Positions 1 to 64,000 of a DNA stretch of 64,000 nucleotides are shown one piece after another. How positions within the stretch are numbered: position 1 is the first letter of the stretch; each line of letters starts with the position of its first letter. Origin of the DNA: Albugo candida. Lineage: Eukaryota. A program made the translations under genes and the position numbers. The notes beneath the pieces were generated by a model. That model ran no database searches and had not been told where the DNA came from. It was given only the letters and a program-made list of their open reading frames with translations. The stretch covers positions 124,001 to 188,000 of the forward strand of contig JBDOQK010000056.1 of assembly GCA_040437565.1 (NCBI GenBank), in the 5' to 3' direction.

Positions 1-3000
1 CACTCGGAAGGAATTTCGATACCATTTCTTCATGCAAAAGGATGGAGAGATTCACAAAGACTTCCGAGGCTTCCGTGATGGCCGATGAAAAGGATCCGTA
101 AGAGCCATTTTCACCGATCAGATGACCACGCAAGATCGAGTTATAAATCGTTCGTAGATCCTCTCGACTCGGCATCAAGCACGAAAAAATTGCGTAATGT
201 CTTTGAAGTCGTTCGTCGATGAGAAATGACCCGGCAGTTGGATTCATCGCCGAAAGGAATTGTACGTCGACAATCTCTTTCCGAAATCCCAAATCTGTCC
301 GATCGAAAATCGTTTTATAATCCAAATGCTGTCGTAAAAGCGCCAAGGCATTTTGTGTCCCGTACGTCTCCACAAACGGAAGATTGAGATCATCGATAAA
401 GTAAATCAATCGCTTGGTCGCTGGAGGTCCAAACATACGTCCGGAACGCTTATCGATCGGAGACTCGAGCTGTTGCTGTAGCTTGAAGGAATCCGTGTAG
501 TAATTCATATTGATGATCGAATGTATCATTCCTTCGTCTATTTCGCGGAGGTATTTCTTCAGAATCGTTGTTTTTCCTGTTCCACTGCCACCCACCAACA
601 TAGCCGGACGCTGGCGAGAGACTAACGTATCGATAAGGAATCGGATACGAACAGTGTCCATCGTCGACACGACGATCGCATTGAATGGGCTGTCGTGTTG
701 TCCGATGCATTGAGGCACATACTTTGGCACTTTAGCAGACCAATGCTCCAAATCGTTTGTCTCGGCGTTGTAAAAGTAATCAAAGCATAAGCCTTCCTTC
801 GGGTACCGAATGCCTGTCGTTGTCGTACTGGAGCTCGTATTCGACGTAGCGGGCGCTGATGAAGTAGCTGTTCCACTACTTCTTGTACCGCTGGAGCCTT
901 CCGAAAGAGAAGAAAACATCGACATCCAAAGCTCATGAAAGTTTTTACGATAATCCACACTTTTATCCGTCGTCAGGGGTCCACCAAACGCCCACGTCGC
1001 ACAGAATACAAACACCACTTCCACGACTTCCTGTGTCTTCTTCTCGGGCACAAGTAGCGGTAAAAGTCCTTCCAATAAGTAGCAAATCGTAGACACCTGA
1101 TTGATCAATCGAACGGGAACCACTTGCTTGAAGCCTTTACGCATTATATCGGCTACAGGATCCACATACTTTTCAAAAAGAACGGGTAAGAAGGTCTTCT
1201 CCGCTTCATCCGATCGATCCGCGATCCACGATTCCACAAAAGGCCTCCATCCAATGTCCGTCTCGTTGATGTAGAGGATCCCTGCACGCGATACGGTCGC
1301 AGGTGTCGCGTTCTTTAACGAATTGATTTCGAATACCATTCGCATTGCATTACTCAATGGAATCCTCTCATTAGAAACCAGCGTCAAGACTTTATTATCG
1401 TCCATGACCGTGTTCATCGACTCGATCCATACGGCGTCAATGTCTCCGTCGAGCACGACCCATTTATACGTCTGTGACTCGGAGAAGCCTTGTTCTGCGT
1501 AGTTTTTCGACATTCCTCGCATGATGATCGATAACACTCCATCTTTCCAGTCTTTCGACAGCGTCATGTACCCATACAGCTCGTCGGAAGTCACTGCTTT
1601 GGGATTCAATGTCTCATACACACATACTTTCTTCTCCTTGTCGAGATTCCAACATTTTGCCAAGGTCTGCCACGTCGTTGTCTTGGCGCATCCCGCGGGA
1701 CCCAAAAGCATCACCGAATGACGAACATCGATAAGCTCTTGCAATTGACACACTTTGAGCACGAAGCTGTCTTCATGCTGGAGATTGTGCTGTTTGCACA
1801 CAGTGACGCATTTTTCTTTGAGAGTTGCATTCACTTTCGGAAGCACTTCTGTTCCAATGAATAAATCTTTGATAAGTCGTAAGAAAATCGGTGTGTCGTG
1901 ATGCGGGATCTTGGGCGTGTTAAAGTCTCGCAGCGCACGCATCAGCACTTTGTCTTCGTGGACGTCAGGCTCTGCTCGTTTCAAGATCCCCGCCACGCGT
2001 AAGACAGATTTCACAGCGCGTAGACCCCAATCGTAATGGAATTGTTTCGATAAGAGCTCACCACTCAGCTGATACAGCGTCACGAATTTGATGGCTAGCG
2101 TTCGGGCTTGCTGGAAGCCTTCGGACATGAGCATGTTTTCGCAAATTGGCCTAAGATCAGGTCGTATCATTGCACACGAACGGAATAAGACTTTAAGGTT
2201 CTCTGGAAGCTCTGTCCTCCCCGCGTACCCGGGATTCATCGTGATAAAGAATCCGCATGTTGGAATGAGAGTGATGCGATCGGATGCGCCCATAAACTCG
2301 AATTCCCCGACCACAACCGGTGGTGTTCCTGCGGGAAGACTCTGATACTTTGTCTCGCGATTCGAAGGAATCGCATGGAACACAATAGCGTCCTGCACGC
2401 ACTTGACTTGTGTCGCTACGACGCTCAAGACCTCGATATTGATCCGATTGAATTCATCAAAGCATCCCCACGTTCCTGTCTGACAAAGACCACGAAATAT
2501 ATCAGCCATTGTCTGGTAATTCATCTGATCCGAGCAATTGAATACGTAACAGCAGAGAGCCATTGCTCGCGCTAAATCTTTTGTCGTCTCTGTCTTTCCC
2601 GTTCCAGCAGGTCCCGCTGGAGCTCCACCGAGGAATAAACGTAAGGCCATTGTAAGTGTGATATAACATCGATCCGTGAGCGGAGTAATGACCAAACGAC
2701 CCGTATTCCCAATCCATTCGTACGAGTATTTCGATCGAAAGTCTGTGATACGAATATCAACGTCCATAGACTCGGGTCGCCAGATGAATCGTAATTGCTG
2801 CTGCCATAGAAAACTCAATGGACCTTCGACCTTTTCATCGACTAAACGTTTGACCACGTCTCTGGAATGCACGTCGAGTGTGATGAGAGCGATGATTTTG
2901 CATCGATCCGGGTCACTGAGATTCCCCAGCACGAGATTGATAAGCTGTTCGAGACGATGATTACATGTCGATAAATACCGTTTCACAGCATCTTCCTGTC

Positions 3001-6000
3001 CATTCTCGTACTCTTCCAATGCCATTTCCGTCTCCTCTGTCCAGTAAATCTGTGTGGCATTCAATACGACCTGAGCAGGATACTCAAAAAGCCATTGATG
3101 ACGAGGTTTATCGACATCCCAATTAGCAGCCGATTCCATCGCTTCCTGCATTTCTTTCTTGATGGAATATCGCATGACTTCTGTGAGCTCATTAAGCCAT
3201 ACTTCGACTGCTCCCGACATGACAAATGGACACGATAGCTGCATTACTTCCTGATCCTTGGCGATCATCGCAGTTGCGACATTGCCCGAGTCGTTTTCAA
3301 ACACCAAATCACAAAGGGAGTCGTAACAATCGCCCAAGAATGGCATGATCTTCTTTGGATTGTTCCCATTCGAAAGGATTTCCAGCAACGCGACATTCGA
3401 TACAAAGTAAAATCGCGGGAAGATTTTCTTCTTCTTGTCCAAATACTCATTCAAAGACTTTTGGCATCGTTCCAGCATGACTGTCATCTCTTTCAGCGCT
3501 TCCAATCGATTAGGAACCTCACACGCAAGCACGACATTAGGCTCCATGACAGCATTTTTCATCAGATCTTTGAAATTCGTATCGATACTCTCAAACGTGC
3601 GTGTGTCATCGGGAAGCTGATTGCGAATATCCGGAGACGATAAGAAGATGCTTTCGAGACTCGCCCATTGTCTGCTCACAGAAACCCATTCTTTGATCAC
3701 TTCCTCGACATTCCCGAGCATTTTCTGACACGTGTGTACGCGATCTTTGAAAAACTCGACAAATTTCCCCATACTCGCCATTGTCTGAAGCTCGAGCTGA
3801 TTGCTTTCCAGAGACTCGATGACTTCCTCGCTGGGTTTGATCACAAACGTCTCCGAGTCTTTATGAGCGACATACTCGAGTCCCAATCGCTTCCACAATT
3901 GCTCCATTCCAGTGAGTTTCTTGTCAATTTTCTGCTCTTTGTTGGCAGTCTCAATGATCTCTCCGACATCATCGACGTGGAAATGAAGCTGAAGCTTGAG
4001 AAGATCCGCAAAACAGAATTTGATATCTTTGATATCAATGGCTTTGACGCTACAAATCTCCGACAATGCTTTCCAATGACGTTCCTGCATGGTTTCCGAA
4101 TGCAAATCGTTGATCAATGGAAGCACAATCGACATATTCTTCACAACTTGCTCGGTGTCTTTGTAGACTTGCCATCCTTTGATCACAGCGTGCTCGAGTC
4201 CTTGCTGCTTGAGCTGTTGGGTAATTGCACGTGTCGTAGCCTCCAGCACATCCGTTTGGATGTCCTTCCAGCTCAATGTGCGCCAGCTCTCAAACGTTAA
4301 AAGCACCAGCGACTTGAGATCCCAGCAACGCTTCAACTGCTGAAGCTCGTACTTTGTGTCCTGAATCTCCGCGTACTTTGACACTTGGAGCTCAAACAAC
4401 TCTTCGAGCTCATTTAGTGTCTTGGATTGCGCTGTTTTCTCATTGAGATCGGATGCGAATTCCGTCATACAAACGTATGCTTCGTCGGGTGTGCCGGAGA
4501 AGCTAAAGGGAGCGGTGGAACGGAATCGACTTCGGAATTGACGCATTTCCACGAAAAAACCTTCAAGCTCTTCTTTGATTGCTTCGACTTTAGCCATTTG
4601 TAGCGGAAGGATTTCTTCTTTCTTCGTAAATGTCTTATTCACAATCGCTTCCCATTGCATCGGTGCGGCTTCGAGGTAGTCGGGGACTGTGTGCCCCGAG
4701 ACACGATTGTCTTCCATTGCGATTCCATGGACTTTGAGAACTTGAACCGTTTCCCGCAACGGGTCAAATAGATCGTTGGTCATATTCATACGCTTCCGTA
4801 CGTCTCGAATATGTGTCATGACACGCATAAGCGCATCTTTATCGACATCCTGGCCATCTTTTGCATCCACTTGCTCCTCGAGACCGCGGTACACCGTGTC
4901 CATGAAGGAATGGAGACTCTCAAGCTTGGTCACCACATACTGTTCTAGAAACTGCGTGTGTTGAAAGGTCCATTTGGTCGCCCACGACACCATTGCGGTC
5001 TTTATCGGCTGTGCATTCACACGCACCCATCCAATGTCGGAAAAGGTCGATAATGCTTCGATTTCAGTTGCGATACGCTCATACGATGCAATCTCATTGT
5101 GAAAACGATCCAAATTCAAACTATCGATTCCATTACTCCGTCGAATTTGACCGCCTGATGCTAAAAAAGCCTCAAAGGCCTCGGTCATATCTGTTTGCCA
5201 CAAGTACGCGTACGCGTCATACTGCTGCCGAAACGATAGTAAAAGCGTTTGATTCTCATCGACGAGATCGCTTATCGTCGCTAATTGCATGCAAATCGTT
5301 GGATCGGTCATAAGCTCTTTGATAAAATTACCACCGGCATCGGAATCCAATCGCTTCATATTGCCCACAACCGTAAAAAACGAGTGAATCCACGCGTGAA
5401 TCGTATCGTGAAGACCTCGTCCGTTGTTCTCTCCAATGTTTGGAAGGAATTGAGCTCGCATCGCGACAAGATCGAGCTTGATTTCCAGCATAGGAAGTCG
5501 ATCGGAATAAGGTTTCGAGGTATCGTTCGGCTCCAATTGACGGGATAGAAACTCTAATGAGGTCGATACGACTCGAGCGACGCCTTGAGAGACGATATTG
5601 TTCACATACTCGACGTATGCTTTCCATTGAGTCGCATGGACACCTGTGACCGCCGTATTTGACTGCTTCAGACGACGATGTATTTCAGCGGCACCTTCAC
5701 GAAGTCGAAGCGTTCGCTGGACGATATGGCTCTTGTGAGAGCGTTCATGCTCTGTGATGGTCACTGGCTTGGGTTGACGCTCGAGAAGCGATACATTCCA
5801 CGCACTCAGTGTTTCTTGAATCAAACTGAGATTCTCCTGAAGACTCGAGACGATCTCCGTTGCATTCTGCACACATTTACGTGCTTCATCGATGAAACTA
5901 TCGACTCCGACACTGTTCCAATTGAGCTGTTCGGTTCCTTTGCTCACACACGCGTCAATAGCGGTGATATATCGTCGTACAAGTGGTTCTTCGACTGCAT

Positions 6001-8170
6001 GAAGTCCTTGAATGATAGCGTTGTATGGGTCGACAATGTACATCAGCTCTCCACGATACTTTCGGAACGTCTCTTCTTTCAATGCGATCTGAAGAGCAGC
6101 AGAAGGCACCTCAATGCCCAATAGTTTGAGATACTTGATCTCTCGAAGAAGCTTCTCAAGCGCTGGATCGAAATTGACGCCAAGACATCGTGTTGGAGCG
6201 TGACGTACGAGAAGCGGGTACGTAAGTTTTGTCTGCGAAGAAGCCTCGACCTCGCGATTCCATTCCTCCACCTTTTGCTGCTCGTACTCGTGCAGTGTTG
6301 CCATCATTGCACCATACAACTTGTACACCTGTTTGGCTTCTTCTCGTTCCATCACAGCTTGATTCAGATCTTCCAACTTTCTCATCGGATGCTCGATCCG
6401 TTCCACAAGACCTCGGCACCACGAAAGTGCTCCAGCAACCGGAGGAAGATTCCAACTGATCGGTGGCGCATCACGAAACCTCAAGAAGAGATCTTGCACG
6501 ATTTTAAGATCCGATCCGTAACTTTGAACGAGTGCAATGTGCTTCTTCTCAAGCTCATCTTGGATGATCGGTCGACCCAATAAGCCTTCAAACGATTCCA
6601 ACAGCTTAAACCTTCCGAATAGCGTCGTGCAATCATCAAAGCCTTGCGTCAGTACGGACCCGAGTCTTCTTTCCAACTCTTTGATTTTGCATCGAAAATC
6701 GTAAAATTGATCGTCAAATTTGGATGCTCCATTGACGTCCATAATATCGATTGAAACTCGTTTGAATGCGTTAATGGCGTCCATAAAGTCGGCATGAATT
6801 TGCTGAGAGCATAACGTAAGGCTTTTACCTTTGGTGCCTCCAATTTCGATCCTTGATAGCTTACTAAATTGAACAATTGTCAATGTGAGATCGAGGATAT
6901 CGTGACATCGTTCCAGGAAGGTATCGAGACGTTGAAAAAGCGCATTTCCCTGGATTCTCCATGGATTCCCAGGGCATTCCGCATTAGCTGTAGCTTTGTA
7001 GTCGAAATACGTTGTCTTGAACGCATTACACACGTGAATGGTGGTCTTGAGCTGTTCTAAAGCCTGGCCAGCCTGATCTTGATCAATAAGCGCGAAAATC
7101 GCATCGCCACTGAGATACTTTCGAGCCTGAGCGATCAGTGAATTGCATATTTCCCGAATGAGAACCACAAGTCTCGCTGGTGTGTTGTAATGCTTGGAAT
7201 TCTTCCAAATGAGAAGGATGATATGAAGCATTGGCTTGAAAAGACCGACAAGCGCCGGGAAGTCTTCGTCCGTATTGAGCCTCACAAACCATTCCTCCAG
7301 CGTCCTCAGATACTTTGTATTGTCATTCGCTTCCATACGAGCAGAGAATACCTGCTTACAAAGTCGAGCAAATGTCGTGCAATACGTCGATTTGTTTCGA
7401 TCCAATGCCGTGAGAATTTTACGTATTTTTTTGCTTTGAAGCTGCTCGAAAATAGAATTGAGATTTGCAGCTTTTAGCTTCCAAAATTCGATTTCTGCGT
7501 CCGGTGTTGGATGATACCCTTGCTTGAGAAGATCTTCAGGGTCTTGCTTGAGCACATTCTTGATCTGTTTCGTCCAGGTCACAATAGAGCCTTCGAGAAG
7601 TGACATTTTGCTGCAGAAAGTAGCGTCATTGGAAGGTGTCAAAGGCTGAAGGAAAAATGAAGCGTCCATCGGCGGGAGAGGAAGACACGTTTCGCCTCGT
7701 GTTGCACTGCTGATAATCGATGCGGATGCCACATACGAATGGAATTTATCGACAATCTCTTTCGACGCGATTTCGCCCCATTCCTGCTGATGAAAAGGAT
7801 TCTGAAAAAGCGGAAAATAAATCTCTGCAATGAGTTTCTCGAAAAACTCGACGCTGTTGCTTGGAATCTCATTCACATACACGTTGGAAGGTATATTGGC
7901 ACTTGTCAGCACACATTTTTGCGATTTGGTGAAGCAAATGCTTTTGCCTCGACCCAACGCTCCAGGCATTTTCGTGCTTGCGACTAAAGCGTCGTTGAAT
8001 ACGAGCGTCATAACGTCTTCGGAATCGATAAATTCGCGGATGCAAAGCTCATTTTGCTCTGTAGCGAATTTCGCACTGAATTTCAATGTCGAAAGTCCAA
8101 AACACAATGAGCTCACACGCTGCTCAATGAACCGCAGAGGATTGACGGTACTTTTCGAGGAAGGCTCCAT
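1..8170 (-). CDS. Axonemal outer-arm dynein heavy chain, beta type (ODA4/DNAH9-11-17-like), 3' end outside the window
   Basis: ATG at 8170 (MEPSSKSTVNPLRFIEQR...EIYFPLFQNPFHQQEWGEIASKEIVDKFH). AAA1 P-loop GGAPAGPAGTGKTETTKDL (~2575-2630), CFDEFNRI and ITMNPGYAGRTELPENLK; AAA2 GPAGCAKT (~1680-1705); AAA3 GGSGTGKT (~570-595). No track ORF ends in this frame, consistent with one uninterrupted frame running off the window edge. Confidence 0.95.
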   Translation of the reverse strand, partial: MEPSSKSTVNPLRFIEQRVSSLCFGLSTLKFSAKFATEQNELCIREFIDSEDVMTLVFNDALVASTKMPGALGRGKSICFTKSQKCVLTSANIPSNVYVNEIPSNSVEFFEKLIAEIYFPLFQNPFHQQEWGEIASKEIVDKFHSYVASASIISSATRGETCLPLPPMDASFFLQPLTPSNDATFCSKMSLLEGSIVTWTKQIKNVLKQDPEDLLKQGYHPTPDAEIEFWKLKAANLNSIFEQLQSKKIRKILTALDRNKSTYCTTFARLCKQVFSARMEANDNTKYLRTLEEWFVRLNTDEDFPALVGLFKPMLHIILLIWKNSKHYNTPARLVVLIREICNSLIAQARKYLSGDAIFALIDQDQAGQALEQLKTTIHVCNAFKTTYFDYKATANAECPGNPWRIQGNALFQRLDTFLERCHDILDLTLTIVQFSKLSRIEIGGTKGKSLTLCSQQIHADFMDAINAFKRVSIDIMDVNGASKFDDQFYDFRCKIKELERRLGSVLTQGFDDCTTLFGRFKLLESFEGLLGRPIIQDELEKKHIALVQSYGSDLKIVQDLFLRFRDAPPISWNLPPVAGALSWCRGLVERIEHPMRKLEDLNQAVMEREEAKQVYKLYGAMMATLHEYEQQKVEEWNREVEASSQTKLTYPLLVRHAPTRCLGVNFDPALEKLLREIKYLKLLGIEVPSAALQIALKEETFRKYRGELMYIVDPYNAIIQGLHAVEEPLVRRYITAIDACVSKGTEQLNWNSVGVDSFIDEARKCVQNATEIVSSLQENLSLIQETLSAWNVSLLERQPKPVTITEHERSHKSHIVQRTLRLREGAAEIHRRLKQSNTAVTGVHATQWKAYVEYVNNIVSQGVARVVSTSLEFLSRQLEPNDTSKPYSDRLPMLEIKLDLVAMRAQFLPNIGENNGRGLHDTIHAWIHSFFTVVGNMKRLDSDAGGNFIKELMTDPTICMQLATISDLVDENQTLLLSFRQQYDAYAYLWQTDMTEAFEAFLASGGQIRRSNGIDSLNLDRFHNEIASYERIATEIEALSTFSDIGWVRVNAQPIKTAMVSWATKWTFQHTQFLEQYVVTKLESLHSFMDTVYRGLEEQVDAKDGQDVDKDALMRVMTHIRDVRKRMNMTNDLFDPLRETVQVLKVHGIAMEDNRVSGHTVPDYLEAAPMQWEAIVNKTFTKKEEILPLQMAKVEAIKEELEGFFVEMRQFRSRFRSTAPFSFSGTPDEAYVCMTEFASDLNEKTAQSKTLNELEELFELQVSKYAEIQDTKYELQQLKRCWDLKSLVLLTFESWRTLSWKDIQTDVLEATTRAITQQLKQQGLEHAVIKGWQVYKDTEQVVKNMSIVLPLINDLHSETMQERHWKALSEICSVKAIDIKDIKFCFADLLKLQLHFHVDDVGEIIETANKEQKIDKKLTGMEQLWKRLGLEYVAHKDSETFVIKPSEEVIESLESNQLELQTMASMGKFVEFFKDRVHTCQKMLGNVEEVIKEWVSVSRQWASLESIFLSSPDIRNQLPDDTRTFESIDTNFKDLMKNAVMEPNVVLACEVPNRLEALKEMTVMLERCQKSLNEYLDKKKKIFPRFYFVSNVALLEILSNGNNPKKIMPFLGDCYDSLCDLVFENDSGNVATAMIAKDQEVMQLSCPFVMSGAVEVWLNELTEVMRYSIKKEMQEAMESAANWDVDKPRHQWLFEYPAQVVLNATQIYWTEETEMALEEYENGQEDAVKRYLSTCNHRLEQLINLVLGNLSDPDRCKIIALITLDVHSRDVVKRLVDEKVEGPLSFLWQQQLRFIWRPESMDVDIRITDFRSKYSYEWIGNTGRLVITPLTDRCYITLTMALRLFLGGAPAGPAGTGKTETTKDLARAMALCCYVFNCSDQMNYQTMADIFRGLCQTGTWGCFDEFNRINIEVLSVVATQVKCVQDAIVFHAIPSNRETKYQSLPAGTPPVVVGEFEFMGASDRITLIPTCGFFITMNPGYAGRTELPENLKVLFRSCAMIRPDLRPICENMLMSEGFQQARTLAIKFVTLYQLSGELLSKQFHYDWGLRAVKSVLRVAGILKRAEPDVHEDKVLMRALRDFNTPKIPHHDTPIFLRLIKDLFIGTEVLPKVNATLKEKCVTVCKQHNLQHEDSFVLKVCQLQELIDVRHSVMLLGPAGCAKTTTWQTLAKCWNLDKEKKVCVYETLNPKAVTSDELYGYMTLSKDWKDGVLSIIMRGMSKNYAEQGFSESQTYKWVVLDGDIDAVWIESMNTVMDDNKVLTLVSNERIPLSNAMRMVFEINSLKNATPATVSRAGILYINETDIGWRPFVESWIADRSDEAEKTFLPVLFEKYVDPVADIMRKGFKQVVPVRLINQVSTICYLLEGLLPLLVPEKKTQEVVEVVFVFCATWAFGGPLTTDKSVDYRKNFHELWMSMFSSLSEGSSGTRSSGTATSSAPATSNTSSSTTTTGIRYPKEGLCFDYFYNAETNDLEHWSAKVPKYVPQCIGQHDSPFNAIVVSTMDTVRIRFLIDTLVSRQRPAMLVGGSGTGKTTILKKYLREIDEGMIHSIINMNYYTDSFKLQQQLESPIDKRSGRMFGPPATKRLIYFIDDLNLPFVETYGTQNALALLRQHLDYKTIFDRTDLGFRKEIVDVQFLSAMNPTAGSFLIDERLQRHYAIFSCLMPSREDLRTIYNSILRGHLIGENGSYGSFSSAITEASEVFVNLSILLHEEMVSKFLPS

Positions 8171-8217
8171 GGAATCAAAGTGAGAACGTGACTAGTGGTC
8201 GCAAAAGGCTTTCTATA

Positions 8218-9521
8218 TTAAGATACATTCCATAGATCTGTCAGCGTGAACCCGTTCGGAATGCATTCGATGGCGAGACATAATTCTGGTGACCATGCAA
8301 TGGAGCGATTTTCTTGGGCCTTTAGTGTCGTATGATATGCGGCCAAGACGTCCATGGACCCGGATACTGTTTGCTCAATCTGACAATCATCGATGATACG
8401 AGGCTGCTTGATTGTTTCGACGGGAGCAGCTTCCTCCAAATCGAATTCCACGCCGTAGATAGGACTCTTGTAAAAAATTGCATGCAAACGCTCCAACTCG
8501 AGGAATACGCTCTCCAATTTCTCGGCCGGATCCACCTGGAAACCCAGGACGTACCCTCCACTGGACGACGATGTCTCCAATACAAGCGCGAGTCCGAATT
8601 TCGACTTGCGAACACATGCGGAATGCAGCTGCATGAATGGAATACTCACATTGAAATTCTCAGCCAAAGTCGCATGCCACACAATGCGAACGTTTGTGAT
8701 TAGAAATGTACCGAGATTCCCTTGATCGGAGGATAGATTCCAGACGCCAGGTACGCGGGTGTAAATCTGCTCGTGGGGTAGAAGCACGAGTTCTTTCTCG
8801 CGAATAATTCCACCGCGAAGTTTGAGGTCGCGATATAATTTGGTCGTCTCGTACGATCGGAAAACGGCCTGAATCGTTGTGAATAAACGAGGACTCGCTT
8901 TGACGAGACTTGTAAAGATGAATTCGAACGTGGACGTCCCGTATTTCGTCATCACAAATAGCGCTTGCGTGTTTCCTCGAAGTTTGGAGAAAGCCGTTCG
9001 GATGCGAAGGCTTTGGACGCATTGAAATCCGATGCTGAGATTCGCTCGTGATTTATGACTTGCCCAGAGAATCCGAAGATTTGTGATTTCCAGTGATCCA
9101 CGCTCGCCATTGTTCCCTTTTGTGTCCTCTACGGAATTGATCGAATCGATTAATACTTCGCCTTTACGGAGTTGAAGGCCGTTTTTGCTGAGATCGAAGC
9201 AAATTTGANNNNNNNNNNNNNNNNNNNNNNNNNNNNNNNNNNNNNNNNNNNNNNNNNNNNNNNNNNNNNNNNNNNNNNNNNNNNNNNNNNNNNNNNNNNN
9301 NNNNNNNNCGCTCGTGATTTATGACTTGCCCAGAGAATCCGAAGATTTGTGATTTCCAGTGATCCACGCTCGCCATTGTTCCCTTTTGTGTCCTCTACGG
9401 AATTGATCGAATCGATTAATACTTCGCCTTTACGGAGTTGAAGGCCGTTTTTGCTGAGATCGAAGCAAATTTGACGATCTTGCCAGGTTGAGAGCTTGGG
9501 ATCCGAGACGAAGGAAGACAT
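8218..9521 (-). CDS. BBS5: BBSome subunit BBS5 (spans a gap with duplicated overlap)
   Basis: [79 protein letters not shown] and terminal [10 protein letters not shown]...DLW. Bases ~9042-9208 are repeated at 9309-9475. Confidence 0.95.
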
Positions 9522-9553
9522 GTGAAGGGGTCATATATTTATAGATTAGAGCA

Positions 9554-10803
9554 CTATTTGGCATCCACTTCGACGGTGTGATCGTAATCAATGGTCGGGA
9601 TCACAGATTGGATGAATTTGAGAAAGACAAAGAGGTATTGATCGCTTCGAAGGGGAGATGCTGAGGCTGTTTTTAAGTTGGAAATGATACGTTTCATAAC
9701 GGCTGCATGCTGACATGGATGGATGGATGCGTGGAGGAGAGTGGGATTGTGTGGATGAGGCTCCATTGTCACGGTCCGCTTTGCGTAATCTTGCATAATA
9801 TCTTCGAAAATCGCATCTTCAACGAGCGGACAATTGCTCTCGTCGTATCCAAACAGCCACACGCGAGGTGTTTGATAGTATTTATCGTAGGTGATGGAGA
9901 TATCGTACGTTCTTGTTCGTAAAATTGCGTCATCCATCGGTTCCGTTGCCACCAAATAAGAGCTTTTCAGCGCGGCTTTGTCGTCTACGAGGTTCTCTTC
10001 CTCGAATGTGGTAATGTCCGGGAGGTTCTGGTCCGATTTGGTGCCATCTGCCAGGATAAAGTCCTCCATGATTTTGTTTGAGAGATTTCGCGGCGGAGTG
10101 GAAGCTTTCTCGTCTTGAAGTGGAAATGGTGTATCGTCCTGAAATGAGATGTGGNNNNNNNNNNNNNNNNNNNNNNNNNNNNNNNNNNNNNNNNNNNNNN
10201 NNNNNNNNNNNNNNNNNNNNNNNNNNNNNNNNNNNNNNNNNNNNNNNNNNNNNNTGTATCGTCCTGAAATGAGATGTGGTCTAATTGTTGCCCCAAATCT
10301 GTGTACATTCAGACGACAATATAGTGAAATGAACAGTACACATGTCCGATCTTCGTACCTTGAAGAGAAGCCACGGTAGTATACGAAGATGCGGCAATCC
10401 AATCGCTTTCCCCGTCCACTGAATCTTCGCATTGATACGAGGTATCCAACGACGTGATCCGTTGTCTACATGGAACTATGAGCGCTGCGGTAAGATAAGC
10501 GATACAGATGAGATGAAACGTTGATTGCGACCATTTCGTGTGACTAAATACTGTTTACCGGCGGGCAAGTACGCTCTCCGAGCACTGGATTGACCGCTTT
10601 CCCTTTTTATGAGTCAAATATAAGCAACGCAATAAATATCTTTATTTACGCGATTCGTACCATTGCCACGTCGGGCATTTGTATACCAGCAAGTCGCCCG
10701 CTTTAACAAACTCTTCCGGTGTAAGAATTCCCTTCTCCTCAAACAAGGATTCCGTTAAAATTGGTGTCAAATATTCACGGACGCCGTGAAAAATGCTCTG
10801 CAT
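9554..10803 (-). CDS. ATG3: Autophagy E2-like conjugating enzyme ATG3 (multi-exon)
   Basis: Exon 1 MQSIFHGVREYLTPILTESLFEEKGILTPEEFVKAGDLLVYKCPTWQW; C-terminal RTYDISITYDKYYQTPRVWL, catalytic HPC (SIHPCQHA) and FLKFIQSVIPTIDYD. Confidence 0.95.
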
Positions 10804-10875
10804 CGTTGAAAGTAGGCTTCAACGTTTCCTAAATGTATGTGGCGCGCTATTTTGTTATATTAGGAATTATCTGCA

Positions 10876-12117
10876 ATGAAAACGACATCCGCTCCTATTT
10901 TAATGCGCTCGGACGCGTTAAATGTACTCAAGTACCAGATCACGAGCTTCATTGGATCCTTAGACCATGTGCAAGAACATCATCTTGTCTCTATTCCGTT
11001 CCCAGCGCTAACAACGGACGGATTCTCCCAGAAAACGACTCGAATTCGACTATCACAAGCCTTTGATGCACAACCTCATCCTTGTTTGAGCGTGAGAAGC
11101 TCGCTGAAGCAATTGTGGGAAGCCAAATTGACACAGAATCCTCATATTTTTGATGCAGACAAGTTTCGACTGTCGCATTGGTTCGTGGAAGGTGAAGATA
11201 ACAACAAAAAGCTTGTAATTTGTATGGGGATGACTTCGTACCGGGCATACGTCTCGACGTGTTGCTCAGAGTATACGTCGAAATTGATTTCAGATGGTCT
11301 CCAGTTGGAATCACCCCTCCCATGCAACATGACTATGCAAGATACTTCTGCATATGCTCAAAGCGGACGCTATCTGTCCCGAAAAATAGGAGTCTCTGGG
11401 ATTCTGGAGACACTTGATAATCATCTCGTGTTGATCCGTCGGAGTGAGTCGTCTAATGTGTATCCTAATTTACTGGATACACCCGGCGGGCATCCAGAGC
11501 CCCAGGTTCATTGTATCGTCACGATCATCCAAGTCTGTAACTTACATATTTTCTGCTTAGCGAATTGGCATCGACAGCCATACATTGGAGAAGATCAATT
11601 GGGAGAAAACAGATGCGTCGTACGACCATAAAAAAGAGGAAGAAGCCGTGGGAGAATTATTCCATTCCGTCTTGGACGAGATTCACGAGGAGATCAATTT
11701 GGATAGACATCATTTAAGCCCCCCTAAATTGCTGGGAATCGTCCACCAAGGCGAAGCCCTCACGCCAAGCTTTGGTACGTCAGATTGTGCCTCCAAATGG
11801 ACCGATGTAACATTCGAACAAGCTTTCTTCGTAAAGTGTCTGCAGCATTCGGAAGAAGTGGTGAAAGCTTATGAAATGGGGCCTCAAGACGCGTTCGAGT
11901 CGAATCAATTGGTACTCCTCGAGCCGCCTTCGAAAGCGAACGGTTCCTCTCGAGCAAATTTGAATGCACATCAACTTGTTGCCACACGGAGTATAGATTG
12001 CAATCTCATGTACGTATCAGCACACCACTTCTCCTTGTGACTGATTGTTTTGACAGGAATGAGCTCACTCCATGCGCGTGCGCCGCAGTTGCATTCTGGC
12101 GGACGCGATACAAGTAG
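10876..12117 (+). CDS. Nudix hydrolase, NUDT22-like (multi-exon)
   Basis: IFDADKFRL, GMTSYRAYVST, YLSRKIGVSGILET and the split Nudix box DTPGGHPEP...ELFHSVLDEIHEEINL characteristic of NUDT22. The last exon ELTPCACAAVAFWRTRYK* ends at 12117. Confidence 0.75.
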
Positions 12118-12203
12118 CCGAACTTTGCTATCGCCGAACTTAGCCATTAAGAACCTAGAAAACTTGTATCCGTACCTTGCGTTCTCGCTCCCCAAACTGT
12201 AAA

Positions 12204-12857
12204 ATGACATCGAATCCGCAAAACTCTATCGTCCAAGGTGTGAAAATGCGCGGTGCTACGCGCGCATTGGATGGGAAGGGATTACGAATTGCGATAGTCT
12301 CTGCAAGGTGGAATGCTGAAGTCGTCCAAGCACTGGTTGCCGGTGCCAAAAAAGAGCTGCTGGCTGCAGGTGTCGCGGAAAAAGATATCGTTATGTTGCA
12401 AGTTTCCGGCGCTTACGAATTACCGTATGCTTCAAATCGCATTATCACCCAGCAGAAAATCGATGCAGTCATCCCGATTGGATGTCTGATTAAAGGAAGC
12501 ACCATGCATTTTGAATACATTGCGGAAGCGGTCTCACAAGGTCTCATGCGCGTTCAATTGGATTCCCACATCCCCGTGATGTTTGGTGTGCTTACTTGTC
12601 TGACGGAAGAGCAAGCAAAGGAGCGTGCTGGACTCACAGGAAACGGTCATAACCATGGAGAAGATTGGGCATTGACTGCTATTGAAATGGCTCGACTTCG
12701 AGAACGTACCATTCATTCTGGATGCCCGATGCGTTTGCCGGAGAAAACGCCGTACCATCACTTATCTTCGTGTCCCTTTTTCAGCGTATCTGCGTGGTTA
12801 CACGTGGCAACGATAACCGCGGTTGGTGTTGCTATTTCAGCTTTGCTCAAAAAGTGA
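12204..12857 (+). CDS. ribH: 6,7-dimethyl-8-ribityllumazine synthase with C-terminal extension
   Basis: LRIAIVSARWNAEVVQALVAGA, VSGAYELPYA, DAVIPIGCLIKGSTMHFEYI, PVMFGVLTCLTEEQAKERAG, HNHGEDWALTAIEM. Confidence 0.95.
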   Translation: MTSNPQNSIVQGVKMRGATRALDGKGLRIAIVSARWNAEVVQALVAGAKKELLAAGVAEKDIVMLQVSGAYELPYASNRIITQQKIDAVIPIGCLIKGSTMHFEYIAEAVSQGLMRVQLDSHIPVMFGVLTCLTEEQAKERAGLTGNGHNHGEDWALTAIEMARLRERTIHSGCPMRLPEKTPYHHLSSCPFFSVSAWLHVATITAVGVAISALLKK

Positions 12858-13182
12858 GATTGATGCAGAGGTAGTGCCATTTAACATAATACAGTGATTC
12901 CGCTTCTCTTTTTACATCGACCAACTACCACAGAAATGCTCGTAGGCTTCTTGCGATCAAAGATAGCTTTCGACAGAGCCTTTTGTTCCGACGAGTGCGT
13001 TGGAGAGTAGATACATGCTCTCTTTTCTTTTTTCTCTACCCCATTTGGTGCGATGATTCTTGACCACTTTCCATAAGGCCACTGACACGAATAGTACGAG
13101 TACAATCATTATCGCTTCCAAGCCACACAGCTTCATTGAATAACGGTTATAATGCATGTACTGTGTTATAATACAATACAGC

Positions 13183-14241
13183 ATGCGCGTTAGTTTGCCA
13201 AAAACCGAATCGTTTCGCCGCGTTTCGCAATCACTCAAAGTACATCGCGGTATCTGTTCCATTTCGCATCAAATACGGAGCGGAAGCACGAGCTTGGAGG
13301 TTCCGGAAAATCAATTGTCAATTAAAGAACCAAAGATAAGCACCTCCGATAATTTAGCTCGACAATTACCCCAAGAAGATGTAAGTTTTCTCGTCAACAA
13401 TTATACCGCTCCTGCCCTAGCGGCGGCCTATCAAGATCGGTATGCTCTTTCTCGAAAATGGCTTTGGCCTTCATTTCTATTCTTATAGAGAACACACACT
13501 CCGAGACTGCGCACGTCTACTGTGCGAAAACCGAATCGATGAGCTCAAAGATATTTTACGGCCGTATCAAGGTAGAAAGCACCCCGAATTACCAAATCTG
13601 CCGCTCTGAGCGCTCTGATAGATTTCTCGCTGAATCCAAATTACAAATATGTAACGAAATACACGGAAGCATTTTCGGAGCGACATCTTGATCGGATTCG
13701 GAAACGCCTTACGCGATTGCCTCGTCAAGTGACTAAAGCATATTCTCGCCGAGCTGCTGTTGTGATCCCACTTTGCATGTATGAGGATGAGCCATCCATT
13801 TTGCTGACAGTTCGCTCTCAAAGTGTCGGAAAGCATAAAGGCGAAGTTTGTTTTCCCGGTGGTATGGTGGACGCCTCGGATCGATCGATTGAAGAAACTT
13901 GTTTGCGGGAAATGGAGGAAGAAGTTGGCTTGAAACCCGATCGAGTTCACGTCCTGGGTGTTCTTCGTTGTGATTGGAGTAATGTCGCATCGATCACTGG
14001 CGTTGCTGTCACTCCGGTCGTCGGTTTTGCTGGTGATATTGACACACACTCCATTCGACTTAATCAGGCTGAAGTCGATTCACTATTTGTGATCCCTATC
14101 CGAGCCCTTGTCGATGCAAATAATTGGACGCGCAAAGAAAATGCCACACCGGTTTTCCATGGAGGACCACATGTAATTTGGGGCCTTACGGCGTATATAT
14201 TAGATTACTGCTTAAGAGAAGTGCTTGTTATCGAGCGATAA
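13183..14241 (+). CDS. Nudix CoA diphosphatase-like (NUDT8/PCD1 family), possibly with a mitochondrial presequence
   Basis: AAVVIPL, ILLTVRSQSVGKHKGEVCFPGG (CoAse motif), Nudix box LREMEEEVGL, EVDSLFVIP and IWGLTA. One intron at about 13440-13488. Confidence 0.85.
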
Positions 14242-14441
14242 ATGAGCGCTTCTGTTACGTCAGAATCACACACGTATACATTGTAAGCGGTAATTTAGGG
14301 TGAAGCATCTCTTCCACTTCTTTAGGCATTCACACCGACGAAAGTGATGGGAATCATGTAGCGCGGGAACGAATGCATTGAAGTTGCAAAGGAAACGTTG
14401 CGAATACTAGTTTCTTATTTAGTGTGATACTCTACTTTGTT

Positions 14442-15101
14442 TTATCTGTTTAATAGCCAATCCAAACTGGTGTACGAGGAAGCGTGTGATCTCGATGCGG
14501 AATGATGTTTCCCATCGGTATATGTGCGTAAACACATTGATTTTGCTCTTTTGAATCCGAATCGGATGTCAGGAGAACGTATTTTTGATAAGGAAACATA
14601 ACCTGCCCCAATACAGTACGTTTTCTCCTCACCCAAATCCGTCGAATTGGGTGCTAAAAAGCACTCCAACGCATTGCAATTGCGCAATAGTTCTTGCTCA
14701 TCCAGTGCGCGCATAAATTTCTCTAATTGTAATTGACGGTACTTGAGAAGATCTGGATCATTTGCTCGTAAATAACTCCATAGATTCCCGTCGGGAAACT
14801 CTGGTAATTGAGAAGTAATGACTGCGTCATAATGCGCGATGATATACTGATACAGCCCCAAAAATTCACTGTAACGTCGCATCACAGAGTAACGAACGAC
14901 TGGTGGAAGCTGTACATTTGTAAATGAGGAAACTTTTGTTGGCTGTAGTCGTAAAATAGACGATTTTTGCGATGCGGTAGAGCCCGCAAGTTGTGAGAAT
15001 CTTGTCGTACGTGTGTCTAAAACCTCGATATGATATCGCCAACTAGAACACCGTTTGGAAACACCGGAAATGCGCAGATCTTTTGAGTGATAAAAAGGCA
15101 T
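14442..15101 (-). CDS. PX (phox homology) domain protein
   Basis: YSVMRRYSEFLGLY, LPEFP, LLKYRQLQLEKFM and ALECFL match the PX pattern. Confidence 0.8.
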   Translation of the reverse strand: MPFYHSKDLRISGVSKRCSSWRYHIEVLDTRTTRFSQLAGSTASQKSSILRLQPTKVSSFTNVQLPPVVRYSVMRRYSEFLGLYQYIIAHYDAVITSQLPEFPDGNLWSYLRANDPDLLKYRQLQLEKFMRALDEQELLRNCNALECFLAPNSTDLGEEKTYCIGAGYVSLSKIRSPDIRFGFKRAKSMCLRTYTDGKHHSASRSHASSYTSLDWLLNR

Positions 15102-15649
15102 TTTGAGACGTTTGGCGCGGAGGTTGTCGTTGCCTATCGATACAAATGAGCAGTCACAGTGTCGTTAGGGTCCGCTGTGAAAGGCGACATGACGCATATC
15201 AGGTTAGGTATCGATTATACGAGGGTATGTTGTGTGATAGGGTTTTATCGGACCAGGTGAGTCGCTCTAGTTATGCAATCCAACAGGCTATTAAAAAGTG
15301 AAGAGCTTGACGAAGACATTTGACACCAAGTTCAAATACACTATATTTTATGTTCTGTGATCTGTGCTCTGTGCGCTCGAACGTCGAGTGTTCAGCCTTG
15401 CTATCGCGTTAACGTGATGGAAAAAAAACGCAGCAGGGAACGATAGAGTGTTGCACGTAGAACATACGGAATGAATTGCGTCAGTGGGTACGGCTATATT
15501 TGCAATAAATACAACGAATATCGTCTATGCTCGAATGACTTTCATCTTCTATTGTGCGAGTCAATGTACTCTGCAACACATTTGTGTGGCACCAATAACC
15601 TGCATGCTTTCAGTCAGAACAGTTAAACAATCGATTTACTGAGACCAAT

Positions 15650-17231
15650 ATGAAGCGGTGGGCTCCCAATATACGTCGTACCATCTCATCATGGAGAAAA
15701 AATGGTCTTATCAAGCTTACATCGCCTGAAGCTCAAGTGAAGCGATCATTTACTGTCGCACTTCAAGAACGCGCCATGCGAGCTTTGAAGGAAAAAGTGA
15801 TTGAAGATTTGGAACATAATCCGAATTTATGGCTCAGCAAATCAGCCGTTGTATGTGATCTCCTTGGTCTTGAATAGTGTCCGATATTTAGGTTTCTTGT
15901 TGCAAAACAGGACACTGCCACGGTTTCAATCCTAGATCCTTCACCGATGTATGCACACAACCACCGACAAACCGACTTAGTAAACGATATGCTATCGAGC
16001 CAATTTGAATGGTAGGATTGGTCTATCGAGAACATGTCTCGTTTCTAAGTCGTCATACTGCAGTCCAGCGCGAAAGTCGCGAATTGATACAATTGGCACT
16101 TTTGAAACACAAGAGGATCCTTTCGTACTCGTACAGGAACAGCTGAGATTTGTGACCGAAAACATCAAACAGATATTGGGTACCGATCATCCAGTTTTAT
16201 CGACCGTGGCCAAATACTTTTTTGAGCAAGATGGAGGCAAAAAAGTTCGTCCAACGATGGTGCTGTTGATCTCCCAGGCTGCAGAATCGAATCGTTTAAG
16301 CAATGACTTGCCTCTTCCCAGCTCACAGTCACCAGAATTTACCATGGCAGCACAGCAACGTCTGGCCGAGATAACGTAACCTACTTCCCATCGTGAACTC
16401 AAAATTCGCTAAATTTGTCTTGTACAGAGAAATGATCCATACTGCGAGTTTATTGCACGATGACGTTATCGACGAAGCGGAAATGCGACGTGGAATAAAA
16501 TCAGTCAACCAGGTGTTTGGCGATAAACTGTCCATTCTCGCGGGCGATTTCCTCCTCGCAAGATCATCTGTTTGTCTTGCTCGACTGAGAAGCTTAGAAG
16601 TAGTCGAGCTTATGTCCACAATTATCGAGCATTTGGTCAAAGGCGAAGTGATGCAAATGCGAAATGTCGAAGGTCGATCGAACATCAGCCTGCTTGAGTA
16701 TTATCTCCGGAAGAATTACTACAAAACAGCATCATTGATGGCGAATAGCTGCAAAGCGGCTCTCACACTCGGAAAACACACGGAATACGTTTGTGAGATG
16801 GGCTTTGCGTATGGAAGACATCTTGGGCTCGCTTTTCAGGTCTGTGAGAATATTATTTTTCAAAATGCATTTCGATCGACTTATATGGTCGAGTGATGTA
16901 GTTGATCGATGATGTATTAGATTATGAAGGTTTGGAAAGTGGGAAGCCTTTACTTGCTGATCTTAAATGTGGCGTCATCACAGCGCCACTATTGCTCGCA
17001 CAAGAACAGTTTCCAGAGTTGAAAGTGTTGAGCGATCGAAAATTTTCCCGAGATGGGGATATCGATCAAGCGTTCCATTTGGTCAGTAAGAGTTCTGGCA
17101 TACAAAAGACAAAAGAACTCGCAATCGATCAAGCAAATCTGGCTTGTGATGCAATACTACAATTTTCAGCTTCTCCAGCAAGGGATGCTCTAGTGCGTCT
17201 GGCCCAGTGCATTGTAAATCGTTCGAAATGA
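15650..17231 (+). CDS. Long-chain trans-polyprenyl (solanesyl/decaprenyl) diphosphate synthase, COQ1/PDSS1-like
   Basis: GGKKVRP, EMIHTASLLHDDVID (FARM), ILAGDFLL, YYKTASL, GLAFQLIDDVLD (SARM). In-phase GT-AG introns at 15851-15910 and 16012-16063 join the 15650 ORF (basic, presequence-like) to the core. Confidence 0.9.
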
Positions 17232-17838
17232 AGCGGAAACTGAACTCGATTCAATTCGGAAAAAATCGATTGAGCTGATCTCTGTAGAATCTTAGAATTA
17301 CATATCTGACTCATTGCGGTCGTGATTGGTTCGCTTTTATCTTAATGATGGTTCACCATAGTGAAGTAAGTATAGAAGATTGTTCGACGAATTCTTTGCA
17401 GTTCGGTTGGTCAGATGTTCTGACTGACTTTGGATCCAGATTTTTTATAGCGAATCAGGTAATAGATGGTGCAAGTCAGCACATTTCTTTATTGGCTAGA
17501 GTTTGTTGCAGATAAGTATCCTAATACTACGTGTGTCAGAGATTCGATGACGTTGCGAATATGTTGCATCTTGAAGTTGAGCTACTGCTGCAACTCTGAT
17601 AGGAATTTTATACATCATAAGATTATTTACGCATGTATACTTGCTGACTATAAGATACTGTTAGAGGCGGGTGTGCTGCTCACCGTATACCTCTAATTGA
17701 CTTGTAGTCAGGGAAATTATATTACACTATTGTAGGAGCACATACAGTATGCAATTGCTATTCGAATTTATTGTCCAGACTGAATCATCCTCAGTCTACA
17801 TCAACTAAACAGAAGTACACCTCACTTTCACAAAGTTG

Positions 17839-18927
17839 ATGCAATCCACCACACCGATCCAAATTGAATGCAGTACTTCTGCCACACAAAATGTACACTC
17901 CACAACGTGGAAAGATATCGTATGGTATAATGTCTTTGTGCTTTTACTATGGCACATTGGCGCACTCTATGCGTTGATATGCGTGCTTCCATCCTGCCGC
18001 ACCAATGAGATATTGATTCATTGGTTCTTTTTCTGGTGGCTCAGCGGGATCGGAATTACGGCTGGAGCGCATCGCTTGTGGTCCCATCGATCCTATAAAG
18101 CTTGTACCGGTCTCCGCATCTTTTTGATGCTCTGTAATTCAATGTCCTTTCAAGGTTCAATTTTCACATGGTCTCGTGATCATCGGGTGCATCATAAGGA
18201 ATCTGACTCGGACGGTGACCCACACAACTCTTCACGAGGCTTTTTCTTTGCACACATAGGCTGGATCATGGTCCGAAAACATCCTAATGTGCTCATCGCA
18301 GGAAAAAAGCTGAATCATGATGATCTTTTACAAGATCCGGTCGTATCTTTCCAGTCGCGGTATTATTTATTAACTGCTCTGATTATGTGCTATGGTATAC
18401 CGACGTATACGGGCCACCTATTGGGTAATATGATGAACGGTTTTTGGGTGGGAGCCGTATTTCGACACGTTTGGGTTCTTCATATGACGTGGTGCGTCAA
18501 TAGCGTTGCACACTTTTTTGGGTATCGGCCATACAATCAAAATTCTCGCGCGCGTGAGAATGCATTTGTGAGCATTTGCGCCATTGGCGAAGGATATCAC
18601 AACTACCAGTGCGTTACCGTACATGAATCGTATCTAAACCAACTCACGTGTTGTATGCATAGCCACAAGTATCCTTTCGACTACGCTACAAGCGAAGGTG
18701 GGATTTTCTTTGGACAATGGAACCCAACGAAATGTTTCATTGACTTTTGTGCATTCATGGGATGGGCGTACGATTTGAAACGAAGTCGATCTGCAGCTGC
18801 TGCTCGAGAAAAATGTTATGTAAAGCGTTCACCCGACGGCGAAGGTAGTAAGATACCATTGACAAAGTTGATGCAAGGAATGTTTAGTCGAATCTACTTT
18901 GGGCCGCAAGGCAAGCGCACATTTTGA
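17839..18927 (+). CDS. Delta-9 acyl-CoA desaturase (SCD/OLE1 family)
   Basis: His boxes GAHRLWSH and DHRVHHK, plus DPHNSSRGFFFAHIGW. The third box GEGYHNYHHKYP is restored by removing intron 18609-18662. Confidence 0.93.
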   Translation: MQSTTPIQIECSTSATQNVHSTTWKDIVWYNVFVLLLWHIGALYALICVLPSCRTNEILIHWFFFWWLSGIGITAGAHRLWSHRSYKACTGLRIFLMLCNSMSFQGSIFTWSRDHRVHHKESDSDGDPHNSSRGFFFAHIGWIMVRKHPNVLIAGKKLNHDDLLQDPVVSFQSRYYLLTALIMCYGIPTYTGHLLGNMMNGFWVGAVFRHVWVLHMTWCVNSVAHFFGYRPYNQNSRARENAFVSICAIGEGYHNYQCVTVHESYLNQLTCCMHSHKYPFDYATSEGGIFFGQWNPTKCFIDFCAFMGWAYDLKRSRSAAAAREKCYVKRSPDGEGSKIPLTKLMQGMFSRIYFGPQGKRTF

Positions 18928-19093
18928 TTACGCGAGGTCTCAAGCTAGAGCGACCTAATNNNNNNNNNNNNNNNNNNNNNNNNNNNNNNNNNNNNNNNNN
19001 NNNNNNNNNNNNNNNNNNNNNNNNNNNNNNNNNNNNNNNNNNNNNNNNNNNNNNNNNNNCCCTTGCAGACTGATAAGAATAAAGGGCAATTAA

Positions 19094-22000
19094 TCATCTT
19101 TCAAAGGTTTCGACTCTATCGGAATCGGAGGCGTCTAATTCACTTTCACTCTCTTTTTTATCACTTTTTCCGCTTTCTTCCTCTTCTGGCGATATCAGAC
19201 TCGAGGTCGCATTAAACGCTGCTTCCCCTTCTTCTGCAAACGCTATCACATCCTCAAAATAATCCACGAGCTCTTGGCATGTGATTCCCTCTCTAGAAAT
19301 AACTCGCAGTGGCGCGATTTCCAGCTGTTTCTCAACATCTTGCTCTAACGGGTCATTGGCTGCACCACATGATAATGAAATTTCCAATCGAAATCGCTTG
19401 GGATCATTCTTCTCAAGATGAAATCGCTCAAAGACTCTCACTACAAAATGCGTCATATAACACAGCTCTGGAATCTCTTCAATCGCCTTCTTTGCTTCGT
19501 CGCTGATCGGAGACGGTATATCGCAATCCTCGCGCGCGTATCGAAGAACATTCAAGAGTGAGTGTAAATGCGACTCACTCGTAAAGTATAGTCGCGTGCG
19601 TACAGACCGATTCTTTGATCTGATTGCGTGTTTATCTTTCGCATAATTCGGGTTCAGACGATGGGTCGGGTTTGCATGAACGCCACGAGCTAAATCCAAA
19701 TCATCTACTATCTTCATCAAAAGTGTTCGACACATGGCCGAGCCAATCTGAATCTTCTCATCAATATCGATGCCGTACTCTTGAGGAACGAGTGCGTGGG
19801 CTAAAGACGCAGCGATATCAAGACACTCGCGAACATCTTTCAAGCACAAATGCGCGTTGTGAAGTGCGTCATACCGCACACAATCGTGAATATCGGGAAT
19901 TTTGGATAAATCAAAAGTGTTACGTTTGCGGCTGTAAAAGTCTCGACATAATTTCGCCCAGCGCTCGCGCATCATTTCCAGTGTTTCTCGACCGCACGGT
20001 TCCGGGAATCTCGACTCCTTTTCATCCTTTTTCTTGCTCTCGCCAGACACATGAGGATGCTGATCGCGACGAGATACATTCGCACTCAGACTTCTAGCTC
20101 GTTCGAGCGACATTCGTCGACCATCACTATTCGAAACCTTCTCACCGTTGTTCAATTTGACGCTTGTTTTATCCATTGATTTTTCTTGGATCATTTTTGT
20201 CAATTGCTCTCGAAAATTACTCAAGAATTTGTGCATCAATTCCATTTTCTTTACCGGTTGATCCACTACCACTAACGCTTGTGCCACTGATCGAATCAGT
20301 CGTGAGCTCGAGTGTTCCAGCAATTCCGTGCAATTATCGCCAAGATGAATGATGCGATGTAATCGCTGCTTCACGCGCATGATCGTTTCTTGGACCGACG
20401 AGCCGGATTGATCTAGCATATTTTCTTCGGCTTTAGCCTTAAGGACCAGCCCAACCAAAATGGGAATGATATCGCCTTCCAAGCTCAGAAATCCTTTCGC
20501 AAACATCGCAGCTGTCTTTTGCACGCGACCTTCATCGCTGGTGTAGATCTTGAGGTCGTGACGATATGTCGAGTGCAAGCGAATGAGTCCATGACCGCCG
20601 CCAGGATACATTGTCTGACGGAATTTATGTCCCAGAGCTTCTGCTTGCTCGGCGCCAGAGTGCGTGAGATCTCCGCCCCATTTCAGAATGAGTAGGAGCT
20701 TGGAAACGCATTTTCGTAAGCCTCCGGTACTCCCTCGACGTACGGCCATATCATCCGCTTGGACGAACGAGACTTCGTTGTTGGCGTTCTCATTCATATA
20801 AACGTACTCTTTCGGTTTAAATTGTACTTTTCGATTGATTCCATTGATCCTCCAACGCTGTAACACGTCACAGAGCGTTCGATACCCTTGAACGCGATCA
20901 TTTGCATCTTCTCCGTGCTGTACCTTTCGTTCTTTGAGAAATGCCATAAATGCAGGATCACGCTGCTCGTACTTTGCAATCAATTCCCGACTCACTTGCA
21001 ATAATTCCTCTAAATCCGCCACCGCTTTGATTTTGAGATCTAATTTTTTCGACTCAGAGTTACTTTTTCTCTGGAAGTATTGTATAAACAATGGATGACA
21101 GACAAACATTTTCATCTTCTGTTTTGGTGTTCGATCCCCATGTCGAATAATAGCCAATACGCATCGAAGTTCTTCTTCCTCTCCGGTGGAGCTAATTTCA
21201 GTCCATTCCTCCGAATCGTTTGCCGTCTCTTGCTTTTCATCGACTGAGAATTTAAGATTCATTGCATTCATTGCGATCGCACTTAGTGTTCTCCATTCTA
21301 ATTGGTTTCCCAAAATTTCCGTTTTTGCGAGTTTTCTTAAAAGCAATGCTCTCTCAAGATATTTAACCAGTAACATTGCACAATCATCGTAATATTGCTC
21401 CGAATTTTTCACAAAACTCCAACCATTAACATCACAAACGAGCGATTCATTATGGACGCGAAGAATATCAAAGCCACAGACCGTTTGACCAAATGCAAGA
21501 CAGACTTTGCGAGCCATTTCCTTTTCATGGGGTTCTAAAATGACTGGATACCGAATCTCCTTGCCGTCTGCATCACGCAGAACGCGGCCGTCCAGCACAG
21601 GCGACTTTCGAGCTTCTGCGTGCGCGTAATTGGGACCCACTGTGTACACTTTGACATCAGTTCCTTGAGTAGCCTGAAATTCTTCGTAAATAAATGAACC
21701 GGTACGGCGAATCGTATTTAAGTGAGGATCGAAGACTGAAGATCGGCTACCGATTTTCCGAAATAGTTTCTTGCATCCACCACCCGCATTCATTGGATAA
21801 TATATGTAAATATTGTGATTTTCCCCATCAACAGGCTTTTCAACGAATGGTTTTGCAATACGAACGTCACGAACTTGGATGTAATCTTCATATTCTAATA
21901 CTTGATCATTTTCTATATTGTTAGAAGGATTGTCACGATTTACAAACACGTGATTTGGGAGAGGAATATTATTTTGCTGTAAGACTTGATATACTTTCCG

Positions 22001-22399
22001 ACGATCCAGTAATAGCTCTTGTTTGGTGACGTCATTGAGAACGATTGGATGATGAAGATTGACGTAGTCTTGTGCTTTGTGTAATGGAAATCCAGTTGAA
22101 TAAAATGAAATAAAAATGTCACAAACCGGCCACTGGTCGACGGTTTGATTCAGTATCACGTGGTCACCAAAAATGACAACTTTGAAAATATTGGATGGAA
22201 AACGCGATAAAATTGCTTGCATCGGTAAAGAATGCGCTTTCTTTTCCATTGCACAAATTCCAACGATGTACAAACGGTCGGATTGAAAGCATGATTCCGG
22301 AATGGTTGTATCCATAGACACCGGATCCGCAGCAATTTCTAAAAGACTTTTTGTAGAAAAACTCCTTATATTCGTAGAATTTGGAACAAACGATTGCAT
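19094..22399 (-). CDS. VIP1: Inositol hexakisphosphate/diphosphoinositol-pentakisphosphate kinase (PPIP5K/Vip1)
   Basis: ATP-grasp kinase motifs ISFYSTGFPL, KPFVEKPVDGENHNIYIYYP, HAEARKSP and CDVNGWSFVK; histidine phosphatase RHGDRTPKQK; VRTRLYFTSESH. Confidence 0.96.
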   Translation of the reverse strand: MQSFVPNSTNIRSFSTKSLLEIAADPVSMDTTIPESCFQSDRLYIVGICAMEKKAHSLPMQAILSRFPSNIFKVVIFGDHVILNQTVDQWPVCDIFISFYSTGFPLHKAQDYVNLHHPIVLNDVTKQELLLDRRKVYQVLQQNNIPLPNHVFVNRDNPSNNIENDQVLEYEDYIQVRDVRIAKPFVEKPVDGENHNIYIYYPMNAGGGCKKLFRKIGSRSSVFDPHLNTIRRTGSFIYEEFQATQGTDVKVYTVGPNYAHAEARKSPVLDGRVLRDADGKEIRYPVILEPHEKEMARKVCLAFGQTVCGFDILRVHNESLVCDVNGWSFVKNSEQYYDDCAMLLVKYLERALLLRKLAKTEILGNQLEWRTLSAIAMNAMNLKFSVDEKQETANDSEEWTEISSTGEEEELRCVLAIIRHGDRTPKQKMKMFVCHPLFIQYFQRKSNSESKKLDLKIKAVADLEELLQVSRELIAKYEQRDPAFMAFLKERKVQHGEDANDRVQGYRTLCDVLQRWRINGINRKVQFKPKEYVYMNENANNEVSFVQADDMAVRRGSTGGLRKCVSKLLLILKWGGDLTHSGAEQAEALGHKFRQTMYPGGGHGLIRLHSTYRHDLKIYTSDEGRVQKTAAMFAKGFLSLEGDIIPILVGLVLKAKAEENMLDQSGSSVQETIMRVKQRLHRIIHLGDNCTELLEHSSSRLIRSVAQALVVVDQPVKKMELMHKFLSNFREQLTKMIQEKSMDKTSVKLNNGEKVSNSDGRRMSLERARSLSANVSRRDQHPHVSGESKKKDEKESRFPEPCGRETLEMMRERWAKLCRDFYSRKRNTFDLSKIPDIHDCVRYDALHNAHLCLKDVRECLDIAASLAHALVPQEYGIDIDEKIQIGSAMCRTLLMKIVDDLDLARGVHANPTHRLNPNYAKDKHAIRSKNRSVRTRLYFTSESHLHSLLNVLRYAREDCDIPSPISDEAKKAIEEIPELCYMTHFVVRVFERFHLEKNDPKRFRLEISLSCGAANDPLEQDVEKQLEIAPLRVISREGITCQELVDYFEDVIAFAEEGEAAFNATSSLISPEEEESGKSDKKESESELDASDSDRVETFER

Positions 22400-23073
22400 T
22401 TTGCTCAAATGAAAATTTTGTTACAGCTGTGTGGCCTTTTCCACTCTAAAAACGCTAGGTACCTAGATTCGTGCCGCATTCAGATGTAAAAGCATCGCAC
22501 TTAATTTCAACTCGTTGACCAATCATGATATAGTCGTACTTTGTATACTCAATGACGTAAAAGCTGAATCAAGGACGTTCCTTCNNNNNNNNNNNNNNNN
22601 NNNNNNNNNNNNNNNNNNNNNNNNNNNNNNNNNNNNNNNNNNNNNNNNNNNNNNNNNNNNNNNNNNNNNNNNNNNNNNNNNNNNTGACGTAAAAGCTGAA
22701 TCAAGGACGTTCCTTCCTACTTAGGCCGCGAGGCAAAAAAATCCTTTCTCTAGTGGATCCTTGCGAAAACGTGTGTTCGAAAAGAGTATTTTACGAACAG
22801 AAGATTTCCATACGGGTGACTTGCGCTGATCACTATGGTATTTTAATCAGTAAAAATATCGATCACGTTATTGCAAAACGTACCTTTCGAGTTTCCAATT
22901 TAAATGACTCTCATACTCCATTTCCACAAAATCACATATTGTTTTAAATGAAGCTTTTCCCCCCGGTGAAACACGAAGTGCGTGTGATATCATATCACCA
23001 TACGTCACACTTGCAATAGGTTTTCGGGACTCTGAATGTGAATTACATAAGCATTCATTTTCTTAAAAGTTGC

Positions 23074-23887
23074 TTACGTACGATTTCCACGAGCTTTGAC
23101 ACCGGCTTGAAACTCACAAGACGGACAAAACCAAATCTCCGGTACCGACTCTGCAGGATCGAGACGAACACAGTCCATGTGATACCAGTTGGACCGATCC
23201 AGACATCCTTTATTATCACACGCAATCATGTTTCCAAAGCTGGCGCCTCTACAAACGCAATACAGCCGTAATTTTCGTCGTTTTTTCTTACTGCTTTTCC
23301 CATGATCCTTCTCTTCGTTTAAGTCTTTATCGTGTTCACTCGAACATTCACTCCGATGTGTGACTTCTTCCTCCTGCTCACTTATCAAGATTCCACACTT
23401 GGAATGTGTATACAACGTACCACATAATCGCGCTTTTCACGTTCTTCAAACACGCACGCGGTAACTAAAGTTCGTAGTGTTGACGGAACGGCTCGCGATT
23501 TTTTTATCTACATTTTTGTATGAGTCGTCGATACAACGATTCTCAATTTACTGATGAGCTTACGAATGAGAGAAATGAGGCAATCGTCGACGTGTCATCA
23601 ATCGTACGTCGATCAAAGTGTTGCGCCACAGTGATTGCAAGCTGATCTTTTGGAGTGTCAGGGCTCTCTTGAAGCTGATGCGCGACCAAATATTTTCGTA
23701 GAGTATTTGCCTAACAAAATGCATTCATTTTCTAGTATAAATGAGTCAGTCTCAACTTTTATTGCTGAGAGAAGTTTGTACATACACGGAGCTGTGTGAA
23801 ATCCACACGCAAACTGGAAGGATACTGCGGACAAGGACGCTGAATTGAATTACGAGCCTCGACTTGCAGCATCGGAAGCATTTGCAT
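23074..23887 (-). CDS. SAP30-type Sin3-binding domain fused to an ING-type PHD finger (4 exons)
   Basis: Spliced product ...VDFTQLR|ANTLRKYLVAHQLQESPDTPKDQLAITVAQHFDRRTIDDTSTIASFLSF|IKK... resembles SAP30 (VDLYQLQVNTLRRY...HF...FIY). C-terminus LYCVCRGASFGNMIACDNKGC...WYHMDCV...WFCPSC is an ING-like PHD. Confidence 0.8.
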
Positions 23888-24212
23888 TCGATCTTCTGAT
23901 CGCATCATTCGAAAAAAATGAAATTTTTGTTCCGCGGGCTGAACTCATCGTTGATCGATCAGATAATATGAAGGTTATGCGTTGGCAAAGGTGTTTGATT
24001 ATGGGAAAGCTCCGTAAACTTTTTAACCGATAGAGTGCGATAAGATGTCATAGTGCAGCACTCGAGGCTTTCGCAAACCAGTCACCTCTGAATTTACATA
24101 CATACACTTGAAGCGTATTCATAACATTTCAGAGTGTACAACCGTTACACAATATCAAAAATAAAGTTTTCGCTTTTGAAAATGGCGCATTCCTTTCAAT
24201 TTTTGTATCGCA

Positions 24213-25214
24213 ATGGTAACAGAATGCCAAGAGAACTCCATTTCCAACCAATACAACAAATTGCAGAATTTTTTGATCATGAAAGCTTACAACGTCCGAA
24301 AAGGCAAATCGCAAACATTTCGCCAGCAGTTTCGAAGTTTTAAGAAAATTGATCCAGCGGTACCGTGCTTTCCATTAAACTTACGAAAATTCCTTGCTTA
24401 ATGAACGCTGTAGAGCCACGCGGAATACCTCGTTGTCGATGAAATTTGCCGATATCTCTCCATCTCGCCGTTCTATCGGGTCGCGCTCTTGCCCGTCTTC
24501 AAGCCGATGGCAGTATCAGCTTCCAATTCGAAAGAGTCGCGCATCGATTTCCATTTATTTCTACAATTTCTGCAGAGATTTGCGATTAGAGCCACAAAAA
24601 CCAATTCAGAATCGTCATTGTCGGATGATCTACCGGTGATTCCATCGCAATCGATACAGACCGATACACTTGCTGAGTACTGTGATCCTTCGAGTCAGAA
24701 TCAATTGCATGTAGTTCCACCGCCACCGGTTCCCGGAGTCTGGAAGAAGCGAGAAATCACCATTCAAGAGCGAATCACAGAGTATACGAAAATTGATGAT
24801 CATGGAAAGCCACAGAAATTGATTGAAAAGGAAAAGCATCAATCGGAAATCATCCATATGGAATCGCTGGATGGTGAGTTTGCACATCGTGAGATCACGC
24901 ATTTCGAGACCTCGGAACACTTGAACGATCAGCTGGTTCATCATGATCACGGAAAAGAAGAATTTGTGCACTTTAAATCGAAATTAGATGAGTATTCCCG
25001 ATTCGAATCGTCTGTACCAGGAAATCAGGAAAATGGGAACGGGAACGCTTACCAGGAATGCGAACAGCCACCACCTTCACCGACCATAAAACGGAATCCG
25101 AGCGATGGATTGTTCACCAATTCTTTTGCATCACATTTTCAGCACGTGCAGGTGAACGATATGGAAGGAGCAGAACCGATGGATCCAGAGAAAATTTTCT
25201 ATACAGGGATGTAG
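24213..25214 (+). CDS. Hypothetical protein (possible degenerate EF-hand; His/Glu-rich C-terminus)
   Basis: The 24213 ORF splices (intron ~24361-24413) in frame to the 241-aa ORF; IDFHLFLQFL is EF-hand-like. The start is uncertain. Confidence 0.6.
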
Positions 25215-25247
25215 ATTGAAAAAAGCTTCTGGGATGCAATTGAGACT

Positions 25248-26350
25248 CTATTGAAGTTCATATTCCGAAGCGAAAAATTCCTCGAACGCAGTTGCTGCTG
25301 ATGCACTCAAAACGGTATCCTCCAACAACTCAGATGCTGATTTTTGAGCCAGCTCGGTAATTGTTCCTATTGCGTCAGAATGAGCGGTTGAATTTGGTCC
25401 ATACCCGACCAAGTACCGTAAAAGTCCAGCAGCATTTCACACTCGTCTGGTGTCAGGAAGCGAAAATTGGACACAAGAAACGAAATCGCATAAGATCGGG
25501 TGTAAAAGCGCTCCGAGAGCTGGTTCAAAGATTATTCAAACGTGCATTTGTATCAGTGCTTGGGCTCCACGTACTTGCTTATTCATCCAATGTGCTTGCT
25601 CAGTGACTTGTTTGGACAACTTTCCATGAATAGAAGCGATCAGTTTTGCAGCTGCAGCCGTTGAACCAACTATGATGTTGTGTAATTGCGTGGATTATCT
25701 TTATTCTGCCTCTACTTCATACCGCTGAAATTCTTCAGGGGTAGATTTTTTCTCAGAAAAATAGCTTGAAAATCGACTTTTGGCTTTATAATTGTAATGC
25801 AAAAGAGGTTTTTGAAGCCATTTGCAGCCTTTTGGAGGCTGATATTCATCAAACAATGTTGTATATTATCTCAAATGTATACCGAGAGACCACGGCTTCA
25901 TTTTCTTGATTGGACAGCATGTCGCTGAGTAACTATAGCACCGTATGAATCGCTCCATTTGGTGGTCCAATTTGCACAGAGGGATTACCATGAATGCAAC
26001 CGGAGGCGACACGTCTTTGCGCTGTGCGATCATTAGGTCTCTTCCCGAACTTAGTTCAGCTATAACTGTTATGATGCATTACTTACCACTTTGGCAGTTA
26101 ATGGCGCCTGTCAATTCAAACGATTCAATGAGTTGTACGAGGAAGTACGAAAAGGTAACGCGAAACGATACTTTTTGGCTGATATTGGTACATTCCTTCC
26201 ATCTCTTCTACAACTGAATTGTATGTGAGTTATATGAATAGGAGATGTAAGGGTTTTTTATATACGCTGCTGCGGAACAGTATGTGGATTGAATAGAATT
26301 AGTAAACGGTTCGCGCTGCTGCAACGCTGAAGTTGAACTTTAGCTGCCAT
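25248..26350 (-). CDS. PTD/SPO16 (C1orf146)-like ERCC1-type protein with tandem HhH; 9 small exons
   Basis: Manual splicing with eight phase-consistent GT-AG introns gives MAAKVQLQR...PVAFMLLSD...VVSRLQKAANGFKNLFCI...VGSTAAAAKLIASIH...MLLDFYGTITELAQKSASELLEDTVLSASAATAFEEFFASEYELQ*. It is absent from the ORF track. Confidence 0.7.
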
Positions 26351-26374
26351 TGAACTTATGACAAACTCATTTTT

Positions 26375-26449
26375 ATTGGTTCAAATCTGAAAGCGATTCG
26401 GACTTCTTGATTGGTAGGATAAGAAAGCAATTGATATTGGCAGCCAATC
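26375..26449. promoter_or_regulatory. Cluster of four CCAAT boxes in a ~150-bp divergent promoter
   Basis: ATTGG at 26375, GATTGG at 26409, ATTGG at 26436 and CCAATC at 26444, between head-to-head ATGs at 26350 (-) and 26498 (+). Confidence 0.55.
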
Positions 26450-26497
26450 GCGTCCATCTTTTTTCAAATAGTGAAACAGTAAAAGATCGCTTCCCAC

Positions 26498-27748
26498 ATG
26501 ATCCTTAACAGTCTCGCAGGCGTCGTGAAGACATTATTGAGCTTTTACGGCTCTTTCGGGTACTACTGGATTCAGGGAGGATCGTATGACAAGTGCCCTT
26601 TTTTCCGCACTGATTTGCACGCTAAGACATTTGTCTATTCCATGGTACTTTTACAAACGCTGTGGAACCAACCACACTATCGCCATTCGTCATTTCGACG
26701 CGATCTCGTTTTGAATTTGAGAAATGTTGCTGTTCCGGGGACTGCAATTCCGCTGTCAACTTTATGCTATTCGAGAATAGTGTTATTTCCTTTTCTTATG
26801 TTTGTCTATCCTATTTTATGTGCCCTTGGTGCGTTTTTTGAGACATGGAACACCACTACAGGAGTGCTGGCAAAATTGGAAAAATGGCTCCAAATGTTCC
26901 GCCAAATCTTGGTGAATCCTCAGCATTGGTTCGGATTCTGGCGCCTCAACTGCCATCTTGTGAGTCTACATAGCTGGAAGTATTCTAGTCAAGGCTATCG
27001 TATGGAGAACAAGTGGGATTTCCTGGAAAAGTGCGTGGAAGAGAGTATTGCGGTAACTCCATTTCTGGATGCTCCAAAGACTCTTGTTGTTAAAGATCGT
27101 AATGAAGAAGGTGGGCTAGGGATATTTTTCTACCAGAATGCGGTCCATGGAGGCGATTGGATCTTGCAGGAGAAATTGGAGAATTCCAAATTCATTGGGT
27201 CACTGCTCCCCGAAAACGCTCCACTGTCGACGTTTCGTATCATTACGGCTTCAAAATGCGGTATTCCCGATCATAATGCATTCAACGGTGACAAGACGAT
27301 CAAAGCATTGAGCTGTGTTTTCCGCGCTGGACTTAATGGTGCATCCACTGACCACAAATCAATCATGTTTGATGTGGACATGGAAACAGGCGAAATTCTC
27401 AAAGGATCAACGACGACCCACTGGTACAAAATCGGTCTAAAGCATCTTTTCAATGGACCTTTTAGTCGTGGACATGATATCACTGCGCATCCAGACACCG
27501 GAACCGTGATAACCGGTCAATTTGTCAGAGAAATCAAAGAAATGAAGTCCTTGGTTTTGAAGGCCCATCAGACACTCATGAAAGATGTCCCGTTATGTGG
27601 GTGGGATGTGGCACTGACCGAAAAGGGCGCTGTCTTATTGGAAGTCAATATTTCGTGCAATTTCTTCCGTGGGACATTTGATCAGCAATGGTATTTCGAG
27701 CTTGTTGATGGCTATTTCACGAATTGTGAGAGAAAAAAGGCGGTTTAA
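26498..27748 (+). CDS. Sugar-transfer-associated ATP-grasp (ATPgrasp_ST-like) protein with hydrophobic N-terminal region
   Basis: ENKWDF, LVVKDRNEEGGLGI, WILQEKLEN, LSTFRIIT, VDMETG, HPDTG and GWDVALTEKGAVLLEVN. Single exon. Confidence 0.75.
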   Translation: MILNSLAGVVKTLLSFYGSFGYYWIQGGSYDKCPFFRTDLHAKTFVYSMVLLQTLWNQPHYRHSSFRRDLVLNLRNVAVPGTAIPLSTLCYSRIVLFPFLMFVYPILCALGAFFETWNTTTGVLAKLEKWLQMFRQILVNPQHWFGFWRLNCHLVSLHSWKYSSQGYRMENKWDFLEKCVEESIAVTPFLDAPKTLVVKDRNEEGGLGIFFYQNAVHGGDWILQEKLENSKFIGSLLPENAPLSTFRIITASKCGIPDHNAFNGDKTIKALSCVFRAGLNGASTDHKSIMFDVDMETGEILKGSTTTHWYKIGLKHLFNGPFSRGHDITAHPDTGTVITGQFVREIKEMKSLVLKAHQTLMKDVPLCGWDVALTEKGAVLLEVNISCNFFRGTFDQQWYFELVDGYFTNCERKKAV

Positions 27749-27854
27749 TTACAANNNNNNNNNNNNNNNNNNNNNNNNNNNNNNNNNNNNNNNNNNNNNN
27801 NNNNNNNNNNNNNNNNNNNNNNNNNNNNNNNNNNNNNNNNNNNNNNNNNNNNNN

Positions 27855-28058
27855 TTGGTTTTGAAGGCCCATCAGACACTCATGAAAGATGTCCCGTTAT
27901 GTGGGTGGGATGTGGCACTGACCGAAAAGGGCGCTGTCTTATTGGAAGTCAATATTTCGTGCAATTTCTTCCGTGGGACATTTGATCAGCAATGGTATTT
28001 CGAGCTTGTTGATGGCTATTTCACGAATTGTGAGAGAAAAAAGGCGGTTTAATTACAA
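27855..28058 (+). repeat. Duplicate of the ATP-grasp 3' end across an N gap (probable unmerged contig overlap)
   Basis: Apparently identical to ~27551-27754, immediately before the 100-N gap. Confidence 0.85.
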
Positions 28059-28255
28059 CCAATTGACAAGCTGTTTATTTGTAGTCAGGCGCATATGTGA
28101 AAAAGAAAGTTGTATTGTACCTATGACTACACTACATTCACGCAACAGCTACTTTTTTCTTGGCTAGTCACATTCGGCACACGTTCTATCCATATGCCGA
28201 ACTGAGCCGATGCAAAAACTGCGACATATTAACTTGACCTTGACATTTACTTCGA

Positions 28256-29299
28256 TTAGCTTGCTTCTTCAGTTATACGACCGAGATCGTAGAATCTAGC
28301 GTACTTCATTCGATTCTTCACGATGATTGGTGCAATATCTGGTCGATTGCGAAGGAATGCATCATTCAAGGCGCCACCCATCCCCAATGAAAACTGATCA
28401 TCTGTCACAATGGATGTGCTCAAATTCAATGTCGAAAATTCCAGTATGTAGACAACATGAGAATACCCATGATAATCCGCCAAATCGACGGGTGTATCTT
28501 CTTCAATGTTGGGCATGTAAGGGTCTGCACCGGCGGCCAACAACAAACAGCAAGTCTGATACTTTCCTTCTTGAGCCGCGAAATGTAACGCGCTATTGCC
28601 TTTGTTGTCTTCGGCGTGTATATCTGCTCCTGCGCGTATCAGAGTCTGAACCACATTGATATGCCCCAATTGTGCCGCAATCATGAGAGAAGTTAATCCG
28701 CTGGAACAAATTTCAGCATCGATATCGGCTTTGTATTGAATCAGAATATTTACAATATGATCAAAGCCTTTTTGTGTTGCAAAATGTATCGCACGAACAC
28801 CATCGGGTCCCATCAAATCCACGTTTGCTTGGTGTTTCAACAGCATTCGAACCGCACCTTCCTGTTCATGCTCACAAGCCGCATGAAGAGCGGTATACTC
28901 ACCACAATTACGCTGATCGACATCTGCCCCATACTCTAATAATAGCGCTACAATCTGATCCAAGCCTTTACATACAGCGATATATAGAGCCGATTGACCG
29001 CTCACGGTTTTGCGATCGAGATAAGTACGGATGGAGTCAGTTCTTTTCAAAAATTCGTTCACTTTAGTGGTATCGCCTTCCGCGATCAATTGAAGTAATT
29101 CTCTGTGGCGAAGTCGGTTCAAACTTTCACTTGAGTTATTACGGGCTGAAAATCGATGAGGAATGAACCCTCTCCATCCGCTTGCTGAGTTTTTTTTAAG
29201 TTGACTGGCTCGGTAAGCGAGGGCGGCCTTCATGAGTGCCGCCGCTGTCGTCATTCCATCGGAAGATTCGACAAGAACTCTGCTTGCTAATAACGGCAT
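28256..29299 (-). CDS. Ankyrin repeat protein
   Basis: Repeated G-x-T/S-A/S-L-H/Y-x-A motifs: GQSALYIA, EYTALHAA, GVRAIHFA, GLTSLMIA, GNSALHFA, EDTPVDLA. Confidence 0.9.
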   Translation of the reverse strand: MPLLASRVLVESSDGMTTAAALMKAALAYRASQLKKNSASGWRGFIPHRFSARNNSSESLNRLRHRELLQLIAEGDTTKVNEFLKRTDSIRTYLDRKTVSGQSALYIAVCKGLDQIVALLLEYGADVDQRNCGEYTALHAACEHEQEGAVRMLLKHQANVDLMGPDGVRAIHFATQKGFDHIVNILIQYKADIDAEICSSGLTSLMIAAQLGHINVVQTLIRAGADIHAEDNKGNSALHFAAQEGKYQTCCLLLAAGADPYMPNIEEDTPVDLADYHGYSHVVYILEFSTLNLSTSIVTDDQFSLGMGGALNDAFLRNRPDIAPIIVKNRMKYARFYDLGRITEEAS

Positions 29300-29728
29300 G
29301 TTACGGCCAGTGTACGTTTGAATGGAGCTAATTGATACGACTGATGTCGTAATGTGAAATGGATGAAAGTCAAGAATGCGAACGTGCGAATCCGCCGACT
29401 TGAAATCAAGCCAGAATGTACTCAGGTGAGTGTAAGGATCCTGCGGTTTTCGGTAGTTTTAGGGTTTGAACCCTCTACAGCGAGGATAAAAGATAGTGGT
29501 AGATTCGACCATTGGTATTGGCAGCTGTTTCATACGAATCAGACGACATGTGATTAGAGAGAGAAATTAGATTCAGCAGTGCCGACCCACTCTCTTTTCG
29601 TACACCTAATCCGGTCATCCAATTGGATGTAACAGGTATGAGTCACTCTAGTAGCGTTAGCATTAGGTGCGTTTTTGAGAGAAAGAACATAAGATACAAA
29701 AGTGTACTGTACTGTAAACTGAATAGTG

Positions 29729-31101
29729 CTAGGAGTTTCTAGAGCACCGATTCTCGATTGTGTTCGGTTTTATACAACAACGTGAGGACCGAACGCACGC
29801 CACATACACACGAACTTTCTGATTCGACGGTGTCAAGCGTATATGAATCTGATAAAAACGATTCGTTATGAGAAAGCAATCTCCAAACATGTTAATTACC
29901 GCATCGCTCGTGATCGACTCGATGGTACCGAACCATTCTTCTTGCTGTACTTCACATTCCAAAATTACATCATCTCCTTCTTCAAACACGTACGAGTTCA
30001 CGTATAAACGCCGTCTTGGAACCAGTCGTACATCTTAACACCAAATCAGCAAACGACTTTCCGTACAATAAAACCGACTCAACGCACCATTGGACGCGAA
30101 TTCTTCCGGACGTACTGCCACCGCAGTCTGTCTACGTAACTGAATAATCTCAGTTAAATCATCTGCCACCGCACTTGCGCTCAAGTTGAGTATGGCCGGT
30201 GGGATACCAACGCTTTTCCCGAGTCTACGCTTCTTGCTCATATTTTTCCAGTCGTTTTCAAGCTTTACATTCATATGGAGTTCCGCATGCGATTCCGATT
30301 CGAGCAGATGCTTATATACCGCCTTCTTCTTCTCAATTACCAATAGTTCTTGCTGTAATTTCTGCAACACGCACTCCATCCGAATCAGACATTGATTTTT
30401 GATCGCGATTTTGGTACTCTAGAAAAACTGTGTAGAATACGCGTATGTGACACAGTACAAAAACGCACCTCTGCAATGTCGTGCGACCGCTTCAGCTCAA
30501 ACTCATACAAATCTTGAATATTTTTTAGTTGCAAAGTTCGATGCCATTGCGCACTTTGCAATAATCGTTTTCGTTCTTCTTTATAATCTGTGATACGTCT
30601 ACAGTACTCAGCGAATGTTCCCTCTTCAATCATTTTCTTCTTGCGTTCCAGATCTTTAAGCTCTTCTTCATATTGTTTCAAGATCTCTTGTTCCCTCTTC
30701 ATGTCTTCATCTTGTGGTTCTTCGTCACCTTCCTCCATTTCTGTAGATTTTGACGAAGCAATCGAGGCAGATCGCGCTTTTCTAGGCTCATCTTCCACAA
30801 AACCAGCTCGTGCACGCCGAGTTGATCGACGAACCTGTTCTTGCTCAGCTTCATCTCCTTCCTGTAATTTGTCGGATGCGCTGTGATAGGCGTTTTCTTT
30901 CTTCAGGTCAAATTGTTCAGCCTCATCGTGAGACATCTCTACATCGCTCATTGCAAGCGATTCCTTTCTCTCGCGTTGAGGTGCTCGATCATTGCTACTT
31001 TTTGTCTTTTTGGAGCTTTCAGCTTCCACATAGGTCGTCGACGCATTGGTAGTAACATGTTGAGCCGCGTTTGGACGCTTGCGTCGTGATGCGCGCTCCA
31101 T
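29729..31101 (-). CDS. Sin3/HDAC complex subunit, SDS3/BRMS1 family (multi-exon)
   Basis: MIEEGTFAEYCRRITDYKEERKRLL...LQLKNIQDLYEFE (Sds3 coiled coil). C-terminal FEEGDDVILE...WFGTIESIT...IHIRLT...KVRVYV resembles the SUDS3 C-terminal domain. Confidence 0.75.
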
Positions 31102-31303
31102 GCTTTGTCTCCTCTTTTGGAACTACCNNNNNNNNNNNNNNNNNNNNNNNNNNNNNNNNNNNNNNNNNNNNNNNNNNNNNNNNNNNNNNNNNNNNNNNNN
31201 NNNNNNNNNNNNNNNNNNNNNNNNNNNGTATTATTTATGCAATATTGACTTTATGGCTGAATATTCAGACATTATCAGAGTTGAGGACAGGCTCTGTGTC
31301 AGC

Positions 31304-32746
31304 TCATGCGCGTCTCCGTGTCTTGCATTTTTCATACAGTCTTTCATCGCTTTGTTTCGGATGTATTCTGGATATTCGCACATAAATAATTTCTTCTGAA
31401 TCCTCGGCTATCTCTTCATCTCTTGATTTCTTCTTTTCGTCTCTTGAAGAACCGGTTCGCCCTGTTTGTGTGCAAGACGAACGTGGATGCTTTGTTGATA
31501 CTGTTAAATTTTTCTTAATATCAATTTCCGGTACTTTTCGAACTTTCCTCAATGTTTGTAACTTTGGCGTTTGAACTGCAGCTCGGCTGCGCGTATGCAA
31601 AGATTGCGCACTTGGAATCCGATCAAGTCGTAAAGTACGGGCGGAAGTAGCACGGTCATTTGGTATTTCACTTTTTGGACAAGCAAGTTGCGCTTGTGTT
31701 TGATCTTGCTCCAATAGAGCGCTCCGCGGTTGCGTATCAAATGGAATGACGTTTGGTTCACAGCATGGATCCGTCGATGCAAAATGCATATCGCTGTCTT
31801 CCACAGTACATTGATCGTGGCATTGGCAGCCACAGGATGTACCGTCGCATGGCTGCGTCCATAATCCTCGTGGCACTTCACTATTGTTTGGATACGCCGC
31901 GACCTCCAGAGACTGTAAAAATTGATTCAGATTGATCTCACCTGATTCATTCATTACCAAAGGTGCACATAATCGTTCCATCTGTTCCTCGGTGCAGAAT
32001 AGCCCAAATTTAATCCGTAAATTACGTTGCAGTGCCTCTACCGTAACGAACGGACTGCACCCAACACGTAACAATTTCATTGCCCGACGATGCTGATGTA
32101 CCCCATTCGGTGTCCGCTCCAACAATTTCACCTGTATGTTCTTCTTAAGCTTGTCAACCGACCAATCAGCCGTTCTTTCGGCGCCCTGAATTAACGCCTC
32201 ATTTCCGTTGATCATGAGAAATTGATCTCGAGCCATTTGCCTCAATTGCTTCGTCTTCTGCTCGCTAGCCTCCTGGCTGCGCACAAAGTACTGCGAGTCG
32301 GTCATCGGCTGCTTCAGAATCTGTTTGACGAATTCACGCAGATCAACCTTCCCCTTCTTATCGTGGTCATATTTGTCAAATAATGCTCGAGCTTCTACGT
32401 CCTCAAGAATGATCCCAAATCTGAGTCGGAGATGCTTCTTGAAAATGGCAAAATCGATCGCATTATCTGCGTCATTGGAACCAAGTAATCGACAAGCTTG
32501 CTGGTAGACATACTTTCCCGAGATTTTATTCCTCTCAAGAATTTTCTCTTGTAATTTACGTTCTGTTTTTGTGACATCCCAGCGAAATTTGGACAACGAA
32601 GTTGGTAACTCGCGTCCCACAGGCTCACGAAAAAGAAGCTTCTCACGTGGACATAACAATTTATCACTAGTCTGAGCGTGAGAGTTGCAGCGACAAACAC
32701 GAGGTTGGTGGGGCAGCGTCATAGGTGCGATTCGCTTTAATGACAC
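31304..32746 (-). CDS. EF-hand domain protein (start uncertain)
   Basis: ALFDKYDHDKKGKVDLREFV, NAIDFAIF and GEINLNQFL within a 480-aa ORF. Confidence 0.75.
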   Translation of the reverse strand: MSLKRIAPMTLPHQPRVCRCNSHAQTSDKLLCPREKLLFREPVGRELPTSLSKFRWDVTKTERKLQEKILERNKISGKYVYQQACRLLGSNDADNAIDFAIFKKHLRLRFGIILEDVEARALFDKYDHDKKGKVDLREFVKQILKQPMTDSQYFVRSQEASEQKTKQLRQMARDQFLMINGNEALIQGAERTADWSVDKLKKNIQVKLLERTPNGVHQHRRAMKLLRVGCSPFVTVEALQRNLRIKFGLFCTEEQMERLCAPLVMNESGEINLNQFLQSLEVAAYPNNSEVPRGLWTQPCDGTSCGCQCHDQCTVEDSDMHFASTDPCCEPNVIPFDTQPRSALLEQDQTQAQLACPKSEIPNDRATSARTLRLDRIPSAQSLHTRSRAAVQTPKLQTLRKVRKVPEIDIKKNLTVSTKHPRSSCTQTGRTGSSRDEKKKSRDEEIAEDSEEIIYVRISRIHPKQSDERLYEKCKTRRRA

Positions 32747-33037
32747 CTCGCTACGATATTTACCACGCAGCTATAAATACGTTTAGATTACGAAAGCATC
32801 GGATATTTTCGTCGACCAGGTCACGTGATTACGTACTCAGTATACAGTGCAACTGTATACTATACTACCACCTGGTGTCTCTATCTGCGTAAGAAAATCC
32901 CGTGCAGCTGTCTGATGGCGCGATAGCCTTCCGCATCTTTGACTAATTCATTTCTTCTCAGTGCGACCAATTTTCAATCTCAATCGCCAGTTCTCTGCTC
33001 TGATAGCAAAAGCTCCACGCAATACGACTTCTAATCC

Positions 33038-35371
33038 TTACTCTAAAGCCGCAATATCAAATAGATGACGCATCGTTGGACGTCTACAAAAAGAGCACAT
33101 GTCAGAAAAAATTGTACCACACTGAAATAAAACGGCAGAACCCATGCGGACAATTCCAAGGCTGCTCCAATCCAGTTAATTTGTGCACAATCTAAAAACT
33201 CTCAGTCATTGACAATAGTTCCTATTCGATGTGATGTACTCACTCTCGTCATCTCCGCTTTGCTTAAAGCTGTGCCGATCATCACAGAGCTGCGACACGC
33301 ACGGGAAGCCAATATGCTCGCAACTTTTGATAGTCGAAGTGATTCGATATTGGACGGATAATCTTGCAACAATGAAATCAGTTCGCGGAGGTCTACAAAT
33401 CAAATCTGAAATCTCATCCTTCCCATTCGCCTGCGTGTATACCTTCAATTCCAAATTGTGTTTCTTTACTCAAAGGAAGAGACAAAAGCCGCAATTTATT
33501 ACTTTGTGCCTGCGCATCTATTTCAAATGTGAATCCATTTTTCTGAAAAACTTGCAAGTGATCCAAAATGATCATTTCTTCCGTTGTCGTAAGCTGCAGA
33601 CTCAGTGGGCGAACCAAAGGCTGATGATGTAATACCGTCGAGCGTTGAAGCGATTCATACCGAAATTTCTCATCGCTTGCGTGCTGATCGATAATAAACA
33701 GATCTTTCTCATCGTATTTGGCGATAATGAATCCGAGGTTGAATTGCCCAATGATTTCCATTCTTTCAAAGTCATTTTTCTGGAAAACACGATGAAGCAT
33801 CTCATCCGATATTCCTTCCTCTTGGACAATTGGACCTTTATCGCTAAGGCGTTTTCCAAGAAACACTTCCTCACGGAAGAATCGATTACGGGCGTCTCGA
33901 AGAGATGACAGCGTCCATCCGGAAACGATTTCGGATGTATACATTTTCTTTGGGGAAGGTTGATCTTGTCGAAATTTTGCTCTTTTCCGCGGGCACATTT
34001 GCGCAAATACGGTCTCAAACGCATCGCCGGATTCTTGAGGTGTCACAGAATTGGGTTGTAGGTCTTTTTTGCGAGTCTCTGGGGATCCAACAACCACTTC
34101 CTTCTCGATTACCGATGTCGTCTGACTGCACGCTGGTGTTTTTTCCTTCGTAAGAAGCGGCTGAACCGTATAAATTCGTTTGGCTGGTTCATAAATTTCG
34201 ATTAACTGCGTTTTCAGTGTCTCAATGATTTCGTTTTCCTAAAGGCATGTGAACGTCGTCACTCTTCAAAGTCAGCAAATCGAAAGCACATACATGTCGG
34301 AAGAAAACTGTTCTCTTGTCGGGCGTCACATTCAAATCGAGGTCTTCACTCGGCACCTGGAAATCGATCACATACGCGGCGTATTGTCGCATCTCAAATT
34401 GCCGCCAGACTTCATGGATCGCCTTTGTAAGTTTGGGTGCGTCGATCGGACGTCCATTGATGTACAGAAATTGGCGATCACTATCACTTCTTCCTGCTCC
34501 CATTCCAATTTGACTGATGTACCCATAAGTGCGTTTTTCATGCGTCGATATCGCGTCCAATTGGAAGGGAACTAATGTCTTGAAAAATTTCATCCCAAAT
34601 ACACTCGCGATTGTGATCTTCATAGCTCTGAATCGATCTGTATCGACAGTACATTCCGTAGACAGAACGATCTGCTGTCTCGTGCCCATCCGATTCGATG
34701 CGATAAACTTTACATTAGTCGATATCAGCGCATATGTTTGGATCACTTTGAGTGCTTTCGAGTAATATTTCTTGATATTTCGATGAAAATCTCGACAACG
34801 GACGGGTAGAGGCTACAGTAAAGCTGTCAATACGGCCTCGACAAGCGCTTTCGTACATTAAAGAGCCCACGGACTGTGACCGTAGTGCCCATTCCTCGTG
34901 CTTTTGAACTCTTTTCCAGAAGTTTGCCGCATGAATCGTACTTTAAAAGGGTTCCCATTGCATCCTGAGCCGTTTTGGTGCAAATTGTGAGCTCTAAAGC
35001 CAATTGACAGATGGAACTGAGTGCTTCGCCGCTGTTTTAATTGCGTTATTTTTCACTCTGAGAATAAATGAGAAAACGTACCGAAATCCAAACGATTGAA
35101 CAGTCTCAATATCTTCGAATAGAGCGATTTTGGATGTGTGATTCTTTTGCGCGAGCGTGGCGTGATTCTCAGAAGGAATACCGGTGCCATTATCGAGCAC
35201 TTCGATTGTGGTTTTCCCGTACTCTTCGAATCGGATTACAATTTGAGTTGCACAGGCGTCAAGTGCGTTCTCTATTAGCTCTTTCAGTGCAATGGAGGCG
35301 TCTGGTATGGATTGTCCGCTGCAAATTCGCTGTACATCGCCGACGTCGAGCGCTTGCATGGACGATGGCAT
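33038..35371 (-). CDS. PMS2: MutL homolog mismatch repair endonuclease PMS2 (multi-exon)
   Basis: GHKL ATPase ALKELIENALDA, DNGTGI, SFGFRG; LNVTPDKR; IIGQFNLGFI; DQHASDEKFRYE endonuclease motif; ASRACRSSVMIG; PWNCPHG|RPTMRHL. Confidence 0.95.
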
Positions 35372-35435
35372 GAGGCGAACGTAATGTAGGTACGTGCGTA
35401 ATTAGCCTAACGTACGTGTGTTCAAGACGTTTTGT

Positions 35436-35441
35436 GATTGG
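35436..35441. promoter_or_regulatory. CCAAT box in the 91-bp PMS2/KAE1 divergent promoter
   Basis: GATTGG between head-to-head ATGs at 35371 (-) and 35463 (+). Confidence 0.45.
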
Positions 35442-35462
35442 TCGAAATAGCTCGGGAGTATT

Positions 35463-36800
<1,338 letters not shown>

Positions 36801-36940
36801 TTCCTCGCTTCATGCAAGGAGCTGTACTCTATCCGAACACGATCTATCTCTACTATAGCTTTTGATGTCTGCGGGATCAAAAGCGCAATTTTGTCTTACT
36901 TTTGAGCTAAGAAACTGATAAGATTTATCCTCCACTATAT

Positions 36941-37006
36941 GATTGGTTCATATTCACTTGCTTGATTATCGCGATTGGTTTCTCTTATCAAACGATATAA
37001 CCAATC
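36941..37006. promoter_or_regulatory. Three CCAAT boxes upstream of HIS1
   Basis: GATTGG at 36941 and 36973, CCAATC at 37001. Confidence 0.5.
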
Positions 37007-37117
37007 AGCATCATGAACAGTATCGGTAACCGCATCTTGAGTATACGAGTTTACCTATACAAACGGGGCACTTGCTATAAATACCAGCGTTAAGCGTTAC
37101 GTTAGTATACGTTTGTA

Positions 37118-38070
37118 ATGTTATCGCCAACAGCACCGACGCCCGAAAACGATAATTTGTTATTCGCGGTACCGAAAAAAGGACGCTTGCACGGTCAGAT
37201 CCTCGAGTTATTACGAGGATCAGGCATCGATTACCATCGGGTGCGATCCACATCCACTCCTTCCCAGTCTCTATCTGAATACGTTTCTTATTGTAGCCGA
37301 ATCGCGTGGATATTGCGATCTGTAAAAGTCTTCCAATCACATTAGTCTTTCTACCTGCATCCGATATCGCGACTTTTGTGGGTGAAGGTAATCTCGACCT
37401 CGGGATCACGGGACAAGATATTATTGCCGAATCAAATGTCGACGTTATTGAGAAATTAAAATTGGGCTTTGGAAAATGCCGTTTAAGCGTCCAAACGCCT
37501 CAAAAAGATCACATTAGTAATCCTATGCAATTAGCCGGCAAAAGAATTGTAACTTCCTTCCCCAATATCACACGAACGTACTTTGAAGCTTTGGAGAAAG
37601 AAGCCGACACAAAGCCGACAAAAATACGATACGTTTCCGGCTCTGTGGAAGCTGCGTGTACGCTTGGATTGGCGGATGCGATAGTGGATTTGATCGAGAC
37701 GGGTACAACCATGAAAGCTGCCGGTCTTGAGCTAATTTCCACAATCTTGGAGACGGAAGCAGTGCTTATCGCGAATCCAAAGTCAAAGAAAGACAAACTG
37801 ATTGAGACAGTGCGAGTACGGATGTTGGGGTACCTCACTGCGATGCAGTACAAGATGATCACTTATAATATCCACGTGGATAAGCTTGTATTGGCGGTTG
37901 AAATCACTCCGGGACGGAAATCTCCAACGATCAATACGCTAACAGGAAGTGACTTTCGGAGTGTCACAGCAATGGTCGAACGGACCAATGTGTCGGATAT
38001 CATGGACCAACTTCATGAAATTGGGGCCACCGATATTGTTGTCTTCGATATTGAGAATTGTCGAGCTTGA
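37118..38070 (+). CDS. HIS1: ATP phosphoribosyltransferase (histidine biosynthesis), long form
   Basis: LLFAVPKKGRL, FLPASDIATFVGEGNLDLGITGQD, RIVTSFP, VSGSVEAAC, ADAIVDLIETGTTMKAAGL and C-terminal regulatory domain ITPGRKSPT. One intron at about 37240-37296. Confidence 0.96.
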
Positions 38071-38081
38071 TTGTGTCGAGT

Positions 38082-38959
38082 GTAAATGTGGCTAAACATT
38101 AGTAATCCATAAGACAGAAAAGCTCATTGCTAATAGAATCGGAGCTAATTCCACTCGCTCTGTTAAAAGCCACCGTCCATTCAAATGTGACGTCTGGCCA
38201 GCTGCTTGTAGTTCTCATCCTCTGGTCAGGCTTTTCTTTGAGCATACGTACGTGGCCGTGAGTCACATCCACGTGTTTTGATGCATTGTCCACTTTTTGT
38301 TCGCAGTAAACCAAACGGTTGACATTTCGTTTGTAGCAAAAGTTCTGCACAGAGGTTTTTGACTCACTGAAGAAATTGGGATTCGGAGTTTGTTTCAATG
38401 TACAAATATATCCACCACATGTTTTCTTTCAATGTGTCACATACGCCTGTGGATAGAGCCCAAGTGTGGANNNNNNNNNNNNNNNNNNNNNNNNNNNNNN
38501 NNNNNNNNNNNNNNNNNNNNNNNNNNNNNNNNNNNNNNNNNNNNNNNNNNNNNNNNNNNNNNNNNNNNNNGTAAATGTGGCTAAACATTAGTAATCCATA
38601 AGACAGAAAAGCTCATTGCTAATAGAATCGGAGCTATTTCCACTCGCTCTGTTAAAAGCCACCGTCCATTCGAATGTGACGTCTGGCCAGCTGCTTGTAG
38701 CCCCCATCCTCTGGTCAGGCTTTTCTTTGAGCATCCCTACGTGGCCGTGAGTCACATCCACGTGTTTTGATGCATTGTCCACTTTTTGTTCGCAGTAAAC
38801 CAAATGGTTGACATTTCGTTTGTAGCAAAAGATCTGCAGAAAGGTTTTTGACTCATTAAAGAAATTGGGATTCGGAGTTTGTATCCATGTACAAATATAT
38901 CCACCACATGTTTTCTTCCAATGTGTCACATACGCCTGTGGATAGAGCCCAAGTGTGGA
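38082..38959. repeat. Two ~389-bp copies about 4% diverged on either side of a gap
   Basis: 38082-38470 versus 38571-38959 differ at about 16 positions by manual comparison. Confidence 0.9.
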
Positions 38960-38972
38960 CGGTTATTTTACA

Positions 38973-41900
38973 ATGAATAGGGGCGTGAGTAACACAAAAA
39001 TGTCATCCAGACTACCATTTCCGAAAATGCTTTCTTCACGGCACGAGAATGATGAAGGCCTCTATTTGAAAGGCCTTACTCCACGTAATGAGACGCAAAA
39101 GTTGGAACTCGATGAGAATTCAAAGGGTTCCACCCCGTCCATGCACTTTTACTCACTCTTTCGACACGCGAATTGGATAGATAAAGGATTGCTGTCTTTC
39201 GCTTGCTTGATGACGACAATGAATGGAAGTATGGTTCCGTGTATGAGCCTGGTGTTGGACAACGCTTTTCGAGCTTTCCAGTCGCCTTTAACAGCTTCGC
39301 ATGTCGATCTTCCCGGAATCACGGCGGTGACGTTCAAGTATATCAGCATCGCCATCACATTGCTCGGTACTGATTCAATCGCCTGTTTTTTGTATGCATA
39401 CGTCGCGGAACGCCAAGTCAAAGCTCTGAGAGAGAAAGTCTTGAGGAAAATGCTGTACATGAATGTTTCGTGGCACGAACGACGAGACAACTCGCTTCTT
39501 TGGAGTCGCATTCATGAAGACACGACCAAAATAAGAGATGCAATGAATCTCAAGTTCCACGACGCGGTTAAATACACGTCTCAGTTCTGGGTTGGATACC
39601 TGATCGCCTTTACTAAGGCCTGGGATCTCAGTCTAGTGATGGCGTGTGTGATTCCAGTGATCGCTATAACGGTAGCATATATGCTTCGAGTGATTCGTGG
39701 GGGTGCGAAAACGGTGCATGAGCATGAGACAGAAGCCGATGCTGTAGTCGAAGAAACCATACGAGGTATCCGTACGATCACGTCATTGAATGCGGGAGGT
39801 CTTGCAGTAAAAACTTACAAATCCAAAGCACAAATGGTCCAAGACGAGAATCTCAATAGAGCCAAACCGATCGCTGGAATGGTTGGGCTTCTTTTTGGTA
39901 CGATTTGGATCATGTTTTCCGTTGGATTTTGGTATGGGCAACGAAAAGTCTTACAAGGAAATGTGAATTCCTCCTCGCACATGTTCCAAGCTATTTATGC
40001 GATTGTGGTTGGAACGCTTGCACTGGGTGAATTATATCCGAGTTTGTCCGCTATTGCAAAAGCCAAAGTGATTGCTGTGCCCATTTTCGAATTCCTGGAA
40101 ACGAAATCGACCATTGATGCGTCTTCAAATGACGGTGACATAATTTCCAATTTCGAAGGGAATATTGAATTCAAGGATGTTCATTTCAGCTACCCAACTC
40201 GGCCTAATGCTTCCGTTTTGCAAAAATATAGCGTCCGCATCGAAGCCGGTCAAAAAGTTGCTTTTGTTGGACCGAAAGGCTCTGGGAAAAGCACGATATC
40301 TTCTTTGTTAGAGCGATTCTATCTTCCCGATCAAGGAAATATCTTTTTAGATGGAAAAGACATTCAAAACCTTCGTATTCGCTGGCTACGGTCGAAAATT
40401 GGTTTGGTGCCTCAGAATCCTGCATTGTTTACCGGTACAATTCGCCATAATATTGATGGTGGCATTGAAGGCATCAGTCATGACGATGTTATTGATGCCG
40501 CTAAGCTCACTGGTGCCCACGAATTCATCATCAGACTTCCCGAGAAGTACGATACATTGGTGAGCGATCAGGGAGTATCGCTGTCCACTGGCCAGAAGCA
40601 GCAAATTGCTATTGCACGGGCAATCGTCCGGAAGCCTGCAATTTTGATTCTGGATCAGGCTACAAGTGTTTTGGATGTTGAGAGCGAAAAGCAGGTCCAC
40701 AAAGTGCTAAATCATCTCACGGAACAAACTCGCATGACAGCCATTTACATCACGCATCGATTGAGTACGATCAAAAACGTCGACAAGATTGTGGTCATGG
40801 CAAAGGGAACCGTTATCGAAGAAGGCACTCATGATGATCTTCTTCAAAATTCGGGTGGAATGTATCACAGTATGTGGAACGAGGAATTGGCGCAGCCGAA
40901 AGAAGTAGGGTCGACTGGGGAAGACAGCGCTCGTGAATTTCCTCGACATTTCTCTTTTTCCGATTCTCTGCATGAAACCAAGCAACAGAGCATGGGTGGA
41001 AGTACTTGGAGTAAAGCCATTGAACTTGTCCGACCAGAGCGGAAACAGATCGGATACGGATTGATTGGTGCCGCTATTCTTGGATGCAGTTATCCCGTTT
41101 TATCGATTTTCATTGGAAAAACTATGGCGGATCTGACACGGGGGTACGCAGACTTTGCAAGAACGCAGGACCAGAAGTACTTGGATAGAATATCGGTGAA
41201 TTGGATGGCGTATGGGCTAAGTCTGGTTGCTGTGGCGTACGTGGTAGCGCTGAGTGCTGGGATGAAATCATATTACTTTCGATTCATGCACGAGAAACTC
41301 CTCTTTCGTCTTCGTATCACTCATTTCAGCAGTCTTTGTCGTCAGAATATGGGCTTCTTCGATCAGAATTCCACTGGGAAACTCACTTCCGAGGTTGCCA
41401 CATGTGCCGCTAAAGGAGCTCATCTTGCAGGGGAAGCTCTTGGACAACTAGCTGAAGCATGTTTTATCACAACCGCGGCCATCATCGTCTCCTTCTTCAG
41501 TGGAAGTTGGATATTGACACTGATCTTGCTGTGTATCTATCCGCTTTTCATCGGTCTACAACTCATCAGATTCGGAAAAGGAAAGCACCACGCTAACTGC
41601 CTGAGTTTGTTAAATGAATCGGGAAATCTGGCGTCAGAAGCTATACATAACATTAAAACCGTCGCTTCATTGGGATCTGAAGAAGATGTTCTCTCGAGGT
41701 ACACTAAAATGATCCACGAAGTCGCCAAGGAAGGAAGACGTCGTGGTCAATGGTACGGTTTTGTTTTCGAGTCGAGTCAGGCTCTGGTGTACGGGACTTA
41801 TATTTTTTTATTTTGGTACGGTGGTAATTTGGTTGCTGACGGATCCATCACACTAGAAGCATTGATCCGCACATTAATGACAGTCTTGATGGCAGCCCAT

Positions 41901-42770
41901 GGTGTAGAAATCGCATTCAATTACTTTTGTGATACTGAAGAAGCCGTTGCTGCCATCAACACTATTGTCGTATTGCGTGATCGAGTCATCCCAATCGATT
42001 CCTTTGACACAAATGGCGACCAAGTTTGTAAAACGGCGGGTGATTTAAAGTTCCACAACGTGAATTTTGCATACTCTGGCCAGGCGAATGCGCTTGAGAA
42101 TTTCAACCTCCATATTCCTTCTGGAAAGACAGTAGTTTTATGTGGCCCAATCGGAGGAGGATTAAGTACGTGTTTTGCTTTGCTTCAGCGTTTCTACGAT
42201 CCATCCAGCGGCCACATTTCCATCGATGGGGTCGATATCAAATTGCTGAATCCCCAAAGATTACGGTCTCAATTCGCTGTTGTGGATCAGGAACCCATTT
42301 TGTTCAGCGGATCGATCAATGAGAATATCGCGTACGGCGTCGAGGTTCGAGGTCATGAAGAAAAGATCATCCAGGCTGCCATTTTGGCCAATGCGCACGG
42401 CTTCATTACCGCATTTCCCGATCAATACAAAACCCAAATTGGCAAATGGGGTGCTCATCTTTCCGCCGATCAGAAGAAGAGAATCGCAATCGCTCGAGCT
42501 TTCTTCAAAGAGGCACCAATTCTACTGCTGGACGAGGTGACAAGTTCGATGGATACCCAAGGCGAAAGGCTTGTCCGTGACGCTCTGGAGAAGATTCGAA
42601 GTGTACGCAAATGCACCACATTAATCATATCCAATCGACTCTCTTCGGCTCAAAACGCCGATTTAATATGTGTGGTGAATGATGGTCAAGTGAAGGAAAG
42701 AGGAACGCATTCGGAATTATTGAAAGAAAACGGTATGTACGCTACTCTCATCAGATCGAGCGCTTTGTAG
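38973..42770 (+). CDS. Full-length ABCB/MDR-type transporter (TMD-NBD-TMD-NBD) with degenerate ATPase motifs; intronless
   Basis: IEFKDVHFSYPTRP, GPKGSGKST, LERFY, IGLVPQNP; second half LQRFYDPSSG, VDQEPILF, GQVKERGTHSELL. Confidence 0.93.
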   Translation: MNRGVSNTKMSSRLPFPKMLSSRHENDEGLYLKGLTPRNETQKLELDENSKGSTPSMHFYSLFRHANWIDKGLLSFACLMTTMNGSMVPCMSLVLDNAFRAFQSPLTASHVDLPGITAVTFKYISIAITLLGTDSIACFLYAYVAERQVKALREKVLRKMLYMNVSWHERRDNSLLWSRIHEDTTKIRDAMNLKFHDAVKYTSQFWVGYLIAFTKAWDLSLVMACVIPVIAITVAYMLRVIRGGAKTVHEHETEADAVVEETIRGIRTITSLNAGGLAVKTYKSKAQMVQDENLNRAKPIAGMVGLLFGTIWIMFSVGFWYGQRKVLQGNVNSSSHMFQAIYAIVVGTLALGELYPSLSAIAKAKVIAVPIFEFLETKSTIDASSNDGDIISNFEGNIEFKDVHFSYPTRPNASVLQKYSVRIEAGQKVAFVGPKGSGKSTISSLLERFYLPDQGNIFLDGKDIQNLRIRWLRSKIGLVPQNPALFTGTIRHNIDGGIEGISHDDVIDAAKLTGAHEFIIRLPEKYDTLVSDQGVSLSTGQKQQIAIARAIVRKPAILILDQATSVLDVESEKQVHKVLNHLTEQTRMTAIYITHRLSTIKNVDKIVVMAKGTVIEEGTHDDLLQNSGGMYHSMWNEELAQPKEVGSTGEDSAREFPRHFSFSDSLHETKQQSMGGSTWSKAIELVRPERKQIGYGLIGAAILGCSYPVLSIFIGKTMADLTRGYADFARTQDQKYLDRISVNWMAYGLSLVAVAYVVALSAGMKSYYFRFMHEKLLFRLRITHFSSLCRQNMGFFDQNSTGKLTSEVATCAAKGAHLAGEALGQLAEACFITTAAIIVSFFSGSWILTLILLCIYPLFIGLQLIRFGKGKHHANCLSLLNESGNLASEAIHNIKTVASLGSEEDVLSRYTKMIHEVAKEGRRRGQWYGFVFESSQALVYGTYIFLFWYGGNLVADGSITLEALIRTLMTVLMAAHGVEIAFNYFCDTEEAVAAINTIVVLRDRVIPIDSFDTNGDQVCKTAGDLKFHNVNFAYSGQANALENFNLHIPSGKTVVLCGPIGGGLSTCFALLQRFYDPSSGHISIDGVDIKLLNPQRLRSQFAVVDQEPILFSGSINENIAYGVEVRGHEEKIIQAAILANAHGFITAFPDQYKTQIGKWGAHLSADQKKRIAIARAFFKEAPILLLDEVTSSMDTQGERLVRDALEKIRSVRKCTTLIISNRLSSAQNADLICVVNDGQVKERGTHSELLKENGMYATLIRSSAL

Positions 42771-43231
42771 CTGCTATCCTTATCGATTCTCATTTTGAGT
42801 AGTTAGCGCATGTTATAAAGAAAGCTTTTACAGTTTATTGAATTGTGTATCTTTTTTCGGGGCTTGAATTCTTTGTGCGATGTGAAAGCGTTCCAGAACG
42901 ATCAATGGAGTGGCAGCGTAGTGTCGGTGCTCGCTTGTGCGCTCGCAGTAAACGCGTTGCGGTCTACAAGTTGCCCTATGGGAAATTCCGCAAAATATTC
43001 CTTAANNNNNNNNNNNNNNNNNNNNNNNNNNNNNNNNNNNNNNNNNNNNNNNNNNNNNNNNNNNNNNNNNNNNNNNNNNNNNNNNNNNNNNNNNNNNNNN
43101 NNNNNCGCAAAATATTCCTTAAAGTTTGAAAGTTCAAGCACAAAAATCGTTTGGTGTTTGATACATTTGCAGCGAATAGTTGTTATTGGACACACAATCA
43201 AAAGCTGCAGGGTGTCTTTGAAGTACAAAAA

Positions 43232-43597
43232 TTACAAATCGGTGGTGGCTCGTGAGAGCGCTAATGTGGCTTGCTTTCCATGGATTAAAACGCGTGAAAT
43301 GTAAAGGGAACGTGAGGATGTTGTGATGTGTACGATTGGTTCCTGTTCTGGTTGAATCGGAGGAAAATTCTCGGAAGCGTCAACGCCAAAAGCTTCTTCA
43401 TTTTCATCGTCTTCTTGCCCGTCCTCCTTCTCGTCCGTATGTACAGTAAATGCTTGTTTCAATGTGGTAGCTTTATCCGTAAGGGATGTGAGAAAAGGAT
43501 ACTTTGCGTTTGTTGCCATATATTGCATGTCTCCGTCCGCTTGTATGCAGAAACCATGTGCATCATTCAGAAGATATCCTCGCACTGAATTGTCCAT
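43232..43597 (-). CDS. Ragulator subunit LAMTOR5/HBXIP-like roadblock protein
   Basis: GYLLNDAHGFCIQADGDM, FLTSLTDKATTL, EPIVHITTSSRSLYISR and TLALSR parallel LAMTOR5 (GVLCTDSQGLNLGCRGTL, VISVLAQQAAKL, IPVVCLE, TVAVHK). Confidence 0.6.
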   Translation of the reverse strand: MDNSVRGYLLNDAHGFCIQADGDMQYMATNAKYPFLTSLTDKATTLKQAFTVHTDEKEDGQEDDENEEAFGVDASENFPPIQPEQEPIVHITTSSRSLYISRVLIHGKQATLALSRATTDL

Positions 43598-43826
43598 AAA
43601 GCTGGCTATTTTTGTAAACTATCGTCTTGTAAAGCTAGTAACGCAATAAATACTCGACGTCATGTCTACTTATGATACTATTCATTCCAAGGCGCACTAC
43701 TAAAATAATCCACGNNNNNNNNNNNNNNNNNNNNNNNNNNNNNNNNNNNNNNNNNNNNNNNNNNNNNNNNNNNNNNNNNNNNNNNNNNNNNNNNNNNNNN
43801 NNNNNNNNNNNNNNGGCCAAGAAATT

Positions 43827-45201
43827 ATGGCAGCAAATGCAGGAGACGAACAAGTCGAGCTTTTTAAAGTAAAAAAGCTAATTAAATCACTACAAGCAGC
43901 TCGAGGGTGCGCGAATTTTCTCTTTCTCTCACTAGCATCTTTTTTTTTCTTACTACATGTTCACTATCAGAAATGGAACGAGTATGATCTCTCTTATCAT
44001 TCCTCCAAAAGATCAAATTTCGCGTGTCTCTAAAATGCTTGCAGATGAAATGGGCACAGCATCTAACATCAAATCACGTGTCAATCGTCTTTCTGTCCTT
44101 GGAGCGATCACATCCACGCAGCAACGCCTTAAACTGTATTCAAAATGCCCTCCAAATGGACTCATTATCTACTGCGGTACTATCGTCACCGACGAAGGCA
44201 AAGAAAAACGCGTCAATATCGATTTCGAACCGTTTAAACCCATCAATACCTCTCTGTATATGTGTGATAATAAATTTCATACCGAAGCGTTAAATGAACT
44301 GCTGCAGGACAATGATCGGTTTGGATTCATTGTTATGGACGGAAATGGAGCTCTTTATGGTACCGTCGCTGGGAACGCACGAGAAATCCTGCATCGATTC
44401 TCTGTCGATTTACCGAAAAAACACGGACGAGGTGGTCAATCTGCTCTTCGTTTTGCCCGTTTACGTCTGGAAAAGCGTCATAATTATGTTCGAAAAGTAG
44501 CGGAAATGGCCACACAAATGTTTGTGTCCAACGACAAACCGAATATTTCAAATTTGGTACTTGCAGGATCGGCTGATTTCAAGAATGAGCTCAATACCAG
44601 TGATATGTTTGATAAACGGCTGCAGGAAATCGTTGTCAAAGTCGTGGATGTCTCTTACGGAGGAGAGAATGGATTCAATCAAGCGATTGAATTAGCGGCG
44701 GAAACGCTATCCAATGTAAAATTCGTCCAAGAAAAACGACTTATATGTAAATATATGGAGGAAATTGCTCAAGACTCGGGGAAATACTGTTTTGGTGTCG
44801 GTGATACGATGAGAGCGTTGGAACTTGGCGCAGTGGAAACGCTGATATTATGGGAAGATTTACCGCACACACGATTCACGTTGCGTAATGAGTCAACCGC
44901 AGCAGAGACACACAAGATCTTATCGCCATCAGAAGAAACAGTGGAGTCTCATTTCATCGATCCCGATAATAACGCAAAATTGGAAATTATGGAGCGGATC
45001 CCGTTAGTCGAATGGTTTGCGAATAATTACAAGCAATTCGGTACGGTGTTGGAATTTGTGACGTCCAAATCGCAAGAAGGCTCTCAATTCTGCAAAGGAT
45101 TTGGTGGAATTGGAGGTCTTCTACGATGGAAAGTCGATTTCATGGAAATGGAGTACGAATTCGACGAAGACGATGATTTTGATGAGGATGCATTTATGTA
45201 G
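43827..45201 (+). CDS. ETF1: Eukaryotic peptide chain release factor 1
   Basis: [56 protein letters not shown]. One intron at about 43907-43970. Confidence 0.98.
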
Positions 45202-45639
45202 TTCTAGATATCATGAGGCTCAATGTCAGCAAAACTAATCATTCGATGAGAGAATTTTCACGTTTGGCATCTCAACCTCATCACTCTCTCCCTTCCTGCA
45301 GATTCACAGGCTCCGTACTGAGTCTGAAGCTTTGTCGCGATTGAAATCTCCCAACGATTCGTACTGCCTCCCTTTTCAGTCGTCAATCCCAATACCAAGA
45401 AGGCTGGCGATGCGAGAGGATGTAGAGTAAGTCGTCTTCCGTAACCAATTCTCCCGGACTCGGGCTTGTATAGACATATCCCAAGGATGCATTTTCGNNN
45501 NNNNNNNNNNNNNNNNNNNNNNNNNNNNNNNNNNNNNNNNNNNNNNNNNNNNNNNNNNNNNNNNNNNNNNNNNNNNNNNNNNNNNNNNNNNNNNNNNTTG
45601 AAATCTCCCAACGATTCGTACTGCCTCCCTTTTCAGTCG

Positions 45640-48600
45640 TCAATCCCAATACCAAGAAGGCTGGCGATGCGAGAGGATGTAGAGTAAGTCGTCTTCCGTA
45701 ACCAATTCTCCCGGACTCGGGCTTGTATAGACATATCCCAAGGATGCATTTTCGCCATCCTTCAGGTACCGAAAAAGCCCCAAAACGAGCATTCCTTCCG
45801 ACAGCAAAAGCCCGTGAAACATCTCAGCAAAACATCGACCCACGAGATGTTTCGGGGCTCTGGTAGCGTACAACGAGCTCCGTTGAAGCATTTCGTCGGC
45901 CGTATCACTCAAATCTTCCGATGACTTGTCTTCCAAAACGAAGCCATCCTATCGAACACTGTCAGCGCCCCACAGACTTTGACTGCAGCCAACGTACGCT
46001 CTTCCATGCAGCCGAAATAAATTCGTGCAGAATCCTCTTAATCATCGGATTGAAAAACTGATTGATCATAAGGTTATCGCAAAATGATAAGCTGCATGTC
46101 AATCCTGAGGCAAATGCCGGGGAAACCGAGAAATCCGATGCTGTAAGGGCTAAAGTCTTTTTCTCAGAAGGGAATCCTCGCCTGGGCTCTTGAAGCAGCG
46201 ATTGTGCGATGTAATGGACATTGGATCGATTCGTGAGCTCAGTGATGATACTCCCGGCCTTGTGGTGCCCCACCATTGACAACACTGTCCTGTAGAGCGC
46301 TAGACAAGGCTAAAGACAATGTGAGCAACCGATCATGAGATGAGAAGCAAGTCTACCGCATCGGCTAGCAACTCGGTCTCGCAGGACTCAGAAAAAGCTT
46401 CACGCTGAGTCGACATGAGNNNNNNNNNNNNNNNNNNNNNNNNNNNNNNNNNNNNNNNNNNNNNNNNNNNNNNNNNNNNNNNNNNNNNNNNNNNNNNNNN
46501 NNNNNNNNNNNNNNNNNNNATACTTCCGGCCTTGTGGTGCCCCACCATTGACAACACTGTCCTGTAGAGCGCTAGACAAGGCTAAGGACAATGTGAGCAA
46601 TCGATCATGAGATGAGAAGCAATTGTACCGCATCGGCTAGCAACTCGGTCTCGCAGGACTCAGAAAAAGCTTCACGCTGAGTCGACATGAGCACAATTCG
46701 AAAAGACTTTTGAACTCCACCGAGCTGTAAGCTTGAGATATGATATGGGTTCCTGTGAAGGAAATACACGTCTGGAAAGTGAGCAAACAGAGCATACTGC
46801 TCCTCGTTTGGGATTGTTGCAGCTATAAACACAATGGGTCGATGAGGATGCAGCACATCCACACGCAAAGGACCGATAAAGTAAGGCATGTGCTCGGGGA
46901 ATGTATCCATTGACACGACACAAACTGTGATAGGATCCAATTGGAACTGTAATGTGCTCACGTCGTCGATAAGAACGTCATGGAGCCTGCGAGGACCTGT
47001 GTCACCTGCTTTACCAACAATGGAAGGACGATGAAGCAGTCGAGGAAGACAATTCGGGACTTGAGATTGACCCAAGAGGGAGTTTGATAGAGGTGGTCTC
47101 CAGCTTCCCTTCGTCATAGACTCGACTGCATCCGCTTGACGCCGGTCTTTGGCGATCGCAATTGCTGATTCGTAACCCACGCACGTATACGAGAAGCCTG
47201 GATTCAAAAGAATGTTGCTCTGAGGAGCTCCAGCCGGGACAATTGCGAATACGATAACACCACATTTCTCGAAGATAAGACCCGATACCTGAGCAAATGC
47301 CATTCCTCCAACGACAGCCTCGCTTGGAAGCTTGACACAATAGAGCTCGTGGCTGGCTCCATGCAAATACCGTGAGACCCAATGCGATGTTTCTGCATCC
47401 AAATAAGAGTTAGACGCATTCACGTTCGATGAGCACGTGAGGTTGTAGATCAGAGTCGAAAAGCCCGGACAGACACAATTTTGTGCCAGTAGTGAAAGCA
47501 CCAGCTCCGGATAGAACAAAGCGTTTTCTACGTGTAGATCTTCCATCAAGCGAGCATTACACGATCGATGCATTTGCACGTATAACGGGGCGCAAGGCCC
47601 AAAACGCTTGGCCGCCAAAACTCGCATAAGCGTTCGATAATCGCATTCTTGCTCGTCTGTTTGCTTATTTGCATGAGATAGAATGAAGATTGCAGAAGCT
47701 GAGCAGCAAGCGGATCGTTCTGCATCTTGCTGATCCAAAATGCTTCCCTGGATAAAGCTTGTTCGCTTCGAGTAGAATGGATCCATTAAGAGAGCCTGCA
47801 ATGAGCTGGAAGGTTCTTCTTCCGATAGCACCACTACGTTGACATCCACAACATCATGATCATCGTGAAAGACCTCGTGGAAGAAGCAGTCGATGCGTAA
47901 GGTGCTCAGGTCTCCACAGAGAACCACATGCCGAACACGGCTAGAAGGCTTATACTTTGCTGCTTGGTACACTGAGAAAGCACTTCGGAGATCCATCACG
48001 TGAGCGAGCTGGTAGGGTACAATCACTATGAGTACGACCACGAGGATGCCGACAAAGAGCTTTGCGAGCGTATTGTCTGCCGGGGGAACTTGAATGGTCA
48101 CAAACATGAGTATGGAGTTGAAAAAGGAATTGAAAAACGTCCAATTATGATTCCATTTGATCCTTTCATCGAGCGTTTCAGCAATCTGGAGGATCCCTGC
48201 GGCACATGCGATGATGAAAATCAGCTGCAAGTAGCATAGAGCGGCAAATTGCTGCACTGGAGCCATATACTCGTGACAACGTGCTAAAACGGCTTTGATA
48301 GATTGATAGCAATGAAGGAAACGGACAGGGTACAAAAAACGCCATGGAGAAGCTCCAAGCCAAAGCGTACTACACAAGATACCTAGTTAGGGATTAATGA
48401 GATCGATGACCTTGATTGATAGCGTACGCACTGTGAGGAGACCAGAAATGATGCTGGAAGTACCGGAAGGGTGATACAAAGAACTTCCAAAGTGGAGACT
48501 GATAGAATCGAGTCAAGACGATGATCAGAGAGATATACGTCACGGAAGAAGAAAGCTATGAAAAAGCATGCCGCTAAGATTATTTCCAGGCTCCATTGCA

Positions 48601-48989
48601 AAGGTGGAAGCTATTAGAAAGTATCAGAGTCTCGTAACATGCGGCTCCTACTACTTACAGAGCTCAGCGGGGGCTGATACGTTCTCAGAATGTATGAACA
48701 AGAGAATAAAAAAGAGGAGATCGCAACCACGACGTCGTAAAAAATCCCAAATGTGCTGTGGTCCAAATACCTTGACAGAATCACAATCAAACATTTTTGG
48801 CCTGGAAAGCCTCAAGTAAGAAAACCTGCTTATTCGATCTCGGAGGCGTTTTCCGCGCAAAAAATTAAATGAGGTAGAGGATACGACACCTTTGTAGACT
48901 TATTGAGTGAAATTCAAAGTACAGGAGCAGCTTGACGCACCATGGGCGCTTCCAAGGCTTCTGTGCGGTGGAACGGATTCTTTCATCAT
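45640..48989 (-). CDS. BK/Slo-family (RCK-containing) ion channel-like protein with non-canonical pore (multi-exon)
   Basis: S4-S6-like segments, RHVVLCGD, FFHEVFHDDH, FIQGSILD, LLAQNCVCPGFSTLIYNL, RYLHGASHELY, ILLNPG, IITEL, PAFASG, LVLGLFR, YVYTSP. Confidence 0.88.
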
Positions 48990-49210
48990 AGTGCGATGAA
49001 ACGGAGACGTCTTGCACAGGAAGCGTGACAAATATGTTGAGTGTGTCACTTATATAAGAAATGTACCATTGGAATCGTTCCGTAATGCTTTGTGTGCTCC
49101 GTGCATAGCTGCGTATTGTTCGAAGCGTTGGGTGCGGAATGCATCATGACGTTTCAAGATCCGTCCAGGTCAAGAAGCGAATCACTTATATATTAATGTG
49201 TACACCTTAA

Positions 49211-51904
49211 CTAGCTGTTTTGTTTATCTACCCATGTCTCACAACTGAGCTTTTTTACTTGCACTACGTCTGCGGAAGCCACGATCGGAGCGTGTATCTG
49301 TAAACTGGGAAGTGTCCCACATATCAAGAGCATGGGATCCATGCATTTGTCTGCGTAGTAATCTCCATATTCCTGTGGATGCATCCCACTGTCTTCATCT
49401 TCCGCTTCTCCTTGTGAATTGATAGAATTCCTTCGTGTACTTGAGTTATTCGCATAAGATGTGGCTCCATTTTTGTAATAAAGCAGCTCTTCACGGAGCA
49501 ATCGGTATTTTTCCTGAGACTTTATAATTTGCGATCGAAAAAGCGTTTGATACTGCTGAAGTGAGCTTTGAAGACACGCCATGTGATTNNNNNNNNNNNN
49601 NNNNNNNNNNNNNNNNNNNNNNNNNNNNNNNNNNNNNNNNNNNNNNNNNNNNNNNNNNNNNNNNNNNNNNNNNNNNNNNNNNNNNNNNTCATCTTCCGCT
49701 TCTCCTTGTGAATTGATAGAATTCCTTCGTGTACTTGAGTTATTCGCATAAGATGTGGCTCCATTTTTGTAATAAAGCAGCTCTTCACGGAGCAATCGGT
49801 ATTTTTCCTGAGACTTTATAATTTGCGATCGAAAAAGCGTTTGATACTGCTGAAGTGAGCTTTGAAGACACGCCATGTGATTCCCTTGTTCTGCCAGTCG
49901 CGTCTCATTGGTGTGTACAGCAACCTCTGCTTGGTTTCGCAAGTTTTGAAGAAGCACTTCTAGCTCTTCCACATGCTTTCTCAACTTCAAATTCTCTTCT
50001 GATAAATAAGACCCTTGCTCGTGACTTTCACTCTCAAGGAATGAACGTGAGAGACTCTGCAGTTTGAGTTTGAGCTCGCAAATCTGAATTCCTCTTTCTT
50101 GAGATTGTATTTGGTGTACACAAACCTTTCCATTCTCGTCGATATCATGGTCAGGATTGTAATTACTTGATTGGATTCCAGGACATCGGGAGAAAGCTTC
50201 AGTGATCAGCAATGAATCAGTTGATGTGGTGATACATTTGATATCGATAATATTGTGCTCTCCAGTCGATAGCACGGTCCTCCAATCAGCCATTTGAAGC
50301 AGCTTTCGCAAACTGAGCGTTGGATAAAGAAGAGCTGGAACGGTGGAGTGTGTATTCACCGATAATAAGGTCACTGTGATCTCCTCCAAGCTCTTCTGCA
50401 AGTCATTCAGTTCTTGGTCTTTGACATTTTTCTCAGCCTGAATCGATTCTTTATCTCGTTCGATTTCAGCATTCCATTCTGTGAGATGCTCACATTTTCG
50501 CTCATACTCTTCCATTCTTCGAAGTAATTGCGTGTGAGACATTTTTAGAGAGCCGTCAAGCTGCTCATTTGAATTCCATTGCAGTTCATTAGATCCCTCA
50601 GGCTTTATTGCATCACGTTTCTCGTTTTCACGACCCGTATCGAGAGAGTCGGCTCTGGTTTCCAAATCATGCTTGAGAGCTTGTATCTCTCGTTTTCCAG
50701 CCGATACAGCTTCCATTGCTTGCAGGTATAGCTCTTTGAGCTTTTGTTTCGGCAAATCATCGTCCTCCAATGGTGAAGAAACCAGCATATTTTTCAGCTC
50801 TTTTGCACGTAATCCAAATCGAAGAGTCGACATGGTTTCTGACAGATTATATGTGCTGCAGGATGCGGTCAGTATCAGAGCTATTTTCGCTTTTCCACTC
50901 AGAGAATCTTGCAAAATGCGAGTGAGTTTACTGTCCCGGTACGGAACGTGTTTCTTCCCTTCAGCCAGAGCTTTGATCACATTACTTAACGCTGAAAGCG
51001 ATTTGTTGATGGAAATTGCTTCCTGGAGAGCCTTACCACTGACATTCGATTTATTCACAAGCTCTGATCCAGCCAAGTCAACAATATACATTGTACAGCT
51101 CTTCAGCTTCATCCGTGACCCATCCACTAACGTTTGATAGCGCGCCATCGTTATTGTAAAGACGCTGTGACTTCGACTTGAATCCTTGTTCATCTTGGTC
51201 GATGTCACAGCTCTTTGCTGAGTCCCCGATCGAACGTATTCAATCATTGTGCCAGCGTCTGGAGCAACCAGCTCGGTCATATCACTGATGAAGACACCAC
51301 GTTGTGAGCATTCGCGTACGCGAAGAAGTCCTCCAGTGTTACGCGCATTCCCAGCCGAAACCGATGCTGAAGACCGACCACTCCTATCCGTACAATGCAA
51401 CAAATCACGAATTTGCTCCAAGTAAATCTCCACGAATGAAGCAGTAAATTCGAGACAAGTGGAATCGTCTTGATACGTCTCCTTCTCACGATACAAGTCT
51501 CGTATTAACCGCGGAATGATCCCGTCACTCTGATTCACAATCGATTTTGACTGCTTGGTGCAGGCATCCATGCAGCCTGAGATCGTGTGCGTCTTTCCGG
51601 AACCAGTCTGCCCGTACGCGAAAATGGTGCAGTTACCACCTTGGATGAAGTCATGTACCAAGTGTTTTGCGCTGTTCTCATACACTTGTTCTTGTGTGGC
51701 AGTAACGTCAAAGATACGATCAAAAGTGCAGCGTAAATCGTCGACTTCACAATGAGCGCTGCGGATATATACTCCGCGATCGTCAACTACTGTCGAACAG
51801 GAACTAGCACCGACTTCTTTCTCTAAGGCGTTCTGGGGCCGAAGTCGGCAGTACACTTGGATGTTGAAAGGAATTTCCTGCGAGTCGGAAGAGGAGTCTG
51901 GCAT
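49211..51904 (-). CDS. Kinesin motor protein (kinesin-1-like N-terminal motor with coiled coil)
   Basis: IQVYCRLRP, FAYGQTGSGKTHT, SFVEIYLE, SSRSH, VDLAGSE, HVPYRDSKLTRILQDSLSG. A ~65-aa duplication across the gap is artefactual. Confidence 0.95.
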   Translation of the reverse strand: MPDSSSDSQEIPFNIQVYCRLRPQNALEKEVGASSCSTVVDDRGVYIRSAHCEVDDLRCTFDRIFDVTATQEQVYENSAKHLVHDFIQGGNCTIFAYGQTGSGKTHTISGCMDACTKQSKSIVNQSDGIIPRLIRDLYREKETYQDDSTCLEFTASFVEIYLEQIRDLLHCTDRSGRSSASVSAGNARNTGGLLRVRECSQRGVFISDMTELVAPDAGTMIEYVRSGTQQRAVTSTKMNKDSSRSHSVFTITMARYQTLVDGSRMKLKSCTMYIVDLAGSELVNKSNVSGKALQEAISINKSLSALSNVIKALAEGKKHVPYRDSKLTRILQDSLSGKAKIALILTASCSTYNLSETMSTLRFGLRAKELKNMLVSSPLEDDDLPKQKLKELYLQAMEAVSAGKREIQALKHDLETRADSLDTGRENEKRDAIKPEGSNELQWNSNEQLDGSLKMSHTQLLRRMEEYERKCEHLTEWNAEIERDKESIQAEKNVKDQELNDLQKSLEEITVTLLSVNTHSTVPALLYPTLSLRKLLQMADWRTVLSTGEHNIIDIKCITTSTDSLLITEAFSRCPGIQSSNYNPDHDIDENGKVCVHQIQSQERGIQICELKLKLQSLSRSFLESESHEQGSYLSEENLKLRKHVEELEVLLQNLRNQAEVAVHTNETRLAEQGNHMACLQSSLQQYQTLFRSQIIKSQEKYRLLREELLYYKNGATSYANNSSTRRNSINSQGEAEDXXXXXXXXXXXXXXXXXXXXXXXXXXXXXXXXXXNHMACLQSSLQQYQTLFRSQIIKSQEKYRLLREELLYYKNGATSYANNSSTRRNSINSQGEAEDEDSGMHPQEYGDYYADKCMDPMLLICGTLPSLQIHAPIVASADVVQVKKLSCETWVDKQNS

Positions 51905-52108
51905 CAAGAAGATGAGATAATAGCTTCACGAGAAGAAACAGAATTCTTAGTTCGTAGGATGCATTTAGATGTGTAAATATAGCGTAGTAGCTGCTTTTCT
52001 AATCGAATCAGTTCAGAAAGAATGATTGTAGCATTCTTCTAGGAATGCGATGCAGGGCCGAGACGTTCTGATTGGTGGAATTCGTGCTAGAACTGTTTGT
52101 TTGGCGGA

Positions 52109-52606
52109 ATGCGAGTTTTTGTTACTGTGGGCACGACTAAGTTTGACGCGTTGATCGAAGCTTTGGATCAGAGAGAATGTTTACGGGCTTTGTATGAACA
52201 TGGATATCGAGAAATCACAATGCAGATTGGTCACGGAATGTATGTACCTCGTGGAATACTGGAAGACAGACCAGATTTGAAATTATCCTATTATCGGCAT
52301 GATCCACATTATAAAAAAGATGTCGTGAAGGCTGATTTAGTGATAAGTCATGCCGGTGCTGGATCGTGTATGGATACGCTCGCCGAAAAGAAAAAACTCA
52401 TCGTCGTTGTTAATACAGCTCTTATGAACAATCATCAGGCAGAATTAGCCGACGCTATGGATGAAAGGAGGTACTGTATCAAAACTACTTGCAAAGATTT
52501 ACCGGATACGCTCAAGCAAGGGCGCTGGAAAGATGATTTAGAGCCGTATCCCTCGCCGAATTTGAACGCATTTCCAGCATTAGTTGATGCACTGATGGGC
52601 GTATAG
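52109..52606 (+). CDS. ALG13: UDP-GlcNAc transferase subunit ALG13
   Basis: VFVTVGTTKFDALI, ADLVISHAGAGS, LIVVVNTALMNNHQAELA. Confidence 0.95.
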   Translation: MRVFVTVGTTKFDALIEALDQRECLRALYEHGYREITMQIGHGMYVPRGILEDRPDLKLSYYRHDPHYKKDVVKADLVISHAGAGSCMDTLAEKKKLIVVVNTALMNNHQAELADAMDERRYCIKTTCKDLPDTLKQGRWKDDLEPYPSPNLNAFPALVDALMGV

Positions 52607-52780
52607 CTACTTTCGTGTGACTTTTTATTGGGTCCACATTCGGGTAACAATANNNNNNNNNNNNNNNNNNNNNNNNNNNNNNNNNNNNNNNNNNNNNNNN
52701 NNNNNNNNNNNNNNNNNNNNNNNNNNNNNNNNNNNNNNNNNNNNNNNNNNNNGGTAACAATACTTTGACATCGTGTTACA

Positions 52781-53562
52781 ATGGCTCGAAATGAGGAAAA
52801 AGCGCAGTCTTTGCTGAATCGATGGACGTCCATGAAGCAAGACTTTGCGGATACCTTCAAAAAGTAACAATAAAGACATTCTATTCGCTCGATTCCCATG
52901 ACCAGTTTGATATGACGTGCACTTTTCGCGCCATAGTCGTCGACCTTACACAGCCTCGCTATGCCACACGCTTCGAGATGCAGAACGTTTTCGCCGGCAA
53001 ATTGTGCGTGAAATATCAAGAAAAATCTCAGACATACAAAACGGTCCGTACAGATGCCTTGAGACACACTCATTGGTTGCGTAGCAACGTTATTCAAAGC
53101 CACTTAACTCATGCTCGGTGCATTCATGTAGCGGGATCAAGCGAGCATATAATTCGCGATCTAAATGATGAGATAAATAGAAAAATACGATTGAAGAGGC
53201 ACTGGGAGCTACGAATTGTCGAATTAGGAGGACCTGATTATGGAAAGAGTCAACCGCAAGTCTACGAATCCGATGATAATGTGGTGCATGCTGGCGGCTA
53301 CAAATACTTTGGAGCAGCCAAGAATCTACCGGGCGTCCGTGAACTATTTGAGAAACCAAAAGAAACCAACGAAAAAAAGCGGACTGTGGATGACCTCTAT
53401 GCCAATATTTGTCCAGACTATTACGGATTTCGCGATGACGATGTTGCGGAGCTATTGGAGGAAGAAAAGCGAGTGGAAAAAGCTCAGCGTCAGGAGGCCA
53501 TAGAGGAATGGGAAGCGCAACACGGGGCTGAGAAGTATAATACGAAAGCATCTGTACCATAA
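52781..53562 (+). CDS. ISY1: Pre-mRNA splicing factor ISY1 (multi-exon)
   Basis: MARNEEKAQSLLNRW at 52781; IRDLNDEINRKIRLKRHWELRIVELGGPDY, GYKYFGAAKNLPGVRELF, PDYYGFRD. Confidence 0.95.
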
Positions 53563-53745
53563 CATTTTTATCTGTTGAATCGTCAGATCGCTAATGTGTG
53601 AATTTTGCAGGTCGCTTGCTCTTAGTAACAAAATGAATTGACAAAATACAAACAGTACCATTTCGTACTTAAGCAACTTAGCTCGGTAGAGTTTGATGCT
53701 GCCATCTATTTCCTTTGGTAGCAAGCGCATTGAGCTCCGTAGCAT

Positions 53746-54031
53746 TTATTTGAAGTGTCGAATCGGATTTATGTTTTGTGCTTTTGCGTATTCTTTTGAA
53801 GCCTCCGTCCACTCAGCGCTGGTTGTTTTTGGAGACTTTGGAATACTTCCGCCAAAATCCTCGCCTGATCATAGAATTTCGTTAGTTACTAGCGTAGCTT
53901 GAATCGTAGAGGGCGTGACTCACCTGAGTAACGTTGTAATGTGAATAACACAGTCGAGAGACCGATTCCTGCCCCTACGCCCACGACAATCGCCTGATTT
54001 GTTGGCAAAGATGCGAGTAGTTTATGCAGCC
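53746..54031 (-). CDS. Cytochrome c oxidase subunit IV-like (COX4/yeast Cox5) small protein; 5' end lies in the gap
   Basis: TM helix AIVVGVGAGIGLSTVLFTL spliced to GEDFGGSIPKSPKTTSAEWTEASKEYAKAQNINPIRHFK*, matching the COX4 P-x-T-x-x-x-EW...EY...NP motif. Confidence 0.65.
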
Positions 54032-54534
54032 NNNNNNNNNNNNNNNNNNNNNNNNNNNNNNNNNNNNNNNNNNNNNNNNNNNNNNNNNNNNNNNNNNNNN
54101 NNNNNNNNNNNNNNNNNNNNNNNNNNNNNNNTATATCGACTAACGTGTTTTTTCTGACGTGAATGGTGCGTTGGATTTCCAAGCCAGCGCGAGTTTTGCA
54201 TGGTAGCGGGTACCACAATGCGAAAACGGTGATGGATTGCTTCTACCGGGATAAGCGGGACAGAGTCAGATAACATCGACATCCAAATGCTTTTCAGGCA
54301 TTGGAAATATATCTTTACATTATAAGTCACCGTTTATGCCTTTATCAGCGCCCATAACATAAAAAAGAGGCCGTATGATGACACGGAAGTGTTTCATTCG
54401 ACATATATCTGCAACTTAGTAACCAAACACAACACTTCTTTCGTTAGCTATGTGTCACAATCTCGAAAAAAATTTGGATCTTTGAAATCTGACTTGTCTT
54501 CTTAGTAAATTATTACATCAAACGTTGATTCCTA

Positions 54535-57397
54535 CTACTGGAAACCATCGCTTTGGTGGATACTCAGCATCATTTCCAGGCCTCTCAGAGATCGAATTTG
54601 ATCTTTCACCTGCGAGCTATGCTGACATAACTTGGCGAGTAAGACTGCGACATTTTTTCTGGCGAGGCCATTGGAAAGAAGCTGTAGTATTTTGACAAGA
54701 ATTTCAAGATTGAATGGTTTCGACAGGGCGGAAAGAATCGTTTGCGATGTCTCTGTGTGTGTTACCAGTGTGATCACTACGGCTAAGATGTTTCCGATTA
54801 GCCTTTCAGAAGTAGCATTGGATTTGCCTTCGAGACCGCTCTTCTTGTCCACATAATAATGAAGCACCGAAACGATAGATGGAACGATCTCCTTATAACA
54901 GAGAAGTCTTGCACACAAACTGCTCTGTTGTTTGATTATCCATCCAATGTGACACCATACCTGAGAAAACAGTTGCAAGACAGCTCCATCATAATTCGCA
55001 TCGTTGGATTTTATGCAGGAAGAAAGGTGTCGATGTAGCTGTACAAGCGGACCAAGCATTTGAAAGCACATGTCATCGTACCCGTCATAGCCCTTGGCAC
55101 ACTGATGATGGCGGCAGAGGATGCTGACACAGTAACCGATCAAAGTTGCATGATTCAGTACCCAATCCAATTCATTTGCGAGAGAAAGTTTTATTATTTG
55201 TGTCACTGGTACCGTGCCCCTTGCGTTCATCAGAACCTTACGGCAATACGAGTCATCTTGGAAAGTGAGGTTGATTAATGTTGCAAAAACGCGCTCCAAA
55301 AGGGTACTCCATCCGATCTTATTCATGCAGCTTGTCGCAATTGTGGCGCCTGCACTTGCCGTTTCCACCAATTGTGTAACCAGTACTCTGTTTTCTTCTA
55401 CTTGTTGGCTTAGTCGGGTTTGGATATACGAATTGGTCGTCAAATTCACCAGAAACCCCAGCAGATCCAGCATCGTATTGGTCGTTGATGTCACTGTAGA
55501 AATTCTGTCTGCGATGTATGCACCAGCAGCATAGATCGCGGTCATATATATCGATTCTGGTAATCCCACAAACGCCTGGATTCCTTGTGCTGAATCGCTC
55601 ACAGTGAAGCAAAGACTACAAATGTAATGGAATGACCGCGGCTTACTATTGTCAAGTAGGAAGAGAAAGCTTGTTAAAACTTGTGGGGATCGTATGACGT
55701 GTTTTTTCCACGATTGAAGCGTGATCGTTGTATCGAGAAAGCAGAGTGCGGATTCGAGTACATCTTTTTTGGTGCAATTTTCTCTGCTCCAAGACACTAT
55801 AGCATCGTTGATTGCTTCTGGAAGGCACGCTTGCTGGAAAATGATTAGTTGATTTCGTGGAGATTGACGACAGCAAGCTTCTAGGATTTTAAAGCTTGAT
55901 GAAATGATTTTCGCTTGCCTTTCCAGGCCGACTATTTGGTTGATTGAAAGACATCGATCATGTGCTTGCAAGTGGCTGACCAGAATTTGACAGAATTGAG
56001 GCAGATTATTGCTTGTACGAAACCACAAACGTGCATCCGTATCACGAGACAATATCGTCGCTATAAGCTCGTAACCTTCTGTAAGATCGATCTCATTATC
56101 CGGTGCGTCTCGGATCAGCTTCAAAAGGCTTCTTAGTCTCAAAATGGCCGAGCCCCTGGCAGCTTGCAAGTTGATCAGTGTATCAGCAGTTGAATCTTCG
56201 ACAGTATCACTCTCGTTGAGATTATATTTTTTCACGAGTTTGGCATGCAAAAGGGTGTCCTCATACTCACCAACAATGCTCGAGTATTGCTCCAGTAAGT
56301 CTGGATTACTTTTCTCAATACGAACAGCAATCTTAAGATCATCGACGGCTTCCTGCAGACGATTTTGTTTGTACTTTGCAGCTGCACGGCGTGAAAGTGC
56401 TTTGACATGTTGCGGATCGATGAAAATTGCCCGAGAGCTAAACTCGATAGAATCGTCCATTTGATCAAGTCGGAAGTGGCATAACGCAACGTTGAAGAGG
56501 ATGGCAGCTATGAAAGGAGTCTCACGTATTGCTTTCATATACATATCGATAGCCTGTTCATATTGCTTGCGTTTATAGAACGCATTGCCCTCAGCTTTCC
56601 ACTCTATGTGCATAAAGTGAGATGTTGATCTCGATATTGAGAATATTAAACGTACTTTGGGAACTCTTTTGTTTTTCACGCTCTGATTTCTGGCGTTTAT
56701 TCAAGTCTTTTTTGAACTGGTCACAAAATTGTGAATTATTACGCTCGAATGCCTCATTTTCCAGCTTTGTACGACAGTCTTCTTTCTCCTTTTCTTCCTC
56801 CATACTTGCTGGGTCATGTGGCTTCCAGTGATCCCATATTGAGTAATCGTTTGCGTCCTTTTCTTTGTAGGAACATACGATGCGATTCTTATCGTGTTCT
56901 CTTTCAAGACCTTCACCTTCCTCCACAGAGCCACTTGCTCGCAGTCTGGCTCGGTTCCACCAAATCTCTTTCTCTTCCGCTTTCATTTTCTCTTTTCCTT
57001 CATGCTGAAAAGTAGTTAGAAGGATACAGAACGGCAGAGCATGTCATAGAGCTGGATACCTCTCGCTTCTTTCGTTCGAATTCTTTCCGCTTACGCTCCT
57101 CTTCGTCTCGTTCTTGCTGCTCAGGAGTCTTGTACCCTGGAATCTAGTAGGTTTTGTCTTACATAATGCTCAAAGATGACTTCAACATACCTTGCAATTT
57201 GCTGGGTCAAAAGTTCCATTCTTAATCTCTTTCATCGCTAATGCAACCTACGCGATAAAGCTCTGTATCCGATGCAGAAATAGTTGCATACTCAAATCAA
57301 TGGCTCTCACCGCATCTACTTTGTTGAGAAACAAATCGACTTCATCGTCCGAAACACATTTTGGACGCGTCATTTCTAAAGCTTTTTGCGGATCCAT
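54535..57397 (-). CDS. TTC12: TPR + armadillo protein TTC12 (axonemal dynein assembly), multi-exon
   Basis: N-terminal DDEVDLFLNKVDA; TPR WKAEGNAFYKRKQYEQAIDMY...KALSRRA; C-terminal KNVAVLLAKLC...IRSLRGLEMM. Confidence 0.7.
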
Positions 57398-57473
57398 TTT
57401 TGTGTCCTTTTAAGATCGCTTTATAGTACGCGTTATCGAAATACCGGTAATATACGGTATCTTGCTGCTTTTA

Positions 57474-58064
57474 ATGGATCAAACGCGTCATGAAGGGCTT
57501 GCTTGTCAAGTAAATGAGGATGATGCAAGGGATATTTTGGAGCAACTAGGCTATATTCCGAACAATTTGGTACGAGTCGCTAGTTACACATCTAAAGCAG
57601 ATGATCACAAGGTCGCAGTGGTATTATTATATCCTCTAAAGAGTGATTTGAAAGCATACAAAGCAAAGCAACGAACAGCTATCGAGCCCTTCCCGACAAT
57701 TTACTGGCTTGTCTCTAAAGATTTGAAAGCCCGAGTATCTTTACTGGAGAGCCAAGGCAAACTTCAGGAAATTCAGCAAAGATTGAAACTCAGCATAGAA
57801 GCGCTCGCGTCTATAAAGTCGAGCCATGAGCAATATGCCTCGATGCGGTGGAATATGCTGACGGAAAACGATAAGTTTCTGGTCGAGAAAATGAAATGGA
57901 GGTATCCATTACAGAACGTAGGTATCGGTGGCATCCAAGACTTTACGTATGTCAAGTGTCTTCACGTGCATTACGCTCACTATTTGGGATCAAACGGAAA
58001 AGAAAACATCATCGGACACTGGGTCCAAGAGCTTTTGGATGGCCAACTCTCATCTGACTTTTAG
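57474..58064 (+). CDS. DUF501 family protein; single exon
   Basis: EQLGY, EPFPTIYWL, VSLLESQG, HEQYASMRW, GIGGI, YVKCLHVHYAHYL, NIIG. Confidence 0.85.
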   Translation: MDQTRHEGLACQVNEDDARDILEQLGYIPNNLVRVASYTSKADDHKVAVVLLYPLKSDLKAYKAKQRTAIEPFPTIYWLVSKDLKARVSLLESQGKLQEIQQRLKLSIEALASIKSSHEQYASMRWNMLTENDKFLVEKMKWRYPLQNVGIGGIQDFTYVKCLHVHYAHYLGSNGKENIIGHWVQELLDGQLSSDF

Positions 58065-58071
58065 ACTTGCT

Positions 58072-58094
58072 GATTGGGTATATATGAACCAATC
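58072..58094. promoter_or_regulatory. Oppositely oriented CCAAT boxes in the 55-bp DUF501-CABIN1 spacer
   Basis: GATTGG at 58072 and CCAATC at 58089. Confidence 0.45.
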
Positions 58095-58119
58095 ATCTGT
58101 ACGATTTGGCTAGCCTCTG

Positions 58120-61100
58120 ATGGCGAATTGGACAGCGCTTAATTCCGACTTAATTGATGTCAATGTACTCGAACAGAAAGAAACCAAAGAAGCACAAGAA
58201 TCGAGACATAAAGAGCTTTATGAGAAAGCTCTCCGCCTACAGAAAGAACAGGTAGCAAATTCTCGTTTTTTAGAGTAATAAAGAGAATTAATGTATTATA
58301 CGCAGCCAATGCGAGCGAAAGAAATCTATTACAACCTTTTGTCGGTAAGCTATCAATTCTCTCAGTGGTATCAAATGCTCACGTAAAAGTGCAGGAATGC
58401 CAACTCCAAGATCATCTTGCCTATTTATGTAATAAAAACCTAGCTTCATTAGCATTCGAAAACAACCAGTATCCGATATCTCTGAAACTTTATGCAAGTG
58501 CTCTGAAATATGATACTACCGATGTTCTCATTTGGTACCACATGGGACAATGTGCCATGGAAAACGGAGAGTAAGTTAATAAAAAGGTATTTATCAATTT
58601 ATACAGGCAATTAATTGCATTCCATCTTCCTCAGTTTATGGCTCGCTCGGCATCTTTTGGAACAAGGAGTCCACCAAGACCATACATTCTGGCCGATATT
58701 ACAGCAATTATGCAAAGTTTTGTATCTGATTGGAGATACTTTTGTGTATAATCACATTGCGTCGTATTTGCTTTCGTATGACACAACCAACCCATTCCTC
58801 CGTTTGATGAACCAGAAATTGATCGAGAAGAGCCGACGGACGTCCTTGTCACAAGACGTAGCGATACTTGAGCCATATGAAGCGACCCAAAGGCCAACGA
58901 GTAACCACTCCGGAAGATTGAAACTCGCGCAAGACGACCTCACTCACTATGAAGCGATTTGGCAAACCCGAAAGAGAAGACGAACAACTCCTTCTCAAAA
59001 ATCGCAAAATACTCTAACCGCTCCGTTTCAAACGTATACGCTCACTCACTTGTCGTGGAAGTCGCTCGGAGTAGCTTTATTAGAAGCCTTGAACGATCTT
59101 TTGAGTCTAAAAGAAGAAGAAATGTGGACATCATACTCAATTCGTCAAGAAACCATTCAAATTTCCTGGGATATCGCTGATCCACCCGAGAAAAGGATCA
59201 CTGCGGACTCGGAGGCGGAGAATAACGTTCAATTCAAACCAGCTGATTGTCCTTTACCCGAAATTGTTCTTCGCCCAGCAGAGTCGATAGAAACCAATCA
59301 AGTCGACTCATTACTCCTTCCTGAACGTCGAAAATCCCGAAGGCATCAAGATCGATTGCGTGAAGAGCATCAGGCCGCCATAAAAACTGCGAGAGAAAAA
59401 GACATTGCATTCCAACTCGGGAAATTCATTGGCGTTGACAACTTGTTTGTCGAGGAAACGTGCACAAAGACCACAGAGAACAATTGTTTCGCTTATTGGA
59501 AGCAATATACCGACTCGCTGACAATCACACACAAAAACGAGCAATTTCGGCTTTGTCTTCGAGATGAGACAGAAATTCAGTGCCGCTGCTTCACTGTCGA
59601 AAAATGCGACACGGAGAATAAAATTCCAATTCCGACGCTCACAAATTCCGAACAACGAAACGAAATCAACAGCAAACACGTTATTGAATTTCTCAATCGA
59701 ATAGGTCGAAATCTCTCAACAAAAAGAGCAGAGGTCAACATTCTGCAAGCAATTTTCGAATATCTCATTGCTTGTGGAGAATTTGCGCACACGAAACTCG
59801 AGTCAGACTTTGACGCAACTCCTTCCTTTCGTGACATTTGCATTTGGAACTACTCGCTACTCAATATTTGCCTTCACGGAAAGCCGTCGGATCCAAAGCC
59901 AACGTACCGCATATCGGTCGAGTTTGCCACCAACACGGACGATTGTCATGCGTTCTCTCTGCCTTTCCACGCCAAAGTATTCTCCCTCGAGCTTGAGATC
60001 GATCGGTATCTGGAGACATCAAAATCACTCTCTCGAAAACGCATCCGACCGAATCATTTGATTGCACAGACGCAAGCACTTGTCGTGGAGTATTGTCTGA
60101 AAGGAAAAGACTCCAACACACTCGTTCGTCTATTTTGGCTGCTGGGCAGTCTCTACGAGAGCGTGGAAAGCTGGGAAGAAAGCACCCATTACTTCTCTCA
60201 GTGTCTCACGACGTTAGCTGAGAAAGAATGTATACTGAGACTTCCACATCGCTCTTTGAATCCTGTCATTTCAATCAAAACTCTTGGCGAAAAACTACAG
60301 GCAATGGCGTTCACCACGCAATACGCTCATGCGAAAGTATGCTTTTCCAATCGCCAATATGCTCACGTAATCGAATGTCTCCAGAGATACTTTTTCCCAG
60401 CAAATGCTCAACCACAATGGGACAATATCTTGGGCTCGGATGGTCGTCAACCGCTGCGATTGTTTTGGACGTGTGTTCGGCATTCCAGCGACACGGAGAC
60501 TCAGCAATCAATGCTCAGTACGCTTCTATTTCAGCTCATTCGATTCATTTTCAACGCTTTGCAAAACGAGCGTTCAATGGAGGAATTTGGACGCGCGTTC
60601 GATGCGATCGAATGGCTGCTTCAAATCGCTTCCAAAAGCAAATGTGCGTACAAACAAACAGACGAACGCAACATTTTGGAAACGTGCTGTGTGAAAATGA
60701 TCGAATCTCTCGCAATTTTACTCCTTTCAAATCCTTCCAAAGCGTTTAAGCGAATTTGTAGCATTCTTTCCAAAGCTCAAACGACCGAATCGATGGAACG
60801 TGTGAGAAAACTCGCGTATCAAACTTTCTGTCGCGTTCGAAAAGAGACATTCGCGTTGGATAGCTTTGTTTCCAGCGTCAGTCCGCCCCAAGGAACAGAG
60901 TTGATCGCCTCCTACGACCGCCACAAAGAAGAACTGATGCTTCAAGTCCTCGAGGTCTTCAATGAGATCACGATCGTTCTCATGGAGCGAGGAATACCGC
61001 CATCGAATCCACCTTCCAACATATTTCTACTCGAATGCTGCAGACTTCTCAAGGAAGAAGAACGGAAATTAGCGTTACATGGAGAAAAAACGGCGTCGTT

Positions 61101-63933
61101 ATTCCTTCAGGCTGCGATCGCATTCGTTTTATTGCAATATATAAATCTCTGTGCTCAACAGTTTGCATCGGCAATTCATTTCATCGATTCCATCGCATTT
61201 CTGCACGAGAAACTCGCAGGATACACGCAATGTTGCATTCCAAACACCGCACCATTCTCACAGCCAAATACTCGATCGTTTGCCAGTGTGAGTCTCCAAC
61301 TGCTGGAGAAAATGCCGTGGAGATTAGAGTCAGAGGTTCCGTCTGGAAGTCGTATGGATCCCCACGATAAGCTTCTGGAAGCAGTAATGGCACAATGTTT
61401 TCGATGTTTATACGACGTACAATTACTCCCGAATTTGGACGATCATCACACCAAACGCGAGCTCACTGAATTGGATCTCAATGATGTCTTTCGTGTCTCC
61501 CAATTTGCCTTTCGGATACTGCTGACATACCCTCCAAAATCGACGTCGCAAAAGCGTGAGAATACCAAGTTATTAAATGCTGTGCGAGACGCATTGATGG
61601 CGAATTCTCCGCCTTTGGACGATCATACGCTCGTGTCCATATGTAAGATCGCGAAGGCGTCGACGCTCTGCCTCGAGCGTTCTGGAAGAGAAGCTGTGTG
61701 GACATACTTGGAGTTGGATGGCTTTGGAGCGTTAGTATCGCCCACCGACGCGTTGTGGAAGACAGCGGTGCATACGGTCGATGCGATTCGCTCGGAAGCG
61801 GTCGATGAGAAGCAGAGCAAAAGTGTATGGTTCTTGAGCCATTTATGGTATCTCATGGGTGAAAATGATACGATTCCACGCCGAACGCGCGGATCAGCGA
61901 CTGATTTACGCGATTTACACACATTGGAAAGCCGAATGAAGTGCCGGCTTTCATACTTTCTGACAGATGTGTTGCATTTCCATCCGGAAAGAAGAGCTTC
62001 GTGGGTGGAGATTTCCCGCTTGGCTCGAGATTTGTACCTCGCTGTGATGGACACAATGCTTATCTTTTTTGGACGACATACGACATTGAACGTTCTCCAA
62101 GCGCTTTGGCAACGAGCAGTGACGGAAAAGGATGTCATATCGATTGCAAATTTGCATGAAAAAGTGCTTCAATTTGATATTTCGCAAGCGTTCGATCGAT
62201 GGAATCGCATCCAATCGGAGACATTGCAGTCACGCGACCACGCGTTCTCTTTAGAGAAACACATTGGACGATGCTGTCTCCTGTTAGCGGAACTCGCATG
62301 GCGGAGCTGTACGCTGGCGGCAGCATTAGGCGATCCAATGAGATCAGTAAAGTCGTTACTCGATGTGGAACCTCGTCATACGACTTTGGAAATGACCATT
62401 GAGTGTCTCGAGGAAGCAGGCTTACTTCTGTACGGTTTGGTGCAAGACACAGCGCTCGACGCACCTTTGGTCTGTGAGAATGTACCGCATCGAAAACACG
62501 AAAGACTTCCGATGCAATTAGTGCGTCAGGCGCTTTGGATGATGGAATTCGCACTGCAAATGAACAATCTTCGAAGTATGCATTTACGCCAAAGTCGCAA
62601 TGATATAAGTATCGACGCATTTGCATATGAAATGACATTCCGACTCGAGTACATTGCTGGAAAACTCGCAAAAAAACTATGGAAATGGCAATGTAGTAGC
62701 GATGTCACGCAAACGCAGCGCATCTTGCGTTATTGGGTCCATGCAGACGGAGCTCGGGTCCTTGGGAAATTGGAACAACACGGCTATGGGCTCCTGCATG
62801 CGTTCTACGCAATTCAGTCGTTCCGACTCCAATTACTGCTTTCGTATCCCAACGACCTGAAGCAATTGCACGTCGTATTGACGCATTCTTACGCATCGGA
62901 AGCGTCCGAGTATCAAGTCGTGAAATCCATCAGACAGCCCGAGTCCACAGACCTCGAAGACTTGACGCTCGAGACAATTGCGCGTCAACCGCTTGAATTA
63001 TATTCTGCCGAAATGATCGGTAAGATTCGAGCCTTTGCGTTCCTCAACATTTTGGACGCGCTAGAATACGTCTGTACGCAAGATCGATACTTCCATTCGG
63101 CTCATTACACAATGGCGAAAGCATATCATTACGCACTTTTATTCTCCGGTTTCCTTGTGATGAAATGTCCCGGACGCATGGACACCAATACGTCGGCAAA
63201 GAACGCATTGTCGGAGAAAGATTTGCGGTATTTCATCCGCACGCTCGAAAATCGATCGAGAAGACATTCCGAAGCGATTCGAGAGCCTGTGGCTTCTCAG
63301 GTACAGCTGCTGGGTCTAAGTAACGCGCTCGACTGCATGGCGTCTTTGTTTGATAAGAAACGATCTCAGGTCGTTGCTGTGTGGTTTACGGAATCCATCG
63401 CACCGATCAAAAAGTTTGACGGACTCAATCAGCGCCAAGCAAAGTACGACGGCTATCGACTTCGATATTGGGCCTTTTACCTCCATCTTTTACAGCAGCA
63501 CGACGCGTATGGACGACTGAATGAGCTGACAATGTGGGCGTCTGCGTGTAAGGAACAACACGATGTGGTCGGATTCATGCTGGAAAGCGTCCTCCACGCT
63601 CGAGCGGATGTGTTGGAGAAGCGATTTGAACAAGAGTCCTGCGATTTCGATCGGACGAAAGCGCTTAGTAAAGTGTACGGCTTTTACGTCGACGTATCTC
63701 TCTCTCTCCATCGAATCGAACGTACGTCGAAAATGCGCTTGAAAGAACGCTCCGAAAAACTTCTCATCCGTCACACACAATTTGTGTGTCCGTCGACAGA
63801 CAAAATGACATCACACGAGTGGAAAGAGATCGTTTGTATCGCACGACAGAAATGTGAGGCGCTTTGGCCCGAGCGTACGGGGAAATCCAAGCACGTAAAG
63901 CCTCGTGTCAAAGCTCAAGACGGAGGCTATTGA
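58120..63933 (+). CDS. CABIN1: Calcineurin-binding protein CABIN1/Hir3-like (HIRA complex), multi-exon 5' end
   Basis: MANWTALN...ETKEAQESRHKELYEKALRLQK, YLCNKNLASL, ALKYDTTDVLIWYHMG, LARHLLEQG...FWP, ERRKSRR, QCFRCLYD and EYIAGKLAKK, followed by a 1772-aa ORF. Confidence 0.85.
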
Positions 63934-64000
63934 CGGATGTCTATATAAAGAATCTATTCAGATAAGGCTCCGAGAACCCCGCTGACGTCCTGGAAGATGT

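Follow-up and report, generated by a model that had tools for sequence, protein, structure and literature searches.

An intact full-length ABCB-type protein of Albugo with substitutions in both composite ATP sites is under purifying selection

The gene described here lies in a 64,000-nucleotide stretch of Albugo candida DNA (hereafter the window), where a single open reading frame (ORF) spans positions 38955..42770 (+). Counted from the ATG at 38973, the ORF listing gives 1265 stop-free codons. Alternative in-frame ATGs are found at codons 10 and 19 and are used by database gene models, those of A. candida and A. laibachii beginning at later Met codons. The window is draft sequence interrupted by 14 gaps, each a run of exactly 100 N. 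Scaffold gaps of 100 N at 38471-38570 and 43006-43105 flank the gene, and no N run falls within the coding sequence (CDS). In public records the gene is named 'unnamed protein product', 'Bile salt export pump' (an automatic name) or 'ABC superfamily putative', and its accession numbers were found in no paper of the open-access literature searched. The features of the gene are as follows:

38973..42770, + strand: complete CDS of a full-length ABCB-type protein, 1265 codons plus stop (ORF list, Pfam)
39147..40097, + strand: TMD1, aa 59-375 (Pfam ABC_membrane; long helices in the AF2 model)
40155..40892, + strand: NBD1, aa 395-640 (homologue alignment, translation)
40269..40295, + strand: NBD1 Walker A GPKGSGKST, canonical (translation)
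40581..40595, + strand: NBD1 signature LSTGQ, third position Gly->Thr, part of composite site 2 (translation, alignment)
40641..40658, + strand: NBD1 Walker B ILILDQ, catalytic Glu->Gln (Q562), codon CAG at 40656-40658 (translation, alignment)
41043..41972, + strand: TMD2, aa 691-1000 (Pfam ABC_membrane stretch 694-974)
42030..42767, + strand: NBD2, aa 1020-1265 (homologue alignment, translation)
42144..42170, + strand: NBD2 Walker A GPIGGGLST, Lys->Leu (L1064), TTA at 42162-42164 (translation, alignment)
42459..42473, + strand: NBD2 signature LSADQ, fourth position Gly->Asp, part of composite site 1 (translation, alignment)
42627..42641, + strand: NBD2 H-loop ISNRL, His->Asn (N1221) (translation, alignment)

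The encoded protein carries the order TMD-NBD-TMD-NBD on one chain, as seen with Pfam and in the secondary structure of the AF2 model, which is the arrangement of a full-length ABCB. Pfam detected two copies each of ABC_membrane (PF00664, E 3.5e-74) and ABC_tran (PF00005, E 9.7e-53). The top sequence matches with solved structures were ABCB4, ABCB1 and ABCB11 (E about 1e-207 to 1e-201), and sequence, tree and structure place the protein within an ABCB clade with these three as nearest relatives. The same domain order and both Pfam domain pairs are present in ABCB1 (P-glycoprotein) and ABCB4 (MDR3), type I exporters of the type IV fold. The ORF, the Pfam domains and the solved relatives bear out the first-pass annotation of this DNA, which had described an intact full-length ABCB free of stops and frameshifts. 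The AF2 model reached a mean pLDDT of 81.9, with values below 50 solely in the linker, and matched NBD-closed ABCB1 structures with a TM-score of 0.90-0.92 (Foldseek) at a sequence identity of about 31-32%; since this closed-NBD likeness is driven by the alignment of canonical homologues, it is uninformative on closure of the real NBDs.

A composite ATP site is made of the Walker A, Walker B and H-loop of one NBD and the signature of the other, and the working rule of the field is, to our knowledge, that export by an ABC protein requires one or more consensus ATP sites. Motif positions were taken as homologous columns, by alignment to solved ABCB4 and to 11 homologues. NBD1 retains the A-loop Tyr, the Walker A Lys, the Q-loop Gln, the Walker B Asp and the canonical His of its H-loop, translated as ITHRL. 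NBD2 retains a canonical Walker B (ILLLDE, with its Asp-Glu), the A-loop Tyr and the Q-loop Gln. Neither composite site is complete: site 1 combines Q562 with LSADQ, and site 2 combines L1064 and N1221 with LSTGQ. When the coordinates were translated, all five motifs read in the first-pass annotation (ILILDQ, LSTGQ, GPIGGGLST, LSADQ and ISNRL) were found where they had been placed, with an exact match for the DQ at 40653-40658 and for the start of the Leu codon at 42162. Its claim that both composite sites are impaired also held, each being without at least one residue found necessary by mutagenesis of ABCB1, CFTR and CTS in the studies cited below.

The rarity of these changes was counted in an alignment of 254 full-length relatives, in which the motif columns of the window protein were scored. 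The consensus residue was present in 246-254 of the 254 relatives in each column. The catalytic position of the NBD1 Walker B was Glu in 248/254, and the third position of the NBD1 signature was Gly in 251/254, with Ala in A. laibachii. In NBD2, the Walker A Lys column held Lys in 249/254, a gap in 3 and Leu in the two Albugo entries only; the fourth signature position was Gly in 250/254 and the H-loop column His in 247/254, Asp and Asn, respectively, being found in Albugo only. Among the 254 relatives, catalytic residues were substituted in both composite sites solely in the two Albugo entries (P0001 and P0002), which were also the only Albugo proteins among the best 120 of 2261 matches. Four more rows were flagged in both sites, P0169, P0187 and P0219 through gaps and P0012 through milder changes. 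An earlier regex motif scan of 120 matches was superseded by the alignment-based count, since most of the 34 matches that it flagged were false positives in TM segments. In 249 other ABCBs, 134 NBD columns show a conservation of 95% or more; the window protein deviated at 24 of these columns and kept 110, the other ABCBs showing a median of 1 deviation and a maximum of 18. Judged from these alignments, the degenerate pattern is in excess of chance. A search of the open-access literature for natural exporters with both sites degenerate found none, the cases being engineered or single-site only. When metagenomes were scanned with the Albugo alignment, 201 pattern stretches matched, but not one was confirmed.

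The orthologue of A. laibachii, which is 73% identical, is intact and shares the substitutions E->Q, K->L, H->N and G->D, and 22 of the 24 deviant NBD columns are common to both species. Alignment with the sister species had been proposed in the first-pass annotation as a check, and it revealed degenerate motifs, not canonical ones. Among A. candida sequences, the six cluster members, of which five differ from the window, are likewise intact with identical motifs and have 21 variable columns in all. Four sequencing runs were compared (X1, X18, X19 and X20; the label 'RNA?' on these runs is a guess). Run X1 yielded one 4545-nt contig at depth 46, which covers the entire gene with zero differences at the motif codons, and, alongside it, a contig at depth 230 that continues into unlike sequence, a pattern that looks like DNA with a repeat. 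The contigs from runs X18, X19 and X20 were short, with lengths of 151-466 nt and a depth of 2-6. The substitutions, whose support by reads the annotation had treated as decisive, thus recur in other A. candida assemblies, in the X1 contig and in the A. laibachii protein. The nearest relatives outside Albugo are 38-42% identical and include Globisporangium splendens P0004, the Logan proteins P0005 and P0007, and Aphanomyces P0006 and P0008. Oomycete relatives and Albugo proteins form a supported clade (SH-aLRT 99-100); in contrast to Albugo, the members of this oomycete ABCB subclade are canonical at both sites, except for Globisporangium polare P0012, in which a partial degeneracy affects NBD2 only.

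Comparison of the X1 contig with the window CDS revealed 29 differences, 21 synonymous and 8 non-synonymous (864 S sites, 2931 N sites), which gives a within-species pN/pS of about 0.11 (binomial p = 1.9e-8), an estimate drawn from this single contig. Of these strain differences, 16 fall in the two NBDs, 12 synonymous and 4 non-synonymous. Between A. candida and A. laibachii, identity amounted to 50% in the N-terminus, 73% in TMD1, 78% in NBD1, 40% in the linker, 74% in TMD2 and 78% in NBD2. Two neighbouring genes, coding for a kinesin and an EF-hand protein, are 70% and 75% identical between the same species, values to which the 73% of the ABCB is comparable. When neutral point mutation was simulated up to a protein divergence of 27%, 9 or more stops were obtained in 300/300 simulations (mean 17), and 0/300 stayed stop-free. 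The Albugo ABCB is under purifying selection in TMDs and NBDs alike.

Within NBD1, the motif segments were 88% identical between species versus 75% for the rest of the domain (p = 0.036). The NBD2 motif segments showed no significant excess conservation over the rest of NBD2 (84% versus 75%, p = 0.16), and therefore a continuing nucleotide role of NBD2 is unsupported. The NBD/TMD branch-length ratio was 0.97 in the Albugo pair; over the entire tree it was 0.57, and three canonical pairs gave 0.25, 0.59 and 0.86. By this measure, the constraint on the NBDs looks somewhat relaxed. The Albugo stem branch is long, with 1.09 changes per site (partitions: TMD 1.05, NBD 0.73). Identity of the neighbours to other oomycetes was 45-48% for the EF-hand protein and 40-43% for the kinesin (matches covering 75-80% of the query), the kinesin reaching higher values in shorter local matches. 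Since these neighbouring genes are equally distant from other oomycetes, the long Albugo stem is largely a lineage effect, and accelerated evolution was dropped as evidence of a functional shift.

With regard to known systems, ABCB1 and ABCB4 have two consensus ATP sites, whereas the Albugo protein deviates in the Glu of NBD1, in the Lys and His of NBD2 and in both signatures. Its site 1 corresponds to the degenerate NBS1 pattern of ABCB11, TAP1/2, the ABCC family and the exporters TM287/288 and TmrAB. This pattern, in which the Walker B Glu is replaced and the NBD2 signature altered, is described in PMC7756269 and PMC7544095. Both changes are found in the Albugo protein, and fish ABCB11 rows of the 254-relative alignment show E->M and a signature G->R at the columns that are changed in its site 1. 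The consensus NBS2 of the class is missing: the exporters just named keep one that powers transport, whereas the Albugo NBS2 is additionally without Lys and His. As far as the motifs tell, the unusual element is this extra loss in site 2, beyond the classical degenerate NBS1. CFTR, a channel, and SUR, a channel regulator, are exporter-fold ABCC members that are gated or regulated by nucleotide and are not pumps. They differ from the Albugo protein in belonging to another subfamily and in keeping one hydrolytic or consensus site; homology is proposed no further than the shared ABC fold, and a functional analogy between them may be drawn.

Mutagenesis of other ABC proteins bears on both sites. 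In ABCB1, mutations of Walker A or of the Walker B Glu block function, and 'residual ATPase activity' is reported for the protein with both Walker B Glu mutated (PMC7756269); mutation of E556 leaves ATP occluded and the protein transport-incompetent (PMC7544095). The Asp of the Albugo LSADQ occupies the position of CFTR G551, which is fourth in LSGGQ; the CFTR mutant G551D no longer shows ATP-dependent gating (PMC2606936). The plant ABCD transporter CTS loses its function when a mutation leaves it with two degenerate sites (PMC4652930), and engineered ABC proteins with two degenerate sites are dead (PMC4652930; PMC7756269).

Since both ATP sites are without key catalytic residues, the task of the Albugo ABCB probably requires no normal ATP hydrolysis. 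The reading that we favour, and hold to be reasonably probable, is that of an ABCB from an oomycete-specific branch of P-glycoprotein-like full-length exporters that is maintained by selection, lost catalysis before the split of A. candida and A. laibachii, does not pump, and uses nucleotide as a ligand. The consensus catalytic machinery of both sites would have been lost before these species separated, and purifying selection would since then have preserved an intact four-domain protein. At site 1, the Lys, Asp, His, Gln and A-loop Tyr that are kept would still allow binding of Mg-ATP, judging from mutagenesis at homologous positions; its catalytic Glu is gone, and the opposite signature presents an Asp at the CFTR-G551D position. 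Site 2 has lost the Lys of Walker A as well as the His of the H-loop. Because of these residue losses, a normal export cycle driven by ATP hydrolysis would be impossible, as the behaviour of mutated ABC proteins suggests. ATP, mainly on NBD1, may stabilise or gate the conformation of the still-constrained TMDs, and the protein would then provide a pathway that is facilitated or gated, or act as a regulator or receptor in the manner of CFTR and SUR. The E->Q change in Walker B and the Asp in the opposing signature, kept in both species, look like a charge swap within one composite site. More tentatively, we suggest that a full-length protein of the exporter fold has arisen in Albugo, separately from CFTR and SUR, in which every hydrolytic site is lost and ATP, held by NBD1, would be a pure ligand gating or stabilising the TMDs; in this obligate biotroph, such a protein may serve the host-parasite interface as a channel, facilitator or regulatory subunit.

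Several alternatives were weighed against the favoured reading. The protein might still be a slow or unconventional ATP-driven exporter, site 1 hydrolysing ATP without the Walker B Glu and site 2 acting as a non-catalytic partner, with catalysis carried out by the retained His, Gln and Lys and possibly aided by the new signature Asp. HlyB is among the ABC NBDs whose E->Q mutants retain part of their activity. Such an exporter would be in keeping with the constraint on all four domains, with the GPKGSGKST, A-loop Tyr, Q-loop Gln, Walker B Asp and H-loop His retained in NBD1, with the higher conservation of the NBD1 motif segments (88% versus 75%, p = 0.036) and with the residual ATPase reported for ABCB1 mutated in both Walker B Glu (PMC7756269). 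However, mutation of E556 alone already stops transport by ABCB1 (PMC7544095), and in CFTR an Asp at the G551 position, as in the opposing signature here, does away with ATP-dependent gating (PMC2606936). Moreover, site 2 without Lys and His breaks the rule of one consensus site, and no natural exporter of such a layout was found in the open-access literature; we therefore regard this explanation as rather unlikely. Exporter-fold proteins without NBDs, such as SbmA, act as passive or ion-gradient-coupled carriers, and the TMDs of the Albugo protein could do so alone, the NBDs being structural ballast with no nucleotide role. Degeneracy of both ATP sites, the evolution of NBDs about as fast as TMDs within Albugo (ratio 0.97) and the lack of significant extra conservation in the NBD2 motif segments would agree with this, but it is made improbable by NBDs that are 78% identical between species versus 40% for the linker, by the 110 of 134 near-invariant NBD columns that are kept, by nucleotide-pocket motifs of NBD1 that are canonical save for the Glu, and by the synonymous nature of 12 of the 16 NBD strain differences.

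The first-pass annotation had left the choice between a pseudo-ATPase, as a putative nucleotide sensor, regulator or passive conduit, and a paralogue in early decay. A redundant paralogue or unitary pseudogene that is still stop-free by chance could account for substitutions at 24/134 near-invariant NBD columns and for the long Albugo stem (1.09 changes per site). Against it, the ORF is intact and the same substitutions occur in A. laibachii, where the ORF is intact too, and in six A. candida cluster members; the within-species pN/pS of about 0.11 departs from the equal N and S rates of a pseudogene; neutral simulations were stop-free in 0/300, and no stop, frameshift or truncation was seen in any copy; divergence between the species is ordinary, the adjacent housekeeping genes showing similar identities (70% and 75%); and the linker and N-terminus diverge far faster than the domains. 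We consider decay very improbable. Errors of sequencing or assembly in the draft scaffold, at which the 14 runs of exactly 100 N in the gapped window might hint, have a next to negligible probability, given that the CDS is gap-free, that identical motifs are found in five other A. candida alleles from other assemblies and in the X1 contig, and that the motif substitutions are also present in the A. laibachii protein. Because the degenerate state is conserved, retention of a pseudo-ATPase for a different role explains the data best, and of the two possibilities originally offered only this one is retained.

The Albugo protein is a natural full-length ABCB that breaks the one-consensus-site rule, yet is intact under purifying selection in two species. 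Since it breaks this rule and is preserved by selection, it provides a ready-made test case for the effect of ATP binding without hydrolysis in an exporter fold and for the transition from a pump to a channel or regulator. A further question is the role of such a protein in an obligate plant parasite. If ATP hydrolysis were present after all, the protein would represent a non-canonical catalytic arrangement, and, if ATP acts as a ligand only, a natural ABC exporter of the 'zero consensus site' kind would for the first time have been shown to function.

The ABCB gene lies in one long open reading frame (38955..42770, + strand), which encodes 1265 residues from its first ATG (38973) with zero stops. 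Two ABC_membrane and two ABC_tran domains were detected in its product with Pfam, and the best matches among solved structures were ABCB4, ABCB1 and ABCB11 (E about 1e-207 to 1e-201). The product is therefore a full-length ABCB-type protein with the order TMD1-NBD1-TMD2-NBD2, and, as judged by architecture, sequence and predicted fold, it is an ABCB. The true start codon is uncertain, since database models take the second or the third in-frame ATG as their start. The 14 runs of exactly 100 N in the window identify it as a gapped draft scaffold; two of them flank the gene and are the nearest to it (38471-38570 and 43006-43105), no scaffold gap falls within its ORF, and the run at 49589-49688 lies within the kinesin ORF.

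The motifs of both ATP sites were read by translating the exact coordinates, and homologous positions were checked by alignment to ABCB4 and 11 homologues. The translation bore out all the motif strings and coordinates of the first-pass annotation, and the alignment bore out the homology of the positions.

Motif states of the two NBDs
NBD1 A-loop: FSYPTRP, Tyr retained
NBD1 Walker A: GPKGSGKST, canonical
NBD1 Q-loop: VPQNP, Gln retained
NBD1 signature: LSTGQ, Gly->Thr at the third position
NBD1 Walker B: ILILDQ, catalytic Glu->Gln
NBD1 H-loop: ITHRL, canonical
NBD2 A-loop: FAYSGQA, Tyr retained
NBD2 Walker A: GPIGGGLST, Lys->Leu
NBD2 Q-loop: VDQEP, Gln retained
NBD2 signature: LSADQ, Gly->Asp at the fourth position
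NBD2 Walker B: ILLLDE, canonical
NBD2 H-loop: ISNRL, His->Asn

An ATP site is made of Walker A, Walker B and the H-loop from one NBD and the signature from the opposite NBD. Owing to this composite build, site 1 bears Q562 together with LSADQ, and site 2 bears L1064 and N1221 together with LSTGQ. The protein is without any consensus ATP site, of which at least one is the functional hallmark of the ABCB family.

This condition is rare among relatives. In an alignment of 254 proteins of 1000-1500 residues, taken from 268, 246-254 of the 254 have the consensus residue at any given catalytic column, and both sites are non-consensus by substitution in the window protein and two Albugo entries. P0012, an ABCB of Globisporangium polare, also deviates in both sites, with mild changes (Ser in the signature and in the H-loop), and the rows P0169, P0187 and P0219, flagged in both sites through gaps alone, are probably partial gene models. 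A single deviant site was found in nine rows; in three of them, ABCB11-like proteins, site 1 shows E->M in Walker B and G->R in the signature. At the 134 near-invariant NBD columns (conserved to 95% or more across the 249 other sequences), the window protein carries 24 changes and retains the remaining 110, and the A. laibachii protein carries 26; the other sequences have a median of 1 and a maximum of 18 (P0012). Searches of the open-access literature turned up no description of a natural ABC exporter degenerate in both sites, and no mention of the gene's accession numbers in the papers covered.

Among the best 120 of 2261 matches, the closest proteins were the A. candida cluster P0001 (99% identical), which includes CCI43569.1 ('unnamed protein product'; called 'Bile salt export pump' automatically in UniProt), and P0002 of Albugo laibachii Nc14 (CCA17254.1, 73%), the rest being at most 42% identical. 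The 99% match assigns the window to A. candida or a strain very close to it. When the TMD2-NBD2 half was searched exhaustively with HMMER over 1.84 billion cluster representatives, only the P0002 cluster was near (1233 bits; next 776 bits). In the public data, the lineage is restricted to Albugo. In a quick maximum likelihood tree (LG+G4, 27 rows), the Albugo proteins nest in an oomycete ABCB subclade (SH-aLRT 99-100) with Globisporangium splendens, G. polare, two unnamed Logan proteins and Aphanomyces, a group distinct from plant and animal ABCBs and also from a second oomycete ABCB clade (Phytophthora, Pythium, Hyaloperonospora). The subclade's other members all have canonical motifs except P0012, which may represent a separate loss of an ATP site within it. 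The NBD1 motifs of P0012 are canonical, its NBD2 is degenerate (Walker A region GASGDSKNA, Q-loop VGNKP, signature LSSGQ, DELTRGLD after Walker B, H-loop IDSRLS) and its terminal branch is long (0.81).

The gene stands among ordinary housekeeping genes, coding for HisG, eRF1, a BK-channel-like protein, a kinesin and an EF-hand protein. Three syntenic candidates have A. laibachii orthologues with neighbouring UniProt accessions (F0W7Z-, F0W801, F0W805), one of which is named AlNc14C32G2947:
31304-32746, - strand, gene with an A. laibachii orthologue
38973-42770, + strand, the ABCB gene
49211-51907, - strand, gene with an A. laibachii orthologue
This numbering alone hints that the two Albugo species share the order of these genes.

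The first-pass annotation had proposed either a pseudo-ATPase or a paralogue in early decay. The A. laibachii protein shares E->Q, K->L, H->N and G->D, and 22 changes at near-invariant NBD columns are common to both species; the shared substitutions are therefore older than their split. The six A. candida cluster members are all full length and agree in every motif, with variation at only 21 of 1265 columns. Seven of these 21 lie in the N-terminal tail (aa 1-58, 38973-39146). A contig from sequencing run X1, from an A. candida strain, covers the whole gene and differs from the window at 29 CDS positions, 21 synonymous and 8 non-synonymous (864 synonymous and 2931 non-synonymous sites), which gives a within-species pN/pS of about 0.11 for this one contig against the window (binomial p 1.9e-8 against neutrality); both NBDs alone hold 12 synonymous and 4 non-synonymous differences. 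Over the stretch compared (38887-43000), the differences are unevenly spread (0 in 38887-39796, 29 in 39797-42446), a pattern compatible with recombination or introgression among lineages of A. candida. Sequence from X1 turns unlike the window upstream of 38705, on a contig of five-fold depth (230 versus 46), as if a repeat were present there in that strain.

Random point mutation of the CDS to 27% protein divergence produced a mean of 17 stops (minimum 9), and none of 300 runs was stop-free. Whole-protein identity between the two species (73%) is close to that of the neighbouring kinesin (70%) and EF-hand protein (75%). By domain, identity is only 50% in the N-terminal tail (aa 1-58), 73% in TMD1, 78% in NBD1, 40% in the linker, 74% in TMD2 and 78% in NBD2; by these values all four domains are under constraint and the linker is under none. 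The shared substitutions, intact alleles, low pN/pS, lack of stop-free simulations (0/300) and neighbour-like divergence led us to reject early decay as highly improbable. The conserved pseudo-ATPase alternative holds, so that the first-pass interpretation is supported in part. Of the observations that the first-pass annotation named as speaking against it, canonical orthologues, a dN/dS near 1 and reads at odds with the substitutions did not turn up. A sequence artefact is practically out of the question, even on a gapped scaffold.

There are signs that NBD constraint is relaxed in Albugo, which we counted against our main reading. With the tree topology fixed, the ratio of NBD to TMD branch length was 0.57 over all 27 sequences, 0.69 along the stem of Albugo and 0.97 between the two Albugo species; three canonical pairs gave 0.25, 0.59 and 0.86. 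A carrier working through its TMDs only would suit such relaxation; we regard this option as quite unlikely. NBD1 motif segments are 88% identical versus 75% in the rest of NBD1 (p = 0.036). In NBD2, the corresponding difference was not significant (84% versus 75%, p = 0.16). The Albugo stem is long (1.09 changes per site), which is not specific to this gene, since neighbouring genes are about equally far from other oomycetes.

Site 2 is the usual motor, in which the Walker A Lys binds phosphate and the H-loop His is the linchpin. In the window protein, site 1 would resemble a classical degenerate, ATP-holding site, and site 2 lacks both of these residues; with both sites in this state, a hydrolysis-driven pump cycle is, by analogy with other ABC proteins, very unlikely. 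ABCB1 is blocked by mutation of the Walker A motif or the Walker B Glu (PMC7756269), a single mutation of its E556 leaves ATP occluded and the transporter arrested, and natural degenerate sites bear extra changes that avoid this arrest (PMC7544095). The CFTR substitution G551D affects the fourth LSGGQ residue and abolishes ATP-dependent gating (PMC2606936). In the plant ABCD transporter CTS, one consensus site is enough and a mutation yielding two degenerate sites causes loss of function (PMC4652930). A slow, unconventional ATPase is unlikely.

We consider it probable that this is an ABCB kept by selection which uses nucleotide binding, not turnover, to gate or stabilise its TMDs. All four domains are nonetheless under selection and NBD1 has kept an intact pocket, and binding without turnover is the most economical reading. 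It is plausible since, according to work on TmrAB, the translocation step can be driven by the binding of ATP alone (PMC7205462, PMC13040083). Nucleotide bound in this way would stabilise or gate a TMD conformation, and the output would be a facilitator, a channel or a regulatory subunit. The site-1 pattern is common to ABCB11, TAP and ABCC-type asymmetric exporters, which, unlike the window protein, have a consensus site 2; the likeness to CFTR and SUR is a functional analogy only. An ABCB degenerate in both sites would be relevant to the mechanism of ABC transporters and to oomycete biology.

Follow-up and report, generated by a model that had tools for sequence, protein, structure and literature searches.

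Among K+ channels, the Slo/BK family is a textbook case. For BK, the roles of the residues of the RCK1 Ca2+ site and of the Ca2+ bowl have been tabulated (PMC4319557, Table 1). Channels with other filters have also been described: in the cited parts of the respective reports, CNG channels carry the filter TIGETPPP, whose Glu governs Ca2+ block (PMC4555469), proline-rich NaKTs are non-selective (PMC5052707), and KtrAB is K+-selective despite a non-canonical filter (PMC6888753). CASTOR combines an RCK ring with the filter ADS(A)GNHA, and is described there as Ca2+-gated and Ca2+-selective with an essential filter Asp (PMC6697748).

The channel gene analysed here lies in a 64,000-nucleotide stretch of Albugo candida DNA (hereafter, the window), and the coordinates of its features are given in Table 1. 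The gene was modelled by tblastn with the Albugo laibachii orthologue as the query, and splice-site enumeration gave the open 955-aa frame as its sole orthologue-colinear result; the two proteins are colinear and 85% identical. The boundary of exon 1 was inferred from GT..AG sites and the orthologue, and the RNA contigs stop short of this exon. The transcript contigs of runs X1 and X2, which come from one study and are spliced although the runs are not registered as RNA, splice out two GT..AG introns on the minus strand (48370-48431 and 48611-48658), span 46629-48369 unbroken and continue beyond 46629 into the next exon. The gene is expressed and spliced. Seven between-strain differences were found in the pore exon, five of them synonymous and none in the pore.

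Table 1 Features of the Slo-like channel gene, in coordinates of the window
Feature	Coordinates	Strand	Remarks
Whole Slo-like channel gene	45640..49147	-	8 coding exons, 955 aa; tblastn with orthologue P0003
Exon 1	49067..49147	-	ATG at 49147; part of the cytoplasmic N-terminus, without a hydrophobic S0-like stretch
Exon 2	48941..49010	-	inferred boundary
Exon 3	48826..48889	-	inferred boundary
Exon 4, S1	48659..48770	-	3' end (48659) from spliced contigs; 5' end inferred
Exon 5, S2-S3	48432..48610	-	both ends from spliced X1 and X2 contigs
Exon 6	46629..48369	-	1741 bases; unbroken in transcript contigs; Pfam matches
Pore helix, pore loop and start of S6	48048..48143	-	reads WTFFNSFFNSILMFVTIQVPPADNTLAKLFVG
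TIQVPPADN, in place of TVGYGD and the next residues	48072..48098	-	HMMER alignment to Slo2.2
HDDHD, RCK1	47856..47870	-	aligned to BK H365-K-D367-R-D369 (RCK1 Ca2+ site)
GASHELY, RCK1	47343..47363	-	aligned to BK G531-V-S533-N-E535-M-Y
Apparent 319-base intron	46310..46628	-	not genuine; likely true intron 47 bases, 46582-46628
Exon 7, RCK2	45998..46309	-	position of the BK Ca2+ bowl; reads ...NVHYIAQSLLQEPRRGFPSEKK..., without an Asp run
Exon 8 and stop codon	45640..45948	-	RCK2 C-terminal lobe; weak Slowpoke_C match, 22.9 bits

The protein is a Slo (BK/Slo2) family channel with six TM helices and a tandem RCK ring. Pfam recognised Slo-like_RCK (6.9e-35; 4.7e-38 over two stretches) and BK_channel_a (2.3e-21 and 3.4e-23), both matching exon 6, which runs from S4 and S5 through the pore helix, the filterless loop and S6 to RCK1 and the beginning of RCK2. 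The best PDB match by phmmer was Slo2.2 (5.6e-30; BK 5.8e-29), and all 30 PDB sequence matches to the window protein are Slo1, Slo2 or Slo3 chains. Foldseek gave full-length matches to Slo1 and Slo2.2 (E 1e-37 to 1e-33) and a structural match to the BK gating ring 3u6n (TMt 0.78). These domain and fold matches uphold the Slo-like assignment made in the original prediction. Six TM helices with S5-pore helix-S6 and a tandem RCK1-RCK2 cytoplasmic ring are present, and the T-V-G-Y-G signature of the pore loop is missing. The segments predicted by AF2 for the orthologue, which is 85% identical, are S1 (78-101), S2 (112-135), S3 (140-165), S4 (177-202), S5 (206-234), the pore helix (247-260), the loop (261-268) and S6 (269-297). 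The pLDDT in the pore loop is only ~56-62, so the model yields no pore geometry. A four-copy prediction of S5-S6 (P0003 residues 203-300), which scored 0.01, weighs neither way.

The window protein resembles Slo1/BK in its full-length fold (Foldseek E ~1e-37), tandem RCK ring and BK_channel_a domain. It differs in having no TVGYG, an identity of only ~20%, a 77-residue N-terminus without a hydrophobic S0 segment before S1, and only two arginines in S4. Slo2.2/KCNT1, a Na+-activated K+ channel and the top PDB sequence match, is the sole PDB match whose alignment starts at query residue 13 and takes in S4 and S5, and both proteins are without a Ca2+ bowl. Slo2.2, however, keeps TVGYGD and has His at the D367 position, where BK and the oomycete protein have Asp. 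The voltage dependence of the channel is probably weak, because no more than two arginines remain in S4 and its best alignment is with Slo2.2.

At the filter itself, the phmmer alignment against PDB chains places 'tiqvpp' under the 'TVGYGD' of Slo2.2: both GYG glycines are gone, two prolines come after, and the loop to S6 is two residues shorter. The stretch sits in an open frame of 593 codons (46605-48386), and the string [TS][VIL]G[YFL]G was found neither in the window protein nor in any of 73 family members. Chance is irrelevant to the missing GYG, since its absence is read straight from the sequence. The original prediction had located the change from TVGYGD to TIQVPP within 48040-48150, naming no strand, and had excluded an intron that could hide a GYG. 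We recovered the change on the minus strand at 48048-48143, and the X1 and X2 contigs cover the pore exon without a break. An alternative exon supplying GYG was rejected, because the spliced contigs carry the pore exon unbroken. The transcript contigs contained no variant letters in the pore, and the pore letters were identical in independent contigs of four runs.

The filterless pore proved to be conserved as a clade, a check that had been proposed earlier. Among the 73 oomycete-family proteins examined, 69 cover the pore and none of these has a GYG-like motif; Phytophthora and the Saprolegniales each have at least two paralogues with the filterless motif. In the family alignment P264 is invariant, N268 is at 0.95 and K272 at 0.97; in TIQVPPADN the first Pro is invariant and the Asn is at 0.95 among the 37 family members. 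The pattern P-x-[A/S]-[D/E]-N at the pore mouth is nearly invariant across the family. The pore variants of the clade are TIQ(T/V/S)PPAD, with TIG(T/S/A)PPAD in the relatives P0050, P0053 and P0213, and P0057 is sister to the oomycete clade. Albugo, Pythium and Phytophthora retain the Thr-Ile with which the pore helix ends; the Saprolegniales, whose pore reads AMNYPTADN or YVDYPPAEN, do not.

This conservation bears directly on the possibility of a decaying pseudogene, or of an odd pore produced by faulty assembly or annotation of the window, which we consider effectively refuted. The gene does have 100-N gaps with duplicated flanks in its 3' part. Within the apparent intron at 46310..46628, after the likely 47-base intron come an initial, partial copy of exon 7 (46522-46581), 100 N (46420-46519) and a repeated copy of the exon 6 end and its intron; the orthologue has a single copy of this segment, and we infer that the duplication around the gap is an assembly artefact. 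The gaps, however, lie outside the pore exon, the 955-aa frame is open and close to the A. laibachii protein, the four runs agree on the pore letters, the transcript is spliced, and the motif is kept in 69 of 69 pore-covering family members. A decaying pseudogene was thus rejected on conservation and expression, and the objection raised with the original prediction, that orthologues might carry GYG and this copy be degenerating, fails on the same grounds.

Our preferred reading, to which we give a probability of roughly 0.55, is that the protein forms a tetrameric channel for cations, either non-selective or Ca2+-permeable, with Ca2+ as the probable gating ligand. Assembly as a tetramer is presumed by homology. 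The pore loop would no longer be able to form the four-site K+ filter. As in NaK and CNG channels, the pore helix of this lineage ends in Thr-Ile; together with the P-x-[A/S]-[D/E]-N next to it, this suggests a filter that is short and wide, its outer mouth ringed by acidic side chains. Such a pore would conduct cations without K+ selectivity, being Na+/K+ non-selective and/or Ca2+-permeable. A NaK/CNG-like two-site filter cannot be family-wide, because the Saprolegniales are without the Thr-Ile. The RCK ring would most likely gate the pore via the retained RCK1 acidic site (the equivalents of BK D367 and E535), with cytosolic Ca2+ or another divalent ion as the putative ligand, and the channel may take part in Ca2+/electrical signalling of spores or hyphae.

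The homologues are named calcium-activated potassium or BK channels in databases, and at least one study of Phytophthora zoospore behaviour argues, in its cited part, from the BK label (PMC7409359). Because their pore has lost the K+-selectivity motif, these oomycete channels are probably not K+-selective. It is quite unlikely that they still select K+ through an unconventional filter, which would make the database name right in substance. The Thr-Ile of the signature is kept in three genera, KtrAB offers a precedent for K+ selection (PMC6888753, in the part cited), and the Phytophthora homologues were treated as BK channels from BLASTP in the cited part of PMC7409359. Yet the loop is shorter, has gained two prolines and keeps neither glycine, tested channels with similar changes are non-selective or Ca2+-selective in the cited parts of their reports, and in the Saprolegniales even the Thr-Ile has gone.

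The pore might instead not conduct at all, the protein serving as an RCK-based sensor or regulatory subunit that signals by conformation or co-assembles with another channel subunit, an alternative that we hold to be unlikely. It would account for a canonical filter that is wholly replaced, for filter-equivalent positions (262-263) that vary more than any others in the pore region (majority fraction 0.43 and 0.32) and are radically unlike between orders, and for Ion_trans and Ion_trans_2 scores (14.9 and 15.9 bits) that both fall under the Pfam cut-offs. The pore helix, however, is the best-conserved segment of the protein (majority fraction 0.87 vs 0.67 overall), which is hard to explain if the pore is unneeded; S5 (0.74) exceeds the overall level and S6 (0.67) equals it, and the pore-mouth motif hardly varies. 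In a limited search, moreover, no canonical GYG Slo partner was found among the named oomycete homologues.

With regard to the gating proposed for a conducting, non-K+-selective channel, BK H365, D367, D369, S533 and E535 align to H, D, D, S and E in the window protein. In alignment A1 of 37 family members, the equivalents of the RCK1 site are invariant or at least 90% conserved: the H and D of HDDHD and the G, E and Y of GASHELY are invariant, and so are both the D367 and E535 equivalents. The residues of the BK RCK1 high-affinity Ca2+ site (D367 and E535, with the R514 backbone) are thus retained. GYG-type members also carry the D367 equivalent (24 of 32) and the E535 equivalent (28 of 32), so that their presence across the superfamily shows retention of an ancestral site and not Ca2+ gating specifically. 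The Asp run of the Ca2+ bowl (BK D889, D892, D895 and D897) is absent between ...TELTNRSNVHYI and SPAFASG, where the region aligns only to Slo3 (4hpf, E 0.011). The equivalent of the Mg2+-site residue E374 is Asn in the window protein and N, H or R across the clade. The RCK ring, described earlier as well preserved, is so as regards the ring and its RCK1 Ca2+-site residues, but not the Ca2+ bowl or the Mg2+ site.

The nearest functional parallels are the CNG channels and the plant nuclear channels CASTOR/POLLUX/DMI1. The latter are the best functional precedent, because CASTOR has an RCK ring and a TVGYG-less pore and is Ca2+-gated and Ca2+-selective. According to the cited part of PMC6697748, these channels have four predicted TM segments, compared with six here, and their filter, with its essential Asp, is ADS(A)GNHA vs TIQxPPADN. 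Membership in the CASTOR family was rejected by Pfam and on the filter sequence: Castor_Poll_mid was not found in P0003 and reached 12.4 bits (cut-off 26.7) in one of five scanned proteins, a Phytophthora member. The pore of the clade, TIQ(T/V/S)PPAD, also resembles the CNG filter as given in the cited source: in both, prolines follow and the stretch has fewer residues than its K+ channel counterpart. The two filters are similar and not identical, and the window channel has an RCK ring for gating. No cNMP-binding family was among the Pfam matches at E up to 1, and CNG channel membership was rejected for the lack of a cyclic-nucleotide-binding domain; the resemblance of the pores is most likely convergent.

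If the preferred reading is true, the clade would be an old conserved branch that kept a voltage-sensor-like domain and an RCK ring and replaced the K+ filter, a natural experiment on changes of selectivity in a tetrameric pore. It would further be the second independent case of an RCK ring driving a non-K+ pore, after plant CASTOR/DMI1. Opening of a non-selective or Ca2+-permeable channel would depolarise the cell or admit Ca2+, whereas a K+ channel hyperpolarises. Among the named homologues found, the clade is represented in chytrids and in oomycetes that infect plants or animals, which makes it a candidate selective target if host organisms lack it.

We found a second group of non-GYG Slo proteins, new here, in chytrid and blastocladian fungi (Batrachochytrium, Spizellomyces, Homolaphlyctis, Globomyces, Gorgonomyces, Gaertneriomyces and Allomyces). 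No publication on non-GYG Slo-like channels in oomycetes or chytrids was found in the literature searched, which took in few subscription journals. The original prediction of an undescribed oomycete subclass therefore stands as to the lack of a published description and the oomycete clade; the channels are not restricted to oomycetes, given the related group in zoosporic fungi. In a tree from which the pore columns were excluded, a single branch separates the 37 sampled non-GYG proteins from 32 GYG-type proteins (UFBoot 96, SH-aLRT 90).

A rather unlikely, and here only tentative, possibility is that of an ancient Slo-derived clade in oomycetes and zoosporic fungi that lost the K+ filter once and whose members are Ca2+-activated and Ca2+-permeable. 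If so, these channels would be the functional counterpart of CASTOR or CNG on a BK scaffold and could act as a Ca2+-induced Ca2+-entry amplifier in zoospore and hyphal Ca2+/electrical signalling. The annotations 'BK' and 'calcium-activated potassium channel' in these lineages would then be wrong, as would inferences on zoospore K+ sensing drawn from BK labels. The fungal proteins share with the oomycete ones the Pfam domains, the absence of GYG and the side of the 96/90 branch, and they have a comparable acidic-Asn motif before S6 (..I(I/V)PDN.. vs ..PPADN..). They differ in a pore loop of their own that is longer and serine-rich (SSTSGLSTQIIPDN) and are only 26-32% identical to the window protein. 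At the H365 position they have Cys or Ser, and at the D369 position Gly.

Direct translation of the minus strand gave WNHNWTFFNSFFNSILMFVTIQVPPADNTLAKLFVGILVVVLIVIVPYQ within an open frame 593 codons long (46605-48386). A phmmer search of all PDB chains returned 30 matches at E up to 0.01, all of them Slo2.2, Slo1 or Slo3, led by human Slo2.2 (8hir, 5.6e-30) and human BK (8v60, 5.8e-29). As 'mfvtiqvppadntl..aklf' aligns beneath 'TFSTVGYGDVTPKIwpSQLL', TIQVPP stands in place of TVGYGD, in agreement with the original observation, and S6 is reached through a loop two residues shorter than in the aligned Slo chain. A tblastn search with the 955-aa Albugo laibachii orthologue (P0003) and enumeration of GT..AG introns gave a single colinear gene model of 955 aa. 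P0003, from the nearest named relative, is 85% identical to the window across the large exon, and another database protein is 98% identical to the window protein. In view of these identities the window belongs to an Albugo other than A. laibachii.

Positions of the channel gene, its pore and neighbouring features in the window
Feature	Position	Strand	Basis or remark
Exon 1	49147-49067	minus	P0003 tblastn and GT..AG enumeration
Exon 2	49010-48941	minus	as exon 1
Exon 3	48889-48826	minus	as exon 1
Exon 4	48770-48659	minus	as exon 1
Exon 5	48610-48432	minus	as exon 1
Exon 6	48369-46629	minus	as exon 1
Exon 7	46309-45998	minus	as exon 1
Exon 8, stop included	45948-45640	minus	as exon 1
Pore helix, loop and S6 start, 32 residues	48048-48143	minus	direct translation
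TIQVPPADN	48072-48098	minus	direct translation
Run of exactly 100 N	45498-45597		near-identical duplicated flanks: end of channel gene's last exon
Run of exactly 100 N	46420-46519		near-identical duplicated flanks: exon 6/7 junction
Run of exactly 100 N	49589-49688		near-identical duplicated flanks: piece of neighbouring kinesin gene
Single open frame, NIKS and GGQ motifs	43936-45201	plus	read from frame
Long open frame, kinesin motor at start, then coiled-coil-like sequence	49211-51925	minus	read from translation
Short open frame beginning MRVFVTVGTTKFDALIEAL	52091-52606	plus	read from translation

Logan contigs from four public sequencing runs were compared with 46605-49160. All expression evidence comes from one study (runs X1 and X2, of a kind recorded only as 'RNA?'), which gave one contig each (4049 and 4142 nt). 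Both contigs omit exactly 48370-48431 and 48611-48658, which are CT..AC on the plus strand (GT..AG on the minus), and past 46629 continue into PCLALYRTVL (reverse-complement translation), with which exon 7 opens. These features identify both contigs as spliced transcripts. They hold 46629-48369 in one piece, so no intron hides a GYG there, and no alternative exon supplying TVGYG was present in them. Seven letters differ within this exon, none in the pore; five are synonymous, and the other two replace residues conservatively in the RCK linker. A 47,678-nt contig from a further run (X4) is colinear with the window, introns included.

The predicted Slo-like identity was borne out by both profile and fold searches. 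In Pfam, the large exon matched Slo-like_RCK (6.9e-35, in two stretches) and BK_channel_a (2.3e-21), and the last exon matched Slowpoke_C weakly. An AlphaFold2 monomer model of P0003, built from a 37-sequence family alignment and of moderate confidence (mean pLDDT 67), has S1-S6 followed by two Rossmann-like lobes; the pore helix spans 247-260, the 8 loop residues IQVPPADN are 261-268, and S6 starts at 269. Its full-length Foldseek matches in the PDB were human, Aplysia and Drosophila Slo1 and Slo2.2 (E 1e-37 to 1e-33, TM about 0.52, identity 19-21%), and the isolated BK gating ring was matched at TMt 0.78. Ion_trans (14.9 bits) and Ion_trans_2 (15.9 bits) fell under the Pfam cut-offs because the pore domain is divergent; P0047, a GYG-bearing relative, scored 70.4 and 46.2 bits. 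By descent the window protein belongs to the Slo family, yet it is without that family's defining K+ signature and is therefore not classed as a potassium channel.

We collected 73 members of the oomycete family, of which 69 span the pore and four are fragments or broken models. GYG occurs in 0 of the 69, and no [TS][VIL]G[YFL]G string is present anywhere in all 73, so the filterless pore is conserved as a clade, and the possibility of a decaying copy among GYG-bearing orthologues found no counterpart in the family. The motif reads TIQTPPADN in 17 proteins, TIQSPPADN in 16, TIDKPPSEN in eight, AMNYPTADN in seven, TIDKPPSDN in six, TIQVPPADN in three (the window protein, its 98%-identical twin and A. 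laibachii) and YVDYPPAEN in two, with three TIG(T/S/A)PPAD(N/R) singletons. Phytophthora and allies have at least two paralogues (TIDKPPSEN and TIQSPPADN types) and Saprolegniales have two (AMNYPTADN and YVDYPPAEN types), so the filterless state outlived duplications. Conservation in the 37-sequence alignment peaks in the pore helix, with a majority fraction of 0.87; S5 reaches 0.74, the loop 0.72, S6 0.67 and the protein as a whole 0.67. The first Pro of the motif is invariant, the Asn reaches 0.95 and a Lys four residues further 0.97, and variation is greatest at the two positions that replace G-Y (0.43 and 0.32). This pattern fits a selected pore with a re-specified mouth, not decay. Three family models are fused to a sulfhydryl oxidase (P0211), a tRNA methyltransferase (P0212) or a long N-terminal extension (P0205); in these cases the source annotations probably merged separate gene models.

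When 1.84 billion representative proteins were searched exhaustively with phmmer, 2007 matched at E up to 0.001, 115 of them at E up to 1e-30. Identity to the window protein is at least 45% in the oomycete clade and then falls sharply to 36% or less. Among the listed representatives P0049-P0194, many aligned pore regions read T(V/I)G(Y/F)G, several had no pore-region match, and a sizeable second non-GYG group reads ..FFDVFYTIAVSSTSGLSTQI(I/V)PDN.FSR.. A search with one member placed this group in zoosporic fungi (Homolaphlyctis, Batrachochytrium, Spizellomyces, Globomyces, Gaertneriomyces, Borealophlyctis, Gorgonomyces and Allomyces). The proposed oomycete channel subclass is thus conserved in oomycetes but is not exclusive to them, and the interest lies in a whole conserved non-GYG clade across two zoosporic lineages.

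Unrooted trees were built from 69 rows that we chose from roughly 220 proteins, the other representatives being left out: 12 from the oomycete family (window included), 25 other non-GYG and 32 GYG-type, including one TVGYED. One branch split non-GYG from GYG rows in a quick tree of all columns (SH-aLRT 93) and with 34 pore columns removed (SH-aLRT 89). With pore columns removed, IQ-TREE gave this branch UFBoot 96 and SH-aLRT 90, the oomycete clade 100/100, and a single change of state in 99% of the 200 bootstrap trees; the bootstrap was still short of full convergence (correlation 0.981). The simplest reading, unproven given an unrooted tree and our own choice of sequences, is that GYG was lost once. 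Three Slo-like proteins with half-way pores, P0056 (TVGYVDD), P0072 (TVGYLSDIVPD) and P0185 (TISYENSLVPDD), branch on the non-GYG side and may record steps in filter loss.

A K+ filter requires both glycines and an extended five-residue strand. The window pore has neither glycine, continues with two prolines and has a shorter loop. Three experimentally tested precedents show that changes of this sort give other selectivities: in CNG channels the filter is TIGETPPP and its Glu determines Ca2+ block (PMC4555469), and the proline-rich NaKTs is non-selective (PMC5052707). CASTOR combines an RCK ring with the filter ADS(A)GNHA, without TVGYG, and is highly Ca2+-selective and Ca2+-gated, D265N abolishing current (PMC6697748). 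The clade's TI(Q/G/D)xPP[A/S][D/E]N resembles the CNG filter, and its Ala-Asp..Asn resembles that of CASTOR. From these resemblances we infer a cation pore without K+ selectivity, in which the conserved Asp/Glu ring would be the likely selectivity or Ca2+-binding element; by analogy, the window protein may work like a CNG or CASTOR-type channel.

Gating residues were compared with those of full-length BK chains by HMMER alignment; the numbering of these chains reproduces K361, D362, H365, D367, D369 and E374, and residue roles follow Table 1 of PMC4319557. Window FHEVFHDDHDVVDVN lies beneath BK FLKDFLHKDRDDVNVE (H365=H, D367=D, D369=D, E374=N), and RYLHGASHELY beneath YYLEGVSNEMY (S533=S, E535=E); all 37 family sequences have the same residue at each of the aligned H, D and E positions. 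The gating ring, originally described as well preserved, keeps these RCK1 Ca2+-site residues, but E374 is N, and the stretch corresponding to the Ca2+ bowl lacks an Asp run and aligns with Slo3 alone. Judged from these residues, the RCK1 divalent site would be the likely sensor. Its D and E equivalents are common across the wider superfamily, making it a retained ancestral site. S4 has two arginines and aligns with that of Slo2.2 (phmmer), which suggests weak voltage dependence.

In the sources these proteins go by 'calcium-activated potassium channel subunit alpha-1' or 'BK', and a Phytophthora zoospore paper applies the BK label on a BLASTP basis (PMC7409359). BK was expressly excluded from a survey of Kv and CNBD channels across eukaryotes (PMC7576140), and RCK and Slo channels go unmentioned in a review of Ca2+ signalling in oomycetes (PMC4820453). 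No published description of non-GYG Slo-like channels in oomycetes or chytrids was found in the literature searched.

The duplications flanking the three N runs have the look of overlapping contig ends or haplotypes that were left unmerged, rather than of true tandem duplications; duplicated copies differ at one residue (Q vs D at 46605 and 46333). The NIKS/GGQ frame, a putative eukaryotic release factor eRF1, adjoins the channel gene on its downstream side in convergent orientation; its standard NIKS suggests the standard genetic code. Immediately upstream on the same strand is the kinesin frame (GQTGSGKT, SSRSH, DLAGSE), broken by one N gap. The short plus-strand frame may encode a small glycosyltransferase-28 C-terminal/ALG13-type protein.
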